DNA of 64,000 nt. Origin: Candidatus Nomurabacteria bacterium. GTDB taxonomy: Bacteria > Patescibacteriota > Minisyncoccia > Phycocordibacterales > UBA5272. The stretch spans positions 122,518-186,517 of the forward strand of contig JAQBRF010000002.1 in NCBI GenBank assembly GCA_028286645.1. The letters are read 5' to 3'. Numbering within the stretch: the stretch's first letter is position 1; every line of letters begins with the position of its first letter. Made by a program: the position numbers and the translations under genes. This document shows, piece after piece, positions 1 to 64,000 of the stretch. A model generated the notes under the pieces. It was given only the letters and a program-made list of their open reading frames with translations. It made no database searches and was not told the DNA's origin.

Positions 1-280
1 TAAATTCTGTAACAGTATTTTTTTCTAATAGTCCTAGTGTCGCAGTAGGAGCGTCCTTCAAAGCTGCATAATTCTTGTCGGCAAGAGCTAGGAATTTTGT
101 TATGAAGATTCTCGCATGTTCCCCGCTTAATCCTCCTACTGAGGTGTAACTATCAGAAAAACCTTTTATAGTGGCTAAATCATTTGAAGTTATGGCAGCA
201 TAGGTTTTCTCTGGCGCAGAAAATACTAAAACAGATATAAATACCATTGATATAAAAGCAAATAACCCCAGTCTTTTCAT
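1..280 (-). CDS. Secreted hypothetical protein; start codon at 280, gene runs off the window edge
   Basis: Reverse-strand ORF starts ATG at 278-280. Translation MKRLGLFAFISMVFISVLVFSAPEKTYAA... carries an N-terminal signal peptide. Continues past position 1. Confidence 0.4.
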   Translation of the reverse strand, partial: MKRLGLFAFISMVFISVLVFSAPEKTYAAITSNDLATIKGFSDSYTSVGGLSGEHARIFITKFLALADKNYAALKDAPTATLGLLEKNTVTEF

Positions 281-341
281 GAGCCTAGTGTATCATGGGG
301 AAATTTTTCTAAATTTAAATTATCAACCAGTCTTAGCCTGG

Positions 342-2225
342 TTAATCCCCGCTTCTTGAAGAAGTATTATTAGTATTGTTTCGGATCCCTTCTTGCCTAA
401 TTCTTTCTTCTTCTTGGGCTCTTATTTGATCGCAGCTACTTCTAAAGACCGGAATATTTCCGTTTGGACCTAAATCATCCGATACCGTGCTTTTATATAA
501 AATATAGTCACCCTGTCTTGCGGGTGCGGAAACAGCCGTCGGAAGGTTCTCACGGTCTACTCTATTTTGATAGACGCTAAATATGGTTGATATTTCTTGA
601 GAAGAATTTGAAGCTCTTACCTGGCTAAGAGTGTTATTGATAAGTTCCCTTGTTACGTTTATTTTAGACATCTCGGTAGAGATGGAGGTTCTTAAAGAGT
701 CGGTGGCGGATTTTTTAGAAGAATAATATGCATTAAATGAGGTTATGCTGGCATTTCCGCTTATATTTGGGTAATCTCGCACTAGTCCGTCATAACAAGA
801 CTTAAGTGTTTCTAATTGGGAGGCATATCCATTTATTTCTCCCAAATAGTTCTGTTCTGTGGTTTGAAGATCACTGAGAGCGTTTAAATGTGATGTAAGA
901 TTTCTCTCTATAGGAGAAAGAAGGTTTGCCTTTCCTTGAGGATTGTTTGCCAAATCACGAACTGGAGTTGAAGATGCTATTGTGGCAACTGTTCCATAAG
1001 AGTTTATAGATCCGTATACCCCAGTAGTTCCAGATCTAGTCGGGGTGCCGGTGTTGATAATGCTGCTGATGCTGTTTAATAAACTTACAGTAGTAAAAGC
1101 AGTGCTTACCAAGGATCCCGCCCCTGTTCCGAAAGATGCCTGAAGAGTTCTTAATGGAGATACTATAGATTCCTCATATAATGTTTTAAGAGATCCCGCC
1201 GACTTTGTGATGCTTTCTCGTAAACAGGGCAAAGGATTTGAAAACGTCGTGGAGTTTTCAGTCTCTGAGGGTAAATCCGTACTGTCATTTAATTGGATGT
1301 CTGATTCGGACGGTAAAGTGGTGTCCCCGCTTCCGTCATTGGACGCGAACTGGTCACAACTTGTTTCGCTCTTTATTCCTCCTCCAATTGCCAACTCCTC
1401 CTTCTTCGTTTGCACCACTTTTGTAATTTGCTCATTTACTGCTATTTGGGCTAGTTGAGCCCTTGTATAAATATTATCTCCAGAAACATTAGCCAAAAGT
1501 GCGTCCCAGCCACCAATATCCGGACGTTGTATATTAATGTTATTTAATCTTTGAGCAAGGGTAGAGTCCTTAGTGGGGTCTCCTTTACAAAGACTGTCGA
1601 AGATCTCACTTCTTCTTTTGTTGTATGCATCAATTTCTATGGCGCCATCATTAGCATTTGCCACATCTTGTTCGGCTAACCTTGTGAGAGCTTCTTCTGA
1701 GCAGGCGTTTTTTTGAACAGTCGAAGGAATAGACGATTGGCTTAAAGCGTTTATTTTAGAAGCGGTAGTATTATTTTTATATTTATTCACAACAGAATTT
1801 AAAATACTGTTTCCATAAATACTGTTTTGGGGTACTTGGCTTAGAATTCCTCGAACTGCATTATTTTGGACATTGGCTAAATATTGTTCCGGATTTGTTA
1901 TAAGCAAGGCCTTGTTTCCGAGACTCCCTAAAATTAAATTTTGTATTTGATTGCCCGACTGCATTATCATCATAAGGGTAAGAGCGTCTCGAAGAGGAAT
2001 AAGGACATTACTGTTTACTGTGGCAAGAGTTTGTTGGGTGGCCGTAATGATGTTGGCGTTTGAGCTTACCAGGTCTGCCGCGTAGTCTTTTGTCATGAGG
2101 GCGTACTTTATCAAGTCTTGCATCCACGTGGCGCAATTTGTACAAGTAAGTTGAGCATATGACATTTGAAATCCCCCAAGGAAAATGATGAAGGCTAGAC
2201 CGAAAGATGAAATTCTTTTTCTCAT
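342..2225 (-). CDS. Large secreted Ser/Thr/Asn-rich hypothetical protein (627 aa)
   Basis: ORF track. N-terminal signal peptide MRKRISSFGLAFIIFLGGFQMSYAQ. Long low-complexity S/T/N-rich regions. No recognisable catalytic motif. Confidence 0.6.
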   Translation of the reverse strand: MRKRISSFGLAFIIFLGGFQMSYAQLTCTNCATWMQDLIKYALMTKDYAADLVSSNANIITATQQTLATVNSNVLIPLRDALTLMMIMQSGNQIQNLILGSLGNKALLITNPEQYLANVQNNAVRGILSQVPQNSIYGNSILNSVVNKYKNNTTASKINALSQSSIPSTVQKNACSEEALTRLAEQDVANANDGAIEIDAYNKRRSEIFDSLCKGDPTKDSTLAQRLNNINIQRPDIGGWDALLANVSGDNIYTRAQLAQIAVNEQITKVVQTKKEELAIGGGIKSETSCDQFASNDGSGDTTLPSESDIQLNDSTDLPSETENSTTFSNPLPCLRESITKSAGSLKTLYEESIVSPLRTLQASFGTGAGSLVSTAFTTVSLLNSISSIINTGTPTRSGTTGVYGSINSYGTVATIASSTPVRDLANNPQGKANLLSPIERNLTSHLNALSDLQTTEQNYLGEINGYASQLETLKSCYDGLVRDYPNISGNASITSFNAYYSSKKSATDSLRTSISTEMSKINVTRELINNTLSQVRASNSSQEISTIFSVYQNRVDRENLPTAVSAPARQGDYILYKSTVSDDLGPNGNIPVFRSSCDQIRAQEEERIRQEGIRNNTNNTSSRSGD

Positions 2226-2229
2226 ATGA

Positions 2230-3156
2230 TTATTTTATAGTATATCCTACGGTGAACTCGTAACCAGCATCTTTAGAAGAAAAGACCACATTTTTAGCAT
2301 TAAAGTATTGTGTAAAGACTTCATGCAATCTTATGTCCATTGTGACAATATTTTGATAATCCCCCATTGCGATGGTGGCTCGAATAGAATCTGATTTTGC
2401 TTTAGATAGATTATCCAGATTATCCCTGTAAGCGGCTACCCGGTTAATCGCAAGGAGATGATATGTTAAAGCAGAAGGAGGAACAGGCATATCAAGGAGT
2501 TTTTTAAGTAAATCATCTACCCTGTTTTTATTATTTACAATAGAAGAAAGATCTGTTTCATTTTTGGTCTGAGTGAAAGAATTTATAGCCGTTAAGTCAT
2601 CGGTAAGTACTTTTTTAGTGATCAGCTGCTGTAATATTGGAGCGATTTTATTCCCGTAAGCCTTTAATGTGGCGCTATCATCCGCCACTCCCACATGCAG
2701 ACTGTCTGTTGTATAAATAGTCGGTACTATTTTAGCCGCTTCTTGTGCCACAAGCTGGTCTAATACCTGTTGTTGGGAGCCCTGATCAGTAATCTGATTT
2801 TGTTTTAGATAATTAGCGGAAACATATAGGTTTTTGGTAAATGAAGCCGTCAAATTATTTGAATCATTTAATTCTGCAATAGCCTTAGGGTCCACTGGGG
2901 TATTTTGTACGTCAGTATTTCCTGATTTAAATGTTTCGTTTACTATTTCATTCCAGCTTAAAGCTCCATCATTGTTTATATCTGTCGCAATCTGATAAGG
3001 AGAAGAAACATCATTTAAGTCAAGCGTAGGATTACTATATCTCACAGGATGGATGCCAAACCACCTAGAGGGTATTAAGGAAACAAGCAAAATAAATACA
3101 ATTAAAAATCCTACCCCAAGAAGGGGGCGCAAATTATTTCTATCTGTCGGGTTCAT
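2230..3156 (-). CDS. Membrane-anchored hypothetical protein (308 aa)
   Basis: ORF track. A single N-terminal TM helix (LLGVGFLIVFILLVSLI) followed by a polar extracytoplasmic domain. 4 bp downstream of the 627-aa secreted protein gene, same strand. Confidence 0.55.
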   Translation of the reverse strand: MNPTDRNNLRPLLGVGFLIVFILLVSLIPSRWFGIHPVRYSNPTLDLNDVSSPYQIATDINNDGALSWNEIVNETFKSGNTDVQNTPVDPKAIAELNDSNNLTASFTKNLYVSANYLKQNQITDQGSQQQVLDQLVAQEAAKIVPTIYTTDSLHVGVADDSATLKAYGNKIAPILQQLITKKVLTDDLTAINSFTQTKNETDLSSIVNNKNRVDDLLKKLLDMPVPPSALTYHLLAINRVAAYRDNLDNLSKAKSDSIRATIAMGDYQNIVTMDIRLHEVFTQYFNAKNVVFSSKDAGYEFTVGYTIK

Positions 3157-3193
3157 GAGTACATTATACAGCTAAATCAGGGGGGATTTTTAT

Positions 3194-4006
3194 TTAATCA
3201 ACAACCTGGGCTTGTTTTTCTAGTAACTTCTTAGAAATATCCAGCCAATTTCCTAATTTTAAGTCCTCCGCCCTTACTTTCTCAGGCAGATTTAATTCTT
3301 TAAATAAAATTGGAAAGTCAAAATCTTTAAAAGATTCACGCAAATTTGATACCAAAATCTTTCTTTTATGAGAAAAGCCAGCTTTTACAACTTCAAAAAA
3401 AAGATTTTCATGTTTTTTGCTAATAAAGCTTTTTCTTTGAATGCTGTCTAACTTAAGAACAGCACTATCTACGTTAGGAATCGGATTAAAGCTGCCTCGC
3501 TTTACTCTGTACGGTATTGAAGGATCCCCATAAGCTTTTACAGAAAGCGACAAGATGCTTTCTTTCCCGTCTCTTGCTACCGCTCGTTCTGCTACTTCTT
3601 TCTGCAATAAAAGCACCATGACAGATGGTTGGAAAGAGCCTGAAAGAAACTTTCGAATGATTGCACCGGTTATGTTGTAAGGAATATTGGCGATGAGTTT
3701 GTAAGTAGAAGGAAGTACTTTATGGTCAGCCGGATCAAATTCTAGGATGTCTTCGTTAACTAACACTAATTGCTCCTTTTCAATTTCTGATTTAAATTTC
3801 TGATTTAAAACTTCAACAAGGTCCTGGTCTTTTTCAATTGCGACTACTTTTGCTCCGGTTTTAAGTATTTCCTCAGTCAAAAAGCCTTTTCCGGGCCCGA
3901 TTTCTAAAATCGTATCAGATTTCTCCACGCCCCCTGCTTTCACAATTTCTATGCGCGCAGGAACAGACGTAAGGAAATTTTGCCCAAGAGACTTTTTCGG
4001 TTTCAT
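3194..4006 (-). CDS. ksgA: 16S rRNA (adenine1518/1519-N6)-dimethyltransferase KsgA/RsmA
   Basis: Hallmark N-terminal LGQNFL motif and SAM-binding EIGPGKGFLT. Length of 270 aa is typical for the family. Confidence 0.9.
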   Translation of the reverse strand: MKPKKSLGQNFLTSVPARIEIVKAGGVEKSDTILEIGPGKGFLTEEILKTGAKVVAIEKDQDLVEVLNQKFKSEIEKEQLVLVNEDILEFDPADHKVLPSTYKLIANIPYNITGAIIRKFLSGSFQPSVMVLLLQKEVAERAVARDGKESILSLSVKAYGDPSIPYRVKRGSFNPIPNVDSAVLKLDSIQRKSFISKKHENLFFEVVKAGFSHKRKILVSNLRESFKDFDFPILFKELNLPEKVRAEDLKLGNWLDISKKLLEKQAQVVD

Positions 4007-4015
4007 TTTCCCACT

Positions 4016-4103
4016 CTAACACACATTAGATATTAGAAGTTAGATATTAGATTTTAAATAGATATGGCTCTTTCTATTTAGAAATTAGAAAGTTAGAAAT
4101 TCC
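4016..4103. promoter_or_regulatory. Tandem TTAGATATTAGA / TTAGAAATT direct repeats in the ksgA upstream region
   Basis: Reads cattagatattagaagttagatattagatttt ... ttagaaattagaaagttagaaattcc. Related copies at 29103-29133 and 32190-32215. Confidence 0.4.
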
Positions 4104-4115
4104 TTCTATATTTAT

Positions 4116-6059
4116 TTAAATATAGAAGGTGACCCCTCCCCCTTGTTTATAATACAAATCATTCATTTGTTTTATATGTTCAGGCACATCGTCTAAGAAA
4201 ATACTTGGAACATTAATTTGCTTTTGACCAAATATCGTTCGCAGCTCCGCATAAGTTAAATATAAATGTTTTCGGGCGCGCGTAACTGCCACATAAAATA
4301 ATCTCCTTTCTTCCTCTTCCTCCTCTTTTGTTTGCTTGTTATTTCCAATTCTTTTATGAGGAAATAAATCTTGTTCAAGCCCTACGACAAATACATGATC
4401 AAATTCTAGACCCTTGCTTGCGTGCACTGTCATTAGCCTTACCCCCTTCTTTTCTTCCGTGTCATTATCCTGGTCAGACTGAAGTGACGTTTCTTCTAAA
4501 AAGTCTTGTACAGCATCTACTCCTAATCTGTCGTCGTATCTAATCGTTAAAGAAACAAGTTCGCGAGCGTTTTCTAAGCGATCCCTGTCATCTGATGATC
4601 CTTCTAGCATTTCTTTTTCCATGCCAGAGTCTACGATAATCATTTGTATTACATGAGAGAGCGGTTCAGTATTTAAAGTCTCCGCTACTTTGTCTAAGAA
4701 GTTATAAACTTGCAGCACTTTTATTTCTGCTGCTTTTGGAAGTTCTAGTCCCCCAAATATTTTCGTAATCGTTGTTTTACCGATTCCTTTTTTCGGAGTT
4801 TCAAACACTCTTTTTAAATCTGGCTGGCACGATCTATTGATGGCGGATCTTAAGTAACTCATCACATCTTTTATTTCTTTTCTCTCAAAGAACTTTGTTC
4901 CTAATAAGTTATATGTAACATTAGCCCGGAGAAATGACTCTTCCAGAACTCGTGACTGGAAGTTCGCCCGATAAAGTACCGCTATTTCCTCGGGGTCTAC
5001 TCCTTCTTTAATGAGCGCTTTGCATTTTTCTGCCACCCATTCGGCTTCAGAAAGCTCGTCCCACGTCGGAGTGATCTCGATTTTATCCCCGTCGCCTTTT
5101 GAAGTAAAAAGATTCTTATCTTTTCTTACTGTATTTTTTTTAATAGTCTCGTTTGCGAGAAGCAATATATTACCCGAGGATCTATAGTTTTCTTCAAGTA
5201 AAACAGTCCGAGACCCTGGAAAGTCTTTTTCGAAGTTTAATATGTTCCGTAGATTCGCCCCACGCCACGAATAAATGTTTTGGTCCGCATCTCCCACTAC
5301 GCAAATATTTCTTTGTTCGTTTACCAGAAGTTTTACGAAGGCATATTGAGAGCCGTTAGTGTCTTGGTACTCATCCACATGGACATATTTAAATCTATTT
5401 TTATAGTAATTTCTCACCTCTTCATTTCCTTCAAGGAGCCGCACAGCGAGAACGATAAGGTCATCAAAATCTACCGCTTTTTGCTTGCGCAATTCCTCGT
5501 CATAAATCCTCCACACGGACGCAATGATGTCCATCTGAGCTGTTGCCACTTTTTGCTTGTAGTCGTTTAAGCTGGTAAAGTCCCCCTTTTCTCGGCTAAT
5601 AATGCTTCGGATTTTGGAGGGATCATTGATCTTCGGGTCTAGTCCTAATATTTCTAAAGCTCTTTTTATGATTGATAAGGAATCTGATGAATCTAAAATC
5701 GTAGGATGCTTGTGAAGATTAATTCTGTGAGACTGCTCAGATAAAATCATTAATCCTAATGAATGGAAGGTCTTGATAATAGGAGTATGATGAAATGGAT
5801 TTTCTTTTTCAATTATACGCTCCTCCTCCAAGCGGGTGATGATACGCTCTCTCATTTCTTTGGCGGCTTTATTTGTGAAAGTTACCGCAAGGATTGATCT
5901 TGGATCAGTCCCTTTTTTTACGATTTCAACGATTCTTTCAGTGATGGTTTTGGTTTTTCCAGCTCCAGCCCCAGCTAAAATTAGAAGCGGCCCCTCAGTA
6001 AGAAGAACGGCTTCTTTTTGTCTTTCATTTAAATTTACTTTTGTGCTTTTTTCTATCAC
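4116..6059 (-). CDS. uvrD: ATP-dependent DNA helicase, UvrD/PcrA family (SF1)
   Basis: Walker A GAGAGKT. Helicase motifs DEYQDTN, VGDADQNIYSWRGA and ENYRSS. Conserved TVHASKGLEFDHVFVVG near the C-terminus. Confidence 0.9.
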   Translation of the reverse strand: MIEKSTKVNLNERQKEAVLLTEGPLLILAGAGAGKTKTITERIVEIVKKGTDPRSILAVTFTNKAAKEMRERIITRLEEERIIEKENPFHHTPIIKTFHSLGLMILSEQSHRINLHKHPTILDSSDSLSIIKRALEILGLDPKINDPSKIRSIISREKGDFTSLNDYKQKVATAQMDIIASVWRIYDEELRKQKAVDFDDLIVLAVRLLEGNEEVRNYYKNRFKYVHVDEYQDTNGSQYAFVKLLVNEQRNICVVGDADQNIYSWRGANLRNILNFEKDFPGSRTVLLEENYRSSGNILLLANETIKKNTVRKDKNLFTSKGDGDKIEITPTWDELSEAEWVAEKCKALIKEGVDPEEIAVLYRANFQSRVLEESFLRANVTYNLLGTKFFERKEIKDVMSYLRSAINRSCQPDLKRVFETPKKGIGKTTITKIFGGLELPKAAEIKVLQVYNFLDKVAETLNTEPLSHVIQMIIVDSGMEKEMLEGSSDDRDRLENARELVSLTIRYDDRLGVDAVQDFLEETSLQSDQDNDTEEKKGVRLMTVHASKGLEFDHVFVVGLEQDLFPHKRIGNNKQTKEEEEEERRLFYVAVTRARKHLYLTYAELRTIFGQKQINVPSIFLDDVPEHIKQMNDLYYKQGGGVTFYI

Positions 6060-6083
6060 AGATACATTATTGTATCATGGGGG

Positions 6084-6374
6084 CTATTCGCCTTTTTTAA
6101 AGGCCTCCGCGACTTTTTTCCTAGATTCATTAAATACTTCTTCGCAATTAGGAAGCAGATGTTTTAAAGTTGTATTGTAGAAATCTTCCCCCATGTTTGC
6201 AGACGCTTGCAAGGCTTCAAACTTTTGCTCTCCTAAAATATCAAACACATCAAAGAGAAATTGTCTTTCAATTGTTTTTGCAACTTCCACCAGCATTTCC
6301 TCCCTATCTGTTTCTGGCAAGTCTTGTAAATTGAAATCCTTTATTAATTCATCACGTAATTTATTAACATCCAT
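6084..6374 (-). CDS. Small acidic helical hypothetical protein (96 aa)
   Basis: ORF track. 8 bp downstream of the 1013-aa protein gene on the same strand. Acidic, no TM, no recognisable motif. Confidence 0.45.
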   Translation of the reverse strand: MDVNKLRDELIKDFNLQDLPETDREEMLVEVAKTIERQFLFDVFDILGEQKFEALQASANMGEDFYNTTLKHLLPNCEEVFNESRKKVAEAFKKGE

Positions 6375-6382
6375 AAATTTAA

Positions 6383-9300
6383 TTATACCGCTTTTTGCGC
6401 ATTAGCTAGCGAGCTTTTTACCATAACTAAATAATCGCGAAGAGTTATGTCAGGTGGAACCGGCATATAAATTTTTGATCCTGGATTTGTGGGCAAGAAA
6501 ACCTCTCCAGTGTTTTGTGCAGCCTTTGTTGCCCATATTATTCTATTGCTTGCGCTGATTAAATCGCACGCCTGCTTTCTTTGGTCTATATTCACTCCGT
6601 CTATCTTTTCGGCAGGACCAAGGAGTGTGCTTGCTTTCATGTTTAATATATCCGGAAGCGCTGAAGTGTTTTCAGTAAAAGTGGTAAGGAAATTTTTAGC
6701 AATAGTATCTACAGTTTCATTCGGACTTTCAAATGATTTTAATATTTTCCTATTCTCGTCTGGGACGAGCATAGAATAGGTTTTCTTTGGCGCCTCTAGA
6801 GAATGTGTGGAATAATCTGGCGTAGTATTTTCTGCATCTTGTGTCATATATACCCCTCCTGCTAAAGCTGCCCCCGTTAAGACTGCAGCAGGAATTGATA
6901 CATTCCATCGAGGTACGATTGATCCCACCCTAGTCTTAAATGAGCTAAGGGTGCTAAGTAATTTATTTACTGCTTGCTTTTTCTTCTCCCACCATTCGCG
7001 TCTTTCCTCTTCGGCCAACTGATCTAATCGTAAGGCTTCCTCATTTTCTTTAATGGAAGAGTTCATTCTGGTTTCTAAACCGCTTCCCATTGGCTTATAT
7101 AATCCTGGCTGGGCAGTATCTCCCGTTGGGACTTTTCCAGTTTTATCTATTTCTAACTCCCACGCTTTCTTATTTTTTTGAGATGCATCTGCCCAGCTTT
7201 TAACATCTTTGTGCTTTCCCATTTCAGATTTTATTGCTGCTGCTCTCGCCTCTTTGTCGCGTTCATCGTACTTCTCTATTTCATGATTATAATTAAAGCT
7301 GGTGTCATCAAGGTACTTTCGACTTCCTTTCAGGGCTTGTGCTTCCTCCTTTCTAAGCCCTTTATCAGTCTTCAGAGAAGAAACCGAATCTCGTTCCCCT
7401 TCTGCCTGCTTTAAGCCAAGCTCCTTTTGAAGCTCTGGACTTATCTTTTCACGGATCATGTCCGCATTATTTATCATAGTGAACTGCACGGCTCGTTTGA
7501 GTTCTTCCTCTCCTGGTCGGAATGTTTTATTCGCATATATCTCTACATACTTTTGAGGATTTCTTAAAACCATCTCCTGATGTTTCGCCAGAATCTTTTC
7601 AAAATCCTCCTCTCCTTCTTTAAATAATGCCTCCTCATTTTCTTTCGCCATCCTTTCATCTCTGTCAGCTTTTTCTTCTAATGTAATAACCGTTCCGTCA
7701 GAAAGGCCGATAGATCCGACAGGGATAGCTACTGTGGTTCTTGGAATCTTCAGTCTGGGTGCCCCCCAGCGAGAACGTCTGTCTTCATCTAACTTTTTCC
7801 ACATGTCGGTCACAGATGATTTTAATTTCTCCGGAGGCGCCTGATTATATGTTGCCCCCACTAAACTTGATGGGTCCACTTGCGCGGTAGGCGCCTCTTT
7901 ATTTGAAGCAACTTGTCCTGCGTAAAGCTTCATAAAGTCTTCGCCACAGTTAGCTGCGCCCGCAAAATCAAACTGATTAAGAAGGTTTAAGATTTCATTT
8001 TTTTTCTCAATAGACTCTCTCGATTCTGCTCCCCTGGCCTTGATCGTCTTAAATTCTATTATTGCATTCCGAGCGATTTTGTATAATTTTAATTCTTCTG
8101 GAGTTAAATCTATCCACGCTCCTGTCTCGGCATCTATTTTATGTACGCCTGTTATATCTTCAACCACACAAACGCCATCCACGGTATCATCTTTTGGAGA
8201 TGGCGCCCCACGACGGAGTACTTCTAGGTTTAGCTCCGCAAGCGCCTTTTTTTCTTTATTGCGATTTTCTATCATTTCATGCAACTTCTTTGCAACGTCT
8301 TTTCCTTTCTTAAACTCTCCTGCCTCAAGCGCTTTTACTAAACTATTTTTTACCTCGTGATACATATGATAAGCCAGGTGAATTATTTGCTGCTTCTCGG
8401 GTGTATCTGCCGCAGTCAAAACATCATATTCCTTTATTATGGAAAGTATATTTGCATACTCGGCGTCTGTAAGTTCTTCGTCTGGAGTGAGCTCTTTTGA
8501 TCCTCTTTTCCCGCCACCAAAATACCATTTTCCATCTCTTTTAAAAATTCTCAATTTTGTTTTCTTAGATTTTTCTACGCTGGATTCTGGCGTCTTATCT
8601 TTTTGCTCTTTATCAGTAGCCTCTTCTTCAGTATCTTCATCCTCTTCACGGCTTCTGTAATATTCAATAAACTTAATTAGTTCTTTACGAAAGACTGCTG
8701 CATTTTCAATTTCTCCATGCTTAATAGCAAGTACAAGATTTTTCTTGGCCTTGATTAAGTCCCCATAAAGATAGCTGTCCCATGCCTCTGCTCCCGTTAT
8801 GTAGTTCTCACTTATAAAGTCTTTATATTTTTTTAAAGCCTCTCTAGATTCCGGAATCTCTTCCCGGCACATTTCCTGATTATTGAATTTAATCCACCCC
8901 TCCCTCCTCTTTCCTTTTCTACCTCTACTCTTTTTGTATGAGTAAACCTCCCTGCCTTTCCGCCCTTCGGACTTTATATGTAATGTAATACTTAAAAGCT
9001 GTTTCCTTTCTTGGCTTGATAAGGGTCTAAACCTTTCCTCACGTTCTCTTTCTTGATCAGGGAAAACATGCCCGGCTGGGGTGGAAGAGGGTTTGTTACG
9101 AAGGCTCTCGAGTTCTTCCATCGCTTTCTTTGCAAGGAGTTTAGCCTCCTCCACTTCTCTTATCAGCTTAATATTTTCTTCTGTAGTTAATTTCATCCCC
9201 CTTTCTATTTGATCCAAAAGGTCAACAGTTAATCCCTTTTCTTCTGCCTTTGTACCCAAGGCCAGTCTTCGGGCAATCAAAGTTTGAATTTCTTTTTGTT

Positions 9301-9424
9301 TCTCAAGATCTTTGGGTTTTATGTCATCCCCTCCCACGCGAAGTTTGTTAGGAGAAAATGAGCCAGGAGTTTTAGATGGAGGGCCAGAAGAATCTGGGCC
9401 TCCTGAAGTAGGTTCATCAGCCAT
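6383..9424 (-). CDS. Large highly charged hypothetical protein (1013 aa) with one C-proximal TM helix
   Basis: ORF track. About 800 aa of K/E/D-rich, probably coiled-coil cytoplasmic region. One TM (IPAAVLTGAALAGGVYM) followed by a C-terminal domain of about 190 aa. No signal peptide and no known catalytic motif. Confidence 0.7.
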   Translation of the reverse strand: MADEPTSGGPDSSGPPSKTPGSFSPNKLRVGGDDIKPKDLEKQKEIQTLIARRLALGTKAEEKGLTVDLLDQIERGMKLTTEENIKLIREVEEAKLLAKKAMEELESLRNKPSSTPAGHVFPDQEREREERFRPLSSQERKQLLSITLHIKSEGRKGREVYSYKKSRGRKGKRREGWIKFNNQEMCREEIPESREALKKYKDFISENYITGAEAWDSYLYGDLIKAKKNLVLAIKHGEIENAAVFRKELIKFIEYYRSREEDEDTEEEATDKEQKDKTPESSVEKSKKTKLRIFKRDGKWYFGGGKRGSKELTPDEELTDAEYANILSIIKEYDVLTAADTPEKQQIIHLAYHMYHEVKNSLVKALEAGEFKKGKDVAKKLHEMIENRNKEKKALAELNLEVLRRGAPSPKDDTVDGVCVVEDITGVHKIDAETGAWIDLTPEELKLYKIARNAIIEFKTIKARGAESRESIEKKNEILNLLNQFDFAGAANCGEDFMKLYAGQVASNKEAPTAQVDPSSLVGATYNQAPPEKLKSSVTDMWKKLDEDRRSRWGAPRLKIPRTTVAIPVGSIGLSDGTVITLEEKADRDERMAKENEEALFKEGEEDFEKILAKHQEMVLRNPQKYVEIYANKTFRPGEEELKRAVQFTMINNADMIREKISPELQKELGLKQAEGERDSVSSLKTDKGLRKEEAQALKGSRKYLDDTSFNYNHEIEKYDERDKEARAAAIKSEMGKHKDVKSWADASQKNKKAWELEIDKTGKVPTGDTAQPGLYKPMGSGLETRMNSSIKENEEALRLDQLAEEERREWWEKKKQAVNKLLSTLSSFKTRVGSIVPRWNVSIPAAVLTGAALAGGVYMTQDAENTTPDYSTHSLEAPKKTYSMLVPDENRKILKSFESPNETVDTIAKNFLTTFTENTSALPDILNMKASTLLGPAEKIDGVNIDQRKQACDLISASNRIIWATKAAQNTGEVFLPTNPGSKIYMPVPPDITLRDYLVMVKSSLANAQKAV

Positions 9425-9760
9425 ATATGTGACAAGTATACTTTATTTACAACGTTTTTGGCCGTTTTCTCCACATATTTTCTTATTGTTGTCCAGTTGC
9501 CAGCGTCCCACTCATTTGCTACCATATATAAGTACAAACACCCTGATTATTTTAATAATAATTATTTCGAAATAACTGATTTATATTAGTTAACTCCAGA
9601 CACTTCCTAGCTTGTACAACCTAAGAAAAAACATATCGCAGTAGATATTCCCAAACGTTTATTTAAAACGTCATATATCGTAATCGCTCTAGTTCTGTTT
9701 TTCGCGATTTTACAGCCCCGTATAACGTACGCAGGTTTTTTCTCTGATTTTACTAGTAAG

Positions 9761-10693
9761 GTGAAAGCAATATTTGCGATAGGAGGACCCGAAGAAGCTG
9801 ACAAATCAAGCGAAACATCCCAAACAATGCCTTTATTTAAGGCGGCCGTGGTAGAAAAAGCTAATACAAATGAGATTGTAGATAGCAGCTCATCGAGCGA
9901 CTCTTTGTCTGTTACTTCCGGCGCACTCAGGGTCTCTACTGAAGATGCTGCAGATCCAAATAACGATACTATTAGCGTCTACGAAGTAAAACAGGGAGAC
10001 ACCCTTGCAACGGTTGCCAAGCTTTTTGGGGTTTCAAAGAATACTATAATGTGGGCAAACAATTTAAAATCTGAAAATCTAACCCCGGGGACTACCATTG
10101 TTATATTGCCGATTACGGGTATAAAACATACAGTAAAGAAAGGAGACACAGTGGACTCTATTGCAAAGAAATATAAAGCAGATGCAGATGATATTTCGGT
10201 GTATAACGGAATTTCAAAGAATAAAGAACTCGCTGTGGGGGACGTGGTAATAGTTCCTGATGGAGAAGCCGCTTTAGCACCTGCGCCTTCAACCAAAGGA
10301 AAACCAAAAGGAGGATCTAAATCTCCGTCGTATCTTAAGACAACTCCAGCTGGTTTCCTTGTTCGTCCATTGGCAGGAGGAATAAAGACTCAAGGAATAC
10401 ATGGACATAATGCGGTAGATATTGGTACTCCCGTTGGAACAAGTATAGTAGCTGCGGCTTCTGGAAATGTAATCGTATCTAAATCATCTGGATATAACGG
10501 AGGATATGGACAAATGGTCATTATAGATCATGGAAACGGAATTCAAACAGTTTATGGCCACTTAAGCGCGGTCTATGTATCAGCGGGAATAGTAGTTCAA
10601 CAAGGCCAAGTTATCGGAGCAAGTGGAAATACAGGACATTCAACAGGACCGCATTTGCATTTCGAAGTGAGAGGCGCCGCCAACCCATTCTAG
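9761..10693 (+). CDS. LysM-domain M23 family metallopeptidase (peptidoglycan hydrolase)
   Basis: Two LysM-like repeats (YEVKQGDTLATVAKLFGVS and HTVKKGDTVDSIAKKY). M23 signature HGHNAVDIG...GHLS...GNTGHSTGPHLHFEV. The true start may lie downstream of the annotated Met. Confidence 0.85.
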   Translation: MKAIFAIGGPEEADKSSETSQTMPLFKAAVVEKANTNEIVDSSSSSDSLSVTSGALRVSTEDAADPNNDTISVYEVKQGDTLATVAKLFGVSKNTIMWANNLKSENLTPGTTIVILPITGIKHTVKKGDTVDSIAKKYKADADDISVYNGISKNKELAVGDVVIVPDGEAALAPAPSTKGKPKGGSKSPSYLKTTPAGFLVRPLAGGIKTQGIHGHNAVDIGTPVGTSIVAAASGNVIVSKSSGYNGGYGQMVIIDHGNGIQTVYGHLSAVYVSAGIVVQQGQVIGASGNTGHSTGPHLHFEVRGAANPF

Positions 10694-10863
10694 TTTTTCA
10701 AAGAAAATTACTTCATATACTGCGTTGCTCGAAATTTTCCTCCATGCGCCGTACTATAAGTACGCCTTAGTCGTAAAAATTTCTCGCGCCTTGTATCTAA
10801 AGCAATTTTCTTTGAAAAAATCTCGGAATTTCTTCTGAAGGACCCACCTGATATACTTCTCAT

Positions 10864-11262
10864 ATGCAAAAAACTGATAAATTTTCCTTTATTTTAAAAC
10901 CTTCAACTATTCCAAATGCTGGAGTTGGAGTATTTGCTCTTCATGATATAGATAAAGATACGTACATGGAATTATTTCTTCCTGACTTTGAAGAAGAGAT
11001 TTTAGATATAAAGGATATCCCCGAAGAACTTCAAATGTACTGTTTAGATAGACAAGATGATAAATTACAATGTCCAAAGTATTTCAATCGAATGGATATA
11101 GGAAATTATCTAAATCATTCCGAAAATGCCAATTTAAAATGGGAAGAAGGAAAAGGAAAAGGATATTTTGCTAGTCGGAATATTAAAAAAGGAGAAGAGC
11201 TATTTTCAAACTATAAAGAACTTGGGGAGCCAGAAAATAAAAGAGACAATTATATTGCTTAG
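10864..11262 (+). CDS. SET-domain protein (putative protein-lysine methyltransferase)
   Basis: GVGVFA matches the GxG motif. NHSENAN matches NHSxxPN. GEELFSNY matches the GEELxxDY C-terminal SET signature. The 132-aa length fits minimal bacterial SET proteins. Confidence 0.55.
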   Translation: MQKTDKFSFILKPSTIPNAGVGVFALHDIDKDTYMELFLPDFEEEILDIKDIPEELQMYCLDRQDDKLQCPKYFNRMDIGNYLNHSENANLKWEEGKGKGYFASRNIKKGEELFSNYKELGEPENKRDNYIA

Positions 11263-11295
11263 AAAATATTTCTACATCTAACACCCCTGCTAGTC

Positions 11296-12852
11296 TTACA
11301 GCCTATCCTGATACAGTTTTGGCCTATATTGAAATGCTTCTAAAATATCCGCGTCTGTTATGTTTACGGATTGCCGCAGATCAGCAATTGTTCTAGCAAG
11401 TCTTAGCACGCGATGATATGCGCGTGGTGAAAGCGTATAGCTAGTTGATAACTTTTTCATCAAGTCTGTTGTCTCGCGCGTTAGTTTGATATGCTTCTCG
11501 AGATCTATAGCTTTCATGTCTTTGTTTTTGGTGATATGTATATCGCCTGCTTTTGCGAATCTTTCTTTAGCAAAGTTTCGAGCTTTTAGTACTTTCATCC
11601 GGATGGCCTCACTCTCTTCACCTATTCGATTGTGAGTAAGCGCATCATAATCAATATGTTGCACCGGCACCCAAATATCTATGCGGTCCATTATGGGGCC
11701 GGATAACTTTCTGGCGTATCTATCAATGTCGGATGGCTTGCAAATGCACCTCTTTACTTTGCTCCCCATGTACCCGCAGGGACATGGGTTCATAGAAGCA
11801 ATGAGCGTACATGATGCGGGGAATAGAAATGTACCCTTGGCACGGGACACGCTTATAAATCCTTCCTCAAGAGGTTCTCGAAGCGACTCAATTACTTTCT
11901 TATCAAATTCAGGGAATTCGTCTAAAAATAAAACTCCATTATGAGCAAGCGTAACTTCCCCAGGCCTAGGATTTGTCCCGCCGCCTACTAAAGATACATA
12001 TGACGATGTATGATGCGGCGTCCGAAAAGGAGGGTGGGTTATAAGAGAAGTTTTCGCATGAGAAACAGAATGGATGCGCGTAACTTCAAGGGCTTCCTCT
12101 CTTTCAAGCGGCGGAAGTATTCCCGTAAAAGCCCTTGCAAGCATAGTTTTACCAGTCCCTGGCGGGCCGTAGAGTGCAATGTTATGTCCGCCGGATGCGG
12201 CGATAACTAGCGCACGCTTTGCAGTTTCTTGTCCGCGAATATCTTTAAAGTCTAAAAATGAATCAGGCCGAGAATAAATAATCTCAGTATGAGGCTGCGC
12301 TGGTATAGAAATAATATCTGAAACTCCATCAATGGTTCCTCCTAAATGCAAAATAAGTTCCTTCAAACTACTGCATCCATATATAGTGATTCCATCTATA
12401 AGAGCGGCCTCTTCTGCGTTTGCTTTTGGGACATATAAGGATTTAATTCCATTTTTCCTTGCGCACTCGGCTATAGAAAGCACCCCCATCATTGGCACGA
12501 TGTCACCAGTTAGGGAAAGTTCACCCACAAACCACCCAATGTCCGCGGGTATATTTAGTTGTTTTGATGCCACTAAATAAGTAAGGGCGATAGGAATATC
12601 AAAATGAGATCCCTCCTTTTTAATATGTGCAGGAGAAAGAGATACTGTAACTTTATGATTTTCTGTCTTAGGGTTTTTAAGTCCTGTATTTTTTAAAGCA
12701 GCAATTATCCGGTCTTTGCTTTCATCAATTGCTTTGTCCGGCAGTCCTACAATAGTAAATGAATAGAGTCCGGAAGAAATATCAACTTCAACTCCTATTG
12801 GGTCAGCGTGGAGTCCTAATATATGCGCACTAGAAAGTGTGGCAACACTCAT
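11296..12852 (-). CDS. comM: YifB/ComM family Mg-chelatase-like AAA+ ATPase
   Basis: N-terminal Lon-protease-like domain. Walker A GPPGTGKTM. The C-terminal region is conserved across the YifB family. Confidence 0.9.
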   Translation of the reverse strand: MSVATLSSAHILGLHADPIGVEVDISSGLYSFTIVGLPDKAIDESKDRIIAALKNTGLKNPKTENHKVTVSLSPAHIKKEGSHFDIPIALTYLVASKQLNIPADIGWFVGELSLTGDIVPMMGVLSIAECARKNGIKSLYVPKANAEEAALIDGITIYGCSSLKELILHLGGTIDGVSDIISIPAQPHTEIIYSRPDSFLDFKDIRGQETAKRALVIAASGGHNIALYGPPGTGKTMLARAFTGILPPLEREEALEVTRIHSVSHAKTSLITHPPFRTPHHTSSYVSLVGGGTNPRPGEVTLAHNGVLFLDEFPEFDKKVIESLREPLEEGFISVSRAKGTFLFPASCTLIASMNPCPCGYMGSKVKRCICKPSDIDRYARKLSGPIMDRIDIWVPVQHIDYDALTHNRIGEESEAIRMKVLKARNFAKERFAKAGDIHITKNKDMKAIDLEKHIKLTRETTDLMKKLSTSYTLSPRAYHRVLRLARTIADLRQSVNITDADILEAFQYRPKLYQDRL

Positions 12853-12853
12853 G

Positions 12854-12890
12854 AGGAATAGTTTACAGTTTTCAGTTGGCTGTTACTAGG
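12854..12890 (-). promoter_or_regulatory. Conserved leader motif (AGTTTACAGTTTTCAG...CAGTTAC) just upstream of the comM start
   Basis: The same motif recurs upstream of the next two minus-strand genes at 13571-13608 and 14301-14340. Confidence 0.45.
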
Positions 12891-12940
12891 GAATACAGGA
12901 GGATTTTTTGTATAAAAGAATCTTTGGAAATTAAGCAAGC

Positions 12941-13570
12941 CTAATGCACTATGGCACTTCGCAGCACTAAGATGCTTTCAGTTGATGTGGCGAAAAGTAG
13001 ATAAGTAGAATTCACAAATGCGTATACTAGAGTGCTTGATGCAGAATTTCCCACTCGCATATTTTGATTATTTATCGTTACATCAGTAAATATAAAAGTA
13101 TCTTCCCCGATAAGCGGCCTCTCTTCTCCTAATGCATATGCTACGTCTCCCGCATAGTTATTTTCATTATTAAATATGTATGTAAAAACAGGTGAATATG
13201 AATTTATTGTTAAAGTATATCCATCCGGACTTCTTTTTACATTTGATATGAATCTTCCAATATTTTCTGGGAAGCCTGGCGATAAGCTTGGAAGAAGCGT
13301 GGTGTCATTAGCTTGAGGAATTTGTATAGGAACGACAGGCTGTGGCGGATTTAGCTTATTAATATAATATTCATATCCGAAATATGCCGCACCCCCTGCG
13401 ATTATTAATATAATTAAACTTAAAAGGATAAATACAAAAGAAGGGGTCTTTTTATCAGGCCGATTTCCTAAATCTCCCCCAGCGGAAGCGATGTCTCCTA
13501 TAGAAGCCTCTTTTCTTTTTATTTCATCGGCAATGTCGTATTCAAATGTATCTATATGAGGAATAGCCAT
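12941..13570 (-). CDS. Membrane-anchored hypothetical protein (209 aa)
   Basis: ORF track. One TM helix (FVFILLSLIILIIAGGAAYFGY) after an N-terminal cytoplasmic tail of about 40 aa. Confidence 0.5.
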   Translation of the reverse strand: MAIPHIDTFEYDIADEIKRKEASIGDIASAGGDLGNRPDKKTPSFVFILLSLIILIIAGGAAYFGYEYYINKLNPPQPVVPIQIPQANDTTLLPSLSPGFPENIGRFISNVKRSPDGYTLTINSYSPVFTYIFNNENNYAGDVAYALGEERPLIGEDTFIFTDVTINNQNMRVGNSASSTLVYAFVNSTYLLFATSTESILVLRSAIVH

Positions 13571-13615
13571 AGAAGTAGTTTACAGTTTTCAGCTGTCAGT
13601 TACCAGTTAATATAT

Positions 13616-13652
13616 AAATACTAACGGCGGCCTTAGGCCGCCGTTAGTATTT
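13616..13652. terminator. Perfect 17-bp-stem palindrome (bidirectional terminator) downstream of the NYN gene
   Basis: aaatactaacggcggcc tta ggccgccgttagtattt, flanked by A-rich and T-rich runs. Confidence 0.6.
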
Positions 13653-13677
13653 ATATTTCTGAAAAACTGTTTACGAA

Positions 13678-14298
13678 TTAAACTTTATCTTCCCCAGTGA
13701 ATATACCTAAATCTTCATCAGAAAACTCTGAAGTCTTTGACGAGTCAGGCTTCTTTGAAGTTCCTTTTCTTTTCGGTCCACGATGAGATCTATAACCGAT
13801 TAGGAATTTCTCGGGAGTGTCGCACATATCAATAAAGTCTTCACATGCTTCTCGCAATTTAGTTGATGAAGAGCGTCCGAATGAAATTACTTCAACCTGC
13901 ACGCCGAAATGTTCTTTTAAGAAGTTTACAAGCGGTACGAAGTCCCCATCCCCAGTGGCCAACACTATAGTATCGACTTTTGGAGCAAGTCGTATAGCGT
14001 CCACTGCCAGTCCGACGTCCCAGTCCGCTTTTTTACTGCCGCCGTAGAAAATCTGGAGATCCTTAGTCTTGGTTTCTATTCCAAGCTTAGTAAGCGCTTC
14101 AAAGAAGTTGGTTTCATCCCCTGCTTCGGTGGTAATTACGTATGCAAGAGCGCGGATTAGCTTTCGCTTTCCGACGGACGCACTCATCACTTCCCCGAAG
14201 TTTACTTTTGAGTTATATAAATTTTTTGCACTGTGGTATAGATTTTGAGTATCTATAAATACTGCGACACGCTGGTCGCCATGTTTTATTACTGACAT
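13678..14298 (-). CDS. NYN/LabA-like (PIN-fold) domain protein
   Basis: VAVFIDTQNLYHS and IVLATGDGDFVPLV are typical of the LabA/NYN (DUF88) family. Confidence 0.75.
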   Translation of the reverse strand: MSVIKHGDQRVAVFIDTQNLYHSAKNLYNSKVNFGEVMSASVGKRKLIRALAYVITTEAGDETNFFEALTKLGIETKTKDLQIFYGGSKKADWDVGLAVDAIRLAPKVDTIVLATGDGDFVPLVNFLKEHFGVQVEVISFGRSSSTKLREACEDFIDMCDTPEKFLIGYRSHRGPKRKGTSKKPDSSKTSEFSDEDLGIFTGEDKV

Positions 14299-14393
14299 AA
14301 TTATGGGTAGTTTTTAGTTTCCAGTTATCAGTTTTTAGTTAAAAACGTACAACAGAAACAATTTAATATTAAAAAAGAAACTATAGTTAGTTT

Positions 14394-14493
14394 ACCCCCA
14401 CACCAAAGTTTATACAACAAGTAACTCTTTTAGTTAATATAATTGGAAAGATTATTATTTTAATAACAAAAATTCAAACTTTGGTGTGGGGGT
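14394..14493. repeat. Perfect 18-bp inverted repeat pair (ACCCCCACACCAAAGTTT / AAACTTTGGTGTGGGGGT) around 64 bp of AT-rich DNA
   Basis: Shares the core CCCCACACCAAA with the inverted repeats flanking the GIY-YIG gene at 51993-52288. Confidence 0.6.
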
Positions 14494-14632
14494 TTATCAC
14501 GATATTTAAGAACGACTTAAATTGTTCCGGATACGAGGCGTGCAGAGGTTTTAGAAGGAGGTGTAGATTATACTACTTCAACTAATAAAACTGATAGCAC
14601 AACAAAGTAGATGGGATAATTTTAGACGCTTC

Positions 14633-14896
14633 TTATTTTAGCCCGAGTTTTTTGACAACCGCATCATAACGCTTTTTGTTTGAAGTTTGCAAATATTTCA
14701 AATGTGTTCTTCGGTTGGCCACCATCTGAATAAGCCCTCTTCTTGAGTGGTTATCCTTCTTGTGCACCTTAAGATGATCCGTTAATTCCTGGATCTTTTT
14801 ACTTAAAAGAGACACCTGGACCTCGGGAGATCCAGTATCCTTTGCGTGAATTTGAGTATTTTTAATAGCAATTGCCTTTTTTCGAGTTGTAAGCAT
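14633..14896 (-). CDS. rpsO: 30S ribosomal protein S15
   Basis: [35 protein letters not shown] matches the S15 consensus. Length 87 aa. Confidence 0.95.
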
Positions 14897-14970
14897 AATA
14901 AAATTTAACTATGTCAATATTATATCATATATTCATAAAATTGCAAGCCCTTTTAAATACTTAAGGATAG

Positions 14971-15477
14971 TTAGGTTTTGGGAATTGTTAGCTTTAAGCC
15001 ACTTTTTTCGCAGTCGTTAAGTATGCTGTCTACCCAATCTTGAGTCACCATATAGGTGCTTCCGTAGATTTCTTCCGGAGTGCCTATATCAGTATCTAAA
15101 TGAGTGGTATCTCTAGGCAAGGTCCCGAGGGTTTCGGTCTCCCCTCCCCAATAAATAATTTCTTTTTTCGCAGACCAATAGATAAATGCATGGTCTAAAT
15201 CTTTCCCTTCTTTCTTCCTGTATCCAATAATACAAAATGAATTATCTTTCTTTCCCATTTTATTTTCGTGGATGAGATTGGAGATATATATCTTTAAATC
15301 AGAAAAAGAAGAATTATTTGATATATTTACAGTTTCAAAGTCTGTGGTTTCAGGATTGGAGGATGGTAACTTTTTGAAAGCCTGCTCCTTAAGAAAGAAA
15401 AATAAAAAAATGCCAGCAATCACTATAATAATAAATGCTGCAACTGTTCTTTTTTGGAAATAACGTCTACCAAACAT
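14971..15477 (-). CDS. Membrane-anchored hypothetical protein (168 aa)
   Basis: ORF track. N-terminal TM helix AAFIIIVIAGIFLFFFL, no recognisable domain. Confidence 0.45.
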   Translation of the reverse strand: MFGRRYFQKRTVAAFIIIVIAGIFLFFFLKEQAFKKLPSSNPETTDFETVNISNNSSFSDLKIYISNLIHENKMGKKDNSFCIIGYRKKEGKDLDHAFIYWSAKKEIIYWGGETETLGTLPRDTTHLDTDIGTPEEIYGSTYMVTQDWVDSILNDCEKSGLKLTIPKT

Positions 15478-15601
15478 GGCGAAAGTATATCATTATTAAT
15501 TATCATGAAATATTGTACGACAATGATATAATATAGATAGAGCAGTAGAGTATAGCGTTTAGAAATCTAATTTCTAACATCTACCCTACATACTTACCCC
15601 T

Positions 15602-16543
15602 ATGGACTCCCTTTTATCCCTAAAACAAGATTTTCTACAATATATTGAAATAGAAAAAGGAAGAAGTGCTCTAACTGTGCGAAATTATGATCATTACTTG
15701 AATCGCTTCCTGGAGTTTAGTAAAACAGACTCCCCTACTGAGATCACCGATCAGATGATGCGAGGTTATAGGGTGTATTTAAATCGTCTAGAAGCCAGAA
15801 AGCCGAAAAAAGGCCAAGCTGTAGAAACTTTAGATAAAAAGACTCAAAATTATCACTTGATAGCTCTTAGAGCTTTTTTCAAATATATGCGTAAACGTGG
15901 CGTGAAGTCGTATGATCCTGAACAGATAGAGCTTGCTAAAACTGGCGAGCGGGAATTAGATCTGATAAGCGACAAAGAATTAAATGAGCTTCTTAATGCG
16001 CCTGACCTTTCAAATATTTCTGGTCTTCGAGATAAAGCCATCTTAGAATTATTTTTCTCAACAGGCTTGCGTGTTTCTGAATTGTGTTCTCTTGATCGGG
16101 ACATGGATTTAACTAACGGAGAGATTTCTGTCCGAGGAAAGGGGGGGAAAATCCGCGTGGTATTTATTTCTGGAAGCGCTCGGGACGCGGTAAAGAAATA
16201 TATATCTTCTCGCGTTGATATTGATGAGGCTTTATTTATCGATCATTCCCCTCGCGCTCATTCTCGTATGGTGAAGGAAGAGTCGGTACGTCTCACTCCC
16301 CGATCTGTGGAAAGAGTAGTGAACAAGTACGCCGCTATTGCGGGGATTGCCAAGAAATGTACTCCCCACATAATTCGCCACAGCTTCGCGACAGATTTGC
16401 TGTATAACGGAGCAGACCTTCGTACGGTACAAATGATGCTTGGGCATGCCTCTATCGCCACTACGCAGATTTATACTAATGTGACGAACAAATTCCTCCG
16501 TGATCAGTATGAAAAGTTTCATTCGAAGCGTGGGAAGAAATAG
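15602..16543 (+). CDS. Site-specific tyrosine recombinase, XerC/XerD family
   Basis: N-terminal SAM-like domain. Catalytic region ...HIIRHSFATDLLYNGADLRTVQMMLGHASIATTQIYTNV includes the active-site Tyr. Confidence 0.85.
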   Translation: MDSLLSLKQDFLQYIEIEKGRSALTVRNYDHYLNRFLEFSKTDSPTEITDQMMRGYRVYLNRLEARKPKKGQAVETLDKKTQNYHLIALRAFFKYMRKRGVKSYDPEQIELAKTGERELDLISDKELNELLNAPDLSNISGLRDKAILELFFSTGLRVSELCSLDRDMDLTNGEISVRGKGGKIRVVFISGSARDAVKKYISSRVDIDEALFIDHSPRAHSRMVKEESVRLTPRSVERVVNKYAAIAGIAKKCTPHIIRHSFATDLLYNGADLRTVQMMLGHASIATTQIYTNVTNKFLRDQYEKFHSKRGKK

Positions 16544-16627
16544 TTTGAACTTCTGTAAAAGAGGAGTAATATTTACTGTGGACTTATAAATTACAAAGAA
16601 GCGTACGGAATCTATTACGGAGGCTCC

Positions 16628-16819
16628 ATGAACGTTACCGAAAGCGATAAGAATCAAGGTGGAGAAATAGAAACAGAATTGGCAATAGACTCGACACCGA
16701 GCGATGTTCCGCAATCCATTATCACTGTACCAAGTGCGGTGTATAAGCAGTGGGTTATTCAGTTTCCGCGATCTCCCATTCCTTCTGGCGGACCTCTCAA
16801 GCCCGGCGAAGATTTCTAG
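16628..16819 (+). CDS. Small hypothetical protein (63 aa) in the GC-rich segment
   Basis: GGAGG Shine-Dalgarno 5 bp upstream. Own rho-independent terminator directly downstream. GC content higher than the genome background. Confidence 0.4.
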   Translation: MNVTESDKNQGGEIETELAIDSTPSDVPQSIITVPSAVYKQWVIQFPRSPIPSGGPLKPGEDF

Positions 16820-16828
16820 AAGGAAAAA

Positions 16829-16855
16829 AGCGAGCGCTACCGCGCTCGCTTTTTA
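16829..16855 (+). terminator. Rho-independent terminator
   Basis: agcgagcgc tacc gcgctcgct followed by TTTTT. Confidence 0.65.
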
Positions 16856-16927
16856 CTTGTGTGTTTTCTTTAAAAGAGTACGCTTATAAATGAGCAGTAC
16901 ATGATCAATAGCTTACAAGGAGCGCCC

Positions 16928-17107
16928 ATGGCAGCTCATCAAGATTCACCAGATGGAAAGGTACACGTGGGCTACAAGGAAGTCCCTGTGTTCGATATCA
17001 AGAATGGCGTGAGTACTCCAGCTAAAAAACCGGAGGAAAAACCTGCGCCTGCGGCGCCGCAGGATATAACGCTCGTGACGCAGAAGCCTCCCGTCCTTAG
17101 GTTGTGA
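16928..17107 (+). CDS. Small hypothetical protein (about 59 aa; the start is probably the second Met of the tracked ORF)
   Basis: AGGAG Shine-Dalgarno 6 bp before the ATG at 16928. P/K/A-rich. Own terminator downstream. Confidence 0.35.
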   Translation: MAAHQDSPDGKVHVGYKEVPVFDIKNGVSTPAKKPEEKPAPAAPQDITLVTQKPPVLRL

Positions 17108-17124
17108 AAGTTTGAGGCTAAGTT

Positions 17125-17149
17125 AAGGCGGCTAACCCCGCCTTTTTTA
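17125..17149 (+). terminator. Rho-independent terminator
   Basis: aaggcgg ctaacc ccgcctt followed by TTTTTT. Confidence 0.6.
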
Positions 17150-17223
17150 TTTGTGTTTATTTCAATATGATGTAGGCTTTGGGATAAAGCATCATCCTGA
17201 AAACCCAAATGAAGGAGGGGGCA

Positions 17224-17432
17224 TGGCGATCATCGATACTAAGGACTCGCTTGAACCGTGGGACTTTCTTGGGCCGGATGTATCCGGGCCCGGCAGTCTG
17301 AAGGATGCAATACGGACGGACGAAGAAGGGGGTCGTGGGGTGGAGAGGGTTTCATTTCATGGGCAGTCTCCGCTCCATCCTGTGGATTCCGAAGACACCC
17401 TTCGCCCGCGCGATATTTTCGCAGGCGAATGA
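17224..17432 (+). CDS. Small hypothetical protein (about 69 aa) in the GC-rich segment
   Basis: AGGAGGG Shine-Dalgarno before the ATG at 17224 (internal Met of tracked ORF 17151..17432). Weak hairpin plus T-run downstream at about 17440-17470. Confidence 0.3.
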
Positions 17433-17465
17433 CGCGAGTAAGGCTGGGCCTAGTGCCCGGTCTTT

Positions 17466-18209
17466 TTATTCTTTACTTATTGACCACATTAGTTTAAACC
17501 AAGTACGAAATGTTTCTGCTATGTAAGGGTTTACTATAACTGTGAAAGACATCTTTTTATTTATTTCTCCTAATGGCAATTCCGGAAAAATCACAACATA
17601 ATCTCCAAATGTTTCTATAACTGCTGGTGCCGAATGCCCTTTGGGTAGAAATCGCCGGTTGCTTTTAACTTTTAATATTTCTAAATTCTTTTCTTTAACC
17701 TCACAATCAAATAAGAAGTTAAATTTAATTTCCTTCTTTCCCGCTTCACTCCAAAACCATTTCATAAAGCTTTCTAATTCTCCGCTCCCCCAGCCGCCCT
17801 TGGCCCCTATCGTGTAAACTTGCTCTCCGACCCTTATGATATCTCGTAAGTAATTTTTCCATCCTTCTATCCCACGATAAATAAAAACCGACTCATTATG
17901 AGGCTTTGAAGAATACTTTTCATAAAGTCCCGGCAAGACACTTTCTAATGCTTTCTCTTTTTCCTTAAGCATCTCCATTAACTTATTAGGATCTACTGCT
18001 TGGTATAGATTCTCATTGTGCTCGCGGATCTCAAATATTAAACCTTTTTCTATTAATCGGGATAAGGAGTCATATACGTTACGCCTGTTTATTTCCGCCT
18101 TATTTGCTATTACCGCAACAGAAGATTCTCCATTTTCTAATAAAGTTTCATAGATCTTCGATTCATTTTTTGATAACCCAACTTGGCTTAAAATATTAAT
18201 ATTATCCAT
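17466..18209 (-). CDS. TrmB-family transcriptional regulator (winged HTH + C-terminal domain)
   Basis: N-terminal LGLSKNESKIYETLLENGESSVAVIANKAEINRRNVYDSLSRLIEKGLI is a TrmB-type wHTH. Length about 250 aa. Divergent from a LivK-type substrate-binding protein gene. Confidence 0.75.
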   Translation of the reverse strand: MDNINILSQVGLSKNESKIYETLLENGESSVAVIANKAEINRRNVYDSLSRLIEKGLIFEIREHNENLYQAVDPNKLMEMLKEKEKALESVLPGLYEKYSSKPHNESVFIYRGIEGWKNYLRDIIRVGEQVYTIGAKGGWGSGELESFMKWFWSEAGKKEIKFNFLFDCEVKEKNLEILKVKSNRRFLPKGHSAPAVIETFGDYVVIFPELPLGEINKKMSFTVIVNPYIAETFRTWFKLMWSISKE

Positions 18210-18330
18210 TCTAGTTCGTTATGGCCTTGTATATCACCATATGGCCATATATGCCACTCGGACTAAATATACTACGCTTACCATGTTTATACAAGCGCTT
18301 ATTTTTAAAGGCGATTAACATCACAAAACC

Positions 18331-19377
18331 ATGAACAAAAAGTATCTTGCATTACTTATTATAATAATTGGCCTTATAGCCATTTGGCTTTCATATGGAA
18401 ACAAAAAAGCTGAAATTAAAATTGGCCTTGTAACCGATCTCTCTGGTCCGGTGGCCTATTACGGGGAATCTACAAAGGACGGAGCCGAGTATGCGATTAA
18501 AGTTTTAAAAGATAGAGGGATTAATATTAATTTAATAGTGGAGGACTATCAAACGGATCCTGCACAGGCAGCGAACGCCACGCAAAAGCTCGTGTACATA
18601 GATAAGGTAAATGCAATGTATGTGGATTTTAATCCAGGGGCAATTTCCGCTAATTCAATTTTGAAAAAAACTAATTTGCCGTTTATCTATGCCGCCGCTA
18701 TTGAATCCCCTCTTAAAGATAATCCTAATGCATATAAGACATACCTAGATTATAGAAGCGGCTGTGAAATGATCGCAAATGAATTTAAAAGCAAGGGAAT
18801 TCAAAAAGTTGGAATGCTGCGTCTTAATTTAGAGTTTGCTGATCTATGCCTAGAAGGTTTACAAAAGGTATATGGTAAAGATATTTCAGTAGAATCTTAT
18901 AATTTAGGAGATGATGATGTGCGCACACAAATAAATAAACTAGAAGCGGAGAATATTCAGGGAATCGTGAACGTGGGATTTGAAAGCGACACATTTAACG
19001 CGCTTAAAGTATTGACTGAAACAAAAAGCAATTTACTTTTTGGCACTGTGGGAGATACTGTGACCGACAAAGTTAAAGAAAATTATAAGAGTTATATGCC
19101 AAAGATTGTTTCATTTGGGTTTGCAAGTACTCTGGATAAAGACTTGATTAGAGAGATAGAAAGTAGTTCTGGGAAGGATCATTTAAGCTCAGAGTATGCA
19201 GCCACAATTGCTTATACGCATATTATCCAATTAGGAGAAGCTTTAAATATCTGCGCGAATGATATGGCTTGTCTAAAGAAAGAAATAGAGAAGCCTGTTG
19301 AGAAAAACTCGTTAGGATTTGAAAGATTTATAAACCAAGTAGGCAAACTAAACCAAGCGCTTGAAAGGTATAAGTAA
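18331..19377 (+). CDS. LivK/PBP1-type periplasmic substrate-binding protein, membrane-anchored
   Basis: N-terminal TM anchor, then IKIGLVTDLSGPVAYYGESTKDGAEYAIKVL, typical of the Leu/Ile/Val-binding type I PBP family. Confidence 0.8.
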   Translation: MNKKYLALLIIIIGLIAIWLSYGNKKAEIKIGLVTDLSGPVAYYGESTKDGAEYAIKVLKDRGININLIVEDYQTDPAQAANATQKLVYIDKVNAMYVDFNPGAISANSILKKTNLPFIYAAAIESPLKDNPNAYKTYLDYRSGCEMIANEFKSKGIQKVGMLRLNLEFADLCLEGLQKVYGKDISVESYNLGDDDVRTQINKLEAENIQGIVNVGFESDTFNALKVLTETKSNLLFGTVGDTVTDKVKENYKSYMPKIVSFGFASTLDKDLIREIESSSGKDHLSSEYAATIAYTHIIQLGEALNICANDMACLKKEIEKPVEKNSLGFERFINQVGKLNQALERYK

Positions 19378-20259
19378 ATGTCAAAAAATAACCCCACAAT
19401 GCACGATAAGCAAGCTTCTTTTGCGGGAATTACATTACACATTGACCCAGTTAGCAAAAAGAGAAGAGAAGGAAGCGATAATGTTATGGCCATATTTTGG
19501 GAAGAGCAGCCCATGTGGTGGTACTTTATTAAAGATATAGTTAAAAACACAATACAGAAAGTAAAAGCCCCTGTAGACTTTTTAGATGTAGGAACAGGCG
19601 GCGGAGTTATGGCTATACTCGCTAAAAAACATGCTGGAGCGAAAATTATTCTAGCAATTGATAAAAGTCTTCGCGCTGTAAAAGAGTCACAAAAGAATGC
19701 GAAAAGAAACAAAACTCCATTTAAAACAAAGTTAGAATTTTACAATACTAATACTGCCCCGTATAAGTCTGTAAAAGTGATAAGCATAAATGCTCCCTAT
19801 CATCTTTATCCGAAAGAAATGGAAATGGACATTCCTCAGCATGCGCGTGGAGGAATAGACGGTCAGCAAGTTTTTAAAGAGCAGCTAGCAATTGCTAACT
19901 ATCATTTAGCGGATCATGGAATCATTGTATTTAATCAAATGTGCTTAGGAAGAATGGGGCGGCCCGAGTTTATAAAATATATTCCAGAATTAATTGAAGG
20001 AGCGTCGCTCGTGTATACGAATATATTTCCTCCAATTAAATCCAAAGTCTTTTTTAGAAAGGTTTATGGAAATACTTTTACTTCATACCAAAATGAAATG
20101 TCAAAGAAATACCCGGAACTTTATTATTGTAATGGAGTTATTACACGTAATGGGAAAGGATCGGTAAAGAGAGTTGTTCATAGATTAGATTTAAAAGGAA
20201 GATCGTGGGAAGACAGGTTTGAGCTACATAGGCAAATCTCCAAACACGGAGTTAGGTGA
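19378..20259 (+). CDS. Class I SAM-dependent methyltransferase (NPPY-like INAPY motif)
   Basis: Motif I LDVGTGGGVMA. The later INAPYH resembles the NPPY of N6-adenine/N5-glutamine methyltransferases. Its start codon abuts the stop of the upstream substrate-binding protein gene. Confidence 0.65.
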   Translation: MSKNNPTMHDKQASFAGITLHIDPVSKKRREGSDNVMAIFWEEQPMWWYFIKDIVKNTIQKVKAPVDFLDVGTGGGVMAILAKKHAGAKIILAIDKSLRAVKESQKNAKRNKTPFKTKLEFYNTNTAPYKSVKVISINAPYHLYPKEMEMDIPQHARGGIDGQQVFKEQLAIANYHLADHGIIVFNQMCLGRMGRPEFIKYIPELIEGASLVYTNIFPPIKSKVFFRKVYGNTFTSYQNEMSKKYPELYYCNGVITRNGKGSVKRVVHRLDLKGRSWEDRFELHRQISKHGVR

Positions 20260-20322
20260 CTTTGATATACTAGATTAATGAAATTCAGCTCATTTAACTT
20301 AAACGGCATACGGGCAGCTGTT

Positions 20323-21069
20323 TTATTTCTTGGATGATCCTTCCCACACATACTCAAATAATGATCGCAAAGTAGTGGCGATCTCTTTTGAGCGGATTAT
20401 TACTCCTATAGGCTCGCTATCAGTTTTATAAACCGCAAAAGAAATATTATCTCCATATATATAACAATCGAGCGGAATCGGAAATTTCTTTTCGTCTATA
20501 ATCCTTACTTCCCGCAATGCTGCCATGTCGGTTTTAAGGTTTAGTAATGATGATCGAGTGTCCCCGCTTACTATAATCTTGATGTTTATCTTTTTATTTA
20601 TTCTTTGCGGGATATAATAATTTCTTGCATGAAATTCTATCTCTGGATGGATTTTCGACACACTTACAAATTCCAAGATAGGATTTTTTTGTCGTAGATT
20701 ATCCATATATAGGCGTTTTATTCCTTCTATTCCATTATAAAAGATAATTTTTGGCTTTACGGAAGCAGCTCTTAGTAAAAGCCTGAGTTCGGGGATGCTT
20801 TTTTCTAGAAGCTCCAGTTCGGACTGTTTTTTATTTAAAAAATTCTCTGGATCTTCTGCAATCAAATACCTTCGTTTTCCTTTTATAGTTTCAGAAAGCA
20901 GTCCTTTGTTCAACATTTCTGGAAGGATCTTATAAAGCGTAGGACGTTTTATTAAAGCCTCTTCCGATAGTCTTTTGGGCAGTGACTCACCTATTGTCAA
21001 TGCTGCCAAGTAAACCTTAGCTTCCGCTTCAGATAATCCCAAAGCTTTTATTATATTTAAGTAATCCAT
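20323..21069 (-). CDS. TrmB-family transcriptional regulator
   Basis: LGLSEAEAKVYLAALTIGESLPKRLSEEALIKRPTLYKILPEMLNKGLL is a TrmB-type wHTH. 248 aa. Confidence 0.75.
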   Translation of the reverse strand: MDYLNIIKALGLSEAEAKVYLAALTIGESLPKRLSEEALIKRPTLYKILPEMLNKGLLSETIKGKRRYLIAEDPENFLNKKQSELELLEKSIPELRLLLRAASVKPKIIFYNGIEGIKRLYMDNLRQKNPILEFVSVSKIHPEIEFHARNYYIPQRINKKINIKIIVSGDTRSSLLNLKTDMAALREVRIIDEKKFPIPLDCYIYGDNISFAVYKTDSEPIGVIIRSKEIATTLRSLFEYVWEGSSKK

Positions 21070-21214
21070 AGTGTTGTCTTTTGTGACACTTTATATACTA
21101 CATTATTTACATTGTAAATCCAGCATATTAGGGTAAGTCTAGGCGTAAAGTTATAAGCGGCATGCTTTTATGACAGTTTTTTAGAAAGATTATTAGTATA
21201 TTAATTATTTAAAT

Positions 21215-22342
21215 ATGAAAAGAACAACTTGGGTTATAATTGCAGTCTCGCTAATTCTCGGCGGGCTTTATTTTGCAAATGAAAATCAAAATCAGGAGAC
21301 TGGCCCTCTAAAGATAGGAGTACTCGGAGCTTTTACTGGAGAAGCCGCTGTATACGGTGAGCCGTTTAGGAATGTAGTAATGCTGGCAGTAGATGAGATT
21401 AATAAATCAGGCGGAATAAATGGACAAAAAATAGAGGCTATTTATGAAGATGATAAGTGTAGCGGAGCAATAGCGACGAGTGCGGTAACTAAACTAATTA
21501 ATGTTGATAAGGTAAAAATAATTATAGGAAGTGTTTGTAGTAGTGCAACACTGGCTGCTGTGCCTATCGCGGAAAAAGCAAAAGTTTTAATTTTATCACC
21601 AGCTGCGAGCAGTCCGGATTTAACAGGCATAAGTCCCTTCTTTTTCAGAACGTACCCAAGTGACGCCGAACAAGGAAAAGTTCTTGCCGAGCTTGCAAAT
21701 AAAAAGGGTTATAAAAAAGTTGCCTTTATACAAGAGAATAAAGATTTCCCCTTGGGGATCCTAAAGTCTTTTGAATCAGGATTTACAAAGTATGGAGGAG
21801 TTGTAATCAAAGAAGAGTTCCTTACAGAAACTACGGATTTCCGATCTTCGCTAATTAAATTAAGAAATCAAAATCCAGACGCGCTCTATGTAGATACGCA
21901 GACTCCAGGAGGAACTGAGAGGATTCTGAAGCAATTAAGTGAAATTGGATGGAAGCCTCAGCTTTTTGTTAATGATGTGGTCTCCGGAGACCCTGTAACA
22001 GTATCTAATAATAAAGCCTTTTTAGAAGGAACCTTTGCTGCGGAGTTTGGAATTGATGAAAATAATCTTATTTTCCAGAACATGCTCAAATCATATAAAG
22101 GTAAATATGGTGACGAAGTTGCATATCAAAGTTATGCCCAAACTGAGTACGATAGTATTTATTTGATATCCGATGGAATTAAAGAAGTGGGATATGATGG
22201 GGAGAAATTAGCTCTATGGTCGCGCACCGTAAAAGACTGGAAAGGGGCATCAGGAGAGACTACAATCAGCAAAGATGGGGATAGGCTGGGAGGACCTGTG
22301 GCAAAAGTTATACATAACGGAAAGACTGAGGTCTTGAAGTAG
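21215..22342 (+). CDS. LivK/PBP1-type substrate-binding protein, membrane-anchored
   Basis: LKIGVLGAFTGEAAVYGEPFRNVVMLAVDEINKSGGINGQKIEAIYEDDKCS is the LivK-family signature region. Confidence 0.8.
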   Translation: MKRTTWVIIAVSLILGGLYFANENQNQETGPLKIGVLGAFTGEAAVYGEPFRNVVMLAVDEINKSGGINGQKIEAIYEDDKCSGAIATSAVTKLINVDKVKIIIGSVCSSATLAAVPIAEKAKVLILSPAASSPDLTGISPFFFRTYPSDAEQGKVLAELANKKGYKKVAFIQENKDFPLGILKSFESGFTKYGGVVIKEEFLTETTDFRSSLIKLRNQNPDALYVDTQTPGGTERILKQLSEIGWKPQLFVNDVVSGDPVTVSNNKAFLEGTFAAEFGIDENNLIFQNMLKSYKGKYGDEVAYQSYAQTEYDSIYLISDGIKEVGYDGEKLALWSRTVKDWKGASGETTISKDGDRLGGPVAKVIHNGKTEVLK

Positions 22343-22373
22343 ATCAAGGCGCCTTTTTTGCTATAATAGGCAA

Positions 22374-23141
22374 ATGAAACTCATCTCATTTAACGTAAAT
22401 GGCATTCGCGCATGCCATAAAAAGGGAGCGTTAAAAGATTTGTTAGCTCTCGGCGCTGACATCGTAGGAATTCAAGAAACAAAGTCAGTCCCGGAGCAGC
22501 TTGTAGAAGAAATAATAGCCCCTCCTGGATATTTTTCATTCTTCGATAGCGCTAAAGAAAGGAAAGGATATGCGGGTACTGCAGTGTACACAAAGGTTGC
22601 TCCGCTAAAAGTTGAATATGGACTAGGCGCGGATAAATACGATACTGAAGGCAGATGCCTTACTTTACACTTCAAAGACTTCGCATTTGTTACAGCATAC
22701 TTTCCAAATGGCGGACGAGACGCCGATCACTTTAAATATAAACTCGAATACTACAAAGAATTTTTAAAGCATGTACAAAAGCTCGAGAAAAAGTATAAGA
22801 AGGTTATTTTCTGTGGAGACTTAAACGTAGCGCATAATGAAATAGACATTGCTCGTCCGAAAGAAAATGCGAACTCCATCGGATTCCTCCCCGTCGAACG
22901 CGCTTGGGTGGATAAAGTCAAGAAGGCAGGATTTATAGACACCTTTAGGCATTTGCACAAAGAAGAAGTTAAATATTCCTGGTGGGATATGAAAACCGGA
23001 TCACGCGGACGAAATGTCGGTTGGAGAATTGATTATTTTTTCGTAAGCAAAGCTTTAGAGAAGAACATTAAGAGCGCGGATATTTTAACTGAATTTATGG
23101 GCAGCGATCATGCCCCTGTAATTCTAGATATTGGCGTGTAG
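22374..23141 (+). CDS. xth: Exodeoxyribonuclease III (AP endonuclease)
   Basis: MKLISFNVNGIRA, QETK, CGDLNVAHNEID and a C-terminal SDHAPV are the ExoIII/APE1 family motifs. Confidence 0.9.
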   Translation: MKLISFNVNGIRACHKKGALKDLLALGADIVGIQETKSVPEQLVEEIIAPPGYFSFFDSAKERKGYAGTAVYTKVAPLKVEYGLGADKYDTEGRCLTLHFKDFAFVTAYFPNGGRDADHFKYKLEYYKEFLKHVQKLEKKYKKVIFCGDLNVAHNEIDIARPKENANSIGFLPVERAWVDKVKKAGFIDTFRHLHKEEVKYSWWDMKTGSRGRNVGWRIDYFFVSKALEKNIKSADILTEFMGSDHAPVILDIGV

Positions 23142-23162
23142 TAAACACAAATTCAAATACCT

Positions 23163-23585
23163 ATGAATGTAAATTTAAGAGATGCAACTGAAAATGATTT
23201 TAATTTCGTATTTGAATTGAATAAGACAAATATGCGAAAGTATGTAGAAGAAACAAGAGTTTGGGATGATGAAAAAGAAAAAAAGGAAATGAAGCAGCAT
23301 TTTACTCCAGGATTGGATAAAATAATTACTGTGGATGGGAAAGATGTGGGAGTATGGAGAGTGGTAGAAAAGGGCAAAGCCTTAGATTTAGCACATATAG
23401 AAATACTTCCAGAGTACCAAGGAAAAGGAATTGGAACTCAGTTGATTAAAGATTTAGTTTCTCAAGGAAAACAAGTAATCTTACAGGTAAGGAAAAATAA
23501 CCCCGCTTTGAAACTTTATCAGAAGCTTGGCTTCAAAATTATAGTAGAAAATAAATTGAAGTATTTTATGAGTACAAGTAAGTAA
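23163..23585 (+). CDS. GNAT family N-acetyltransferase
   Basis: Acetyl-CoA binding motif Q/RxxGxG/A appears as YQGKGIGTQL. The beta-strand pattern fits a GNAT fold. Confidence 0.75.
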   Translation: MNVNLRDATENDFNFVFELNKTNMRKYVEETRVWDDEKEKKEMKQHFTPGLDKIITVDGKDVGVWRVVEKGKALDLAHIEILPEYQGKGIGTQLIKDLVSQGKQVILQVRKNNPALKLYQKLGFKIIVENKLKYFMSTSK

Positions 23586-23586
23586 A

Positions 23587-24663
23587 TTACTCCACAATTT
23601 CCCCACCTTTTACTTGTTTAATTACAGTGTCTTGTATACGCACGCCATTTTCATCAAATGAAATCTTTCCGGAAGGTCCATCCACTTTTGTCTTTTGAAT
23701 ATTATTTATCCAATCTTTGTTATTGATAGCATATGCATTCATAAGTATATAGAAGCTGTCATATCCGTATTCAGAAAAGGGTAATGGGTCAGAAGAAAAT
23801 TTAGTCTTGTATTTGGAAGCAAATTCTCCGTATGAATCCCCTTGTTTAAGGGCAAGTGTTATAGATCCGTTTAGCAAATTTGTATCACCTAGTACTTTCT
23901 TATATTCAGACCAGCCGGTTTGTAATTGTATATCGAAAACGAAGTGCGGAGGAGTCTTTGTAAAAGTGAGAATATCTTTTACAATAAGAGCTCCATCAAT
24001 GGGAGTATTTAGAAATACTATGGCGTCATATTTCTTAGATACTATAGTTGCCGCAACGGTCCTTATATCTCCCTGATCTTTAATCTGATAATCATAATGA
24101 GTTCCAGTGAATTTAGAAACAAAGGAATTATAAAATCCAATTGTTCCGGGGATATTGCTGTAAACTATCGCTATACGCTTGTAGGGTGTATTTTCATTTA
24201 CATGTTTAGCTAAATCATATATTGGCAAGTCAGGAGATGCGCTGGTTTGGAAAATATTATCTTTTGCAATGCCGTTATTTTGCAGACCAATGGAAATTAT
24301 GGGTATTCCATCCTTTTGCATTTGTTCATGAAGTGCGTCTAATACAGGAGTAGACACCATGATAATGGCTTGTACGTGGTCTAGCTCAATTAATTTTTTA
24401 TAGGCGCTTATTCCCTTTTTGGTATCAAAAGCATCATCTTCTGTAACAAAAGTTATATTCATATTTGGATGAGCTTTTACGTATTCTTCTTTTGCGAGTT
24501 CGATAGAGTTTGCTATTCCCTCGCCTACTGCTCCGAACTGCCCAGTAAGCGGCATCATAATTCCTACCTTAATAGACTTAGTAGAGTTATTTTCATGTTT
24601 AACATATAAGAAGGATCCAGCTACTAATAACAATAAGACCGCGATAATTATTTTTATTTTCAT
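23587..24663 (-). CDS. LivK/PBP1-type substrate-binding protein, membrane-anchored
   Basis: IKVGIMMPLTGQFGAVGEGIANSIELAKEEY plus an N-terminal TM anchor. Confidence 0.75.
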   Translation of the reverse strand: MKIKIIIAVLLLLVAGSFLYVKHENNSTKSIKVGIMMPLTGQFGAVGEGIANSIELAKEEYVKAHPNMNITFVTEDDAFDTKKGISAYKKLIELDHVQAIIMVSTPVLDALHEQMQKDGIPIISIGLQNNGIAKDNIFQTSASPDLPIYDLAKHVNENTPYKRIAIVYSNIPGTIGFYNSFVSKFTGTHYDYQIKDQGDIRTVAATIVSKKYDAIVFLNTPIDGALIVKDILTFTKTPPHFVFDIQLQTGWSEYKKVLGDTNLLNGSITLALKQGDSYGEFASKYKTKFSSDPLPFSEYGYDSFYILMNAYAINNKDWINNIQKTKVDGPSGKISFDENGVRIQDTVIKQVKGGEIVE

Positions 24664-24812
24664 GGTATCAGTCTACCTGAAGCATCATTGACAGCAAAAG
24701 ATATTGTTGCATTCAGTAGAAAGCATAACGAAAGCTTGTTAAATAAGGGAATTAGTTATTAAGAAATGTCGGAGAAACTTTACATAATTTAAAGAAAGAG
24801 TACAATTTAGGC

Positions 24813-25619
24813 ATGGAAACACCTACAATTCCTTTACGCATACTCGGGCTGACTAAAAAAGAAACACAAGTATTTAAAGCTATAAAGATGGGGTTTTCAA
24901 CTCCCCTTGTTATCAGCCATAAAGTAAAAGTGTCCAGGCCGGCAATATATGAAATAATTATCAGACTGAAAGAGCGTGGATTAATAAAATCTCATATTAA
25001 AAATGGAAAAAAGTTATGGGAAGTAGAAAAGGGAGAGGCTATTGATCATTTGCTATATGAGGCAAAGAAAGAAATTCTAAACATTCACTCTGGGTCTGAA
25101 GAAGTGAAAGGAACCAGTGATTCCACGGTTATCGTTCATCGCGGGAAAGATGCGATTAAGAGCCTTTTGGATAATGTTTTTAAAGATTATAAAAATGAAC
25201 GCTGCTATGGATTTCAAGGGGATCTCCCCGCTTCGGGCTGGGGTTCTGTTTATGGTATAGAAGCAACTAATGCTATAAATAAACTTATAAAGAAAAATGG
25301 GATTATTACTGAAGCTGTTATGCCTGCGGGATGGTTTGAGAGGCAGTACAAAGTAATGGGGAAAGACTGGGCAATTGACTTCGAAGGGAGAAGCACCAGA
25401 ACTCATGTAATCCCCGAAGAATATTTTCAGCATGGCGGGCAGCTCTTTATTTTCAAAAACGCACTTTATCTACTCGCGATGAATGAAGAGGTTGTGGTAG
25501 AGATTAGAAATTCAGAGCTTCAGAAAATGATACTTGCTATGTTTAGATATGTTCAGGACCAGTCTGAAAAGATTGATCCAAATAGAATTTTAAGGGAACT
25601 AATTGAGAAAGGAAAATAA
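24813..25619 (+). CDS. TrmB-family transcriptional regulator
   Basis: ILGLTKKETQVFKAIKMGFSTPLVISHKVKVSRPAIYEIIIRLKERGLI is a wHTH. Divergent from the substrate-binding protein gene at 23587-24663. Confidence 0.7.
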   Translation: METPTIPLRILGLTKKETQVFKAIKMGFSTPLVISHKVKVSRPAIYEIIIRLKERGLIKSHIKNGKKLWEVEKGEAIDHLLYEAKKEILNIHSGSEEVKGTSDSTVIVHRGKDAIKSLLDNVFKDYKNERCYGFQGDLPASGWGSVYGIEATNAINKLIKKNGIITEAVMPAGWFERQYKVMGKDWAIDFEGRSTRTHVIPEEYFQHGGQLFIFKNALYLLAMNEEVVVEIRNSELQKMILAMFRYVQDQSEKIDPNRILRELIEKGK

Positions 25620-25671
25620 AATCTGCAAAAGAGTATCCCCTTTCGTGGGTCTATCTACAATCTAATCTTTT

Positions 25672-26235
25672 CTATTTCTTAAAAAATCCCATCACTGCGC
25701 TGAAGATATCTTTTATATTATCTCCTATAGTTTTATTTTCCCCTTTATCATTCTTTACAATTGCGTCTGTCTTTAGGGCTGTTTTGGATACGTTTCCATC
25801 TCTTACGTCTCGGCACGCTTTAGCATCAGATTCGAACTGAGACCAAGCCGCTTTCCTAGCGCTTGATAGATTGTCCTGTGCATCATTAACTGCTGACTTA
25901 TAAGTATCTGCTGCTTTAGTTAGAATTGTTTTTTTGTCATCATCATTTTCTGCTGATACGGCAGATTTTTCTGCGTCTTTTCGAGAAGAAAGCGCCGCAT
26001 TCATTGCTGTGTTATATGTTGTGCGTGATGTTGCTATCGCGTCATCTCTTTTTTCGATCGCTGCTTGGGAACATGTTGTAAATGATTGTAACGAGGTCAT
26101 CGGCGTACTTGATGCTGTAGAAGTAGCAGTCAAAGGAGTGGTAGGCGCAGCTTTATTATCGAGCGCAAATGCAGACTCGGCGTATATTCCGGTGGAAGCG
26201 ATAATGCAGAAGGTTGTGATTAAAAGTTTTTTCAT
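25672..26235 (-). CDS. Secreted hypothetical protein (187 aa)
   Basis: Signal peptide MKKLLITTFCIIASTGIYAESAFA. Ala/Ser/Thr-rich mature region. Confidence 0.5.
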   Translation of the reverse strand: MKKLLITTFCIIASTGIYAESAFALDNKAAPTTPLTATSTASSTPMTSLQSFTTCSQAAIEKRDDAIATSRTTYNTAMNAALSSRKDAEKSAVSAENDDDKKTILTKAADTYKSAVNDAQDNLSSARKAAWSQFESDAKACRDVRDGNVSKTALKTDAIVKNDKGENKTIGDNIKDIFSAVMGFFKK

Positions 26236-26251
26236 AAGTATTTAAAGATAG

Positions 26252-26599
26252 TTACATGCTAACAAGATTGTTATAGTTTAACAACATATCATTATAGTCC
26301 GCGTCATTTATCCCCGCTTCAAAACGTTCCACTTGCTGGTCGGTCGCATAAAATGGATCATTCCTGTGGATGTACATATCACGGAAACTAGGGAAAACAG
26401 AAATTATGATAAAGGAAAATGCTGCAACCTGCATAATAGCAAGCCATCTATAGGGGGAGCGTATCGCCTGCTTTCGCCACTCTAGATTTTCTTTCTCTGG
26501 TATTTGATTAAGAATTGATAAAAGAGTTGATTTAGGCGGCGACACGGTCTCCTTATACATTAACAACACCTCTTCTATTGTAGTTTTAGTTTTATCCAT
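26252..26599 (-). CDS. Putative anti-sigma factor-like membrane protein
   Basis: Directly downstream of, and overlapping by 8 bp, the sigma factor gene, with the start taken at the internal Met MDKTKTT. One TM helix (WLAIMQVAAFSFIIISVF). Confidence 0.4.
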   Translation of the reverse strand: MDKTKTTIEEVLLMYKETVSPPKSTLLSILNQIPEKENLEWRKQAIRSPYRWLAIMQVAAFSFIIISVFPSFRDMYIHRNDPFYATDQQVERFEAGINDADYNDMLLNYNNLVSM

Positions 26600-27179
26600 G
26601 AAGATGTTTGGTGAGGGCTCGGAGTTTTTTAAGTGCGCGTTCTTTGATCTTTCGTACAGAAGCCTCTTCTTTATCCAGTACTTCAGAAATTTCTTTGTAA
26701 CCAAGTTCTGAATAGAAATAAAGCCGAATCACTTCCTGCTCATCGTGAGTGAGCGATGGGAGATACTCGTTTATGGTTTCTGCTAAAAGATGTATGTGCG
26801 TGGTTTCTATAATGTCTACAGAATCATCGCTTGTTGTTTCAAAGATCGATTCATCTACTTCCACACTTCCTTGCTTAGTTCCCTCATTTATAAGCAAGTG
26901 TTTAGCTATTGTGAAAAGATACGCGAGCGGCGACTTGTTTGGCTGGTATCCGCCCAAGGCCTCATAGAACTTTAAGAATGTTTGCTGGCAGATATCCTCT
27001 GCAAGCTCCACGTTCTTGCTCCGTGAAATAACGTATCTGTACAAGGGGGTGTATAACTCCGTGTATACCTTTCCGAAGGCTTCTTTGTCACCTTCTTTGG
27101 CGAGCAAGATAAGCTTTTTTATTTCTTCGGTGTCCCCTACACCATATATAACAGGCTTATTATTGTTTTGTGACAGCAT
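26592..27179 (-). CDS. RNA polymerase sigma-70 family (ECF-type) sigma factor
   Basis: Region 2 LYRYVISRSKNVELAEDICQQTFLKFY. Region 4 EQEVIRLYFYSELGYKEISEVLDKEEASVRKIKERALKKLR. Confidence 0.8.
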   Translation of the reverse strand: MLSQNNNKPVIYGVGDTEEIKKLILLAKEGDKEAFGKVYTELYTPLYRYVISRSKNVELAEDICQQTFLKFYEALGGYQPNKSPLAYLFTIAKHLLINEGTKQGSVEVDESIFETTSDDSVDIIETTHIHLLAETINEYLPSLTHDEQEVIRLYFYSELGYKEISEVLDKEEASVRKIKERALKKLRALTKHLHG

Positions 27180-28299
27180 CGATACCAGGTAGTGTACCAG
27201 AAGCCAGGTAGGCGAGCATGGCCCCGCCCCCTAAAGAAACAAAGGTAAACTTCTTAAGCAGGTGAAGTGAATGAGCCACGTCTACCGTATCCCCTCCACC
27301 CAAATAAGTCTTTGCTTGGCTCTCCGTAACTTGTACTAAAACTTGCTCAGTTCCATGAAGCCACCCTTTTTCATATAGACCTAAAGGTCCATTAAAGATA
27401 ATTGTTTTTGAATTTTTAATAAAGTTTACAAGCATCTTTACTGTTTCTTCTCCACAATCTACCACTACAGCATCTGCTGGTATTTTATTATAAGGCGCTG
27501 TTTCTCTTGTTTCTAATACGACATCAGCGGGTGTTAAAAGAAGCGGATGATTAATTATAGATTCTGGAACGGTATAGTTTTTATCATAAAAGCTTTTGCC
27601 TATTGAAAGCCCTCGAGCAAGCCACACATTATGCGCCATAGCTCCGCCGATAAACACATGAATACCCTGATCTAAATAATGTTTGATGAGCGGAAGCTTG
27701 GTGGAAATTTTCGCTCCACCTATTATTAATATTGCGGGCTTTACAGGCTTAAGAGCGTCAGTTAAATGCTCTAGCTCTCTTTTAAAAGTGGGACCGAAGT
27801 ACGAAAGAGAATTTCTGGCGACCCCAACCACGCTTGCGTGTTCTCTGTGTGAAACAGAAAAGGCATCATTAATGAAAACGTCTCCTAACGATGAAAATGC
27901 AGTAGCAAGTGAGGGAATATTATCTTCCTCACCGGGGAACATCCGTACATTTTCTAGTAGCACTGCGTCTCCAAGAGGTAATGTGTCGACTTCCCCTCTT
28001 ATTTCTTCAAAATTCAATGATGGCAAAAATTTAATGAACGGAAGTGCTCGGCATGCGTGATCGGCAACAGGCTTTAAACTCTCGCCTTTTCCTCCGAAAT
28101 GAGTTAGTAAAATTATTTTTGCCCCAGCAAAGGATAGTTCTTTTAAGAATGGGACGCTTACATCAAACCGACTAGTGTCTTCTATCTTCCCGTCTATGAC
28201 TGGCATATTCCAATCTACTCTAACTATTACCCTTTTGTCTTTAAAAGTTGTAAGAGGCGGGAGAAAATGTACATTTAGATTTTCTGATAATGTCTCCAT
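27160..28299 (-). CDS. pgk: Phosphoglycerate kinase
   Basis: RVDWNMPV is an RVDFNVP variant. The C-terminal GGGA(M)LAYL...LPGIDA region is the PGK signature. Confidence 0.9.
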   Translation of the reverse strand: METLSENLNVHFLPPLTTFKDKRVIVRVDWNMPVIDGKIEDTSRFDVSVPFLKELSFAGAKIILLTHFGGKGESLKPVADHACRALPFIKFLPSLNFEEIRGEVDTLPLGDAVLLENVRMFPGEEDNIPSLATAFSSLGDVFINDAFSVSHREHASVVGVARNSLSYFGPTFKRELEHLTDALKPVKPAILIIGGAKISTKLPLIKHYLDQGIHVFIGGAMAHNVWLARGLSIGKSFYDKNYTVPESIINHPLLLTPADVVLETRETAPYNKIPADAVVVDCGEETVKMLVNFIKNSKTIIFNGPLGLYEKGWLHGTEQVLVQVTESQAKTYLGGGDTVDVAHSLHLLKKFTFVSLGGGAMLAYLASGTLPGIDAVTKQ

Positions 28300-28301
28300 A
28301 G

Positions 28302-29108
28302 CTATTTACTGTAGCAATTTTTAATCACTTCAAAAAAAGATGTTGCGTCTTGGGATGCCTGTCCAATTAAAAGTCCATCCACTCCGCCTTCATCTAAAAA
28401 TATCTTGGCATCATCTTTATGTACTCCTCCTCCATATAAAATATTCACTTTCTTTGCATAGTCCATTCCCACTAATGACACTAAAGATCGCCTTATGGAG
28501 ATAACTACCTCGAAACATTCCTGTGGAGTAGCAGGAACTGACTGACCTATTGCCCAGACTGGTTCATACGCTATGATTAAATAATCAAAGAGATTCTTCG
28601 GCGCGAGAGTCAGAGACTCTTTTAAATCTTCCTCTAAGAAACTTAAGTATTTGCCTTCTTTGTCTCTCTTACTTTCACCTATGCAGAGCACTGTTGTAAA
28701 TTTGGATTGAAGAGAAAGTGCTACCTTATGCATTCTTTCTTCCTCACTTTCTCCTCTTTTCCTAACTTCGCTATGCCCAACTAATGTAAAGTCTGCTCCG
28801 CCCGTTAAAAGCTGAGATGGAATAGTTGCTCCAGTGGTTTGACCTAAAGATATTCCTCCTATATTCTGCGACCCTATAAATCCGGAGGAGATTTCTTTTA
28901 TATGTGGAATAAAGATTTCTGGGACAGCCAGATAATATGGCTTCTTTGGCAGCTTAGGATGGGCAGACAAAACTTTCTTTTCTAAAAGCTTTACGATTTT
29001 AATCGCATTTTGTAATGTGTCCGGAGTTGATTTCCAGTTCCCGATTAATATTGGCAAGGTGCGTTTATTCATTACAAAATTATACCAGAAGAACCAAACA
29101 TTAGACAT
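28302..29108 (-). CDS. tpiA: Triosephosphate isomerase
   Basis: IGNWKS, catalytic CIGESKRD and AYEPVWAIG, and YGGGV. The start may be the internal Met MNKRT. Confidence 0.9.
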   Translation of the reverse strand: MSNVWFFWYNFVMNKRTLPILIGNWKSTPDTLQNAIKIVKLLEKKVLSAHPKLPKKPYYLAVPEIFIPHIKEISSGFIGSQNIGGISLGQTTGATIPSQLLTGGADFTLVGHSEVRKRGESEEERMHKVALSLQSKFTTVLCIGESKRDKEGKYLSFLEEDLKESLTLAPKNLFDYLIIAYEPVWAIGQSVPATPQECFEVVISIRRSLVSLVGMDYAKKVNILYGGGVHKDDAKIFLDEGGVDGLLIGQASQDATSFFEVIKNCYSK

Positions 29109-29251
29109 TAGATTATAGATGTTAGATTATACTTTCTTCAAAAGAAAATGACACTGTTTGCGCTTATAAGCGAGTGATCCCTATTTGATATTGATGTGCT
29201 TGGGATATAGCGAAATAAAAACAGGCGACGCTTGCGCGCCGCCTGGCTGAC

Positions 29252-29833
29252 TTAGAGGTTTTCGAAATCCGAAGGCCGTAAGGGCGGGATTCTCCAGGGG
29301 GAAGGCCACCTCAATTCTTTGTAGACGAAGCCATAGAAAGCCCTTCCTTCGTCTTGCGCCAGAAATTGGCACATGAATAAGTCGGCGAGATCGGAATGAA
29401 GCTGGGATAGGGGCTCGCACCCCAGTATTCCGCTCAACATCCTGTACTCGCCATACCGCCCGATTTGGTTTTCGATGGCCCAAGTGGCTACCGCTACTTC
29501 GGCATTACCAGGGTGGTGGTCTTCTCCGAGATAGGTTTGACCAAGAATGCTTTCGTAAAGCTCCCGCCCTCGCTCGCTTACCCCCCAGAGGACAAGCGTA
29601 GTGAGCACGCTCCCACTGTATGAGGTGAGTCCATCGGGAACATTAGAGAGCGTCGCGATGAGCGGGCAAGTGGCCTCTCCCATGCCTACGGACTTCATCG
29701 CGTATACGGCCCAAGCTTTTAGACATTTCACTTGTGCGATGTTTTCCTGATCCACGGGATGGAGTGGTATGGTCCACTCGTCCGTCACTTCGACATCTTG
29801 CGCTCTTGGGTAATCCGCTTCGAAAGCCGCCAT
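29252..29833 (-). CDS. Hypothetical protein (193 aa) in a GC-rich, probably horizontally acquired island
   Basis: ORF track. GC content clearly above background. No recognised domain. Downstream partner of the 2H phosphoesterase gene. Confidence 0.5.
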   Translation of the reverse strand: MAAFEADYPRAQDVEVTDEWTIPLHPVDQENIAQVKCLKAWAVYAMKSVGMGEATCPLIATLSNVPDGLTSYSGSVLTTLVLWGVSERGRELYESILGQTYLGEDHHPGNAEVAVATWAIENQIGRYGEYRMLSGILGCEPLSQLHSDLADLFMCQFLAQDEGRAFYGFVYKELRWPSPWRIPPLRPSDFENL

Positions 29834-29970
29834 GGCGTTTTCCTTAATAATGTTCAGTTATCTGGCTCAAAGGCCAGGATTAAATTACTCTACCACAGCA
29901 GAAAAAATAAATCCCTATACGAAGTTTTGACACTTAGTGTAGGGATAAAGCACGGTCTCCATTTGCTGAT

Positions 29971-30570
29971 TTAAACACGGGGAATGATTGGTCGCCACGA
30001 GTTTCCACGCCTCTCGCATATTGTAGAACATGCCAGTTGGAAAGTAACAGGCGGACTTGTGGGTGCACTTTCCACAACTCTCCTCAGCGCATCCCTCCCC
30101 GCCTGCGTGAGCTCCTCCTTTTTGATGATATCAGCTGTCACGTGGGGTTTTACTTTGGTGGGGATATCTTTTTTCCAGCTGAATCCATCCAGTGTGGTAA
30201 CCCTCTGCCGCTGCTCTGTGACCCACTCCTGAAACGCTATTTCCAGTCCTCTTTTGGTTCTCACCTCAAAGTACGTGGCAACTTCATCATCAAACTCCAT
30301 TAGTGTAGGCTGACGGATGGAGAATGTGAGATACCGAATGATGTTATCGCGTTCGTACTGAAGTTTCAGGTAAAGCCGGTTAAGTGCAACCGCTGCTTCG
30401 TGGGAGCAGTAATATGGCGGAATGATTGTGATATGCAGGTCTTCTTGCCGGATGATGACCGCGTCCCTTCCCGTTACCATTCTCGCGGCTATGGAATATT
30501 TTTGTACGCGAGCAAGTACGGTAGGAGAAAGGATTCTCACCCCTAAGTAAAACAGTCCAATCTCAGACAT
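29971..30570 (-). CDS. 2H phosphoesterase superfamily protein (LigT / 2'-5' RNA ligase / cyclic phosphodiesterase-like)
   Basis: Two H-x-T/S-x motifs in a GC-rich gene: HITIIPP and KPHVTADII. Confidence 0.5.
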   Translation of the reverse strand: MSEIGLFYLGVRILSPTVLARVQKYSIAARMVTGRDAVIIRQEDLHITIIPPYYCSHEAAVALNRLYLKLQYERDNIIRYLTFSIRQPTLMEFDDEVATYFEVRTKRGLEIAFQEWVTEQRQRVTTLDGFSWKKDIPTKVKPHVTADIIKKEELTQAGRDALRRVVESAPTSPPVTFQLACSTICERRGNSWRPIIPRV

Positions 30571-30782
30571 GGTTTCCCCCTTTAATCTAAGTTTAGCTTT
30601 ATCCTATCAAATACCCCCAAACTTAACACTTGCAAAAAATGGAAACTATTATATAATAAAGAAGTTACTGGATGTGTACTGTTTAACCGGCCCCGAAATG
30701 GCCGGTCGAATTTTTATAAAATTAGGATTTATTAATTGAATTAGCTTATGGCTATAAAGCTATCGGCTAACAACTATTCACT

Positions 30783-32183
30783 ATGTTAGATATTAAAGCT
30801 CTAAAAGTTGCCTTAGAACAACTTGAACAAGAAAAGAAAATAAGCCACGAAAAAGTGGTAGATGCAGTAGAAAAGTCTCTTGCTGCGGCATATCAGAAAG
30901 AATATGGAAAGCGCGGACAGATTGTTCGTTGCCGTATTAACTTTGATACAGGAGAAACTACTTTTGAACAAATAAAAGTTGTTGTCGATGAGACTACTGT
31001 TCGTATGCCTGTAGAAGGAGAAGAAGAGGTTTATGAACCAATTCCGAAAGAAGGCGAAGAAGACGGACTTCTTCCTCGTTACAATGAAGAGCGTCATATT
31101 TTATTAAATACAGCGAAGCTTTTAAAGAAAAATGCTGAGCTTGGCGAAGAAATTGTCTTCCCTCTTGATGACCAAGACGACTTCGGAAGAATTGCCGCAC
31201 AAACAGCAAAGCAGGTTATCGTTCAGAAACTTCGCGAAGCAGAACGTGAATCAATCGTTGGAGAATTTAGCGATAAAGAAGGAACCATTGTTTCTGGTAT
31301 CGTTCAAAGAATCGAACGTGGCACAGCATTCATCGACCTTGGACGCACAACAGCGATCCTTCCTTTCGAAGAGCAGATCGCGTCAGAAAGACTGCGCCCC
31401 GGAGAAAGAATCCGCACTTACCTCTTCTCAATAGAAGAAGGGTTCCGCGGACTTTCTATTCGCCTGTCACGCACACATCCAAAATTCCTTATTGAATTAT
31501 TTAAAAATGAATCAGCCGAAATCGCTCAAGGTGTAGTAGAAATCGTTGCTGTTGCTCGTGAACCAGGTTCCAGATCAAAGATCGCTGTGAAATCAAATGA
31601 TGAAAGAATAGATCCAATCGGAGCATGTGTAGGTCAGCGCGGTTCCCGCGTATCGGCCATCACTGATGAACTTTCTGGTGAAAAGATTGACGTGATCGAA
31701 TGGTCAGGAGATGCAAGACGATTTATAGCAACTGCCCTTTCTCCGGCTAAGGCAATATCAATAGAATTAAATGAAGAGGATAAGAAAGCGATTGTAACGG
31801 TAGATAAAGGAGAACAATCTCTTGCTATAGGTAAAGGAGGACAAAACGTTCGTCTTGCTGCGAAATTAACTGGATGGAAAATTGATATTATTTCTGGAGG
31901 AGAAACAATCGCGGAAGCCGATCAGCAAGGAGCATTTACAGAAGCGCAAAGAAGTGAGCAGCTAACTGAGGAAGCTGAACAGATGCTAACTGATATTAGT
32001 CAGTCGGGTACTGAGCCAACTCCTATACTAGATGAATCCGTTGCTGGAGTATTAGATACAACGTCCGAGCCACAGAAAATTGCTGATAAAATAAACAGTG
32101 ATGACGGAGATGAAACGATGAATACGGAAAAAGCTCAGGACGTAAAAGAAATTTCAGTTACTCCAGAAGAAGCAGAGAAATAA
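30783..32183 (+). CDS. nusA: Transcription termination/antitermination factor NusA
   Basis: NusA N-terminal domain (KKISHEKVVDAVEKSLAAAYQK). S1 region. KH domains (GACVGQRGSRVSAITDELSGEKIDV... and AIGKGGQNVRLAAKLTGWKIDI). Confidence 0.9.
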   Translation: MLDIKALKVALEQLEQEKKISHEKVVDAVEKSLAAAYQKEYGKRGQIVRCRINFDTGETTFEQIKVVVDETTVRMPVEGEEEVYEPIPKEGEEDGLLPRYNEERHILLNTAKLLKKNAELGEEIVFPLDDQDDFGRIAAQTAKQVIVQKLREAERESIVGEFSDKEGTIVSGIVQRIERGTAFIDLGRTTAILPFEEQIASERLRPGERIRTYLFSIEEGFRGLSIRLSRTHPKFLIELFKNESAEIAQGVVEIVAVAREPGSRSKIAVKSNDERIDPIGACVGQRGSRVSAITDELSGEKIDVIEWSGDARRFIATALSPAKAISIELNEEDKKAIVTVDKGEQSLAIGKGGQNVRLAAKLTGWKIDIISGGETIAEADQQGAFTEAQRSEQLTEEAEQMLTDISQSGTEPTPILDESVAGVLDTTSEPQKIADKINSDDGDETMNTEKAQDVKEISVTPEEAEK

Positions 32184-32257
32184 TAAACTAGATATCAGAT
32201 GTTAGAAATTCAATTCAAAAATTACCAATAACTATTAACCATTAACGACTAACTTTT

Positions 32258-32794
32258 ATGTTACTTAACTTAACTGACGGTGTCTCTTTAGGAGATAATG
32301 CTCCACAGGAAATAAATGTCATTATTGAAATTCCAAAGGGATCTCATAATAAATATGAGATCAATAAGGAAAATGGTCTTCTTGAACTAGATAGAGCCAA
32401 TTACTCAGATGCGGCCTATCCAGTTGAATATGGCTTTGCTCCACAAACTTTATGGGAAGACGGAGATCCTCTTGACGTTCTTGTGCTTGCTACCTACCCT
32501 ATTCCGCCGCTGACTTTAGTTAAAGTACGCCCTGTTGCAGTCATGGAGATGACAGATGAAGGAGAATCAGATTATAAGATTCTTGCCGTTCCTGTAAAGG
32601 ATAAGCGCTGGGAGGATGTGAATGATTTAGAAGATCTTAACAAGCATACTCTTAAAGAAATACAGCATTTTTTTGAAACCTATAAACAACTAAAAGGTAC
32701 AGCGGAGGTAGTTATTTCAGGATTCAAAGGAAAAGACGCTGCATATGAGGCGGTAAAGAAGTCCATTGAGTTATACAAAAATAAAAATAAATAA
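32258..32794 (+). CDS. ppa: Inorganic pyrophosphatase
   Basis: IIEIPKGSHNKYE...YPVEYGFAPQTLWEDGDPLDVLVL is a family I PPase signature. Confidence 0.9.
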   Translation: MLLNLTDGVSLGDNAPQEINVIIEIPKGSHNKYEINKENGLLELDRANYSDAAYPVEYGFAPQTLWEDGDPLDVLVLATYPIPPLTLVKVRPVAVMEMTDEGESDYKILAVPVKDKRWEDVNDLEDLNKHTLKEIQHFFETYKQLKGTAEVVISGFKGKDAAYEAVKKSIELYKNKNK

Positions 32795-32796
32795 GT

Positions 32797-33870
32797 ATGA
32801 AGATAGAAAAGAAGGATCTGCCCAAATCAGAGGTAGAATTTAAAATAGTTTTAGATGAAAAGGAATTCGAAAGTTACCACAATAAAGGGTTTAAGAAAGT
32901 GCAGGAAGTTATAGAAGTTGATGGATTTAGAAAAGGCAACGCCACTGAGGATGCCATAGTGAAAAAGTACGGTGATATGATCATCTTGGAAGAAATGGCA
33001 AACCTCGCCATTCAAGATGCTTATATAAAAGCAATCGACGAGCACAAGATCTCCCCTATTACACAGCCCAGAGTTACTATTACAAAAATCGCAAAAGGAA
33101 ATCCGCTAGAGCTTACTATTACTGTTCCTGTTATTCCAGAAGTTACTCTTCCGAAGTACAAAAAGTTAGCCCAAGATGCTGTAAAAGACGATGAAAAGAT
33201 AGAAGTAACAGATAAGGATATCCAAGATGTTTTAGAAGAGCTTAGAAAGGGCCGAACACACCAGCATGAACACGAACATGCTCACCAGCATGATCATTCA
33301 CATGAAGGTCACGATCATGCTCACGACCAAATAGATGCGAAGCTTCCAGAATTAAATGATGACTTCGCAAAAAGCTTTGGTGAAAACTTTAAATCGATTG
33401 ATGATTTGAAAACAAAAGTCGGAGAAAATTTAAAGCTTGAAAAGGAGCAAAAGCTTCGCGAAAAAAGACGACAAAGAATTATGGAGAAGTTAATAGAAGA
33501 AACTAAATGCGATCTCCCGGAAGCTGTGGTAGAAAGCGAATTAAATAACATGCTTGCTCAGATGAAGGCAGATGTTACGAGATTCGGTGGTACATGGGAA
33601 GAATATCTAACTCATTCTAAAAAAACCGAAGACGAAATTAAACAAGGTTGGAAAGAAGACGCTCGTAAGCGCGCATTAAGCCAGCTTATATTACAGAGAA
33701 TTGCAGAGGCAGAGAAAATCGCGCCGACCGACGAAGAAATTGAGGTCGAGCTAGTAAGGTTGCTAACTCAAGTACAAGATGCAGATGAAGAAAGGGCAAG
33801 AACTTATCTACATCAAGTGTTGACTAACGAAAAAGTCCTCAAATTCCTTGAAGGAGAAGAGAAGAAATAA
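32797..33870 (+). CDS. tig: Trigger factor (truncated form lacking the PPIase domain, with a His-rich insert)
   Basis: N-terminal ribosome-binding domain with GFRKGN (compare GFRKGKVP). The C-terminal TF domain follows directly. 357 aa versus about 430 for canonical TF. His-rich stretch HQHEHEHAHQHDHSHEGHDHAHD. Confidence 0.75.
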   Translation: MKIEKKDLPKSEVEFKIVLDEKEFESYHNKGFKKVQEVIEVDGFRKGNATEDAIVKKYGDMIILEEMANLAIQDAYIKAIDEHKISPITQPRVTITKIAKGNPLELTITVPVIPEVTLPKYKKLAQDAVKDDEKIEVTDKDIQDVLEELRKGRTHQHEHEHAHQHDHSHEGHDHAHDQIDAKLPELNDDFAKSFGENFKSIDDLKTKVGENLKLEKEQKLREKRRQRIMEKLIEETKCDLPEAVVESELNNMLAQMKADVTRFGGTWEEYLTHSKKTEDEIKQGWKEDARKRALSQLILQRIAEAEKIAPTDEEIEVELVRLLTQVQDADEERARTYLHQVLTNEKVLKFLEGEEKK

Positions 33871-34008
33871 TTATTGAGCTTTGAATAAAACGCTTAGGAA
33901 TAGGCGTTTTATTCTTATTATTTTGGATATTGACAACCTTAACAATTAATGCTATAATAATAAAGAATGTGGGTTTTCTCATAAAACGTTCTACGAAAAG
34001 GAAAAATC

Positions 34009-34797
34009 GTGAAGAAATTCGATCGAGACTACGCAGCGTCGCTGGCTCACACGGTGGGCGAGCTTTCCTGCGAAGAGTTTCAGCATGCAGGAGTTGGAAC
34101 CGTCTGGAAGGAGGATGAAACCCCCTTTACGGTGGGTGACAAGATCGCACATGAGTTCCTGGTGAACTCAGTGCGGCGCGATTTCCCGCGGATGAGCATC
34201 ATCAGCGAAGAGGGGCTCGACACAATCGAGTACCCGGAGTACACCTTCCTCTGCGATCCGATCGACGGGAGCATCCCCTTCAATCAGGGGATCCCGATCT
34301 GGACCAATGTGTTCTCGGTCCTTCGCGAGGGTGAGCCGATCCTCGCGGCGATCAACGATCCGGTGATGAAAAGGCTTTTCATCGCCGAGAAAGGCAAGGG
34401 CGCCACATTGAACGGCCAACCGATTCGGGTTTCCCAGAAGTCGGAGCTGAAAAACGCCGAGATCGTCGGTGTCTGGTGGAGGGGCTCTAAGTTTCGCCTC
34501 CATAACATCTTCGGCGAGCTGATGGAGCGCGGTGCGGGCTGGGCGAACCCCTGCTCAATCGCGCACCCGGCGGCAAACGTCGCGCGCGGTGTGATCGAGG
34601 CTACCATCTTTGCGGGCGACAAGCCGTGGGAGACGGCAGCGATCAAGCTCATCGTCGAAGAAGCTGGCGGACGAGTCACCGACATCTACGGTGACGAGTT
34701 CAAACGTCTCGATGGCCCGATCAAAGGCCACATCGCAAGCAATGGGCTCATTCACGAGGAACTCGTCAAGATCTCGCAGTCTTTCAACTGTGCCTGA
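34009..34797 (+). CDS. Inositol monophosphatase (IMPase/SuhB/CysQ) family protein, GC-rich, horizontally acquired
   Basis: Metal-binding motifs ISEEG and DPIDGS, plus the WxDP-like region. About 58% GC against a background of about 38%. GTG start. Own terminator downstream. Confidence 0.85.
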   Translation: MKKFDRDYAASLAHTVGELSCEEFQHAGVGTVWKEDETPFTVGDKIAHEFLVNSVRRDFPRMSIISEEGLDTIEYPEYTFLCDPIDGSIPFNQGIPIWTNVFSVLREGEPILAAINDPVMKRLFIAEKGKGATLNGQPIRVSQKSELKNAEIVGVWWRGSKFRLHNIFGELMERGAGWANPCSIAHPAANVARGVIEATIFAGDKPWETAAIKLIVEEAGGRVTDIYGDEFKRLDGPIKGHIASNGLIHEELVKISQSFNCA

Positions 34798-34814
34798 CTC
34801 GCAATGAGTCGATC

Positions 34815-34852
34815 ACCCTGCTTCGGGCAACTGGAGCAGGGTGTGTTTTTTT
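34815..34852 (+). terminator. Rho-independent terminator after the IMPase gene
   Basis: accctgct tcgggcaactgg agcagggt followed by GTGTTTTTTT. Confidence 0.65.
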
Positions 34853-34877
34853 AGAAGCATAGTATAATCATTAAAAT

Positions 34878-35885
34878 ATGAACTATTCTCAAAAACCTCT
34901 TATTGATTTGATGAAAGAAGGTAAATTCCCCGGAGAAATAATTAAGCCAAAGCATATAGAAACTGTTATTTCTAATGTTTTTATTTTTGATACAAAAGTA
35001 TATAAAATATACAAAAATGATAACGAATTTTTTAATAGAGAGTTCCGAGATGTTTCAGGAAAAGAGGCCAGGTTCTCTTTCACTAAGAGAGACTTCGAGT
35101 GGAACCACTCCCTTAGTCCATCTATCTATACAGACATTGTAGGTGTGCGAGTTAGGGATGGTATAATAGAAGTAATTTCTCCAGATGAAAAGGCTGAGGA
35201 TCTGGTTATTGTAATGAATAGGGCCAACACAAATGATGTTCTGTTTGAAAAGTTAATCAGTAACCAAATATCTAAAGAAGATAGTTATGTTATAGGTAAG
35301 GAGCTAGCTAGAAGTTTAAAAACGGTGCAAAAGAAAATTTTCAACCAGAACTACTTCGATCTTTATAAAGGAAGAGTGGATGATCTCCGTAGCTGGATTA
35401 AACTTGTGCCTGAATACATAAGCGAAGAAGAGTCCGGCGCTTATTGCGACTTCTTAGAAAGGTCTATGGAAAAAAATAGGGAGTTATTTGAAAACGAATT
35501 ATCAAATGAACTCGTTGCAGACGGAGATTTTCATAGTCATAATGCCATTTACTCCGGTGGGGAATTTCTTCTGATGGACACATTCCCTCCAAAAGAAGAG
35601 TGGGGAATTGGGCATCATCACATACCCGTGTATAGAATAGGTACAGATATTTGGGCTTTATCAGGAAAGAAAGATTTTTTTAATGAATTCATTCGTGGGT
35701 ACGAAGAAATAAGCGGTAAAAAGATAGAGAAGAGATTAGAAGATTTATATGTTGTGTACGCTTCCGGAATCGCCGTGTCTTATTTGTACATGCTACAGAA
35801 GACAGATAAAGAAAAGAAACCATTTGCGGAGAGATTCCATAAATTCCTAAGAGACTTCGTAGAAGAAAGAAAGCTACTTAGCTAA
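34878..35885 (+). CDS. Phosphotransferase-family (APH/choline-kinase-like) protein kinase-fold enzyme
   Basis: Catalytic loop DGDFHSHN matches HGDxHxxN. The following LLMDTF is a DFG-like metal-binding motif. Confidence 0.55.
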   Translation: MNYSQKPLIDLMKEGKFPGEIIKPKHIETVISNVFIFDTKVYKIYKNDNEFFNREFRDVSGKEARFSFTKRDFEWNHSLSPSIYTDIVGVRVRDGIIEVISPDEKAEDLVIVMNRANTNDVLFEKLISNQISKEDSYVIGKELARSLKTVQKKIFNQNYFDLYKGRVDDLRSWIKLVPEYISEEESGAYCDFLERSMEKNRELFENELSNELVADGDFHSHNAIYSGGEFLLMDTFPPKEEWGIGHHHIPVYRIGTDIWALSGKKDFFNEFIRGYEEISGKKIEKRLEDLYVVYASGIAVSYLYMLQKTDKEKKPFAERFHKFLRDFVEERKLLS

Positions 35886-35886
35886 T

Positions 35887-36990
35887 CTATTTAACTTCGA
35901 CTGACTTACCATCTTTAACTTGGAAAATTTTCTCAACTCTTTCAGAAAAGTTTCCTCCATTCATATTAACGGGAAATGTAGTGGCATTTGTTTTTAGGTT
36001 TTTTAAGGCTTCTGTAACTGTTGTGTTATTTTTTATCGCTTTTATCTTTGCTTCGGTTAATGTAACGGCTGAATCATAACCGACTGACACGAATGAAGGA
36101 TTGCCAGTTTCTTCTCCGAACATTTCTTTGTATTTCTTTTTCATCTCCTCTGGCTTTTCAGTAAAAATGCTTGAGTAATATAATCCTTCGGCTGCATCGC
36201 TGCCATCTTTTATTTCATAGTCCTGTACTGCGTCTGCACCAAATAGCTTCGCATTTAAATTTAGTTGATCCGCTTGCTTTAGGAACACCTCGTTAGAAGG
36301 AGGAAGGAAAATAAAATACACTCCTTCTGCCCCGTCTGCTTTCATCTTTGTGATATAAGAACGGAAGTCCTTTGTAGACACTTGTACCCTGTCACGCAGT
36401 ACTATCTGGCCTCCTAAAGAAGAGAATTCTTTTGAGAATGTATCTGCGAGCACATCTGCTACAGGATCTATATGTCCTAATATAGCCATTTTACGCAAAC
36501 CCAAATCAGTATATGCAAAGTCGGCTGTCTTTTTTGCATTTGCTTCTGAAGTAAAACCAATCGTAAATATGTAATTTCCAGAAGTTTTTAATTCTTCATT
36601 GCTGTCCCAACCAATAAGCAAAGGGACTTTTGCTTTGTTAAATATCTGTCCTGTTGGGCGCGCTTCTTCTCCAGCCGCTCCAAACACTGCATCAACTTTA
36701 TCTGCCTGAGTAAGTTTTTGCGCAGCCGATACCATCTTTACAGAATCAAATTGATCATCCTCGACAATATAATTTATATTATAGCCTTTATCTTTATACT
36801 CCTTTACTGCTATTTGGGCACCACGATTTATTTCTTCTCCGGCGCTGCTAAAGTCACCAGACAAAGGTAAAATCGCTCCTATTTTAATGGTTTCTGTATA
36901 TGATACCCCTGGCTTTCTATCTTTATAGATCAGAGCAGCAAGAATAATTACGAACCCAAGTAAAAGTATAAAAAGACGGTTTTTAAGCAT
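35887..36990 (-). CDS. LivK/PBP1-type substrate-binding protein, membrane-anchored
   Basis: IKIGAILPLSGDFSSAGEEINRGAQIAVKEYKDKG plus an N-terminal TM anchor. Confidence 0.8.
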   Translation of the reverse strand: MLKNRLFILLLGFVIILAALIYKDRKPGVSYTETIKIGAILPLSGDFSSAGEEINRGAQIAVKEYKDKGYNINYIVEDDQFDSVKMVSAAQKLTQADKVDAVFGAAGEEARPTGQIFNKAKVPLLIGWDSNEELKTSGNYIFTIGFTSEANAKKTADFAYTDLGLRKMAILGHIDPVADVLADTFSKEFSSLGGQIVLRDRVQVSTKDFRSYITKMKADGAEGVYFIFLPPSNEVFLKQADQLNLNAKLFGADAVQDYEIKDGSDAAEGLYYSSIFTEKPEEMKKKYKEMFGEETGNPSFVSVGYDSAVTLTEAKIKAIKNNTTVTEALKNLKTNATTFPVNMNGGNFSERVEKIFQVKDGKSVEVK

Positions 36991-37165
36991 ATATTAAAAT
37001 TGTAGTGTTCATTCTCCGTAAATAAGAAAATACTGTCAATATAAGGGACATAATTTACCCTTAAAACCTTATATGTAATAACATTTATTCATAACAAAGG
37101 GTAAACAAACAACTAACTGTTGTCCGGATAGTTGACAGTAAGGTAAATTCTTATAGAATAAGACT

Positions 37166-37909
37166 ATGGATGTCGAAAAAGAACTTATTAATTATGGCCT
37201 CGATGATAAGGAGGCAAAGATCTACTACGCACTGCTTCAGGTAGGTAAAGAAAGCGTATTTAATATAGCCAAAAAATCAGAAATAAAAAGAACAACGGCA
37301 TATGTTATTTTAAAATCTTTGGTAGATAAAGGTTTAGTGGGCACAGAAAAGACCAGAAAAGCACTGCTCTACTTTTCTTTGCATCCTAAGAAACTTCTCA
37401 CTCAGTTGGAACAAAAGAAAAGAAATCTTGAAGAGGTAATGCCAGCTATTATGGCGGTCTACAATACTTTGCCTGAGAAGCCTTCCATTCAGATTTATGA
37501 AGGGATCGAAGCAATGAAAGAGTTATACAAAGAATCTTTTGATTATATGAAGAAACGCAAGGAAATAGTTTATTTTGGAGATGCTCATCATTTGGAAAAG
37601 TATCCCGAATTAATAAATATGTTTATTCGGGAGATGAAAAATAAAAGCTATAACGCTCGCGAGCTGCTTCCAGATGATAATTTCCACCGAGAGTATGCAA
37701 GGCGTCAAATGGAAGGAGGCAATCCTAAGCACAAAATCAGATTCCTGCCCAAAGATTTACTTTTTCTTAATGATAACGGGGTATATGATAATCGTTTAAT
37801 TATTTACTCCACACAGAAAGAGCTCTTCGCAATTGTAATAGAAAGTGAACCCATAGCCAGAACCTATAAGTCTATGTTTGAAATGGCGTGGCAAATGGCT
37901 AAAGGATGA
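37166..37909 (+). CDS. TrmB-family transcriptional regulator
   Basis: YGLDDKEAKIYYALLQVGKESVFNIAKKSEIKRTTAYVILKSLVDKGLV is a wHTH. Divergent from the substrate-binding protein gene at 35887-36990. Confidence 0.75.
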   Translation: MDVEKELINYGLDDKEAKIYYALLQVGKESVFNIAKKSEIKRTTAYVILKSLVDKGLVGTEKTRKALLYFSLHPKKLLTQLEQKKRNLEEVMPAIMAVYNTLPEKPSIQIYEGIEAMKELYKESFDYMKKRKEIVYFGDAHHLEKYPELINMFIREMKNKSYNARELLPDDNFHREYARRQMEGGNPKHKIRFLPKDLLFLNDNGVYDNRLIIYSTQKELFAIVIESEPIARTYKSMFEMAWQMAKG

Positions 37910-37910
37910 T

Positions 37911-39017
37911 TTATTTCACTTCTATAATCTGGCCGTTTTGAATTTTGTATAGCTTCTCTATCTTTTCCGAGAATTGCTTTCCATTAAAATTAATCTTTGT
38001 ATCGGTTCCTGAAATGTTTACTTTTGTCATCGCGTCTCTGATGGTGATATTATCTGATTTAGCAATTCTAGCGGCTTCTATAATTGTACGAATTCCATCG
38101 TAACCGAAGGAAACGAAAACCGAAGCCCCTGGCTCTTTTCCAAACATGCTTTTATATTTAATGTTTAAATCTCTCGTATCATTTGCGTAAAGATTAGTAA
38201 AATAAACCCCTTCTGAGGCTGTTCCGGCAGCATTTGCTTCATCTTGTGTAAATGAATCAGCAGTCATGAAGATGGCGTTAGAATTAAGCTCTCTTAATTG
38301 ACGCACAAAAGGAGCAATAGTGGTTGGGAATAATGGCGCGTATATTCCGTCAGCATTTGTGCTTTTAATTTTTGCTATTTGTGTCCTAAAATCCTTTTGA
38401 TCCGGAGCAACCTGTTCGTTAAAAGTAATATTGCCACCAACTTTTTTGAATTCATCAATAAAAGAATTTGCAATGATACTTGACCAGTCATCTAAGACAT
38501 TTATAACTGCTACGTTTCTTAACTTTAAAGTATTAAATGCATAATCCGCCATTAGCCTCCCCGCACTTTCTGTAGAAAAACCGATTGTGAAAATATTTTT
38601 ACTTGAATTTTTTATGTAATCATTACTATCCCAGGTAACAAGTAGTGGAGTGCTCCCGCTTTTAAATGTATTTTCTATTGGCTTCATTTCTTGCATGGTG
38701 GCAGTCAATACTGCATTCACTTTATCATTTCTTACTAGCTTATTCGCAGCACTTACGGAGTGGTTCGGAGCTGACTGATCATCTTCACTAAGAAATTCAA
38801 CATTTAATCCTGCGTTTTTTGCCTCGGCGAGAGCAATCTGCTCCCCTCTAAGTATCTCTTCTCCAAAAGGTGCGAAGTCTCCGCTTAATGGTAGTATGGA
38901 GCCCACTTTAATTATACTTATTGCTATTTCCTCTTTATGTTTTATCTTCCAAATAATTAAACCAGCCAAAATAACTATAACCACCAGCCCCCATATAATT
39001 GGTTTTTTCATTAGCAC
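37911..39017 (-). CDS. LivK/PBP1-type substrate-binding protein, membrane-anchored
   Basis: IKVGSILPLSGDFAPFGEEILRGEQIALAEAKNAG. Paralogous to the substrate-binding protein at 35887-36990. Confidence 0.8.
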   Translation of the reverse strand: MLMKKPIIWGLVVIVILAGLIIWKIKHKEEIAISIIKVGSILPLSGDFAPFGEEILRGEQIALAEAKNAGLNVEFLSEDDQSAPNHSVSAANKLVRNDKVNAVLTATMQEMKPIENTFKSGSTPLLVTWDSNDYIKNSSKNIFTIGFSTESAGRLMADYAFNTLKLRNVAVINVLDDWSSIIANSFIDEFKKVGGNITFNEQVAPDQKDFRTQIAKIKSTNADGIYAPLFPTTIAPFVRQLRELNSNAIFMTADSFTQDEANAAGTASEGVYFTNLYANDTRDLNIKYKSMFGKEPGASVFVSFGYDGIRTIIEAARIAKSDNITIRDAMTKVNISGTDTKINFNGKQFSEKIEKLYKIQNGQIIEVK

Positions 39018-39034
39018 TAGTATATCACCGGGGA

Positions 39035-40132
39035 TTATTCCACCTCTACCGCTTTCCCTTTCTGTATTTGCTTCATCACAAAGTAATTACTTCCTGTAGA
39101 TACACCGCCTAGAGCATCAAATGTAATATCGCCAAATGTTGCTGTCTTAAATGTAGCAGATCTCATGTATCCATCAATATCTTTTGGATTATCGGACCAA
39201 GCTTTTGAGATTATATACACTGAGTCATAAGTATTGCCCGCTCCGAATATAGGAGGCTTGCCATAGATGTTCATGTAGGCATTATAAAATGACATATCTG
39301 GAGCTTTCGGAGAGTAGAAATAAATCCCATTAAGAAGACTCACTAGATCTTTGTTCTGGTAGCTTTGTTCTACGAATTCATCTCCATACCCAGAAGTGCT
39401 TGAGCTTAGGAATGTTGGTTTTTTCTTTAAGAATTCTAAATTTAATTTCTCATCATAGAAAGCAAAGAATACGGCATCAGGATTTTTTGCTCTCACTTTT
39501 AGTAAGATACTTTTTATGTCAGTTCCTGGATTTAAGAAATCTACTCCCACGATCTCTACCCCATATTTCTTTGCAGCTTTTTCCATAAACTTTGCAACAG
39601 TTATATAGTATGAATCATTTTGGGTGATTATATAGAGTTTTTTCTTGCCTGATTCTGCCATGTGCTTGACCGCGACATCAGACTTTACTTCAGTTCTGTA
39701 CCATGTTGAAAATACTCCCGGGTATTTCTTTTCTCCATTTATTGCTTCAACTCCAGCATCCGGTGAGATCATAATCACTCCTGGCTTTAACATGCTTTCT
39801 GGGCCATGATATACGTCAAGCCACGTAATTATAATCCCTCTCACCTTATCAACGTCTTGGAGCTTAGACACCGCAAGTACAGAATCCTTTGACGTACTCT
39901 TTGTGTCTTCTACGACCAGTTCTAACTTCTTCCCATCTATTCCTCCTTTTGCATTGATTTCTTCTACTGCAAGCTTCGCTCCATTAAGGGAAACCTCACC
40001 CCATGCGGAAGCATCGCCCGTTAAACCTAATGCCATTCCGATTTTAATAGTGTCTTTCTGGCTTTGTTTATATGTAGCGAATAATAAAATTCCTATAGAG
40101 ATTATAAGTATTACAATAATTATTTTTTTCAT
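39035..40132 (-). CDS. LivK/PBP1-type substrate-binding protein, membrane-anchored
   Basis: IKIGMALGLTGDASAWGEVSLNGAKLAVEEINAKGGIDGKKLELVVEDTKS. Confidence 0.8.
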   Translation of the reverse strand: MKKIIIVILIISIGILLFATYKQSQKDTIKIGMALGLTGDASAWGEVSLNGAKLAVEEINAKGGIDGKKLELVVEDTKSTSKDSVLAVSKLQDVDKVRGIIITWLDVYHGPESMLKPGVIMISPDAGVEAINGEKKYPGVFSTWYRTEVKSDVAVKHMAESGKKKLYIITQNDSYYITVAKFMEKAAKKYGVEIVGVDFLNPGTDIKSILLKVRAKNPDAVFFAFYDEKLNLEFLKKKPTFLSSSTSGYGDEFVEQSYQNKDLVSLLNGIYFYSPKAPDMSFYNAYMNIYGKPPIFGAGNTYDSVYIISKAWSDNPKDIDGYMRSATFKTATFGDITFDALGGVSTGSNYFVMKQIQKGKAVEVE

Positions 40133-40239
40133 GCTCTAAGAGTACTCTCCCTATTGACGTATATCAAAAAGAGTGGTACTTTTAGTGCCAAAGTAAAGAA
40201 AAACTTTACTTTACTATAAATAAGACTTATATTACATAA

Positions 40240-41085
40240 ATGTTACTTCTCTCGCACACAGTAGAAGATTATATATGTGAAGCTTTAAAAGAAGGCCCTA
40301 TTTCCACTATTTCTCTCATTGAGAAAATAAAGGCTAATAAACCAGGTATAACTAAACAAGCGGTATATTTAGCCCTTAGAAAATTAAAACAAGCAGAAGT
40401 TATAGTCATCCATAATAAAAAAGTTTCATTTAATATACGATGGCTTAAAAATATGAATGATTTTCTAAGAGTTTCCGAGATGAGACATTCACTGGGAGAT
40501 GTAAGTAAAGATAATTTCCTCAATCTATCGGACGGCGAAAAGATAACATATTCATTTAATAATGCTCATGAGACAGATGCATTCTGGTGGCAGGCGCTTT
40601 ATATGATATCTGAAATGGTAAGTAAAGAAGCTGGGCCTATTTATCTATATAATCCGCATGAGTGGTTTCTGTTTGCTCGTCGTGAAAGTGAGCTTGAATT
40701 GTTGCGAATTATAGCCGTGAAAAGGCGACTGCTTATACTTTCAACACATAAAACTCCTCTTGATCTGGCAGTAGCTAAGGATTTTGATGGAAACAGGACT
40801 CAATACTATATGCATGATAAACCTTTATTCCCAAAAAATAATTATTATTACAATGTAATGGGAGATTTTATTATAGAAGTCTATATTGCCAGGCAAGTCA
40901 TTGATGCCATCGAGGAAATATATTCCTCATCTTTAAGTGTGAACGAAGAGGTAATTGAAAAGCTTAAAAAAACTATAAATATTAAAGGGAAAACTCTTCT
41001 TTCTATATCACGGAATAAAAAGAAAGCAGAAAAGTTAAAAAAGGAGTTTTATAAGCACTTCTACATTCCAGAAATGCATAAATAA
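40240..41085 (+). CDS. Winged-helix transcriptional regulator (TrmB/MarR-like N-terminal HTH)
   Basis: ISTISLIEKIKANKPGITKQAVYLALRKLKQAEVIVI is HTH-like. Divergent from the two substrate-binding protein genes upstream. Confidence 0.5.
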   Translation: MLLLSHTVEDYICEALKEGPISTISLIEKIKANKPGITKQAVYLALRKLKQAEVIVIHNKKVSFNIRWLKNMNDFLRVSEMRHSLGDVSKDNFLNLSDGEKITYSFNNAHETDAFWWQALYMISEMVSKEAGPIYLYNPHEWFLFARRESELELLRIIAVKRRLLILSTHKTPLDLAVAKDFDGNRTQYYMHDKPLFPKNNYYYNVMGDFIIEVYIARQVIDAIEEIYSSSLSVNEEVIEKLKKTINIKGKTLLSISRNKKKAEKLKKEFYKHFYIPEMHK

Positions 41086-41141
41086 AGTTTAAATAATAAA
41101 ACCGCCACAGAGTGGCAGTTTTATTATTTAAAGAGACTCTA

Positions 41142-41507
41142 TTATTTGTGTCTCACACACTTGCAAGCGCCAATTGTCGCAATAAGACCTCCGATTATAG
41201 CAATATTTTTAAGTGCCATAGTCATATTCATTGCATTTGACCAATCTCGGTGAGCGATAAGGATAGTTAATAATGCAAATATTGCTAGTATCCATCCTGT
41301 TGTGCAAACCTTATATCCCCATGCGTAAGCAAGAGCTATAGGAATTTCCACAATAATTGCAATTAATGCTGCGATTACTGGAAGAGGAAGGCCTAGAGAT
41401 CCCATGTAATCTGTTGTTCCTGCGAAGTCCATAAGCTTCTGAACACCAGCAACAACGAAAACGAGAGCGATTAATATGCGTGAAGTAAGAGCGTAGTTTA
41501 TTTTCAT
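41142..41507 (-). CDS. DoxX family membrane protein
   Basis: ALVFVVAGVQKL...four TM helices; typical DoxX size of 121 aa. Confidence 0.8.
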   Translation of the reverse strand: MKINYALTSRILIALVFVVAGVQKLMDFAGTTDYMGSLGLPLPVIAALIAIIVEIPIALAYAWGYKVCTTGWILAIFALLTILIAHRDWSNAMNMTMALKNIAIIGGLIATIGACKCVRHK

Positions 41508-41657
41508 ATTTTTTACGCGATTTAGGATTTAAGATTCAGGAATTAAGAATAATTCTTAAATCATAACTCGTAAATCATGAATCGTATTTAATAATAGTGC
41601 CCTTTCGGGTTGGCAACAGTATACCACCCTTAATTCAAAGAAATACTAGTGTTTCAA

Positions 41658-42359
41658 CTAGTTTTGGAGCATTAGAGCCGCTCCTACAATTGCCGCAGTT
41701 TCTGCTCTTAGGGTCGTTTGCCCTAAAGATAAAGCCTTAAAATTATTTTCCTCAAATAGTTTAATCTCTGATTCAGCCCACCCCCCTTCAGGTCCCACGA
41801 AAAATAGTAATGAAGAGTCAGAAGACAGCCCCTCCCTTTTTTCTATGAAATCTTGCCCATCTTTTTGCAAAAAATACTTATTATAACCGTGCTCTAAGCC
41901 TTTTAAAGCAGAAGACAGCTCTATCGCAGGCAAAATATCTGGAATATCCCCCCTTCCACATTGCTCCGCAGCCTCGGTGGCTATTTTTATGAGCCGTTCG
42001 TGATTTAAGTCCTTCCTTGTTGATCTTTCTGAGATTACAGGAGTTATGGAATAAATGCCTATTTCAGTGGCCTTCTGTACTACGAGCTCGAAAAGGTCTT
42101 TCTTTATAAGCGAAAGATACAGGCTCACCCTTTTACCTATCAGTACAGATTTTTCTTTGCTTATAAATTTAAGCCCACAGGCTTTTGGAGATAGATTTTC
42201 AATGGAATATGTTCTATCTTCCCCGCTTCCATTAAAGAGAACAACTAAATCGCCTTTCTTATATCTAAATACATTTGACCACTGTTTAATTGTAGAAACA
42301 TCATTTACGACAACTTCTTCACCAAGGGGAAGTGACATATAAAAGCGATGTAATCGCAT
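41658..42359 (-). CDS. rsmE: 16S rRNA (uracil1498-N3)-methyltransferase RsmE
   Basis: N-terminal MRLHRFY (internal Met of the tracked ORF). C-terminal GPEGGW..E and SLGQTTLRAETAAI are RsmE signatures. Confidence 0.8.
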   Translation of the reverse strand: MRLHRFYMSLPLGEEVVVNDVSTIKQWSNVFRYKKGDLVVLFNGSGEDRTYSIENLSPKACGLKFISKEKSVLIGKRVSLYLSLIKKDLFELVVQKATEIGIYSITPVISERSTRKDLNHERLIKIATEAAEQCGRGDIPDILPAIELSSALKGLEHGYNKYFLQKDGQDFIEKREGLSSDSSLLFFVGPEGGWAESEIKLFEENNFKALSLGQTTLRAETAAIVGAALMLQN

Positions 42360-42712
42360 GTTTCCTACACTACTGGAGGAGAAAAGACATTGCAACAAAA
42401 GTAAAAGGACGATATTTTACAAGGACAGAAAGTAGATATAAATATAAAAGACAGTTATCCACAGTTAATTACTTGCACATAAAAGACAGTGGTTGTAATA
42501 TAAAGGACGTAGGTAAGTGAATTGTCAAAGACGCTCGCCGGGTGTACCGGTAAAAACAGTTTGTACAAATTTCTTACCCCATTGATCTTTCCATCTCCGG
42601 CACGTGAAGTTATCATTAAGTTGCCGGACTAGACCCCTTTTAAGTTTACGTTTCTGCTTCTCATTACTAGTTATCTAGGTTGTGAAACCAATGTAGCTAA
42701 CCTCTTTTTGAG

Positions 42713-42776
42713 ACATCCCCTACAATATGTGTACGAAGCTGTTGCTCGCACACATATTGTAGGGGATTTCTTTTTG
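42713..42776 (+). terminator. Strong hairpin (17-bp stem) plus T-run; plus-strand terminator with no annotated upstream CDS
   Basis: tcccctacaatatgtgt acgaagctgttgctcgc acacatattgtagggga followed by TTTCTTTTT. Confidence 0.5.
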
Positions 42777-42832
42777 CTCAAGCTTGTCCTTTAGAAATAA
42801 ATCAGGGCGGCTCGCATAGCGAGCCGCCCTTT

Positions 42833-43036
42833 TCACTTCTTGTAAAATGAATCTACCGCGGCATCCGTTCTCGGCTTTATGACCGCCACAACAAACATCA
42901 CTCCGAGAATCAGAACGCCCACGACGGTGATCCAGACTGCGATCCACCGCGCTTGGTTTCCAGCAGGGATGACATAGAACCCCAAGATACCGAGAGCGAA
43001 CAGCGTGGCACCCGTAATCCCAAACCCTTTTGCCAT
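42833..43036 (-). CDS. Small two-TM membrane protein (67 aa), GC-rich
   Basis: ORF track. Two hydrophobic helices. GC-rich hairpin terminator downstream at 42797-42822. Confidence 0.4.
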   Translation of the reverse strand: MAKGFGITGATLFALGILGFYVIPAGNQARWIAVWITVVGVLILGVMFVVAVIKPRTDAAVDSFYKK

Positions 43037-43265
43037 GATGGTTCCTTATTCGGATGAAGTCCGACTTAATGGCAGTATAACACGATATATCGAAATAGTC
43101 AATGCTCACATCTTAATAAAATCATGATATAGTGCGCATATACAGATAAGAAAGTATTGCTATCACGAAAGGAATTCAGAATTACCTCTTATAATTATCG
43201 AAATTTTAATAGTTTCGTATCTGGTGGATATACGCTACCCGCTACAAACTACCCGCTATTTATTT

Positions 43266-43853
43266 ATGTTAATCCCTACAGTTATTGAAAAAAGTCAGTT
43301 TGGTGAACGTGCGTATGATATTTACTCAAGGCTTCTAAGAGAAAGAATTATTTTCTTAGCGGGCTCTATTGATGGCAATGTGGCAAACATTGTCATCGCT
43401 CAGCTTCTTTTTCTTGAAAGTGAAGACCCGAAGAAGGATATTACTCTTTATATAAACTCCCCTGGCGGTGAAATACAGTCCGGGCTTGCTATTGTGGATG
43501 CTATGCATCATATCAAGCCAGACGTAGCTACTGTCTGCGTGGGCATGGCAGCTTCTATGGGCGCTATCATTCTTTCACAAGGGAAAAAAGGAAAGAGATA
43601 CGCCCTTCCTAACTCAGAAGTTATGATCCATCAGCCTTTAACTGGTGTAGAAGGTCAAGCGTCCGACATAGAAATTACAGCGAAACATATATTAGCTCTT
43701 AAGAAGAAACTTTATACTATTCTTTCAGAAGCAACGGGCAAAGCAGAATCCCAAGTAGAAAAAGATGGAGATAGAGATTACTGGATGAATTCTGATGAGG
43801 CGAAGAAGTACGGAATCGTGGATCAAATTCTTAAGCCTAAAGTGGTTAAATAA
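43266..43853 (+). CDS. clpP: ATP-dependent Clp protease proteolytic subunit
   Basis: YINSPGG, active-site GMAASMGA and MIHQP. The start is taken at ATG 43266; the tracked ORF begins at GTG 43224. Confidence 0.9.
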
Positions 43854-43930
43854 CATTAGATTAATGATTTATAATTCAAGAATTAAGAGGAAATTCGTAA
43901 ATCATACTTCATAAATCTGAGCCATTAGTT

Positions 43931-45424
43931 ATGAACACATTTATTCTCATAATAGCTTTCATTGCAGGTGCCATAGGCGCTTTGTTCGGCTATGTAGCGC
44001 GGCACTTCATCGCTCGTGCTCAGCGAGGAAATATCGAGCATGAAATGGAAGAATTAGTTCTACAGGCAAAGAAAGAGGCAAATAGAATAGAAGCAGAAGC
44101 TCTTCAAAAGGCCAAGGAAATCCGCTCAGAAAGCGAAAAGATAGAAGAAAGAATCCAAAAGCAAGAAGAAAGAATAGAAAAAAGAGAAGCAGAACTAGCC
44201 CGTGATCAGGAGTCTTTAAAGAAAAACAGGATTGAACTCGAATCTTTCCGTGAAACTGTAGTAAAAAAAGACAAGGATATTGTTACCGCATATGAAAAGC
44301 TCTCTGGTCTTTCAAAAGAAGAAGCAAAGGAATATGTCTTAAACAAAGCTCTTCGGGATGGAGAAGGCGACATCCAGTCACGCCTCTTAAAGCTTTCTCG
44401 AGATGGAGAAGTGCGTTTAATGGATAAAGCTCGCGATATTTTAATGAACACGATCTATAGAATAGCAAATGGCCCTATCGCCTCGTTTATGACTTCTACG
44501 GTAGAGATAGAAGATGAGGAAATAAAGGGAAAGGTTATAGGAAAAGAAGGAAGAAATATAAAAACATTTGAAAAGATGGCAGGAGTTGAGCTTTTAATAG
44601 ATGAAAACCCAAATAATATTGTAATTTCCTGTTTCGATCCAGTGCGCCGTGCTATCGCCACGAATGCTCTTCAGATGCTTATAAAAGATGGGCGTATAAA
44701 TCCTGCAAAGATAGAAGAAAGCATAGATAAAGCAAAGAAAGATATTGGTATTTTTATAAGAAAGAAAGGTGAAGAAGCGGTTTTAGAATGCGGACTGCTC
44801 ACAGTGCCCGAAGAATTGATTCCGATTATTGGGCGTCTCTATTTCAGAACGAGTTACGGGCAAAATGTTCTGGATCATTCTATTGAGATGGCGCATATTG
44901 CAGGGTTGCTTGCTTCTGAGCTTGGGGCTGATGTGCATGTCGCAAAGGCCGGCTCACTCCTTCATGACATTGGTAAGGCTGTAGATCACGAAATACAAGG
45001 TACTCATGTGGAAATAGGAAGAAAGATTTTAGCAAAGTATGGCGTGGATGTGAGAATTATTCAGGCCATGCAAGCGCATCACGAAGAATATCCTTATGAA
45101 ACCCTCGAATCAGTTATCGTCCAAGTCGCTGACGCTATTTCTGGAGGACGTCCTGGGGCACGCCGAGATACAGTAGATAGATATATAAAAAGGTTGGAAG
45201 ATCTGGAAGCTCTTGCCTTATCATTTGCTGGAATTGAAAGAGTCTATGCCCTTCAAGCGGGACGCGAAATACGAGTATTCGTCTCCCCTGCTTTAGTTAG
45301 TGATTTAGAAGCAAGAGATTTAGCAAGAAATATTGCGATACGAGTAGAGCAGGAATTGAGATTCCCGGGGGAGATAAAGATACATGTGATCAGGGAGTCT
45401 AGGGTTATAGAGTTTGCAAGATAA
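43931..45424 (+). CDS. rny: Ribonuclease Y
   Basis: N-terminal TM helix. Coiled coil. KH domain (GKVIGKEGRNIKTFEKMAGVEL). HD domain (HSIEMAHIAGLLASELGAD...LLHDIGKA). Confidence 0.9.
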   Translation: MNTFILIIAFIAGAIGALFGYVARHFIARAQRGNIEHEMEELVLQAKKEANRIEAEALQKAKEIRSESEKIEERIQKQEERIEKREAELARDQESLKKNRIELESFRETVVKKDKDIVTAYEKLSGLSKEEAKEYVLNKALRDGEGDIQSRLLKLSRDGEVRLMDKARDILMNTIYRIANGPIASFMTSTVEIEDEEIKGKVIGKEGRNIKTFEKMAGVELLIDENPNNIVISCFDPVRRAIATNALQMLIKDGRINPAKIEESIDKAKKDIGIFIRKKGEEAVLECGLLTVPEELIPIIGRLYFRTSYGQNVLDHSIEMAHIAGLLASELGADVHVAKAGSLLHDIGKAVDHEIQGTHVEIGRKILAKYGVDVRIIQAMQAHHEEYPYETLESVIVQVADAISGGRPGARRDTVDRYIKRLEDLEALALSFAGIERVYALQAGREIRVFVSPALVSDLEARDLARNIAIRVEQELRFPGEIKIHVIRESRVIEFAR

Positions 45425-45442
45425 ATTTGCTATTATTTTTAC

Positions 45443-45658
45443 ATGATAAAACTTATTGAGACAGGAGACGAGGGTGGAGCATTATATATTAAGGGCTTAT
45501 TAGAATCTCAAGGAATGAAGGTGGTTATATCAAGTAGTAACAATAGTTACATGCCCGGTGTTATGGGGGTCTACAATGGAATGGTTCCATATGATGTGTA
45601 CATCCGTGATACAGATATAGAAAAGGCTAAAGAAATCCTCAAAGAAAATAACATATAA
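45443..45658 (+). CDS. Small hypothetical protein (71 aa), co-directional with rny
   Basis: ORF track. 10-bp-stem hairpin (ccgcgaagct gtg agcttcgcgg) at 45665-45687 immediately downstream. Confidence 0.45.
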   Translation: MIKLIETGDEGGALYIKGLLESQGMKVVISSSNNSYMPGVMGVYNGMVPYDVYIRDTDIEKAKEILKENNI

Positions 45659-45711
45659 AAAATCCGCGAAGCTGTGAGCTTCGCGGTGTTGCAAGGAGGA
45701 GGCAAAAACGA

Positions 45712-45915
45712 TTACTTTTTTTGCCCAGGACATGGATATGCAAGCATCCCCATGTTTCCCGGAACATGATCTCGGGCCCCACACATGGTGCAGATTTCAT
45801 CGGACACACTTGAGTCTGATGAGCGTGTTTTATGAGAATGGTGGACTTTATACATATCTATCCCCCCACTTACATCAGCTCTTGCCGCCTTGTAATCACT
45901 TTGAGCGTTTATCAT
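45712..45915 (-). CDS. Small Cys-containing hypothetical protein (67 aa), GC-rich
   Basis: Lies downstream of the Gam-like gene on the same strand. CTMCG...YPCPG could be a zinc-ribbon remnant. Weak. Confidence 0.2.
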   Translation of the reverse strand: MINAQSDYKAARADVSGGIDMYKVHHSHKTRSSDSSVSDEICTMCGARDHVPGNMGMLAYPCPGQKK

Positions 45916-45943
45916 AAATCTCCTGTTTATGAGTAGTTTCTCC

Positions 45944-46507
45944 TCAGCACTTATTTACCGGCATCGTGATCACTTTCGGGACTTGACTGTTTCTCGGTGA
46001 GGGTGAGATGAAAAATTCTTCTTCACCCTTACTCCCCCTGATCGAAATCCCCTTAATAGATTTGAACTTCCCGTCTTGGTAGTCCTGAAGGATTACCTGA
46101 CGGTTGAGGCTTGGAGTGAAGCGCAAGTATTTCTTTTTACGCTTGAGGAACTTGGCGATCATGCCTTTTTCCGTGAACCCTTCAGCGATTTCAACTTCTG
46201 CTTTCACTTTTCGGAAGCCGACCTCCCCTGCTGCAAATACGACCGATTTTTTATCGCCGAACTCCTCTCTTCGCACTCGGACGAAGTCGAATATCTTCCC
46301 AACGATTTCGTCACGGACTTTTTTCTTTGCGGCGAGTTTTTCGTCGCGCTCTTTCTGTAAGTCCGTAATTTTCTGCTTGTAAGAGTTTTCTATGCGCATG
46401 TGTGCAAAGATATTACTTGCAAGTTGTTTTAGGAGTCCGGCCACCTCCCAGAGGGCTTTCGGCGGACGAACGCGTTTCACAACTGTACCTACAACTTGGG
46501 TATCCAT
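45944..46507 (-). CDS. Phage Mu Gam-like (host-nuclease inhibitor / DNA-end binding) family protein, GC-rich
   Basis: N-terminal coiled coil. Central ...DKKSVVFAAGEVGFRK... resembles the conserved Gam-family block KKS(I/V)xLPxGT(V/I)xWR. Recognised from memory only. Confidence 0.4.
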   Translation of the reverse strand: MDTQVVGTVVKRVRPPKALWEVAGLLKQLASNIFAHMRIENSYKQKITDLQKERDEKLAAKKKVRDEIVGKIFDFVRVRREEFGDKKSVVFAAGEVGFRKVKAEVEIAEGFTEKGMIAKFLKRKKKYLRFTPSLNRQVILQDYQDGKFKSIKGISIRGSKGEEEFFISPSPRNSQVPKVITMPVNKC

Positions 46508-46597
46508 CTTTCTTTCTCCTTGTGTCTTAATGTGCTGCCTGCACTTACTTTACTGGCGTTAGAGCTATATGTTAAACTGTCGGCGAATACCGACAAC

Positions 46598-47362
46598 ATG
46601 TCATCATTAGAGAATATATTACAAGAACTTGATCTCCCTCCCTCATCTCAAAAGATATATAAGGAGCTTTTAGAGCGCGGGGAGGCAACAGCTCGCACGC
46701 TATCTTTGCGATTGCGTTTAACCCGCCCTTCTACCTATGATCATTTATCACTTCTTAAGAAAAAAGGATTAGTGGTTGAGTTTAAAAGAGAAAGCACGAC
46801 CTATTTCGCGGTAGATGATGTGCGCCATGTCGGGAATGCATTAAAGGAACGCATAGAAAAGCTTACGGAACATGAAAAGATGTTCAGCACGATGCTTCCT
46901 CAGCTGCTTAAGGAAAGTAAGACAGAAACTCCAAAGATAAAGTTCTTTGAAGGAAAAGAAGGTCTAACTTATCTTTTATATGATGTTTTGTGGAATAAAG
47001 GAGAAACTATTTATACAATGTGGCCGCACAAAGAAATGGAAAAAGTTTTGGATAAAGAGGCCATGGTGCGTTTCAACGAAAGGCGTATACAAGAAAAGAT
47101 CATAGTTCATGCTTTATGGCCCCATCAATCAAAACCAAATAAAAGTAATAGCAAAGATTATATCTGGCAAGGCAAAGATCAGTTTACAAAGAGAAAATAC
47201 GCCCCAAAAGATATGTCATGGAGCATGGGCTATACGATTTATGATGACAAGGTTTCATTTATCTCATCCGAGAAAGAAGTTTTCGGATTTATTGTTCAAT
47301 CTAGCGAGTTTTCTAAACTAATGCGCATGCAATTTGAAGTTCTTTGGAATTTAAGTAAATAA
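46598..47362 (+). CDS. TrmB-family transcriptional regulator
   Basis: Internal start MSSLENILQELDLPPSSQKIYKELLERGEATARTLSLRLRLTRPSTYDHLSLLKKKGLV is a wHTH. The tracked ORF begins at 46496. Confidence 0.7.
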   Translation: MSSLENILQELDLPPSSQKIYKELLERGEATARTLSLRLRLTRPSTYDHLSLLKKKGLVVEFKRESTTYFAVDDVRHVGNALKERIEKLTEHEKMFSTMLPQLLKESKTETPKIKFFEGKEGLTYLLYDVLWNKGETIYTMWPHKEMEKVLDKEAMVRFNERRIQEKIIVHALWPHQSKPNKSNSKDYIWQGKDQFTKRKYAPKDMSWSMGYTIYDDKVSFISSEKEVFGFIVQSSEFSKLMRMQFEVLWNLSK

Positions 47363-47378
47363 ATAATCGAAACCGCCC

Positions 47379-48170
47379 TTAGGCGATTTTTGATTTGTCC
47401 TCCCCTTCTTTATTCCATACATATTCAAAGATTTTCTTTATCGTATTGGAAATACGTTCGTCTTCAATAATAACGGCCACAGGATCTTCGTTTGAAAAAG
47501 AAGTTAAAGAAATTTTATTTTCATATGCAATTATTTCTGTATCAAATGAATATTCTTTCGGAATTATTTTCGTAGTACGGAAGAATTGTTTATCTTTATT
47601 TTTAGTTGCATGGCCACCCGGAGTATCTGTGGTGATAACCGATGCTTTTATCCCCATGTCCCTTCTTTTCGTTAAGTAATAATGCACCCATTCTTGATCT
47701 GCCACGTTATATATTGCGTCTGCCCCGGTAAATGTGCGTATTTGCTTTTGAGTATTGTGGTCTAGCGTATCTTCATAGGCCTGCTTGATACCATCTAGAC
47801 CTTTAAAGAATTGAATTTTTGGGAAAATATGTTTCTGGGCTCTCTTGCTTTCAATTTCAGGAAGTATTTCTTTATAATAGTCTGCATTTTGAGAAAGGAC
47901 AGCTTTTTGTCTTTCCATGTAATCTAGGAGTAGGTGAGGCTCTATTGATCGGAATATAAGCACCTTCTTTTCATCCATGGATGTAACCAATCCTTTCTCA
48001 ATGAGATTATTAATGGCGCTGTAGACGGTCGTGCGATTTAGTTTTGTTTTTCGTGAAATTTCAGTAGCCCGGAGTAATTTATGTTCTAGCAAGGATTTTA
48101 ATATTACTGTTTCGGTATTATTTAGGCCTATGGCTTCTAAAATAGAATTGATTTTTTCTTTTACGGCCAT
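47379..48170 (-). CDS. TrmB-family transcriptional regulator
   Basis: IGLNNTETVILKSLLEHKLLRATEISRKTKLNRTTVYSAINNLIEKGLV. Divergent from the substrate-binding protein gene at 48251-49417. Confidence 0.75.
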   Translation of the reverse strand: MAVKEKINSILEAIGLNNTETVILKSLLEHKLLRATEISRKTKLNRTTVYSAINNLIEKGLVTSMDEKKVLIFRSIEPHLLLDYMERQKAVLSQNADYYKEILPEIESKRAQKHIFPKIQFFKGLDGIKQAYEDTLDHNTQKQIRTFTGADAIYNVADQEWVHYYLTKRRDMGIKASVITTDTPGGHATKNKDKQFFRTTKIIPKEYSFDTEIIAYENKISLTSFSNEDPVAVIIEDERISNTIKKIFEYVWNKEGEDKSKIA

Positions 48171-48250
48171 TAGGAGATATTATACTTTTTGTTGTAATTA
48201 GTCAACATTATTCATCTTTATTTGACAATAACCCTTGTTTTTATAGAGTT

Positions 48251-49417
48251 ATGATATCTTTACTAGCTAACAATATTAAACAACCTATTATGAATAACAA
48301 AGTAATGCTATGGATTGCTGGGATAATAATTGTAATCGGAGTGATTTTTTATTTCCAGAGTAACTCTAAAGAGAATCAGTCAAACACTTTAAAAATTGGC
48401 CTCATAGCCCCCCTTTCTGGAGATGCTGCTGCATATGGCGAAATGGGTAAAAATGGTGCATCAATTGCTGTGGAAGAGATAAACACGGCGGGAGGCATAA
48501 ATGGAAAACAAATAGAAATTATCTACGAAGATGGAAAATGTGACGCGAAGGCAGCATTAAACGCCGCGCAAAAGCTTATTAACGAAGACGGTGTGAAATA
48601 TATAGTAGGAGGAGCATGTAGTAGTGAAACATTCGCTTTTGTTCCGCTCGCAACCGCTTCAAAGGTATTTGTGATCTCTTTTAGTGCGTCAGCGCCTAAG
48701 CTTTCTGGCATAAGCAAATACTTCGTCAGGAACTATCCGAATGATAATCTGGTGGGAATAGCTCTGGCGGGACATTTAAGTAAGAAGTATAAGAAAGTTG
48801 CAGTTATTTCTGAGAAAACAAGCTATGCTCAGGGAGTAAAAGACTCTTTCACAGCAGAAGCAAAGAATTTGGGTATAGAAATTGTTGGAGCGGAAGATTT
48901 TGATTCAACTACTGTGGATTTTCGTACAATAATACTAAAGATTAAAAGTGAGAATCCGGAAATTATTTTTATTAATCCACAGTCTGGCTCAAACACGGCG
49001 CGTATTGCAAAACAGATTAGGCAGAACGGCATAACCATTCCTTTATCTGGAGTAAATTATACAGGTCCTGATGTAATTAGTGGGGGAAGCGCTGTTGAAG
49101 GAATGGAATTTGCAGTTCCGGCTGATGTGCCAAAAGAAGGTAAAGGTCAAGAGTTTCTCCAAAAGTATAATGAAACTTATGGTCGAGATCCTTTATATGC
49201 CTATGTTGCTGCCGCCGGGTATGACGATGTGTACATATTAAAGAAAGCCATCGAATCTGTGGGAGAGGATACAAACAAGGTTCAAGATTACATACATAAC
49301 CGTCTCAGCTTTGAGGGGACTCTGGGTAAATACAGTTTTGATATAAATGGCGATCTTGTGGGAGTGGGGGTTATTATACAAAAAATAAAAAATGGAAAGG
49401 TAGAATTATTAAAATAA
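48251..49417 (+). CDS. LivK/PBP1-type substrate-binding protein, membrane-anchored
   Basis: LKIGLIAPLSGDAAAYGEMGKNGASIAVEEINTAGGINGKQIEIIYEDGKCD. Confidence 0.8.
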   Translation: MISLLANNIKQPIMNNKVMLWIAGIIIVIGVIFYFQSNSKENQSNTLKIGLIAPLSGDAAAYGEMGKNGASIAVEEINTAGGINGKQIEIIYEDGKCDAKAALNAAQKLINEDGVKYIVGGACSSETFAFVPLATASKVFVISFSASAPKLSGISKYFVRNYPNDNLVGIALAGHLSKKYKKVAVISEKTSYAQGVKDSFTAEAKNLGIEIVGAEDFDSTTVDFRTIILKIKSENPEIIFINPQSGSNTARIAKQIRQNGITIPLSGVNYTGPDVISGGSAVEGMEFAVPADVPKEGKGQEFLQKYNETYGRDPLYAYVAAAGYDDVYILKKAIESVGEDTNKVQDYIHNRLSFEGTLGKYSFDINGDLVGVGVIIQKIKNGKVELLK

Positions 49418-49515
49418 AGAAAGTAAAAAACAAAACCAGTTTATGTTTTATTGACGGCTCAGGATAATTCAGGTAGGTTTTACTTAATGTTAACTGTTCA
49501 TTCAAGGGGTGCCCG

Positions 49516-50125
49516 TTGAAGATTACTAAACGCCACGCGGTTGCGTTTCTCTATACAGCCATATTGATGGGTGTGGCGGTCCTCTACTGCCACTTAATTT
49601 TCACAGGAAAAGTAAAGCCCACGCTCCTTACCTGGCTGATTTTTCTTGTGGCCGTATGTCTTGGCCTCTTTACATATATGCGAGCAAAAAGGAGTTCGCA
49701 TAGCTTGCTTTCGAATATCATCAATACGGCCGATATCGCATTTCTGATATTGATCGTTGGATTCGCCAGCATCTTCGGAAAAGGATTTCCTCTGCACTTT
49801 TCCAGCTTTGATTTATTTATTGTGCAGTGTGATGGCAGGGTTGATAGTGATAGTTTACTTTGTTAGCAGAAATGCCGATTTAGCAAATCTTTCTGTTAAC
49901 CTGCTACTTGTTGTGGGATATCTGCCTCTCTATGAACGTTTAATCACAACAAAGGAGAACACAGAGTCTTTGCTCTGCTGGGTTCTTTCTTTCGTAGCGG
50001 TGGTGATAGGTTCTTACAACGCCTTTTCAAAAGGAGGTGATATTCTCACTAAGATTTATGCAATCCGAGCGCTCCTTTGTTCGGCTGTCGTCATTGGGCT
50101 CATAATTTGGATCGAGCTCGGGTAG
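49516..50125 (+). pseudogene. Multi-pass membrane protein split by a frameshift (ORFs 49516..49866 and 49757..50125)
   Basis: Two overlapping ORFs in different frames, each encoding consecutive TM helices. The frame switch lies near 49780-49800 (ggaaaagg). Hairpin terminator at 50155-50186 downstream. Confidence 0.45.
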
Positions 50126-50245
50126 CATGAATCTGGTCCACTCTCTATATAACCACGGCAGTGTCCCTGCCGTTTTTGTTTTTTTAACCTAAATTTATTA
50201 TTCCTAAATCTTGAATTATGAATCATAAATCCGGGTTATACTACT

Positions 50246-51115
50246 ATGATGGATATCGTAGTCCAAATCGCATTAAATGCTGTCATTGCCGGTGCGATTT
50301 ACTCTCTCGTAGCTATTGGGTTTAACTTGATCTATAGTACCGCTCGATTCTTTGATATAGGTTATGGCGCCCTGGCAACTGTTGGAGGATACTCAGTATT
50401 TTATTTTTATAAAATGCTTAACCTCCCTATTTATGTTTCTATTATTTTAGCAATTGTAATATCCGGAGCGATAGGCTGGCTTGTAGAAAAACTGGTTTAC
50501 AAAAAGTTAAGGAAAGAAAAAGCATCAAACGTCGTGCTCCTCATCGCATCGCTGGGAGTTCTTACAGTGATTCAGGCGATAGTTGCTATTTTGTTTACTA
50601 GTCAATTCCAAACTCTTTCAAAGGACATTGGCGGACAAACAACATATGAGATCTTCGGCGGCGTGATTACTCAGACACAAGTTTTGATCCTCGTCTCTGG
50701 ACTCCTTATAATGACCGCACTGAGTCTTGTTCTTAAGTACACGCTATTTGGTAAAGCTATTCGTGCCGTGTCAGATGACGAAGAAGTGGCGAGAATAGTG
50801 GGAATAAATTCAGGGCGCGTCATGGGGTGGGTATTTTTTATCGGTTCGGCTATTGCTGGAATCGCAGGCATGTCTGTAGGCTTTGATACAGGTATAGAGC
50901 CGGTAATGGGGCTGTCGCTTTTACTTAAAGGAGTGATCGCAGTAATAGTGGGAGGAATTGGAAATATTTATGGCGGAGTTCTAGGGGCATTTTTACTCGC
51001 AATTATCGAAAACCTAGGAGCATGGCAATTTTCCGGTGAGTGGAAAGACGCAATTTCTTTCTTTGTTCTTATTATCTTTTTAATCTTCCGCCCTCAGGGC
51101 ATTTGGCCGAAATAA
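50246..51115 (+). CDS. livH: Branched-chain amino acid ABC transporter permease (LivH-like)
   Basis: Multi-TM protein. AIGFNLIYSTARFFDIGYGALATVGGY is typical of the LivH/BraD family. Confidence 0.85.
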   Translation: MMDIVVQIALNAVIAGAIYSLVAIGFNLIYSTARFFDIGYGALATVGGYSVFYFYKMLNLPIYVSIILAIVISGAIGWLVEKLVYKKLRKEKASNVVLLIASLGVLTVIQAIVAILFTSQFQTLSKDIGGQTTYEIFGGVITQTQVLILVSGLLIMTALSLVLKYTLFGKAIRAVSDDEEVARIVGINSGRVMGWVFFIGSAIAGIAGMSVGFDTGIEPVMGLSLLLKGVIAVIVGGIGNIYGGVLGAFLLAIIENLGAWQFSGEWKDAISFFVLIIFLIFRPQGIWPK

Positions 51116-51118
51116 TAT

Positions 51119-51985
51119 ATGGAATACTTAGTACACATTTTAATCTTCGTTTCGATTTATGGAATCATCGCCCTCTCCCTTGACCTAGTAGTAGGAGTCG
51201 CAGGCCTCCTCTCTGTTACTCAAGCAGCGTTTTATGGAATAGGAGCGTACGTTACCGCGCTTTTATTATTAGGAACTGGGATGAATTTCTTCTTAGCCGC
51301 AATTATCGGGATGATAGTCACGGCTGTGATCGCTCTTGGGGTGGGAGTTGTATTTTCTAGATTTAAATCAGAATTTTATGCGTTAGGATCTTTTGGATTC
51401 AATATCATTGTCTTTAGCATTTTCTTAAATTGGCAATCAGTCACTCGTGGACCGCTAGGGATCCCTGGAATCCCCCGCCCAGAAATATTCGGATTTCAGT
51501 TTTCTGAAAATTCAGCATTCCTTGTTCTTACTTTAGTTATTTTGGCTATTGCTTATGGAGTTTATACATGGATTGAAAAGTCATCATTTGGAAGAGTATT
51601 AAAGGCCATTCGCGAAGATGAAGAGGCGATAAAAGTATTTGGTTATACAACGAGCTATTACAAGTTGGTCATTTTTGTAATTTCTTCAATGCTGGCAGCT
51701 CTTGCAGGATCACTGTTTGCTACTTACATCACTTTCATTGATCCATCGAGCTTTTCATTAAATGAATCGATCTTTATGCTTTCGATAATTATCCTTGGCG
51801 GTCTTTCTTCTAAGCGCGGCGCATTACTTGGGGCATTCTGTTTAATCGTGTTGCCAGAAGTATTGCGATTCGTAGGCTTTCCATCAGATATCGCGGCACA
51901 AATGAGACAAGTTACGTATGGACTTATTTTAATTCTTCTTATGTTGTATCGCCCACAAGGATTGATGGGCGAATTCCGTTTATGA
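51119..51985 (+). CDS. livM: Branched-chain amino acid ABC transporter permease (LivM-like)
   Basis: Multi-TM protein. LSLDLVVGVAGLLSVTQAAFYGIGAYVTAL is a LivM/BraE family signature. Confidence 0.85.
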   Translation: MEYLVHILIFVSIYGIIALSLDLVVGVAGLLSVTQAAFYGIGAYVTALLLLGTGMNFFLAAIIGMIVTAVIALGVGVVFSRFKSEFYALGSFGFNIIVFSIFLNWQSVTRGPLGIPGIPRPEIFGFQFSENSAFLVLTLVILAIAYGVYTWIEKSSFGRVLKAIREDEEAIKVFGYTTSYYKLVIFVISSMLAALAGSLFATYITFIDPSSFSLNESIFMLSIIILGGLSSKRGALLGAFCLIVLPEVLRFVGFPSDIAAQMRQVTYGLILILLMLYRPQGLMGEFRL

Positions 51986-51992
51986 TGTTTTA

Positions 51993-52288
51993 TCCCCACA
52001 CCAAATAAAAATGTTTTATCTTTACATTTTACGCAGCTTGAAAGACAAAAAACTTATACATAGGCTCAACCAATGATCTCAAACGCCGGTTTAGTTTACA
52101 TAATAATAAAAAAGTAAATTCTACCAAATCTCGTGCACCGTTTGAGTTGCTCTACTACGAAGCTTACAAAAGTGAAAAAGATGCACGAGTTAGTGAAAGT
52201 AATTTAAAATTAAGAAGCAGAGCATTGTCGCAACTCAAACTACGTCTAGTGGAGACATTAAAATAACCGTCTATTTGGTGTGGGGGTG
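51993..52288. mobile_element. Putative miniature element: GIY-YIG nuclease gene bounded by terminal inverted repeats ATCCCCACACCAAATA / TATTTGGTGTGGGGGT
   Basis: Inverted repeats of 14-16 bp at 51993-52008 and 52273-52288. A related inverted repeat pair with no cargo occurs at 14394-14493. Confidence 0.45.
52011..52266 (+). pseudogene. GIY-YIG nuclease family (UPF0213/YhbQ-like) gene with a +/-1 frameshift in an A6 run
   Basis: Frame 1 gives MFYLYILRSLKDKKL then a stop. The adjacent frame continues YIGSTNDLKRRFSLHNN...SRAPFELLYYEAYKSEKDARVSESNLK. Together this is a complete GIY-YIG domain. Shift at 52046-52052 (gacaaaaaactt). Confidence 0.7.
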
Positions 52289-52394
52289 TATCGACCACAA
52301 GGATTACTCGGAGAGTTTAAATTATAGATTACATATTGACGGTATTGTATTGGTATTGTAGATTGAGAAGGAAGCATTTAAACTTGGTGTATCC

Positions 52395-52964
52395 TTGAAA
52401 AGGAAAACGACTATGAAAATGACCTTGACTATCCTAGAAGGCCTCTTCGTATTGGGCTTAATTATGTTATGGGTTGCGTATGAATGGGTGCACCACCTTA
52501 TTGAAAAGAAATTCAAAAGCCCCATACGTTCGGCTGTCCGCAGAGCTGCAGTGTCAATCCAACCCACGACATGTATCTCAGAAGCCAAGGCGGTGATTCG
52601 CGACGTCGCACAATTCGAGCATCTCCTCTGGGTTTTTGGTGCAGGAAACGAGAAATGGGACGTGGCGCATAAGCTTTTATTCAACCGGACAAGAGCTCTG
52701 AAGTATCTTGCACAAGTTCATGAGCAAGAGTTGACGGCGCGTCTGATACTTGCCCAATCCGCACGTTTGGAAATCTCTGCCGAGGAAGTGGAAATTGATC
52801 CACTTGAAAAAGTAATCCGCTTCCTGGAAGAAGCAAACACACTTCCGATGAGCTTAACCGAGCATGTTTATGAATGGCGGAAGACCAAGGCGGAACTCGA
52901 TAAACTGAAAGGGACGGACCCTATGTTTCACCCTTGGCGATATCTTACCGCCTCCACCATCTGA
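52395..52964 (+). CDS. Hypothetical protein (189 aa), N-terminal TM helix, moderately GC-rich
   Basis: ORF track. Own terminator at 52990-53016. No recognisable domain. Confidence 0.5.
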   Translation: MKRKTTMKMTLTILEGLFVLGLIMLWVAYEWVHHLIEKKFKSPIRSAVRRAAVSIQPTTCISEAKAVIRDVAQFEHLLWVFGAGNEKWDVAHKLLFNRTRALKYLAQVHEQELTARLILAQSARLEISAEEVEIDPLEKVIRFLEEANTLPMSLTEHVYEWRKTKAELDKLKGTDPMFHPWRYLTASTI

Positions 52965-52989
52965 CCGTCCTCACAAATCCCTCACAGGT

Positions 52990-53016
52990 AGCGCTCGCAA
53001 GAGCGCTTTTCTTTTG
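52990..53016 (+). terminator. Rho-independent terminator
   Basis: agcgctc gcaa gagcgct followed by TTTTCTTTTG. Confidence 0.6.
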
Positions 53017-53045
53017 TTTCATTCATTATAGTTGCATGCTAGTAT

Positions 53046-54191
53046 TTGGGTATGAAAAAACCAATTGTTTGGGGGTTGGTGATCGTAGTTATCTTATTAG
53101 TAATCTGGGTAATAGTAGATAAGAATAAAAGTAAGCCCGCAACAGGAGAACCTATAAAAATTGGTGTAGCGACATTACTTACAGGAGACTATGCAGCATT
53201 AGGCGAAAATATCTCCAACACAGCTAAGCTGGTAATTGAAGAAGTAAATAAAAATGGTGGGATAAATGGCAGACCACTTGAACTTTATATAGAAGATTCT
53301 AAAGTCGATAGTAAAAGTGGCCTAGACGCAATACAAAAACTTGTGAATGTAGATAAAGCACACTACATAATTGGCGGGATGACAAGTAATGGAACTATTG
53401 CAGGAGCTCCTATCGCAAACAAACAACATGTGATTATTCTTACCCCGGTTACTGGAGGCTCAAACGTTGATAATGCGGGAGACTATGTATTTCGTATTGC
53501 TAACTCTGACGTCCTTGCCGGGAGAGATTTAGCAAATGCCATGATAAAAATGGGATATACAAAAGTCGGAGTAATTTCCGCTGTAACGGAATATACGCTC
53601 GACATAAAGAATACATTCGAAAGTACGATGAAAAATCAAGGCGAAGAAATTGTCATTTCAGAGGAATTCCAACCCGGCACTACAGATTATCATACGATGG
53701 TATCGAAAGTGAGAACTGCAAATCCGCAAGCTGTACTGGTTCTTTCTAATCTGGGAACTGATGCTGCTTATTTCATCAAGCAAGGAAGAGAAATGGGGTA
53801 CACACCACCCATATTTACAGATTTTAATACAGCTGCTAATGGAAGTGTAAAGAATATTCTAGGAAGTCTCGACGGGATTTACTTTACAGATCCAAAATAT
53901 GATGAAAGCAGTAAAGAGAGGCAAGCTTTTTTCAATAAATATAAAGAAGTATATGGGAAAGATCCAGCGATCCCCTTCCACAGTGCATCAACATATGATG
54001 GAATTATGATGCTCACCAAAGCTTTGCAAACCGAAGGAGACGATAGCGTAAAAGTGAAAGACTGGCTTCTTGCGAATGTGAAAAATTATCATGGCTTTAT
54101 GGGGACGTATTCCCTCGATGAAAAAGGAAATTCAGATCTAGGGTTTAATATTAAAGTGTTTAAAAATGGAAAGGCAGAATTGGTAAAGTAG
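53046..54191 (+). CDS. LivK/PBP1-type substrate-binding protein, membrane-anchored
   Basis: IKIGVATLLTGDYAALGENISNTAKLVIEEVNKNGGINGRPLELYIEDSKVDS. Confidence 0.8.
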   Translation: MGMKKPIVWGLVIVVILLVIWVIVDKNKSKPATGEPIKIGVATLLTGDYAALGENISNTAKLVIEEVNKNGGINGRPLELYIEDSKVDSKSGLDAIQKLVNVDKAHYIIGGMTSNGTIAGAPIANKQHVIILTPVTGGSNVDNAGDYVFRIANSDVLAGRDLANAMIKMGYTKVGVISAVTEYTLDIKNTFESTMKNQGEEIVISEEFQPGTTDYHTMVSKVRTANPQAVLVLSNLGTDAAYFIKQGREMGYTPPIFTDFNTAANGSVKNILGSLDGIYFTDPKYDESSKERQAFFNKYKEVYGKDPAIPFHSASTYDGIMMLTKALQTEGDDSVKVKDWLLANVKNYHGFMGTYSLDEKGNSDLGFNIKVFKNGKAELVK

Positions 54192-54230
54192 CTCATTTTC
54201 TTTCCTATTTCAAAGTGCTAGTATAAGGGC

Positions 54231-55364
54231 ATGAAAAAACCAATTGTTGGGGTATTGGTGTTAACCTTAATAGTTTTGGTCGTTTGGTTGTTTGTAGAAG
54301 AAAGAAAATCATCACAGTTTAGTGAATCTATAAAAATAGGCTACGTGGTCCCTCTTACAGGAGATGCCGCCACTTATGGCGAGCCAATGAAAAATGCAGC
54401 GTCATTAGCAGTGGAGGAAATTAATAACTCAGGTGGAGTAAATGGAAGAAAGCTAGAAGTTATTTATGAAGATAGTAAATGTTCTGGGAAAGATGCTTTA
54501 ACAGCAACACAAAAGTTAATTTCGATTGATAAAGTCCAGGTTCTAGATGGTTTTACTTGCGCAGAAGACCTGCTGAACTCTGCTTCACTAATAGAAAAAA
54601 ATAAAATAATAACTCTTTCGCCGGGAGCGTTGGGTCCAGGAGTCAGTGCTGCAGGAGATTATATTTTTCAGACTAATCCCTCCGCAACTGTCGCCACCAA
54701 GAAGCTGACGTCATTAATTTTTAAGAATCATACGAATGTGATTGTGGTAAGTGAAAATACAGGATTTGCTATAGATATAAGAGATTTCTTCTCAAAGGAG
54801 TTCGAATCTTTAGGTGGGAAAGTAACTTTATCAGAAACATATAATCCAAATACTAAAGACTTTAGAGCAATTTTACAGAAAATAAAAAAAGAGAATCCAT
54901 CAGCGATTTTTATAAATCCTCAGACTGAAATAACGGGCGGACTATTTATTAAACAAGCTAGAGAGCTAGGAATTACGGCTGATCTTTTTAGTTTAGATAC
55001 ATTAAGCGGTCCTACTACTCGTGAGATTAGCGGGGATGCTTCTGAAGGGCTTACATTAGTTACGGTTCCAGATTTAGATACTCAAAATCAAAAGGCAAAT
55101 GAGTTTTTGAAAAAGTATAAAGAAAAATATGGAGATCCAGTATTTCCTTTGTATCTAGCATCTGCTTACGATTCTATTAATATAATTGCGCAAGCTATAC
55201 AAATAGCGGGAGATGACTCACAAAAGATAAAGGATTACCTTTATAAGATGTCTGATTATCATGGAGCAGTTGGAACATACCATTTCGATAAAAATGGAGA
55301 TATTGAAGGAATTGATTTTGTAGTAAAGAAGATGGTGTCTGGTAAACTCATAAATATTAAATAA
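54231..55364 (+). CDS. LivK/PBP1-type substrate-binding protein, membrane-anchored
   Basis: IKIGYVVPLTGDAATYGEPMKNAASLAVEEINNSGGVNGRKLEVIYEDSKCSG. Confidence 0.8.
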   Translation: MKKPIVGVLVLTLIVLVVWLFVEERKSSQFSESIKIGYVVPLTGDAATYGEPMKNAASLAVEEINNSGGVNGRKLEVIYEDSKCSGKDALTATQKLISIDKVQVLDGFTCAEDLLNSASLIEKNKIITLSPGALGPGVSAAGDYIFQTNPSATVATKKLTSLIFKNHTNVIVVSENTGFAIDIRDFFSKEFESLGGKVTLSETYNPNTKDFRAILQKIKKENPSAIFINPQTEITGGLFIKQARELGITADLFSLDTLSGPTTREISGDASEGLTLVTVPDLDTQNQKANEFLKKYKEKYGDPVFPLYLASAYDSINIIAQAIQIAGDDSQKIKDYLYKMSDYHGAVGTYHFDKNGDIEGIDFVVKKMVSGKLINIK

Positions 55365-55365
55365 C

Positions 55366-56100
55366 ATGCCCCTTCTTCAAACCAAACAAATAGTTAAATC
55401 TTTCGGTGGAGTTCACGCGGTGGACCATTTAGACATTACATTTGATGGCGGAAAGATTTACGGACTTATTGGTCCGAACGGTTCTGGAAAAAGCACTCTT
55501 ATAAATCTTTTAACCGGGCTTCTCCCGTTAACTGCAGGAACAGTTGTAGTGGGCGATTCGCTCTCTATTAGTAATATTAATTCTAGCGATATGGCGACAT
55601 ACGGCATCACTCGCACTTTTCAGAATGTGCGCTTGATAGGTCAGCTAAGCGTGCTAGATAACATCTTAGTCGTCTTAACAGAAAGAAACGTATGGGGAGC
55701 CCTTTTTGAGCGCCACGGAAAGCTTCACTTAGATCAAGCAGAAACTGTTTTGAAAAAGGTTGGACTTTGGGAAAAAAGAAATGAACATGCTGAAAATCTT
55801 TCTTATGGACAAAGAAAGTTACTTGAAATAGCGAGAGCTGTATCCATGAAAGCAAACATTTATTTATTCGACGAACCCTTCGCTGGGCTATTTCCTGAAA
55901 TGATAAAAATAGTTTCTAATATTTTAGAAGAATTAAAAGGCTCTGGAGTTGCGGTAGTCCTTGTAGAACATAATATGGATCTCATCCGAGGATTAACAGA
56001 CTATTGTTATGTGCTGGATAGCGGGAAATTAATCGCTGAAGGAACGCCGGGAGAGGTTTTGAGCAAGGAAAATGTGGTAGAGGCATATCTCGGGAAGTAG
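55366..56100 (+). CDS. livG: Branched-chain amino acid ABC transporter ATP-binding protein (LivG-like)
   Basis: Walker A GPNGSGKST. ABC signature LSYGQRKLLEIARAV. Walker B IYLFDEP. Confidence 0.85.
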   Translation: MPLLQTKQIVKSFGGVHAVDHLDITFDGGKIYGLIGPNGSGKSTLINLLTGLLPLTAGTVVVGDSLSISNINSSDMATYGITRTFQNVRLIGQLSVLDNILVVLTERNVWGALFERHGKLHLDQAETVLKKVGLWEKRNEHAENLSYGQRKLLEIARAVSMKANIYLFDEPFAGLFPEMIKIVSNILEELKGSGVAVVLVEHNMDLIRGLTDYCYVLDSGKLIAEGTPGEVLSKENVVEAYLGK

Positions 56101-56136
56101 CTTGACTTTAGACCAATAGGTATATACTTTAGGCAT

Positions 56137-57249
56137 ATGAAAAAGATCACATGGTTTGTAGTGGCTTTAATTATCATTATTGGAGGAATATGGGCTTATC
56201 AAAGTAAAAGTAATAGTACCCCCATAAAAATAGGAGTCATTACAGCTCTTACAGGCTCTGGAGCAGGAGTGTACGGGGAACCGCTTAAGAATTCGATAAA
56301 TCTCGCACTAAACGAAATAGACTCGAAACATGTAAAGTATGAGGTGAGATTTGAAGACTATCAGCTTGATACTAAACAGGCTCTTCCAGCGTATTTAAAA
56401 CTTAAATCAGAAGGTGTAAAGATATTTATAATAGATGGCAGCCCCGCCCTATCCGTTCTTGCGCCAGAAGTGAGGAAAGACGGATTCCTTTCTTTTAATT
56501 CTTCTTCATTTATTCCTGCATATAAAGATGGGAACCCCCTTACATGCAGAATTGCTATTACCGCAGATAATTATGCGCCAGCATATTCAGACCTCTTATT
56601 AAATACTTTGCATAAAACAAAAGTGGTGGCTTTGATCCCAAACTATGAACCAGGAGTGGCAATTCTTACAGCCTTCAAGGAAGAATTCGAGAAAAGAGGA
56701 GGCCAAGTAGTATTTGAAAGTTTATATTCAAAAGATGGAAATGATTTTAGAACAGAAATCCAAAAAATAAAATCATATAATGCAGATGCCATTATAGCGG
56801 TAAATTATTTCACGTCTGCCCCAACTATGTTTAAGCAAATGAAAGAGCTTGGTCTCACGACTCAACTAATTACTGACGATTGGACAGTAGGAAATGCCGC
56901 TGTTACCGATAAGACATTGCTAGATGGAGCCTATCTAGTGGGTTATAGTTTTTCAACTATTAATCCAAAGACTGATAAGGAAAAAGAGTTTATACAAAAG
57001 TTTAAAAATGCATATAGTACAGACCCATCAGTTATGGCTGTACAAGGATATGATCTTATGAATATTCTAAATACTGCAGTACAAGGCACTTCTTCACAAG
57101 ATCCTGCCACATTAGCGGCGTATCTCACGACAAAGATTAATAATTATCAAGGCGTGGGAGGTAGCATTACATTAAATAGCGACTGCGAAGCCAAAAGAGA
57201 GGTTACAGTAAGAAAGGTGGATGCCGGGCAGTTAGTTGATATAAGGTAA
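56137..57249 (+). CDS. LivK/PBP1-type substrate-binding protein, membrane-anchored (more divergent)
   Basis: IKIGVITALTGSGAGVYGEPLKNSINLALNEI. Sits between the LivG-like and LivF-like ATPase genes. Confidence 0.7.
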   Translation: MKKITWFVVALIIIIGGIWAYQSKSNSTPIKIGVITALTGSGAGVYGEPLKNSINLALNEIDSKHVKYEVRFEDYQLDTKQALPAYLKLKSEGVKIFIIDGSPALSVLAPEVRKDGFLSFNSSSFIPAYKDGNPLTCRIAITADNYAPAYSDLLLNTLHKTKVVALIPNYEPGVAILTAFKEEFEKRGGQVVFESLYSKDGNDFRTEIQKIKSYNADAIIAVNYFTSAPTMFKQMKELGLTTQLITDDWTVGNAAVTDKTLLDGAYLVGYSFSTINPKTDKEKEFIQKFKNAYSTDPSVMAVQGYDLMNILNTAVQGTSSQDPATLAAYLTTKINNYQGVGGSITLNSDCEAKREVTVRKVDAGQLVDIR

Positions 57250-57971
57250 TGCAAAAAGAAATACTTCTCACACTTAAAAATGCCTCAGTTCAATATGGCG
57301 GTATTCAAGCGCTCAATAATGTAACCATAAATATTGATGAAGGTGAGATTGTGGCACTGATGGGACCAAATGGCTCTGGGAAAACAACTACGCTTAAAGC
57401 ACTCTTCGGCATCTCCTCTCTTTCTTCCGGCGAGGTATTGTGGCAGGGACAGAAAGTAGATCCAAAGCCTTATGAAATGGTTTCTCGCGGCATTACATAT
57501 GTTCCACAAGGGCGCCAGGTTTTTAAAAATCTTACAGTATATGAAAACTTAGAGCTTGGCGGGTATGCACTGCCGAATAAGAGCGATGTAAAAAATAATA
57601 TTGAAGAGTCCCTTAAGTTTTTCCCGGCACTTCGAGAAAAATTAAGTGTAAAAGCCGGGCTTCTCTCCGGTGGACAGCAGCAAATGCTTACAATAGCACG
57701 AGGGCTAATAAGTGATCCCAAGGTTTTATTGCTTGATGAACCGTCTTTAGGGCTATCTCCAAAGATTGTGAAGGAGGTATTTGAGAAAATTAAGGAAATA
57801 AATGAATTAAGGAAGATTGCAGTGGTAATCGTAGAACACAGCATAAAGTCAGTTTTATCGGTATCTAGTAAAGTTTTCGTTTTATCTCAAGGATCAATAG
57901 CTTTTTTTGGGAATAAGGAAGAATTGGAAAGCGGGAATGTACTGGAAAATGTATTTCTTGCAAAGAAGTAG
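57249..57971 (+). CDS. livF: Branched-chain amino acid ABC transporter ATP-binding protein (LivF-like)
   Basis: Walker A GPNGSGKTT. Signature LSGGQQQMLTIARGL. Walker B VLLLDEPS. Confidence 0.85.
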   Translation: MQKEILLTLKNASVQYGGIQALNNVTINIDEGEIVALMGPNGSGKTTTLKALFGISSLSSGEVLWQGQKVDPKPYEMVSRGITYVPQGRQVFKNLTVYENLELGGYALPNKSDVKNNIEESLKFFPALREKLSVKAGLLSGGQQQMLTIARGLISDPKVLLLDEPSLGLSPKIVKEVFEKIKEINELRKIAVVIVEHSIKSVLSVSSKVFVLSQGSIAFFGNKEELESGNVLENVFLAKK

Positions 57972-58223
57972 GACGATCCACAATTTAAGATTCATGATTT
58001 ATGAATGGGGTGTATTAATATTCTTAATTCTTTAATCCTGAATCGTAAATCATTAAAAATTGACAAATCTTTAATCTATTATGTCTCTACTTGCTAAAAA
58101 ACCCAAGCGGGATATAATGATTTTATCCTTTCGTGGGCTATTAACAGCTTGCGAGGAAATTAATAAATTAATTTTTCTAATGTCGGCCGCTCAGAAAAAA
58201 CGACATTATAAATATATAACTCT

Positions 58224-58496
58224 ATGAACAAAGCTAGTCTCGTTGACGCAGTAAACCAAGTGCTTGGGTCAACAAAGGTACAGGCCGAAGAAGTGGTAGA
58301 TACAGTCTTTGGTACTATTACCAAAGCTCTCTCACAAGGAGATGAAGTAGCTATTGCAGGCCTTGGAAAGTTTACAGTGAAAATGCGAAAGGCAAGAGAT
58401 GCTCGCAATCCAAAAACTGGTGAAACTGTTAAAGTTCCAGCAATGAAGGTGCCGAAGTTCTCAGCAGCAAAAGCCCTTAAGGATGCAGTTAAGTAA
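58224..58496 (+). CDS. hup: DNA-binding protein HU
   Basis: MNKASLVDAVN...GDEVAIAGLGKFTVKMRKARDARNPKTGETVKVPAMKVPKFSAAKALKDAV is a canonical HU/IHF fold sequence. Confidence 0.9.
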   Translation: MNKASLVDAVNQVLGSTKVQAEEVVDTVFGTITKALSQGDEVAIAGLGKFTVKMRKARDARNPKTGETVKVPAMKVPKFSAAKALKDAVK

Positions 58497-58515
58497 TTAA
58501 TTTCCTTCTTAAAAT

Positions 58516-58546
58516 AAAAACCATCCCTACGGATGGTTTTTGTTTT
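58516..58546 (+). terminator. Rho-independent terminator after hup
   Basis: aaaaaccatcc ctac ggatggttttt followed by GTTTT. Confidence 0.65.
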
Positions 58547-58808
58547 AATGGATAGTTATTTGGTGATCTTTTGGGTCACCTCCCGAAGCTCTAATCTCCT
58601 CTTCAAGTTCCTTTCTTCTTGCGGCATCTTTTACCCATTCCTCTTGCCCGCTTAAGTCTCCTTCCTTTATCTTGGCGTATAATCCATGCATCTTTCTTAA
58701 TAAAGTCTGGTACTCATAAATCAAAGCAGGAGCAGGCTCTTGGGGGTTTTCATCCAACCAAAATGCGTTCTCCCCCTTCTCTCTTTCTCTTTTGCCAGGC
58801 TGTTCCAT
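58545..58808 (-). CDS. Hypothetical protein (87 aa), charged
   Basis: ORF track only. Confidence 0.35.
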   Translation of the reverse strand: MEQPGKREREKGENAFWLDENPQEPAPALIYEYQTLLRKMHGLYAKIKEGDLSGQEEWVKDAARRKELEEEIRASGGDPKDHQITIH

Positions 58809-58826
58809 GCCCTTAGTATAGCAATG

Positions 58827-59231
58827 TTAGGAAATATCTTTTAAAATCAATTCCTTTATTTTCTCTGGGTATAAATTTATTTGTTTCATGTGTGCAAGCG
58901 GAATCCATACAGGTGTATAAGGAGATGTGTCGTCTCTTTTCGCAGGCGCTCCGAATTTATAATCACAGATATAACAGTCATCCTCGACCCCTTCTCCTTC
59001 GGAGATATCGTCACTACTTAAAAATAGATCTCTAATAGAAACGTTTACGCAGGTGTCTTTTTCAAATTCGCGAGTAAGCGCTGCTTCTATGCTTTCGTCC
59101 TCGGACGCCCTCCCCCCTGGTAATACAAAATGTTCTGCTTTGCCATTTGATGCGGGAACATGGATTAATAGTATATTCCCCTCATTAATGCATATCCCCC
59201 GGACAATAACCTTTTTTTGCTCGTCCATCAT
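58827..59231 (-). CDS. NUDIX hydrolase
   Basis: GGRASEDESIEAALTREFEKDT is a Nudix box (GX5EX7REUXEEXGU). Confidence 0.75.
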   Translation of the reverse strand: MMDEQKKVIVRGICINEGNILLIHVPASNGKAEHFVLPGGRASEDESIEAALTREFEKDTCVNVSIRDLFLSSDDISEGEGVEDDCYICDYKFGAPAKRDDTSPYTPVWIPLAHMKQINLYPEKIKELILKDIS

Positions 59232-59241
59232 TGTAATTTAA

Positions 59242-59556
59242 GTGTACTCTGTAGGGAGAAAGGTGCAAGGAGGGTTATTGACGTGGATGTGGGAATGCGG
59301 TAGGTTTAGGGAGAAGAGTACCCAGGAGGACGCAATGAACCAATACATTTCAGAACCAGGAAAACCAGATGAGAGCATCGAATTGACCAGTATGGGTTGC
59401 CTGAAAGATGGAAGTCGTAGTGAGATCTGGTCAGGCAGTAACGGAAAGTTCTACAAGACCGATGAACACAACGGAGAAACCACTTTTTGGAGAAGCTGGT
59501 ATTGCATCCCCAAAGATGATGTCGCGGGTTATGTGGAGAAATTAAAACAAAAGTAA
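59242..59556 (+). CDS. Hypothetical protein, GC-rich (likely start at the internal Met MNQYISEPG)
   Basis: ORF track. Elevated GC content. No recognised domain. Confidence 0.3.
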   Translation: MYSVGRKVQGGLLTWMWECGRFREKSTQEDAMNQYISEPGKPDESIELTSMGCLKDGSRSEIWSGSNGKFYKTDEHNGETTFWRSWYCIPKDDVAGYVEKLKQK

Positions 59557-59852
59557 TAACATCTCTCCAGTTTCAAAAACCTTTTCATAAGGCCTTGGGT
59601 AAACCAAGGATTTTTTATTTTAATTCTAAGATCATCCACACTGGGAATAGGAATTGCAGGACAGAGTAAGGGAATCTCTGACAAATAAATTCCTCTCTCT
59701 ACTGATTTAATGTGCAAGAGACGCCTCGCTATCTCACAACCTTCATTCGCTGCACTCATTCCGGTTTTAGAAGCCCCTCGGTTTCTAACGTTCGCAAGCT
59801 CACTGTTTTCCGCCACGGAAAAACTTCCGTTTTCCCGACCCCTTTCCCTGTT

Positions 59853-59873
59853 CGATTCCCTTACTTCCATACT
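59853..59873 (+). repeat. Inverted partial copy of the tRNA-Gly 3' end (ctgTTCGATTCCCTTACttcc)
   Basis: 14-bp inverted repeat with the T-arm/acceptor region of the minus-strand tRNA-Gly(UCC) at 59928-59941. Palindromic hairpin at 59886-59912 lies between them. Confidence 0.5.
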
Positions 59874-59920
59874 AGAAAATATAAAAGTCCTGACATGAAG
59901 TCAGGACTTTTATATTTTTG

Positions 59921-59991
59921 TGCGGCGTAAGGGAATCGAACCCTTGTCCCCTGCTTGGAAGGCAGGTATTCTACCACTAAACCAACACCGC
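59921..59991 (-). tRNA. tRNA-Gly (anticodon UCC)
   Basis: Acceptor gcggtgt/acgccgc. Anticodon stem cctgc/gcagg with loop cuUCCaa. T-arm aaggg TTCGATT ccctt. 71 nt. Confidence 0.85.
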
Positions 59992-60324
59992 TTGCTCAGA
60001 CACTCTATCATATTTTTATTTCATTTTCTAGACTACTAGATAATTTAAGATCATAAGTACTACTATTAGTACCCCAAGAGATAAAAGCTTGTTTTTCCAA
60101 ACAATCAAAAAAAAGTCTTTAAACATAAGCATTAATATTGAATATACTGTTCCCATAATATGTAGACGATTTGGAAGATGAAATATTTAGTACTTTGTGC
60201 AGAGAGTTTCTCCAACAAATAAACTTTTACCGTGTAAAAGTTTTTTGCTTTGGCCTCACGGCATGATTTACTAATCAGCCGACGCTCGCGATTTCTAATG
60301 CTTTAGAAATAATGCTCCGCCCTT

Positions 60325-60345
60325 CGAATCCCTGACGCAAGGCAA
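60325..60345 (+). repeat. Inverted partial copy of the tRNA-Pro 3' region (cccTTCGAATCCCTGacgc)
   Basis: 12-bp identity with the T-arm of the minus-strand tRNA-Pro. Palindromic hairpin gcaaaatagcc cttta ggctattttgc at 60375-60401 lies between. Confidence 0.45.
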
Positions 60346-60407
60346 GCAGATTCCTTGCTCACCCCTCCTTCAAAGCAAAATAGCCCTTTAGGCTATTTTG
60401 CTTTCAG

Positions 60408-60480
60408 TCGGAGTGCAGGGATTCGAACCCTGAGTCACCTGGTCCCAAACCAGGTATGTTAGCCGTTACACCACACTCCG
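60408..60480 (-). tRNA. tRNA-Pro (anticodon UGG)
   Basis: Acceptor cggagtg/cactccg. Anticodon stem cctgg/ccagg with loop uuUGGga. T-arm caggg TTCGAAT ccctg. 73 nt. Confidence 0.85.
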
Positions 60481-60614
60481 ATATTCTACTAATTTCATCA
60501 TCAGAAAATATTGAGAAGACAGAAACGAGCTATCCCGTACTGTTTTCTTACAAACCCTCTGAATACTTCAAACGTATTTGGTATTCTAGCACACTTCCCT
60601 CTTTCTGCATTCCC

Positions 60615-61004
60615 CTATTCACTATGGATATTCTCAATTAATTTAACTTTTGCTTCCCTTGTTTCTGGATTTATGTAAACACAAGCTAAATCTATTTGAT
60701 ATTTTGTTTCATGAGAAACGTTTTGATGGTTTAGGTAAACTTCTATACTTACTTTTAGTTTTGCTAGTTTACTGGATGTTAGGTTATCCTCCGGTCGGAC
60801 GCCTAACTTGTCTAAATTATCAAAGCTTCTGACTTTTATACTCTTTACCTCTATAAAACGCATTCTAGTGTCCTTTTTAGTGATAATGTCTAACTCCCCG
60901 TATCTGGTTAAGTAATTTGTGCCTAAAATAGAAAAACCCTGTTTCATAAGAAACGCTTTGGCTATAGATTCACCTATTTTGCCTACATCATTGTGTTCTG
61001 CCAT
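60615..61004 (-). CDS. yraN: YraN family (UPF0102) endonuclease-like protein
   Basis: GKIGESIAKAFLMKQGFSILGTNYLTRYGELDIITKKDTRMRFIEVK matches the YraN pattern GExxAxxxLxxxGxxIL..N.R...GEIDII.....LVFVEVK. Confidence 0.8.
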   Translation of the reverse strand: MAEHNDVGKIGESIAKAFLMKQGFSILGTNYLTRYGELDIITKKDTRMRFIEVKSIKVRSFDNLDKLGVRPEDNLTSSKLAKLKVSIEVYLNHQNVSHETKYQIDLACVYINPETREAKVKLIENIHSE

Positions 61005-61395
61005 GTTGTTTCACGTGAAACGTTTGTCTTTATTTTCCTTTATAATTAATGACCCTGACCTTTTATAAAACCGTTATATATCAATGCTATTTTACAATTA
61101 AAGCCACCATTTGTACAATGTGCCCTCTAGGTACTTTACTGTCTCTTATGCACACAACCCACAGGTTTATCCACAGTTAACAAATCTGTCTCTTGGTGTC
61201 GATTTGTTTTGAGAACCTCTCGGTTCTCAACGCTATGCTCTCTCCTCCACGGAAAACCCATATGTGCTTGGTTTTCCGACCCTTTCCGAGCCTTCCCGAA
61301 TTCTTCAAGTTGCTGGTATTCGGGAATAGTCTAGAGGAGGGGACAGCCCTTTAAATTTCCCTTATTTTATTGCTCATGTTAGAATTTAAGCCAAT

Positions 61396-61466
61396 GCGGT
61401 GTTGGTTTAGTGGTAGAACACGTCCTTGCCAAGGATGAGACAGGAGTTCGATTCTCCTACGCCGCA
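61396..61466 (+). tRNA. tRNA-Gly (anticodon GCC)
   Basis: Acceptor gcggtgt/acgccgc. Anticodon stem cgtcc/ggatg (one G-U pair) with loop uuGCCaa. T-arm aggag TTCGATT ctcct. 71 nt. Confidence 0.85.
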
Positions 61467-61513
61467 CAAAAAGCGAAAGCTATTGAGCTTTTTGTGCGGC
61501 GTAAGCGACTGAA
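61450..61513. repeat. Inverted repeat formed by the tRNA-Gly(GCC) 3' end and a decayed inverted tRNA-Gly 3' copy
   Basis: TACGCCGCACAAAAAGC gaaagctattga GCTTTTTGTGCGGCGTA is a 17-bp perfect inverted repeat. It continues ...agcgactgaactgc, which resembles the reverse complement of a gttcgattccctt T-arm. Confidence 0.5.
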
Positions 61514-61711
61514 CTGCTTCAGTTGCGTGGAGGAATCGAAGGCCGCAGCCATGTTTTTCTAGCATGAAAAACGGGCGAGGGGCGGGCTGCAAACCACAAG
61601 CACGGCGGTGCGAAGTGGACTTGTAGCCGATTCTACCTATTGTTTCTAATAGTTAGGGAAGAGCTCCGTCGTCAATCAGCATTCCATGTTAATATAAGCA
61701 TTATAAGTCAA

Positions 61712-61783
61712 GCTTCCATGGTGAAATGGATATCACAACGGTCTTCGGAACCGTCGTTCCAGGTTCGAGTCCTGGTGGGAGCA
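61712..61783 (+). tRNA. tRNA-Arg (anticodon UCG)
   Basis: Acceptor gcttcca/tgggagc (one G-U pair). D-arm gtga aatggata tcac. Anticodon stem acggt/accgt with loop cuUCGga. T-arm ccagg TTCGAGT cctgg. 72 nt. Confidence 0.85.
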
Positions 61784-61800
61784 CAACATTTAGCATCTTC

Positions 61801-63306
61801 ATGCCACAAATACAGGAAATTAATAGCATCAACATACCCAAAGAAGTAAGAATGGCTCTTGCTGTGCTTCAAAATGCCTCTTTCGAGGCGTTTCTGGTAG
61901 GGGGGTGTGTAAGAGATCTTTTCTTAGGAGTAAAGCCTAATGACTGGGACATTACTACGACAGCCACCCCAGAAGAGATTATAGAGTTATTCCCTAAGAC
62001 TTTTTATGAAAATAACTACGGAACGGTAGGGATAGTAACCTGCGGGGAAGAATTAGGTACCATTTGCAGTGATGAGAGTGTGAAAATAGTAGAAGTTACT
62101 CCTTATAGATTAGAGTCGGATTACTCTGATAATAGACATCCAGACGCAGTGTCATGGAGTAAAAACATAGAAGACGATTTAAGCCGGAGAGACTTCACAG
62201 TAAATGCCATTGCATATAATCCCGCAACGGGGGAGGTGATAGACCCATTTGAGGGCATAAAAGACATAAAGGACAGACTAATTAAATGTGTAGGAAGTGC
62301 TGACAAAAGATTTAATGAAGACGCGCTCAGACTAATGAGAGCTATCCGGCTAGCTAGCCAACTAGATTTTGATATTGATGCCGTTACACGTGAAAGCATA
62401 GAGAAAAATGCTAATTTACTTGTTAATGTTTCACGTGAAAGGGTGCGAGATGAGTTCACCAAGCTTATAATGACGGATTTTCCTATGAGAGGGCTTTCTT
62501 TAATGAAAGAAACTGAGCTTTTAGAGTATGTAGTGCCAGAACTTCTTGAAGGAGTGGGGATTGAGCAGAATCAAGCCCATTCATTTGATGTTTGGGAGCA
62601 TAATTTACGAACTTTACAGCATTCTGCAGATAAAAAGTGGCCGTTACACGTGAGACTCTCTGCTATCTTCCATGATATTTCCAAACCAGAGACCAGAAGG
62701 TATTCAAAAGAAAAGAATGACTATACATTTTATGGACACGATGTAGTAGGCGGACGCGTAGCCCGACAAATCATGGAAAGACTTCGTTTTCCTAAGGAGT
62801 TAACGGAAAAAGTATCGATGTTTGTTCGATGGCATATGTTTTTTAGCGATACAGAGCAAATAACTATTTCCGCAGTAAGAAGACTTATAACTAACGTGGG
62901 TAAAGAAAATATATGGGATTTGATCAATCTCCGCATTTGCGACCGCATAGGAACTGGGCGACCCAAGGAAGAGCCGTATAGATTAAGGATGTATGAATCA
63001 ATGGTGGAGCAGGCCCTCCAAGATCCTGTAACTTTAAAAATGCTTAAAACTAATGGGAAACGCATCATGGACGTTACACGGGAAACGCCGGGACCTAAGG
63101 TTGGGTATGCACTTCACGCATTATTTGATGAAGTTTTGGAAGATCCGAGCAAAAACGAAGAGAAATATTTAAATAATAGAGCCATTGAGCTTATGAAGCT
63201 ATCAATCGAGGAGTTAAAAAAGAAAGCAGATTTAGGAAAACAGGGGATGGAAGAGAAAAATGTAGAGCAAGTTAAGAAAATCAGATCGAAGTTTAAAGTA
63301 AAATAG
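61801..63306 (+). CDS. cca: CCA-adding tRNA nucleotidyltransferase / poly(A) polymerase family with a C-terminal HD domain
   Basis: Head domain GGCVRDLFLG...DWDI. RRDFTVNA. HD domain (HSFDVWEHNLRT...HDISKP). Start set at ATG 61801 because tracked ORF 61726..63306 overlaps tRNA-Arg. Confidence 0.85.
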   Translation: MPQIQEINSINIPKEVRMALAVLQNASFEAFLVGGCVRDLFLGVKPNDWDITTTATPEEIIELFPKTFYENNYGTVGIVTCGEELGTICSDESVKIVEVTPYRLESDYSDNRHPDAVSWSKNIEDDLSRRDFTVNAIAYNPATGEVIDPFEGIKDIKDRLIKCVGSADKRFNEDALRLMRAIRLASQLDFDIDAVTRESIEKNANLLVNVSRERVRDEFTKLIMTDFPMRGLSLMKETELLEYVVPELLEGVGIEQNQAHSFDVWEHNLRTLQHSADKKWPLHVRLSAIFHDISKPETRRYSKEKNDYTFYGHDVVGGRVARQIMERLRFPKELTEKVSMFVRWHMFFSDTEQITISAVRRLITNVGKENIWDLINLRICDRIGTGRPKEEPYRLRMYESMVEQALQDPVTLKMLKTNGKRIMDVTRETPGPKVGYALHALFDEVLEDPSKNEEKYLNNRAIELMKLSIEELKKKADLGKQGMEEKNVEQVKKIRSKFKVK

Positions 63307-63338
63307 TGTGTACTCTAAAAGACATAGAATATATAAGG

Positions 63339-63428
63339 TTTTATTTCTGTCCTTTATAAAGGACAGAAATAAAAATGTAACGTTGCTGGTATACCTTGTA
63401 GTAATATAAATTTACTACAAGGTATACT
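63339..63428. terminator. Two consecutive long perfect palindromes (17-bp and 16-bp stems) between cca and recJ
   Basis: First: tttatttctgtccttta taaaggacagaaataaa. Second: gtataccttgtagtaa tataaa tttactacaaggtatac. Confidence 0.5.
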
Positions 63429-64000
63429 GGCTCACATGTCGCAATTTAAGGTAGCTTCAGAATATTCAAATGAAGAATTAAAGAAAATGTTTGATGGACT
63501 AGATGTTCATCCTCTTACGCTTGGGCTTTTAGCAAATAGGGGGGTAAAAACAAAAGAAGACGCAGAAAAGTTTCTGAATCCTTCATATGAAAGAGATATT
63601 GGAGATCCGTTTTTAATTCATGGAGTAAAGAAAGCGGTGGAAAGAATAGTGAAAGCGATAGAAAATGAGGAGAAGATAGCAATTTATAGTGATTATGATT
63701 GCGACGGGATACCGGGCGGAGTACTTCTTCGGACTTTCTTTGATGATATAGGTTATCCGGTACAAATGTACATACCGCACAGGCATAATGAAGGATATGG
63801 AGTTCATAATCACGCGATAGATTCACTGAAAGAAAAAGGGGTTACTCTTGTTATTACGGTAGACCTGGCCATCACAAATATAGATGAAGTCGCATATGCT
63901 AGAGATATGGGAATAGATTTTATAGTTACTGATCACCATTTGCCGATAACTAAAATAGGGGCCAAAGATAAGAAATTGGGAACCATTAATACAGTACAAA
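63426..64000 (+). CDS. recJ: Single-stranded-DNA-specific exonuclease RecJ (DHH family), N-terminal part; runs off the window
   Basis: IAIYSDYDCDGIPGG (DHH motif I). VITVDLAI (motif II). FIVTDHHLP (motif III, DHH). No stop codon before position 64000. Confidence 0.8.

What the first reader, a model, noticed from the sequence alone, without database searches (positions are those of the whole stretch)
51993..52288. Frameshifted GIY-YIG nuclease gene bounded by terminal inverted repeats
A complete UPF0213/YhbQ-like GIY-YIG domain is encoded across two frames. A +/-1 slip in an A6 run (52046-52052) separates MFYLYILRSLKDKKL from YIGSTNDLKRRF...SRAPFELLYYEAYKSEKDARVSESNLK. The gene sits exactly between inverted repeats ATCCCCACACCAAATA and TATTTGGTGTGGGGGT, inserted between the permease gene and the next operon. 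This looks like a compact mobile or homing-type cassette, not a chromosomal housekeeping gene. The frameshift could be decay, a sequencing error or programmed slippage.
Basis: seen in the sequence. Interest (0 to 1): 0.65.

Follow-up and report, generated by a model that had tools for sequence, protein, structure and literature searches.

The report
Tiny mobile GIY-YIG nuclease cassette
This is a slightly decayed copy of a roughly 290-bp selfish DNA element, widespread in ultra-small Patescibacteria, that carries a single 84-codon GIY-YIG nuclease gene between conserved inverted repeats. The family inserts with a 4-bp target duplication and has shorter gene-less relatives, a combination I did not find described.

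Summary
An 84-codon GIY-YIG gene (52011-52266) is split by one extra A in an A-run (A6, 52047-52052). It lies between a perfect 14-bp inverted repeat (51994-52007 / 52272-52285).

The mobile-cassette reading is supported and can be made sharper.
- The same repeat core (CCCCCACACC...GGTGTGGGGG) brackets homologous genes in 63 of 85 copies from different Patescibacteria, in unrelated genomic contexts.
- 4-bp flanking duplications occur in 24 of 61 units against 3.1 expected, and in 35 of 121 independent metagenomic units against 8.7 expected.
- A natural empty allele confirms one insertion to the base.
- Gene-less units of 27-38 bp and 98-141 bp share the same ends. One sits in this window at 14395-14492, flanked by TTTA/TTTA.

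Here the element interrupts a displaced second copy of the last 15 livM codons. It lies just downstream of an intact replacement copy, so the permease stays whole.

No relative shares the frameshift. It is a mutation or an assembly error, not programmed.

The closest known system is Ssn/NTS (GIY-YIG single-strand nucleases flanked by hairpin repeats, 2025). The Ssn repeat motif is absent here, and target duplications were not reported for Ssn. That the nuclease itself drives mobility is inferred, not shown.

The parts
51119..51985 (+). livM-type branched-chain amino-acid ABC permease (288 aa), intact host gene. Its last 15 codons (51941-51985, MLYRPQGLMGEFRL*) are the functional 'unit 1' copy of the 3' end.
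   Evidence: ORF. It is 100% identical to database protein P0121 (NCBI MDB5259982.1, MAG, 251,735-bp contig). The nearest relatives are 79% and 76% identical.
51979..51992 (+). Left flank of the element, TTTATGATGTTTTA. This is the start of a second, displaced copy of the livM 3' end ('unit 2'). It overlaps the livM stop and includes the left copy of the putative 4-bp target duplication, TTTA (51989-51992).
   Evidence: Left flank plus right flank reconstitute FMMLYRPQGLLGEFKL* in one frame. ATGTTTTATC at 51985 also equals the first 10 nt of the GIY ORF (repeat D7), so an alternative origin cannot be excluded.
51993..52007 (.). Left terminal inverted repeat, (T)CCCCACACCAAATA. The family core is CCCCCACACC, and the outermost C appears mutated to T in this copy.
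   Evidence: Perfect 14-nt complement of 52272-52285. The same core flanks 63 of 85 homologous genes.
52011..52266 (+). GIY-YIG nuclease gene, 84 codons once one A is removed. It is a single domain with no DNA-binding extension.
   Evidence: Pfam PF01541 at E=6e-17, residues 1-71. Two tblastn segments in frames 3 and 1. Best homologues are 74-76% identical and 83-87 aa long. All 33 columns invariant in an 18-sequence alignment are kept, and R61S is the one deviation I identified by eye among the 11 columns conserved at 90% or more.
52047..52052 (+). A6 run holding the frameshift. A5 would give KDKNLYIGS, the family consensus.
   Evidence: No relative is frameshifted here.
52272..52286 (.). Right terminal inverted repeat, TATTTGGTGTGGGGG.
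52287..52327 (+). Remainder of the displaced livM 3'-end copy (unit 2): TGTA (right copy of the putative target duplication, 3 of 4 identical to TTTA), then TCGACCACAAGGATTACTCGGAGAGTTTAAATTATAG, which reads (Y)RPQGLLGEFKL*.
   Evidence: repeat D2 (81% over 31 nt). Upstream and downstream flanks match at protein level with z=6.7, the strongest of 41 elements scanned.
14395..14492 (.). Gene-less 98-bp unit of the same family. It has 17-18-nt perfect arms CCCCCACACCAAAGTTT / AAACTTTGGTGTGGGGG around a 64-nt AT-rich centre, and is flanked by TTTA (14391-14394) and TTTA (14493-14496). It lies between rpsO and a NYN-domain gene.
   Evidence: The arms pair in the predicted single-stranded DNA fold, z=-5.5.

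Best explanation
Window 51993-52286 is a slightly decayed copy of a compact selfish DNA element family of Patescibacteria (CPR bacteria).

Anatomy. The element is about 285-320 bp. It holds one 84-codon single-domain GIY-YIG nuclease gene packed between 12-22-bp terminal inverted repeats. The outer core of the repeats is conserved (CCCCCACACC ... GGTGTGGGGG). The repeats often overlap the start and stop codons.

Shown:
- The repeats are a conserved part of the gene family and are found in many unrelated insertion sites.
- Insertion duplicates 4 bp of target, often T-rich TNNA.
- Gene-less derivatives of 27-38 bp and 98-141 bp share the same ends and flanking duplications. One lies in this window.
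- In this genome the element interrupts a second copy of the last 15 livM codons, directly downstream of an intact copy that keeps LivM whole.
- The same 'replacement C-terminus + element + displaced native C-terminus' layout occurs at an hsdS gene. There a natural empty allele fixes the insertion point to the base.

Inferred:
- The nuclease recognises its own ends, probably as a hairpin or in single-stranded DNA, by analogy with SsnA and its NTS hairpins. It would cut at element and target boundaries, and host repair or ligation would complete movement.
- Once lodged in a conserved gene end, the composite spreads between genomes by recombination through the duplicated gene ends, in a homing-like way.

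The frameshift is one extra A in an A5 run that no relative shares. It is an inactivating mutation (my estimate about 60%) or an assembly error (about 37%), not programmed slippage.
For: Repeat and gene.
- Perfect 14-nt inverted repeat, above chance. GIY-YIG domain at E=6e-17.
- A homologue 71% identical, behind a sortase gene on a 765-kb contig, has the same repeat: CCCCCACACCAATA|ATG...TAG C TATTGGTGTGGGGG.
- 63 of 85 gene copies, mostly from different GTDB species, have a flanking inverted repeat scoring 10 or more, nearly all with this core.
- Protein identity tracks arm sequence: 70% mean identity for identical arms against about 61% otherwise, rho=-0.53.

Target duplication.
- 4-bp flanking direct repeats in 24 of 61 units against 3.1 expected from shuffling flanks between units.
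- Replicated on 121 independent metagenomic ~100-nt units: 35 against 8.7 expected.
- Empty allele: the hsdS of L089 is 94.7% identical to that of L216, which lacks the element. The insertion is at ...AAAAATCC[CACG]^AAGCC... with CACG on both sides.

Gene-less units. Listed. The 7-mer core occurs 81 and 84 times on the two strands in 514 kb, against about 13 expected per strand.

Patchy distribution at livM.
- The closest GIY homologue (74%) and another (73%) also follow a 288-aa LivM gene.
- The two nearest LivM relatives (79% and 76%) have no insert.
- LivM of the window and of L001 are only 61.5% identical, although their GIY proteins are 74% identical.

Duplicated livM end. The copies differ by 5 synonymous codon changes, 2 conservative replacements and a stop-to-stop change.

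Subfamily target preference. tRNA-His 3' end in four genomes, in both orientations, and tRNA-Ala 5' end in two.

Analogy to Ssn. hhalign against the N. gonorrhoeae SsnA homologue gives probability 96%, E=1.5e-9, 31% identity. The Ssn biology is taken from PMC11893778.
Against: - No enzymology. GIY-YIG enzymes are hydrolytic nucleases with no known strand-transfer chemistry, and 84 aa leaves no room for a separate DNA-binding domain.
- No near-identical units were found at different sites. The best inner identities in different flanks are 75-81%, so recent transposition is not demonstrated.
- Perfect 4-bp duplications occur in only about 30-40% of units. This copy has 3 of 4 (TTTA/TGTA) and a mutated outer repeat base.
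- The closest homologue at the same livM site (L001) has no flanking repeat around the gene, only a decayed repeat unit downstream.
- All loci were selected either by the gene or by the repeat pattern, so genome-wide co-occurrence of the nuclease and the gene-less units is untested.
- Which livM end copy is native is not resolved. Unit 2 matches L087 at 38 of 51 positions and unit 1 at 36 of 51.
Confidence: 0.75

Rival explanations
1. Classical free-standing homing endonuclease gene. The nuclease cleaves naive livM 3' ends, and the cassette is copied in by double-strand-break repair. The inverted repeats would be incidental.
For: - Same livM site in three genomes.
- The GIY protein is more conserved than the host LivM between the window and L001.
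- The nearest relatives have empty sites.
- The gene 3' end is duplicated with a divergence pattern typical of functional orthologues. This matches the layout of fungal mitochondrial mobile ORFs (PMC3630166).
Against: - The repeats are conserved across the family and come with 4-bp target duplications at many unrelated sites.
- Gene-less units with the same ends exist.
- The protein lacks the C-terminal DNA-binding domain of I-TevI/Seg-type enzymes. TIGR01453 scores 23.8 bits against a cut-off of 56.
- The family is almost absent from 2.9 million viral contigs.
- Homing-like spread probably operates in addition to insertion, not instead of it.
Confidence: 0.25
2. The GIY-YIG gene is a passenger. 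The inverted-repeat units are miniature transposable elements moved in trans by an unidentified conventional transposase, and some units happen to carry the nuclease gene.
For: - Most repeat units seen are gene-less. Only 15 of 120 metagenomic loci with a ~100-nt unit also hold a GIY homologue.
- GIY-YIG chemistry is not known to perform transposition.
Against: - The only cargo ever seen in the longer units is this one gene, in more than 40 species.
- It is fitted so tightly that start and stop codons overlap the repeats.
- Arm sequence and protein sequence co-vary.
- No transposase gene is linked in any locus examined (gene tables).
Confidence: 0.2
3. A domesticated Ssn-type host nuclease with its cognate regulatory repeats, for example limiting incoming single-stranded DNA, and not itself mobile.
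For: - Homology to the SsnA homologue.
- Same small single-domain size.
- Gene flanked by its own repeats, with further copies elsewhere.
- In L010 the gene lies between two ~100-nt repeat units in inverted orientation, much like NTS-ssnA-NTS.
Against: - The Ssn repeat motif is absent: 0 hits in the 64-kb window and 7 in 457 kb of CPR loci, against 7 in 1.6 kb of the Neisseria control.
- Target duplications, the empty allele and the many unrelated sites show that the unit inserts as a block.
- This copy is frameshifted.
Confidence: 0.15
4. Programmed frameshifting or transcriptional slippage at the A6 run regulates expression of an intact nuclease.
For: The shift lies in a homopolymer run, and the rest of the ORF keeps every invariant residue.
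Against: - None of the 120 best homologues, nor the ~85 genomic copies examined, is frameshifted or has an A-run at this position.
- From general knowledge, A6 is shorter than the runs known to give efficient slippage.
Confidence: 0.03
5. An ordinary stand-alone GIY-YIG gene with a chance inverted repeat and a sequencing error.
For: The frameshift alone is compatible with an error.
Against: Repeat statistics and the second copy in the window, family-wide conservation of the repeat, target duplications and the duplicated livM end.
Confidence: 0.02

Closest known systems
Ssn nucleases with NTS/SRM repeats (SsnA of Neisseria meningitidis; Chenal et al., Nat Commun 2025, PMC11893778)
   Same: - Small single-domain GIY-YIG protein (94 aa against 84 aa).
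- Gene flanked on both sides by its own inverted-repeat sequences, with many further copies elsewhere.
- The authors themselves note that the layout looks like an insertion sequence.
- Detectable homology: hhalign probability 96%, E=1.5e-9.
   Different: - The repeat is unrelated in sequence, and the published SRM search motif finds nothing here.
- Here the two arms pair with each other across the gene, whereas in Ssn each flank is its own hairpin.
- 4-bp target duplications, an empty allele and three size classes were not reported in the parts of the Ssn paper I read.
- The host range is Patescibacteria, which that paper does not mention.
- Pairwise BLASTP gives E=4e-11 for a single comparison, which would not pass the paper's proteome-scale threshold of 1e-10.
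REP sequences with RAYT transposases (IS200/IS605 relatives)
   Same: One nuclease gene bracketed by inverted copies of a short palindromic repeat that is also scattered through the genome as gene-less singlets and doublets. Hairpin or single-strand recognition is the likely logic.
   Different: RAYTs are HUH/Y1 enzymes, not GIY-YIG. From general knowledge, IS200/IS605-type movement makes no target duplication, whereas these units have 4-bp duplications.
Mobile endonuclease ORFs of fungal mitochondria that carry a replacement gene C-terminus (Allomyces atp6; Glomus atp6, atp9, cox2, nad3; Beaudet et al. 2013, PMC3630166)
   Same: Same layout: gene body, then a diverged in-phase replacement C-terminus, then the endonuclease ORF (GIY-YIG in atp9), then the displaced native C-terminus. 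It is seen here at livM (window) and at hsdS (L089).
   Different: Those ORFs are much larger, and no terminal inverted repeats or target duplications are mentioned in the passages read. Here 8-14 nt of the displaced copy lie between the replacement end and the left repeat.
Free-standing and intron-encoded GIY-YIG homing endonucleases (I-TevI, Seg and Mob of T4-like phages)
   Same: GIY-YIG catalytic domain, and selfish spread into conserved genes.
   Different: From general knowledge, those enzymes are about 200-250 aa with a separate DNA-binding domain. Here TIGR01453 scores below its cut-off, there is no intron (Rfam: nothing), and the family is nearly absent from viral contigs.
Bacterial MITEs and insertion sequences with terminal inverted repeats and target duplications
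   Same: Terminal inverted repeats, a short fixed-length target duplication, and longer coding units alongside shorter gene-less units.
   Different: No DDE, serine, tyrosine or HUH transposase is present; the only encoded protein is a GIY-YIG nuclease. The coding unit of about 290 bp is, from memory, far smaller than any known autonomous insertion sequence.
UPF0213 / YhbQ / YazA family (PDB 1zg2, 1ywl)
   Same: Best solved-structure relatives by sequence profile: E=1e-9 and 1e-5. Similar size.
   Different: Only a distant relationship, about 40% identity to YazA by tblastn. No association of UPF0213 genes with terminal repeats is known to me.

Membership tests
GIY-YIG nuclease superfamily (Pfam PF01541) | Significant match to the GIY-YIG catalytic domain profile | tested here: met
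   E=6.2e-17, 62.1 bits against a cut-off of 22.6, residues 1-71 of the frame-corrected protein.
GIY-YIG nuclease superfamily (Pfam PF01541) | Conserved motif residues present (GIY and YIG tyrosines, Arg, His, metal-binding Glu, Asn) | tested here: met
   Y5, Y16, G18, R26, H30, E62 and N64 are among the 33 invariant columns of alignment A1, and the window copy keeps them. Assigning these positions to catalytic roles rests on general knowledge of the superfamily.
Ssn family (CDD cd10448, Chenal et al. 2025) | Single-domain GIY-YIG protein of about 90-100 aa | tested here: met
   84 aa, with the Pfam domain covering residues 1-71 and no other domain.
Ssn family (CDD cd10448, Chenal et al. 2025) | Best CDD assignment is cd10448, or placement inside the Ssn clade | not testable with these tools
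   No CDD search was available. Proxies: hhalign to the N. gonorrhoeae SsnA homologue gives E=1.5e-9, about the same as the profile hit to UPF0213 1zg2 at E=1e-9. Placement is unresolved.
Ssn family (CDD cd10448, Chenal et al. 2025) | BLASTP hit to Nm SsnA at E<1e-10 with at least 75% cover, in a proteome-scale search | tested here: inconclusive
   Against the N. gonorrhoeae homologue: 34% identity over 79 aa, E=4e-11 for one pairwise comparison. Scaled to a proteome this would miss 1e-10. The Nm protein itself was not available.
Ssn family (CDD cd10448, Chenal et al. 2025) | Gene flanked by SRM hairpin repeats (HGTCWY...RNCYNB motif) within 500 bp on both sides | tested here: not met
   0 matches within 500 bp of the gene and 0 in the whole 64-kb window. 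7 matches in 457 kb of CPR loci. The positive control gave 7 in 1.6 kb of the Neisseria locus.
Ssn family (CDD cd10448, Chenal et al. 2025) | Site-specific cleavage of single-stranded DNA only | not testable with these tools
   Needs biochemistry.
Homing endonuclease of the I-TevI / group I intron type (TIGR01453) | GIY-YIG domain joined to a C-terminal DNA-binding domain, with the family model above its cut-off | tested here: not met
   TIGR01453 scores 23.8 bits against a cut-off of 56.05, matching only residues 4-40. The protein ends at residue 84.
Homing endonuclease of the I-TevI / group I intron type (TIGR01453) | Residence in a self-splicing intron or intein | tested here: not met
   No Rfam family at E<=1 in 51800-52500. 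The 264 nt between the repeats are almost entirely ORF.
Transposable element with terminal inverted repeats (IS / MITE type) | Conserved terminal inverted repeats | tested here: met
   14-nt perfect repeat here. 63 of 85 family members have one.
Transposable element with terminal inverted repeats (IS / MITE type) | Fixed-length target site duplication | tested here: met
   Family level: 24 of 61 against 3.1 expected, and 35 of 121 against 8.7 expected. Confirmed against an empty allele. The gene-less unit in the window has TTTA/TTTA. The GIY unit in the window has only 3 of 4 (TTTA/TGTA).
Transposable element with terminal inverted repeats (IS / MITE type) | Copies at different, non-homologous sites | tested here: met
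   After livM, sortase, hsdS, at tRNA-His, at tRNA-Ala, and in intergenic sites.
Transposable element with terminal inverted repeats (IS / MITE type) | Encodes a recognised transposase | tested here: not met
   The only ORF is the GIY-YIG nuclease.
Transposable element with terminal inverted repeats (IS / MITE type) | Evidence of recent movement (near-identical copies in different flanks) | tested here: not met
   No pair with at least 85% inner identity and different flanks among 138 gene-less units. The best pairs are 75-81%. Sampling was almost entirely one unit per genome.
UPF0213 / YhbQ | Close sequence relationship to characterised members | tested here: inconclusive
   Profile hits to 1zg2 at E=1e-9 and 1ywl at E=1e-5. 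tblastn to B. subtilis yazA gives 40.6% identity, E=2e-6. Distant only.

The most novel reading that the evidence does not exclude
The 84-aa GIY-YIG nuclease is itself the mobility enzyme of a new class of prokaryotic DNA transposon. By my recollection it would be the smallest autonomous one known, at about 290 bp. Its own 30-140-bp derivatives litter Patescibacteria genomes. It would act on hairpin or single-stranded forms of its terminal repeats, make a 4-nt staggered target cut, and rely on host repair. It would also preserve the host genes it hits, by mimicking tRNA ends or by carrying a replacement gene C-terminus. This would also suggest how Ssn-type repeats spread in other bacteria.
Probability: 0.35. 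Interest if true: 0.85.

Novelty: new variant of a known kind. Interest (0 to 1): 0.7.

Why it matters
- If the nuclease moves the element, this would be a transposition mode based on a GIY-YIG hydrolase, in a unit barely larger than its 255-bp gene.
- It would supply the mobility evidence (target duplications, an empty allele, size classes) that the 2025 Ssn work did not report for its insertion-sequence-like layout.
- It identifies a repeat family (CCCCCACACC core) that is common in Patescibacteria genomes. Such repeats can confuse assembly, binning and gene calling: upstream ORFs read through the repeat, and gene ends are duplicated.
- The many nuclease and repeat variants form a natural library of small sequence-specific nucleases, the kind of reagent the Ssn paper proposes for single-stranded DNA tools.
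- The replacement-C-terminus layout shows that a strategy known from fungal mitochondrial mobile ORFs also occurs in bacteria.

Tried and rejected
- **Programmed frameshift.** Rejected, because no homologue shares the shift or the A-run.
- **Intact (A5) or identical (A6) allele in public metagenomes.** An exact pattern allowing both found nothing, so the sequencing-error question stays open.
- **Exact look-ups of the window's LivM.** These failed although the protein is in the database, so the source contig and its other samples could not be read.
- **Ssn repeat motif.** Absent.
- **Known RNA families, terminators, promoters around the element.** None above chance.
- **Phage origin.** Only 4 distant hits in the viral contig collection.
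- **Other frameshifted genes in the window, as a sign of an error-prone assembly.** Three overlapping ORF pairs were checked against Pfam. One ORF is a complete sigma factor and the others have no hits. No second frameshift was shown, and the large ORFs are intact.
- **Gene-end duplication as a general feature.** A protein-level scan of both flanks of 41 elements gave clear signals only for the window (z=6.7) and L089 (z=3.6). Three weaker signals proved to be chance on inspection.
- **Recent bursts of the gene-less units.** None seen.
- **Which livM end copy is native.** Comparison with relatives is inconclusive over 51 nt.
- **Literature.** Searches for the repeat sequence, for GIY-YIG in Patescibacteria, and for GIY-YIG with terminal repeats and target duplications found no description of this family.
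Full report
**1. What is in the sequence**

The window has 39% G+C.

The gene.
- An ORF starts at ATG 52011, reads MFYLYILRSLKDKKL and stops after 21 codons.
- Frame 1 continues from 52042 as KTKNLYIGSTNDLKRRF...VETLK and stops at 52264-52266.
- The two frames meet in an A6 run at 52047-52052.
- Deleting one A gives an 84-aa protein. It matches Pfam GIY-YIG at E=6.2e-17 over residues 1-71 and has no other domain.
- The restored sequence KDKNLYIGS equals the family consensus KDxNLYIGS.

The repeat.
- The ORF lies between a perfect 14-nt inverted repeat, CCCCACACCAAATA (51994-52007) and TATTTGGTGTGGGG (52272-52285).
- With up to two mismatches the motif occurs five times in the window against 0.31 expected.

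**2.

A second unit with the same ends.
- Two of the extra motif hits form a second inverted pair at 14395-14492.
- It has 17-18-nt perfect arms (CCCCCACACCAAAGTTT) around a 64-nt AT-rich centre, with no ORF. It lies between rpsO and a NYN-domain gene.

A duplicated livM end.
- The 3' end of livM is present twice. The intact gene ends ...LLMLYRPQGLMGEFRL* at 51985.
- Right after the right-hand repeat the sequence reads TGTATCGACCACAAGGATTACTCGGAGAGTTTAAATTATAG, that is (Y)RPQGLLGEFKL* (repeat D2).
- Joining the 14 nt left of the element (TTTATGATGTTTTA) to this right flank, counting the 4-nt junction once, gives one open frame, FMMLYRPQGLLGEFKL*.
- So the element interrupts a second copy of the livM end that begins directly at the stop codon of the first.
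- Over the 15 codons from the ATG, the two copies differ by five synonymous codon changes, two conservative replacements (M/L, R/K) and a stop-to-stop change.
- That is the pattern of two functional orthologues, not of a decaying local duplicate.

**3. The inverted repeat belongs to the gene family**

- The frame-corrected protein has hundreds of relatives of 83-87 aa, at best 74-76% identical, in Patescibacteria metagenome-assembled genomes.
- One at 71% identity lies behind a sortase gene on a 765-kb contig. It is bracketed by CCCCCACACCAATA|ATG ... TAG-C-TATTGGTGTGGGGG.
- I scanned 85 gene copies: 80 loci of GTDB species representatives (a few hold a second copy), the earlier loci and the window. 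63 have a flanking inverted repeat scoring at least 10, nearly all with the core CCC(C)CACACC / GGTGTGGG(G).
- The right arm commonly overlaps the stop codon (TAATTTGGTGTGGGGGT, TAGGTGTGGGGGT). The left arm abuts or overlaps the ATG, or lies 15-28 nt upstream.
- The inner part of the arms differs between loci but stays complementary.
- Protein identity is higher between copies with identical arms (70%) than otherwise (about 61%; rho=-0.53). The pairs are not independent, so this is descriptive only.
- The family is sizeable: 412 cluster representatives (50% identity level) at E<=1e-10 and 4436 at E<=1e-3.

**4. Evidence that the unit inserts as a block**

Target duplication.
- I took the ends at the C-run and the G-run. 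24 of 61 units in the gene-selected loci have identical 4-nt sequences immediately outside both ends. Shuffling flanks between units, which keeps the strong T...A composition, gives 3.1 expected.
- The duplicated words vary: TAAA, TTTA, TTGA, TTAT, TGGA, TAGA, TCAA, CCTA, CATG, AAAA, ATAA.
- An independent sample came from a metagenome scan for CCCCCACACCAA-N65-95-TTGGTGTGGGGG. Of 121 distinct units, 35 have perfect 4-nt duplications against 8.7 expected.
- Some units without a duplication belong to a subfamily whose repeats extend further out (GCGAATTGAA-CCCCC...).

A natural empty allele.
- In L089 the element carries a nuclease 74% identical to the window's and lies in the 3' end of an hsdS gene, with CACG on both sides.
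- The hsdS of L216 is 94.7% identical over 1334 nt and lacks the element. It reads ...AAAAATCC[CACG]AAGCC... at exactly that point.

**5. Size classes**

Units with the same ends fall into three groups:
- hairpins of 27-38 bp with a loop of 0-6 nt;
- gene-less units of 98-141 bp;
- gene-bearing units of mostly 283-345 bp.

The 7-mer core occurs 81 and 84 times on the two strands in 514 kb of loci, against about 13 expected per strand. The gene-less ~100-nt units have related inner sequences in different flanks: up to 75-81% identity, against a background median of 52%. This holds for pairs on one contig too. No near-identical copies were seen, so recent activity is not shown. The window's 98-bp unit is flanked by TTTA/TTTA.

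**6. Target choice and protection of the host gene**

- A subfamily with CACCCACACC ends lies at the 3' end of tRNA-His(GTG) in four genomes, in both orientations.
- Others lie at the 5' end of tRNA-Ala(GGC). There the element's terminal G-run plus the duplicated CCTA regenerates the tRNA 5' end.
- At protein-coding genes a different solution appears. In L089 an 85-nt in-frame copy of the hsdS C-terminal region lies a few nucleotides upstream of the left repeat. It is much more diverged than the rest of the gene.
- The native C-terminus in L089 is 81-83% identical to the relatives and has lost its stop. It lies downstream of the right repeat.
- The window's livM has the same layout.
- A protein-level scan of both flanks of 41 elements singles out these two cases, with z=6.7 and z=3.6.
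- This matches the 'gene hybrids' made by mobile endonuclease ORFs in fungal mitochondria: foreign C-terminus, endonuclease ORF, displaced native C-terminus (PMC3630166).

**7. The livM site**

- The best homologue (74%, L001) and another (73%) also follow a 288-aa LivM gene.
- The two nearest LivM relatives of the window (79% and 76%) have nothing between livM and the next gene.
- LivM of the window and of L001 are only 61.5% identical, less than their nucleases.
- The insert is therefore patchy, and better conserved than its host gene. This argues for horizontal spread to the same site rather than simple vertical descent.
- L001 differs in detail. Its nuclease gene starts at the livM stop (TGATG) without a flanking repeat. 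A partial livM end copy (TTGATGATGTA) follows, and then what I read by eye as a decayed repeat unit inserted at the same TGTA position.
- I could not reconstruct the order of events. I also could not decide which livM end copy in the window is native.

**8. The frameshift**

- None of the 120 best database homologues, nor the genomic copies examined, is interrupted. None has an A-run at this position. Programmed slippage is therefore very unlikely.
- The ORF keeps all 33 alignment-invariant residues. By eye it departs at one column conserved at 90% or more (R61S). Any inactivation is thus recent, or the extra A is an error.
- The rest of the window shows long intact ORFs and no demonstrable second frameshift. 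That makes a random assembly error in this particular 255-nt gene a priori unlikely, but it does not exclude one.
- A metagenome search for either allele found nothing.

**9. Comparison with known systems**

The closest described system is the Ssn family (PMC11893778).
- Its members are single-domain GIY-YIG proteins of about 94 aa that cut single-stranded DNA next to a hairpin repeat (NTS/SRM).
- That repeat flanks their own gene and is scattered in hundreds of copies. The authors remark on the insertion-sequence-like layout and on the parallel with REP/RAYT.

To compare directly, I recovered the N. gonorrhoeae ssnA homologue, with its flanking repeats, from a chromosome mislabelled as a plasmid.
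- The CPR family aligns to it at hhalign probability 96%, E=1.5e-9, 31% identity.
- That is about as well as it matches UPF0213 proteins of known structure.
- The published SRM search motif finds nothing here.
- The Ssn paper does not mention Patescibacteria.
- Target duplications, an empty allele and size classes do not appear in the sections of that paper I read.

I therefore treat this as something that probably works like an Ssn-repeat pair but is a distinct variant with demonstrable insertion behaviour. Literature searches found no description of the CCCCCACACC repeats, nor of a prokaryotic GIY-YIG element with terminal repeats and target duplications.

**10. Mechanism: shown and inferred**

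Shown:
- conserved ends and a 4-bp duplication;
- insertion at many sites, and one exact empty allele;
- gene-less derivatives;
- host-gene-preserving layouts;
- patchy distribution at livM.

Inferred:
- The nuclease binds its own ends. The two arms pair in predicted single-stranded folds, and SsnA acts on hairpins in single-stranded DNA.
- It makes the cuts that free or insert the unit.
- Host enzymes finish the job.
- Recombination through duplicated gene ends spreads established insertions.

A passenger-gene model and a purely domesticated-nuclease model remain possible, at lower probability.

**11. Verdict**

The copy in this window is an ordinary, probably dead, member of its family. The family itself is the point of interest.

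Noticed in passing
window 14391-14496: 98-bp gene-less unit with the same repeat core as the GIY element. It has 17-18-nt perfect arms and TTTA on both sides, and lies between rpsO and a NYN-domain gene.
   Followed up: yes
window 51941-51985 and 51979-51992 + 52287-52327: The last 15 codons of livM are present twice. The copies differ mostly at synonymous sites, and the downstream copy is interrupted by the element.
   Followed up: yes
window 51985-51994 and 52011-52020: ATGTTTTATC occurs twice: once overlapping the livM stop (TGATG) and once as the start of the GIY ORF. In L001 the GIY ORF starts exactly at such a TGATG overlap. It may be a relic of an older arrangement, or it may reflect similarity between the livM codons ATGTTGTATC and the GIY start.
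   Followed up: partly
window 52372-52404: AAACTTGGTGTATCC resembles a right repeat arm lacking its G-run, and pairs at 79% with 51998-52016 (I2 and D1). It could be a degenerate end or chance.
   Followed up: no
window 52395-52964: A 189-aa ORF with no Pfam match lies between the element and the substrate-binding protein genes. The nearest livM relatives have no such gene at this place, so it may have arrived with the insert.
   Followed up: no
window 49516-50125 and 29181-29833: Pairs of overlapping same-strand ORFs in different frames with no Pfam hits. They could be split genes or spurious ORFs.
   Followed up: partly
L085 about 2800-2860: A perfect 37-nt hairpin CCTCCCCACCAATTAAG-TACC-TTAATTGGTGGGGAGG abuts the 5' end of a tRNA-Ser gene, with GAGGCGTG on both sides. 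Its core variant lacks one AC. A GIY gene without flanking repeats lies about 60 nt upstream.
   Followed up: partly
L053, L055, L068, L076 (element ends at tRNA-His): The CACCCACACC subfamily sits at the 3' end of tRNA-His(GTG) in four genomes, in both orientations. The element end overlaps and mimics the tRNA 3' end, so the flanking direct repeat is effectively 8-10 nt.
   Followed up: partly
L010 2316-2416 and 3259-3359: This GIY gene is flanked by two ~100-nt repeat units that are 76% identical in inverted orientation. The layout is closer to NTS-ssnA-NTS than to the tight repeat-gene-repeat form.
   Followed up: partly
L030 3283-3735: Three repeat units in tandem within 450 nt, just downstream of a GIY gene.
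   Followed up: no
L001 1716-2117: A gene with 23S_rRNA_IVP / bAvd domains (the accessory protein type of diversity-generating retroelements) sits between the two liv permease genes.
   Followed up: no
L086 (NZ_CP119142.1) and NZ_CP119140.1: Two 2.17-Mb Neisseria gonorrhoeae chromosomes are filed as plasmids in the plasmid collection. The ssnA homologue there has no ATG, GTG or TTG start in frame before residue 27 of the aligned region.
   Followed up: no
metagenome loci L092, L094, L099, L110, L113: A subfamily of ~100-nt units has longer terminal repeats that extend about 10 nt beyond the C-run (GCGAATTGAA-CCCCCACACC...).
   Followed up: no
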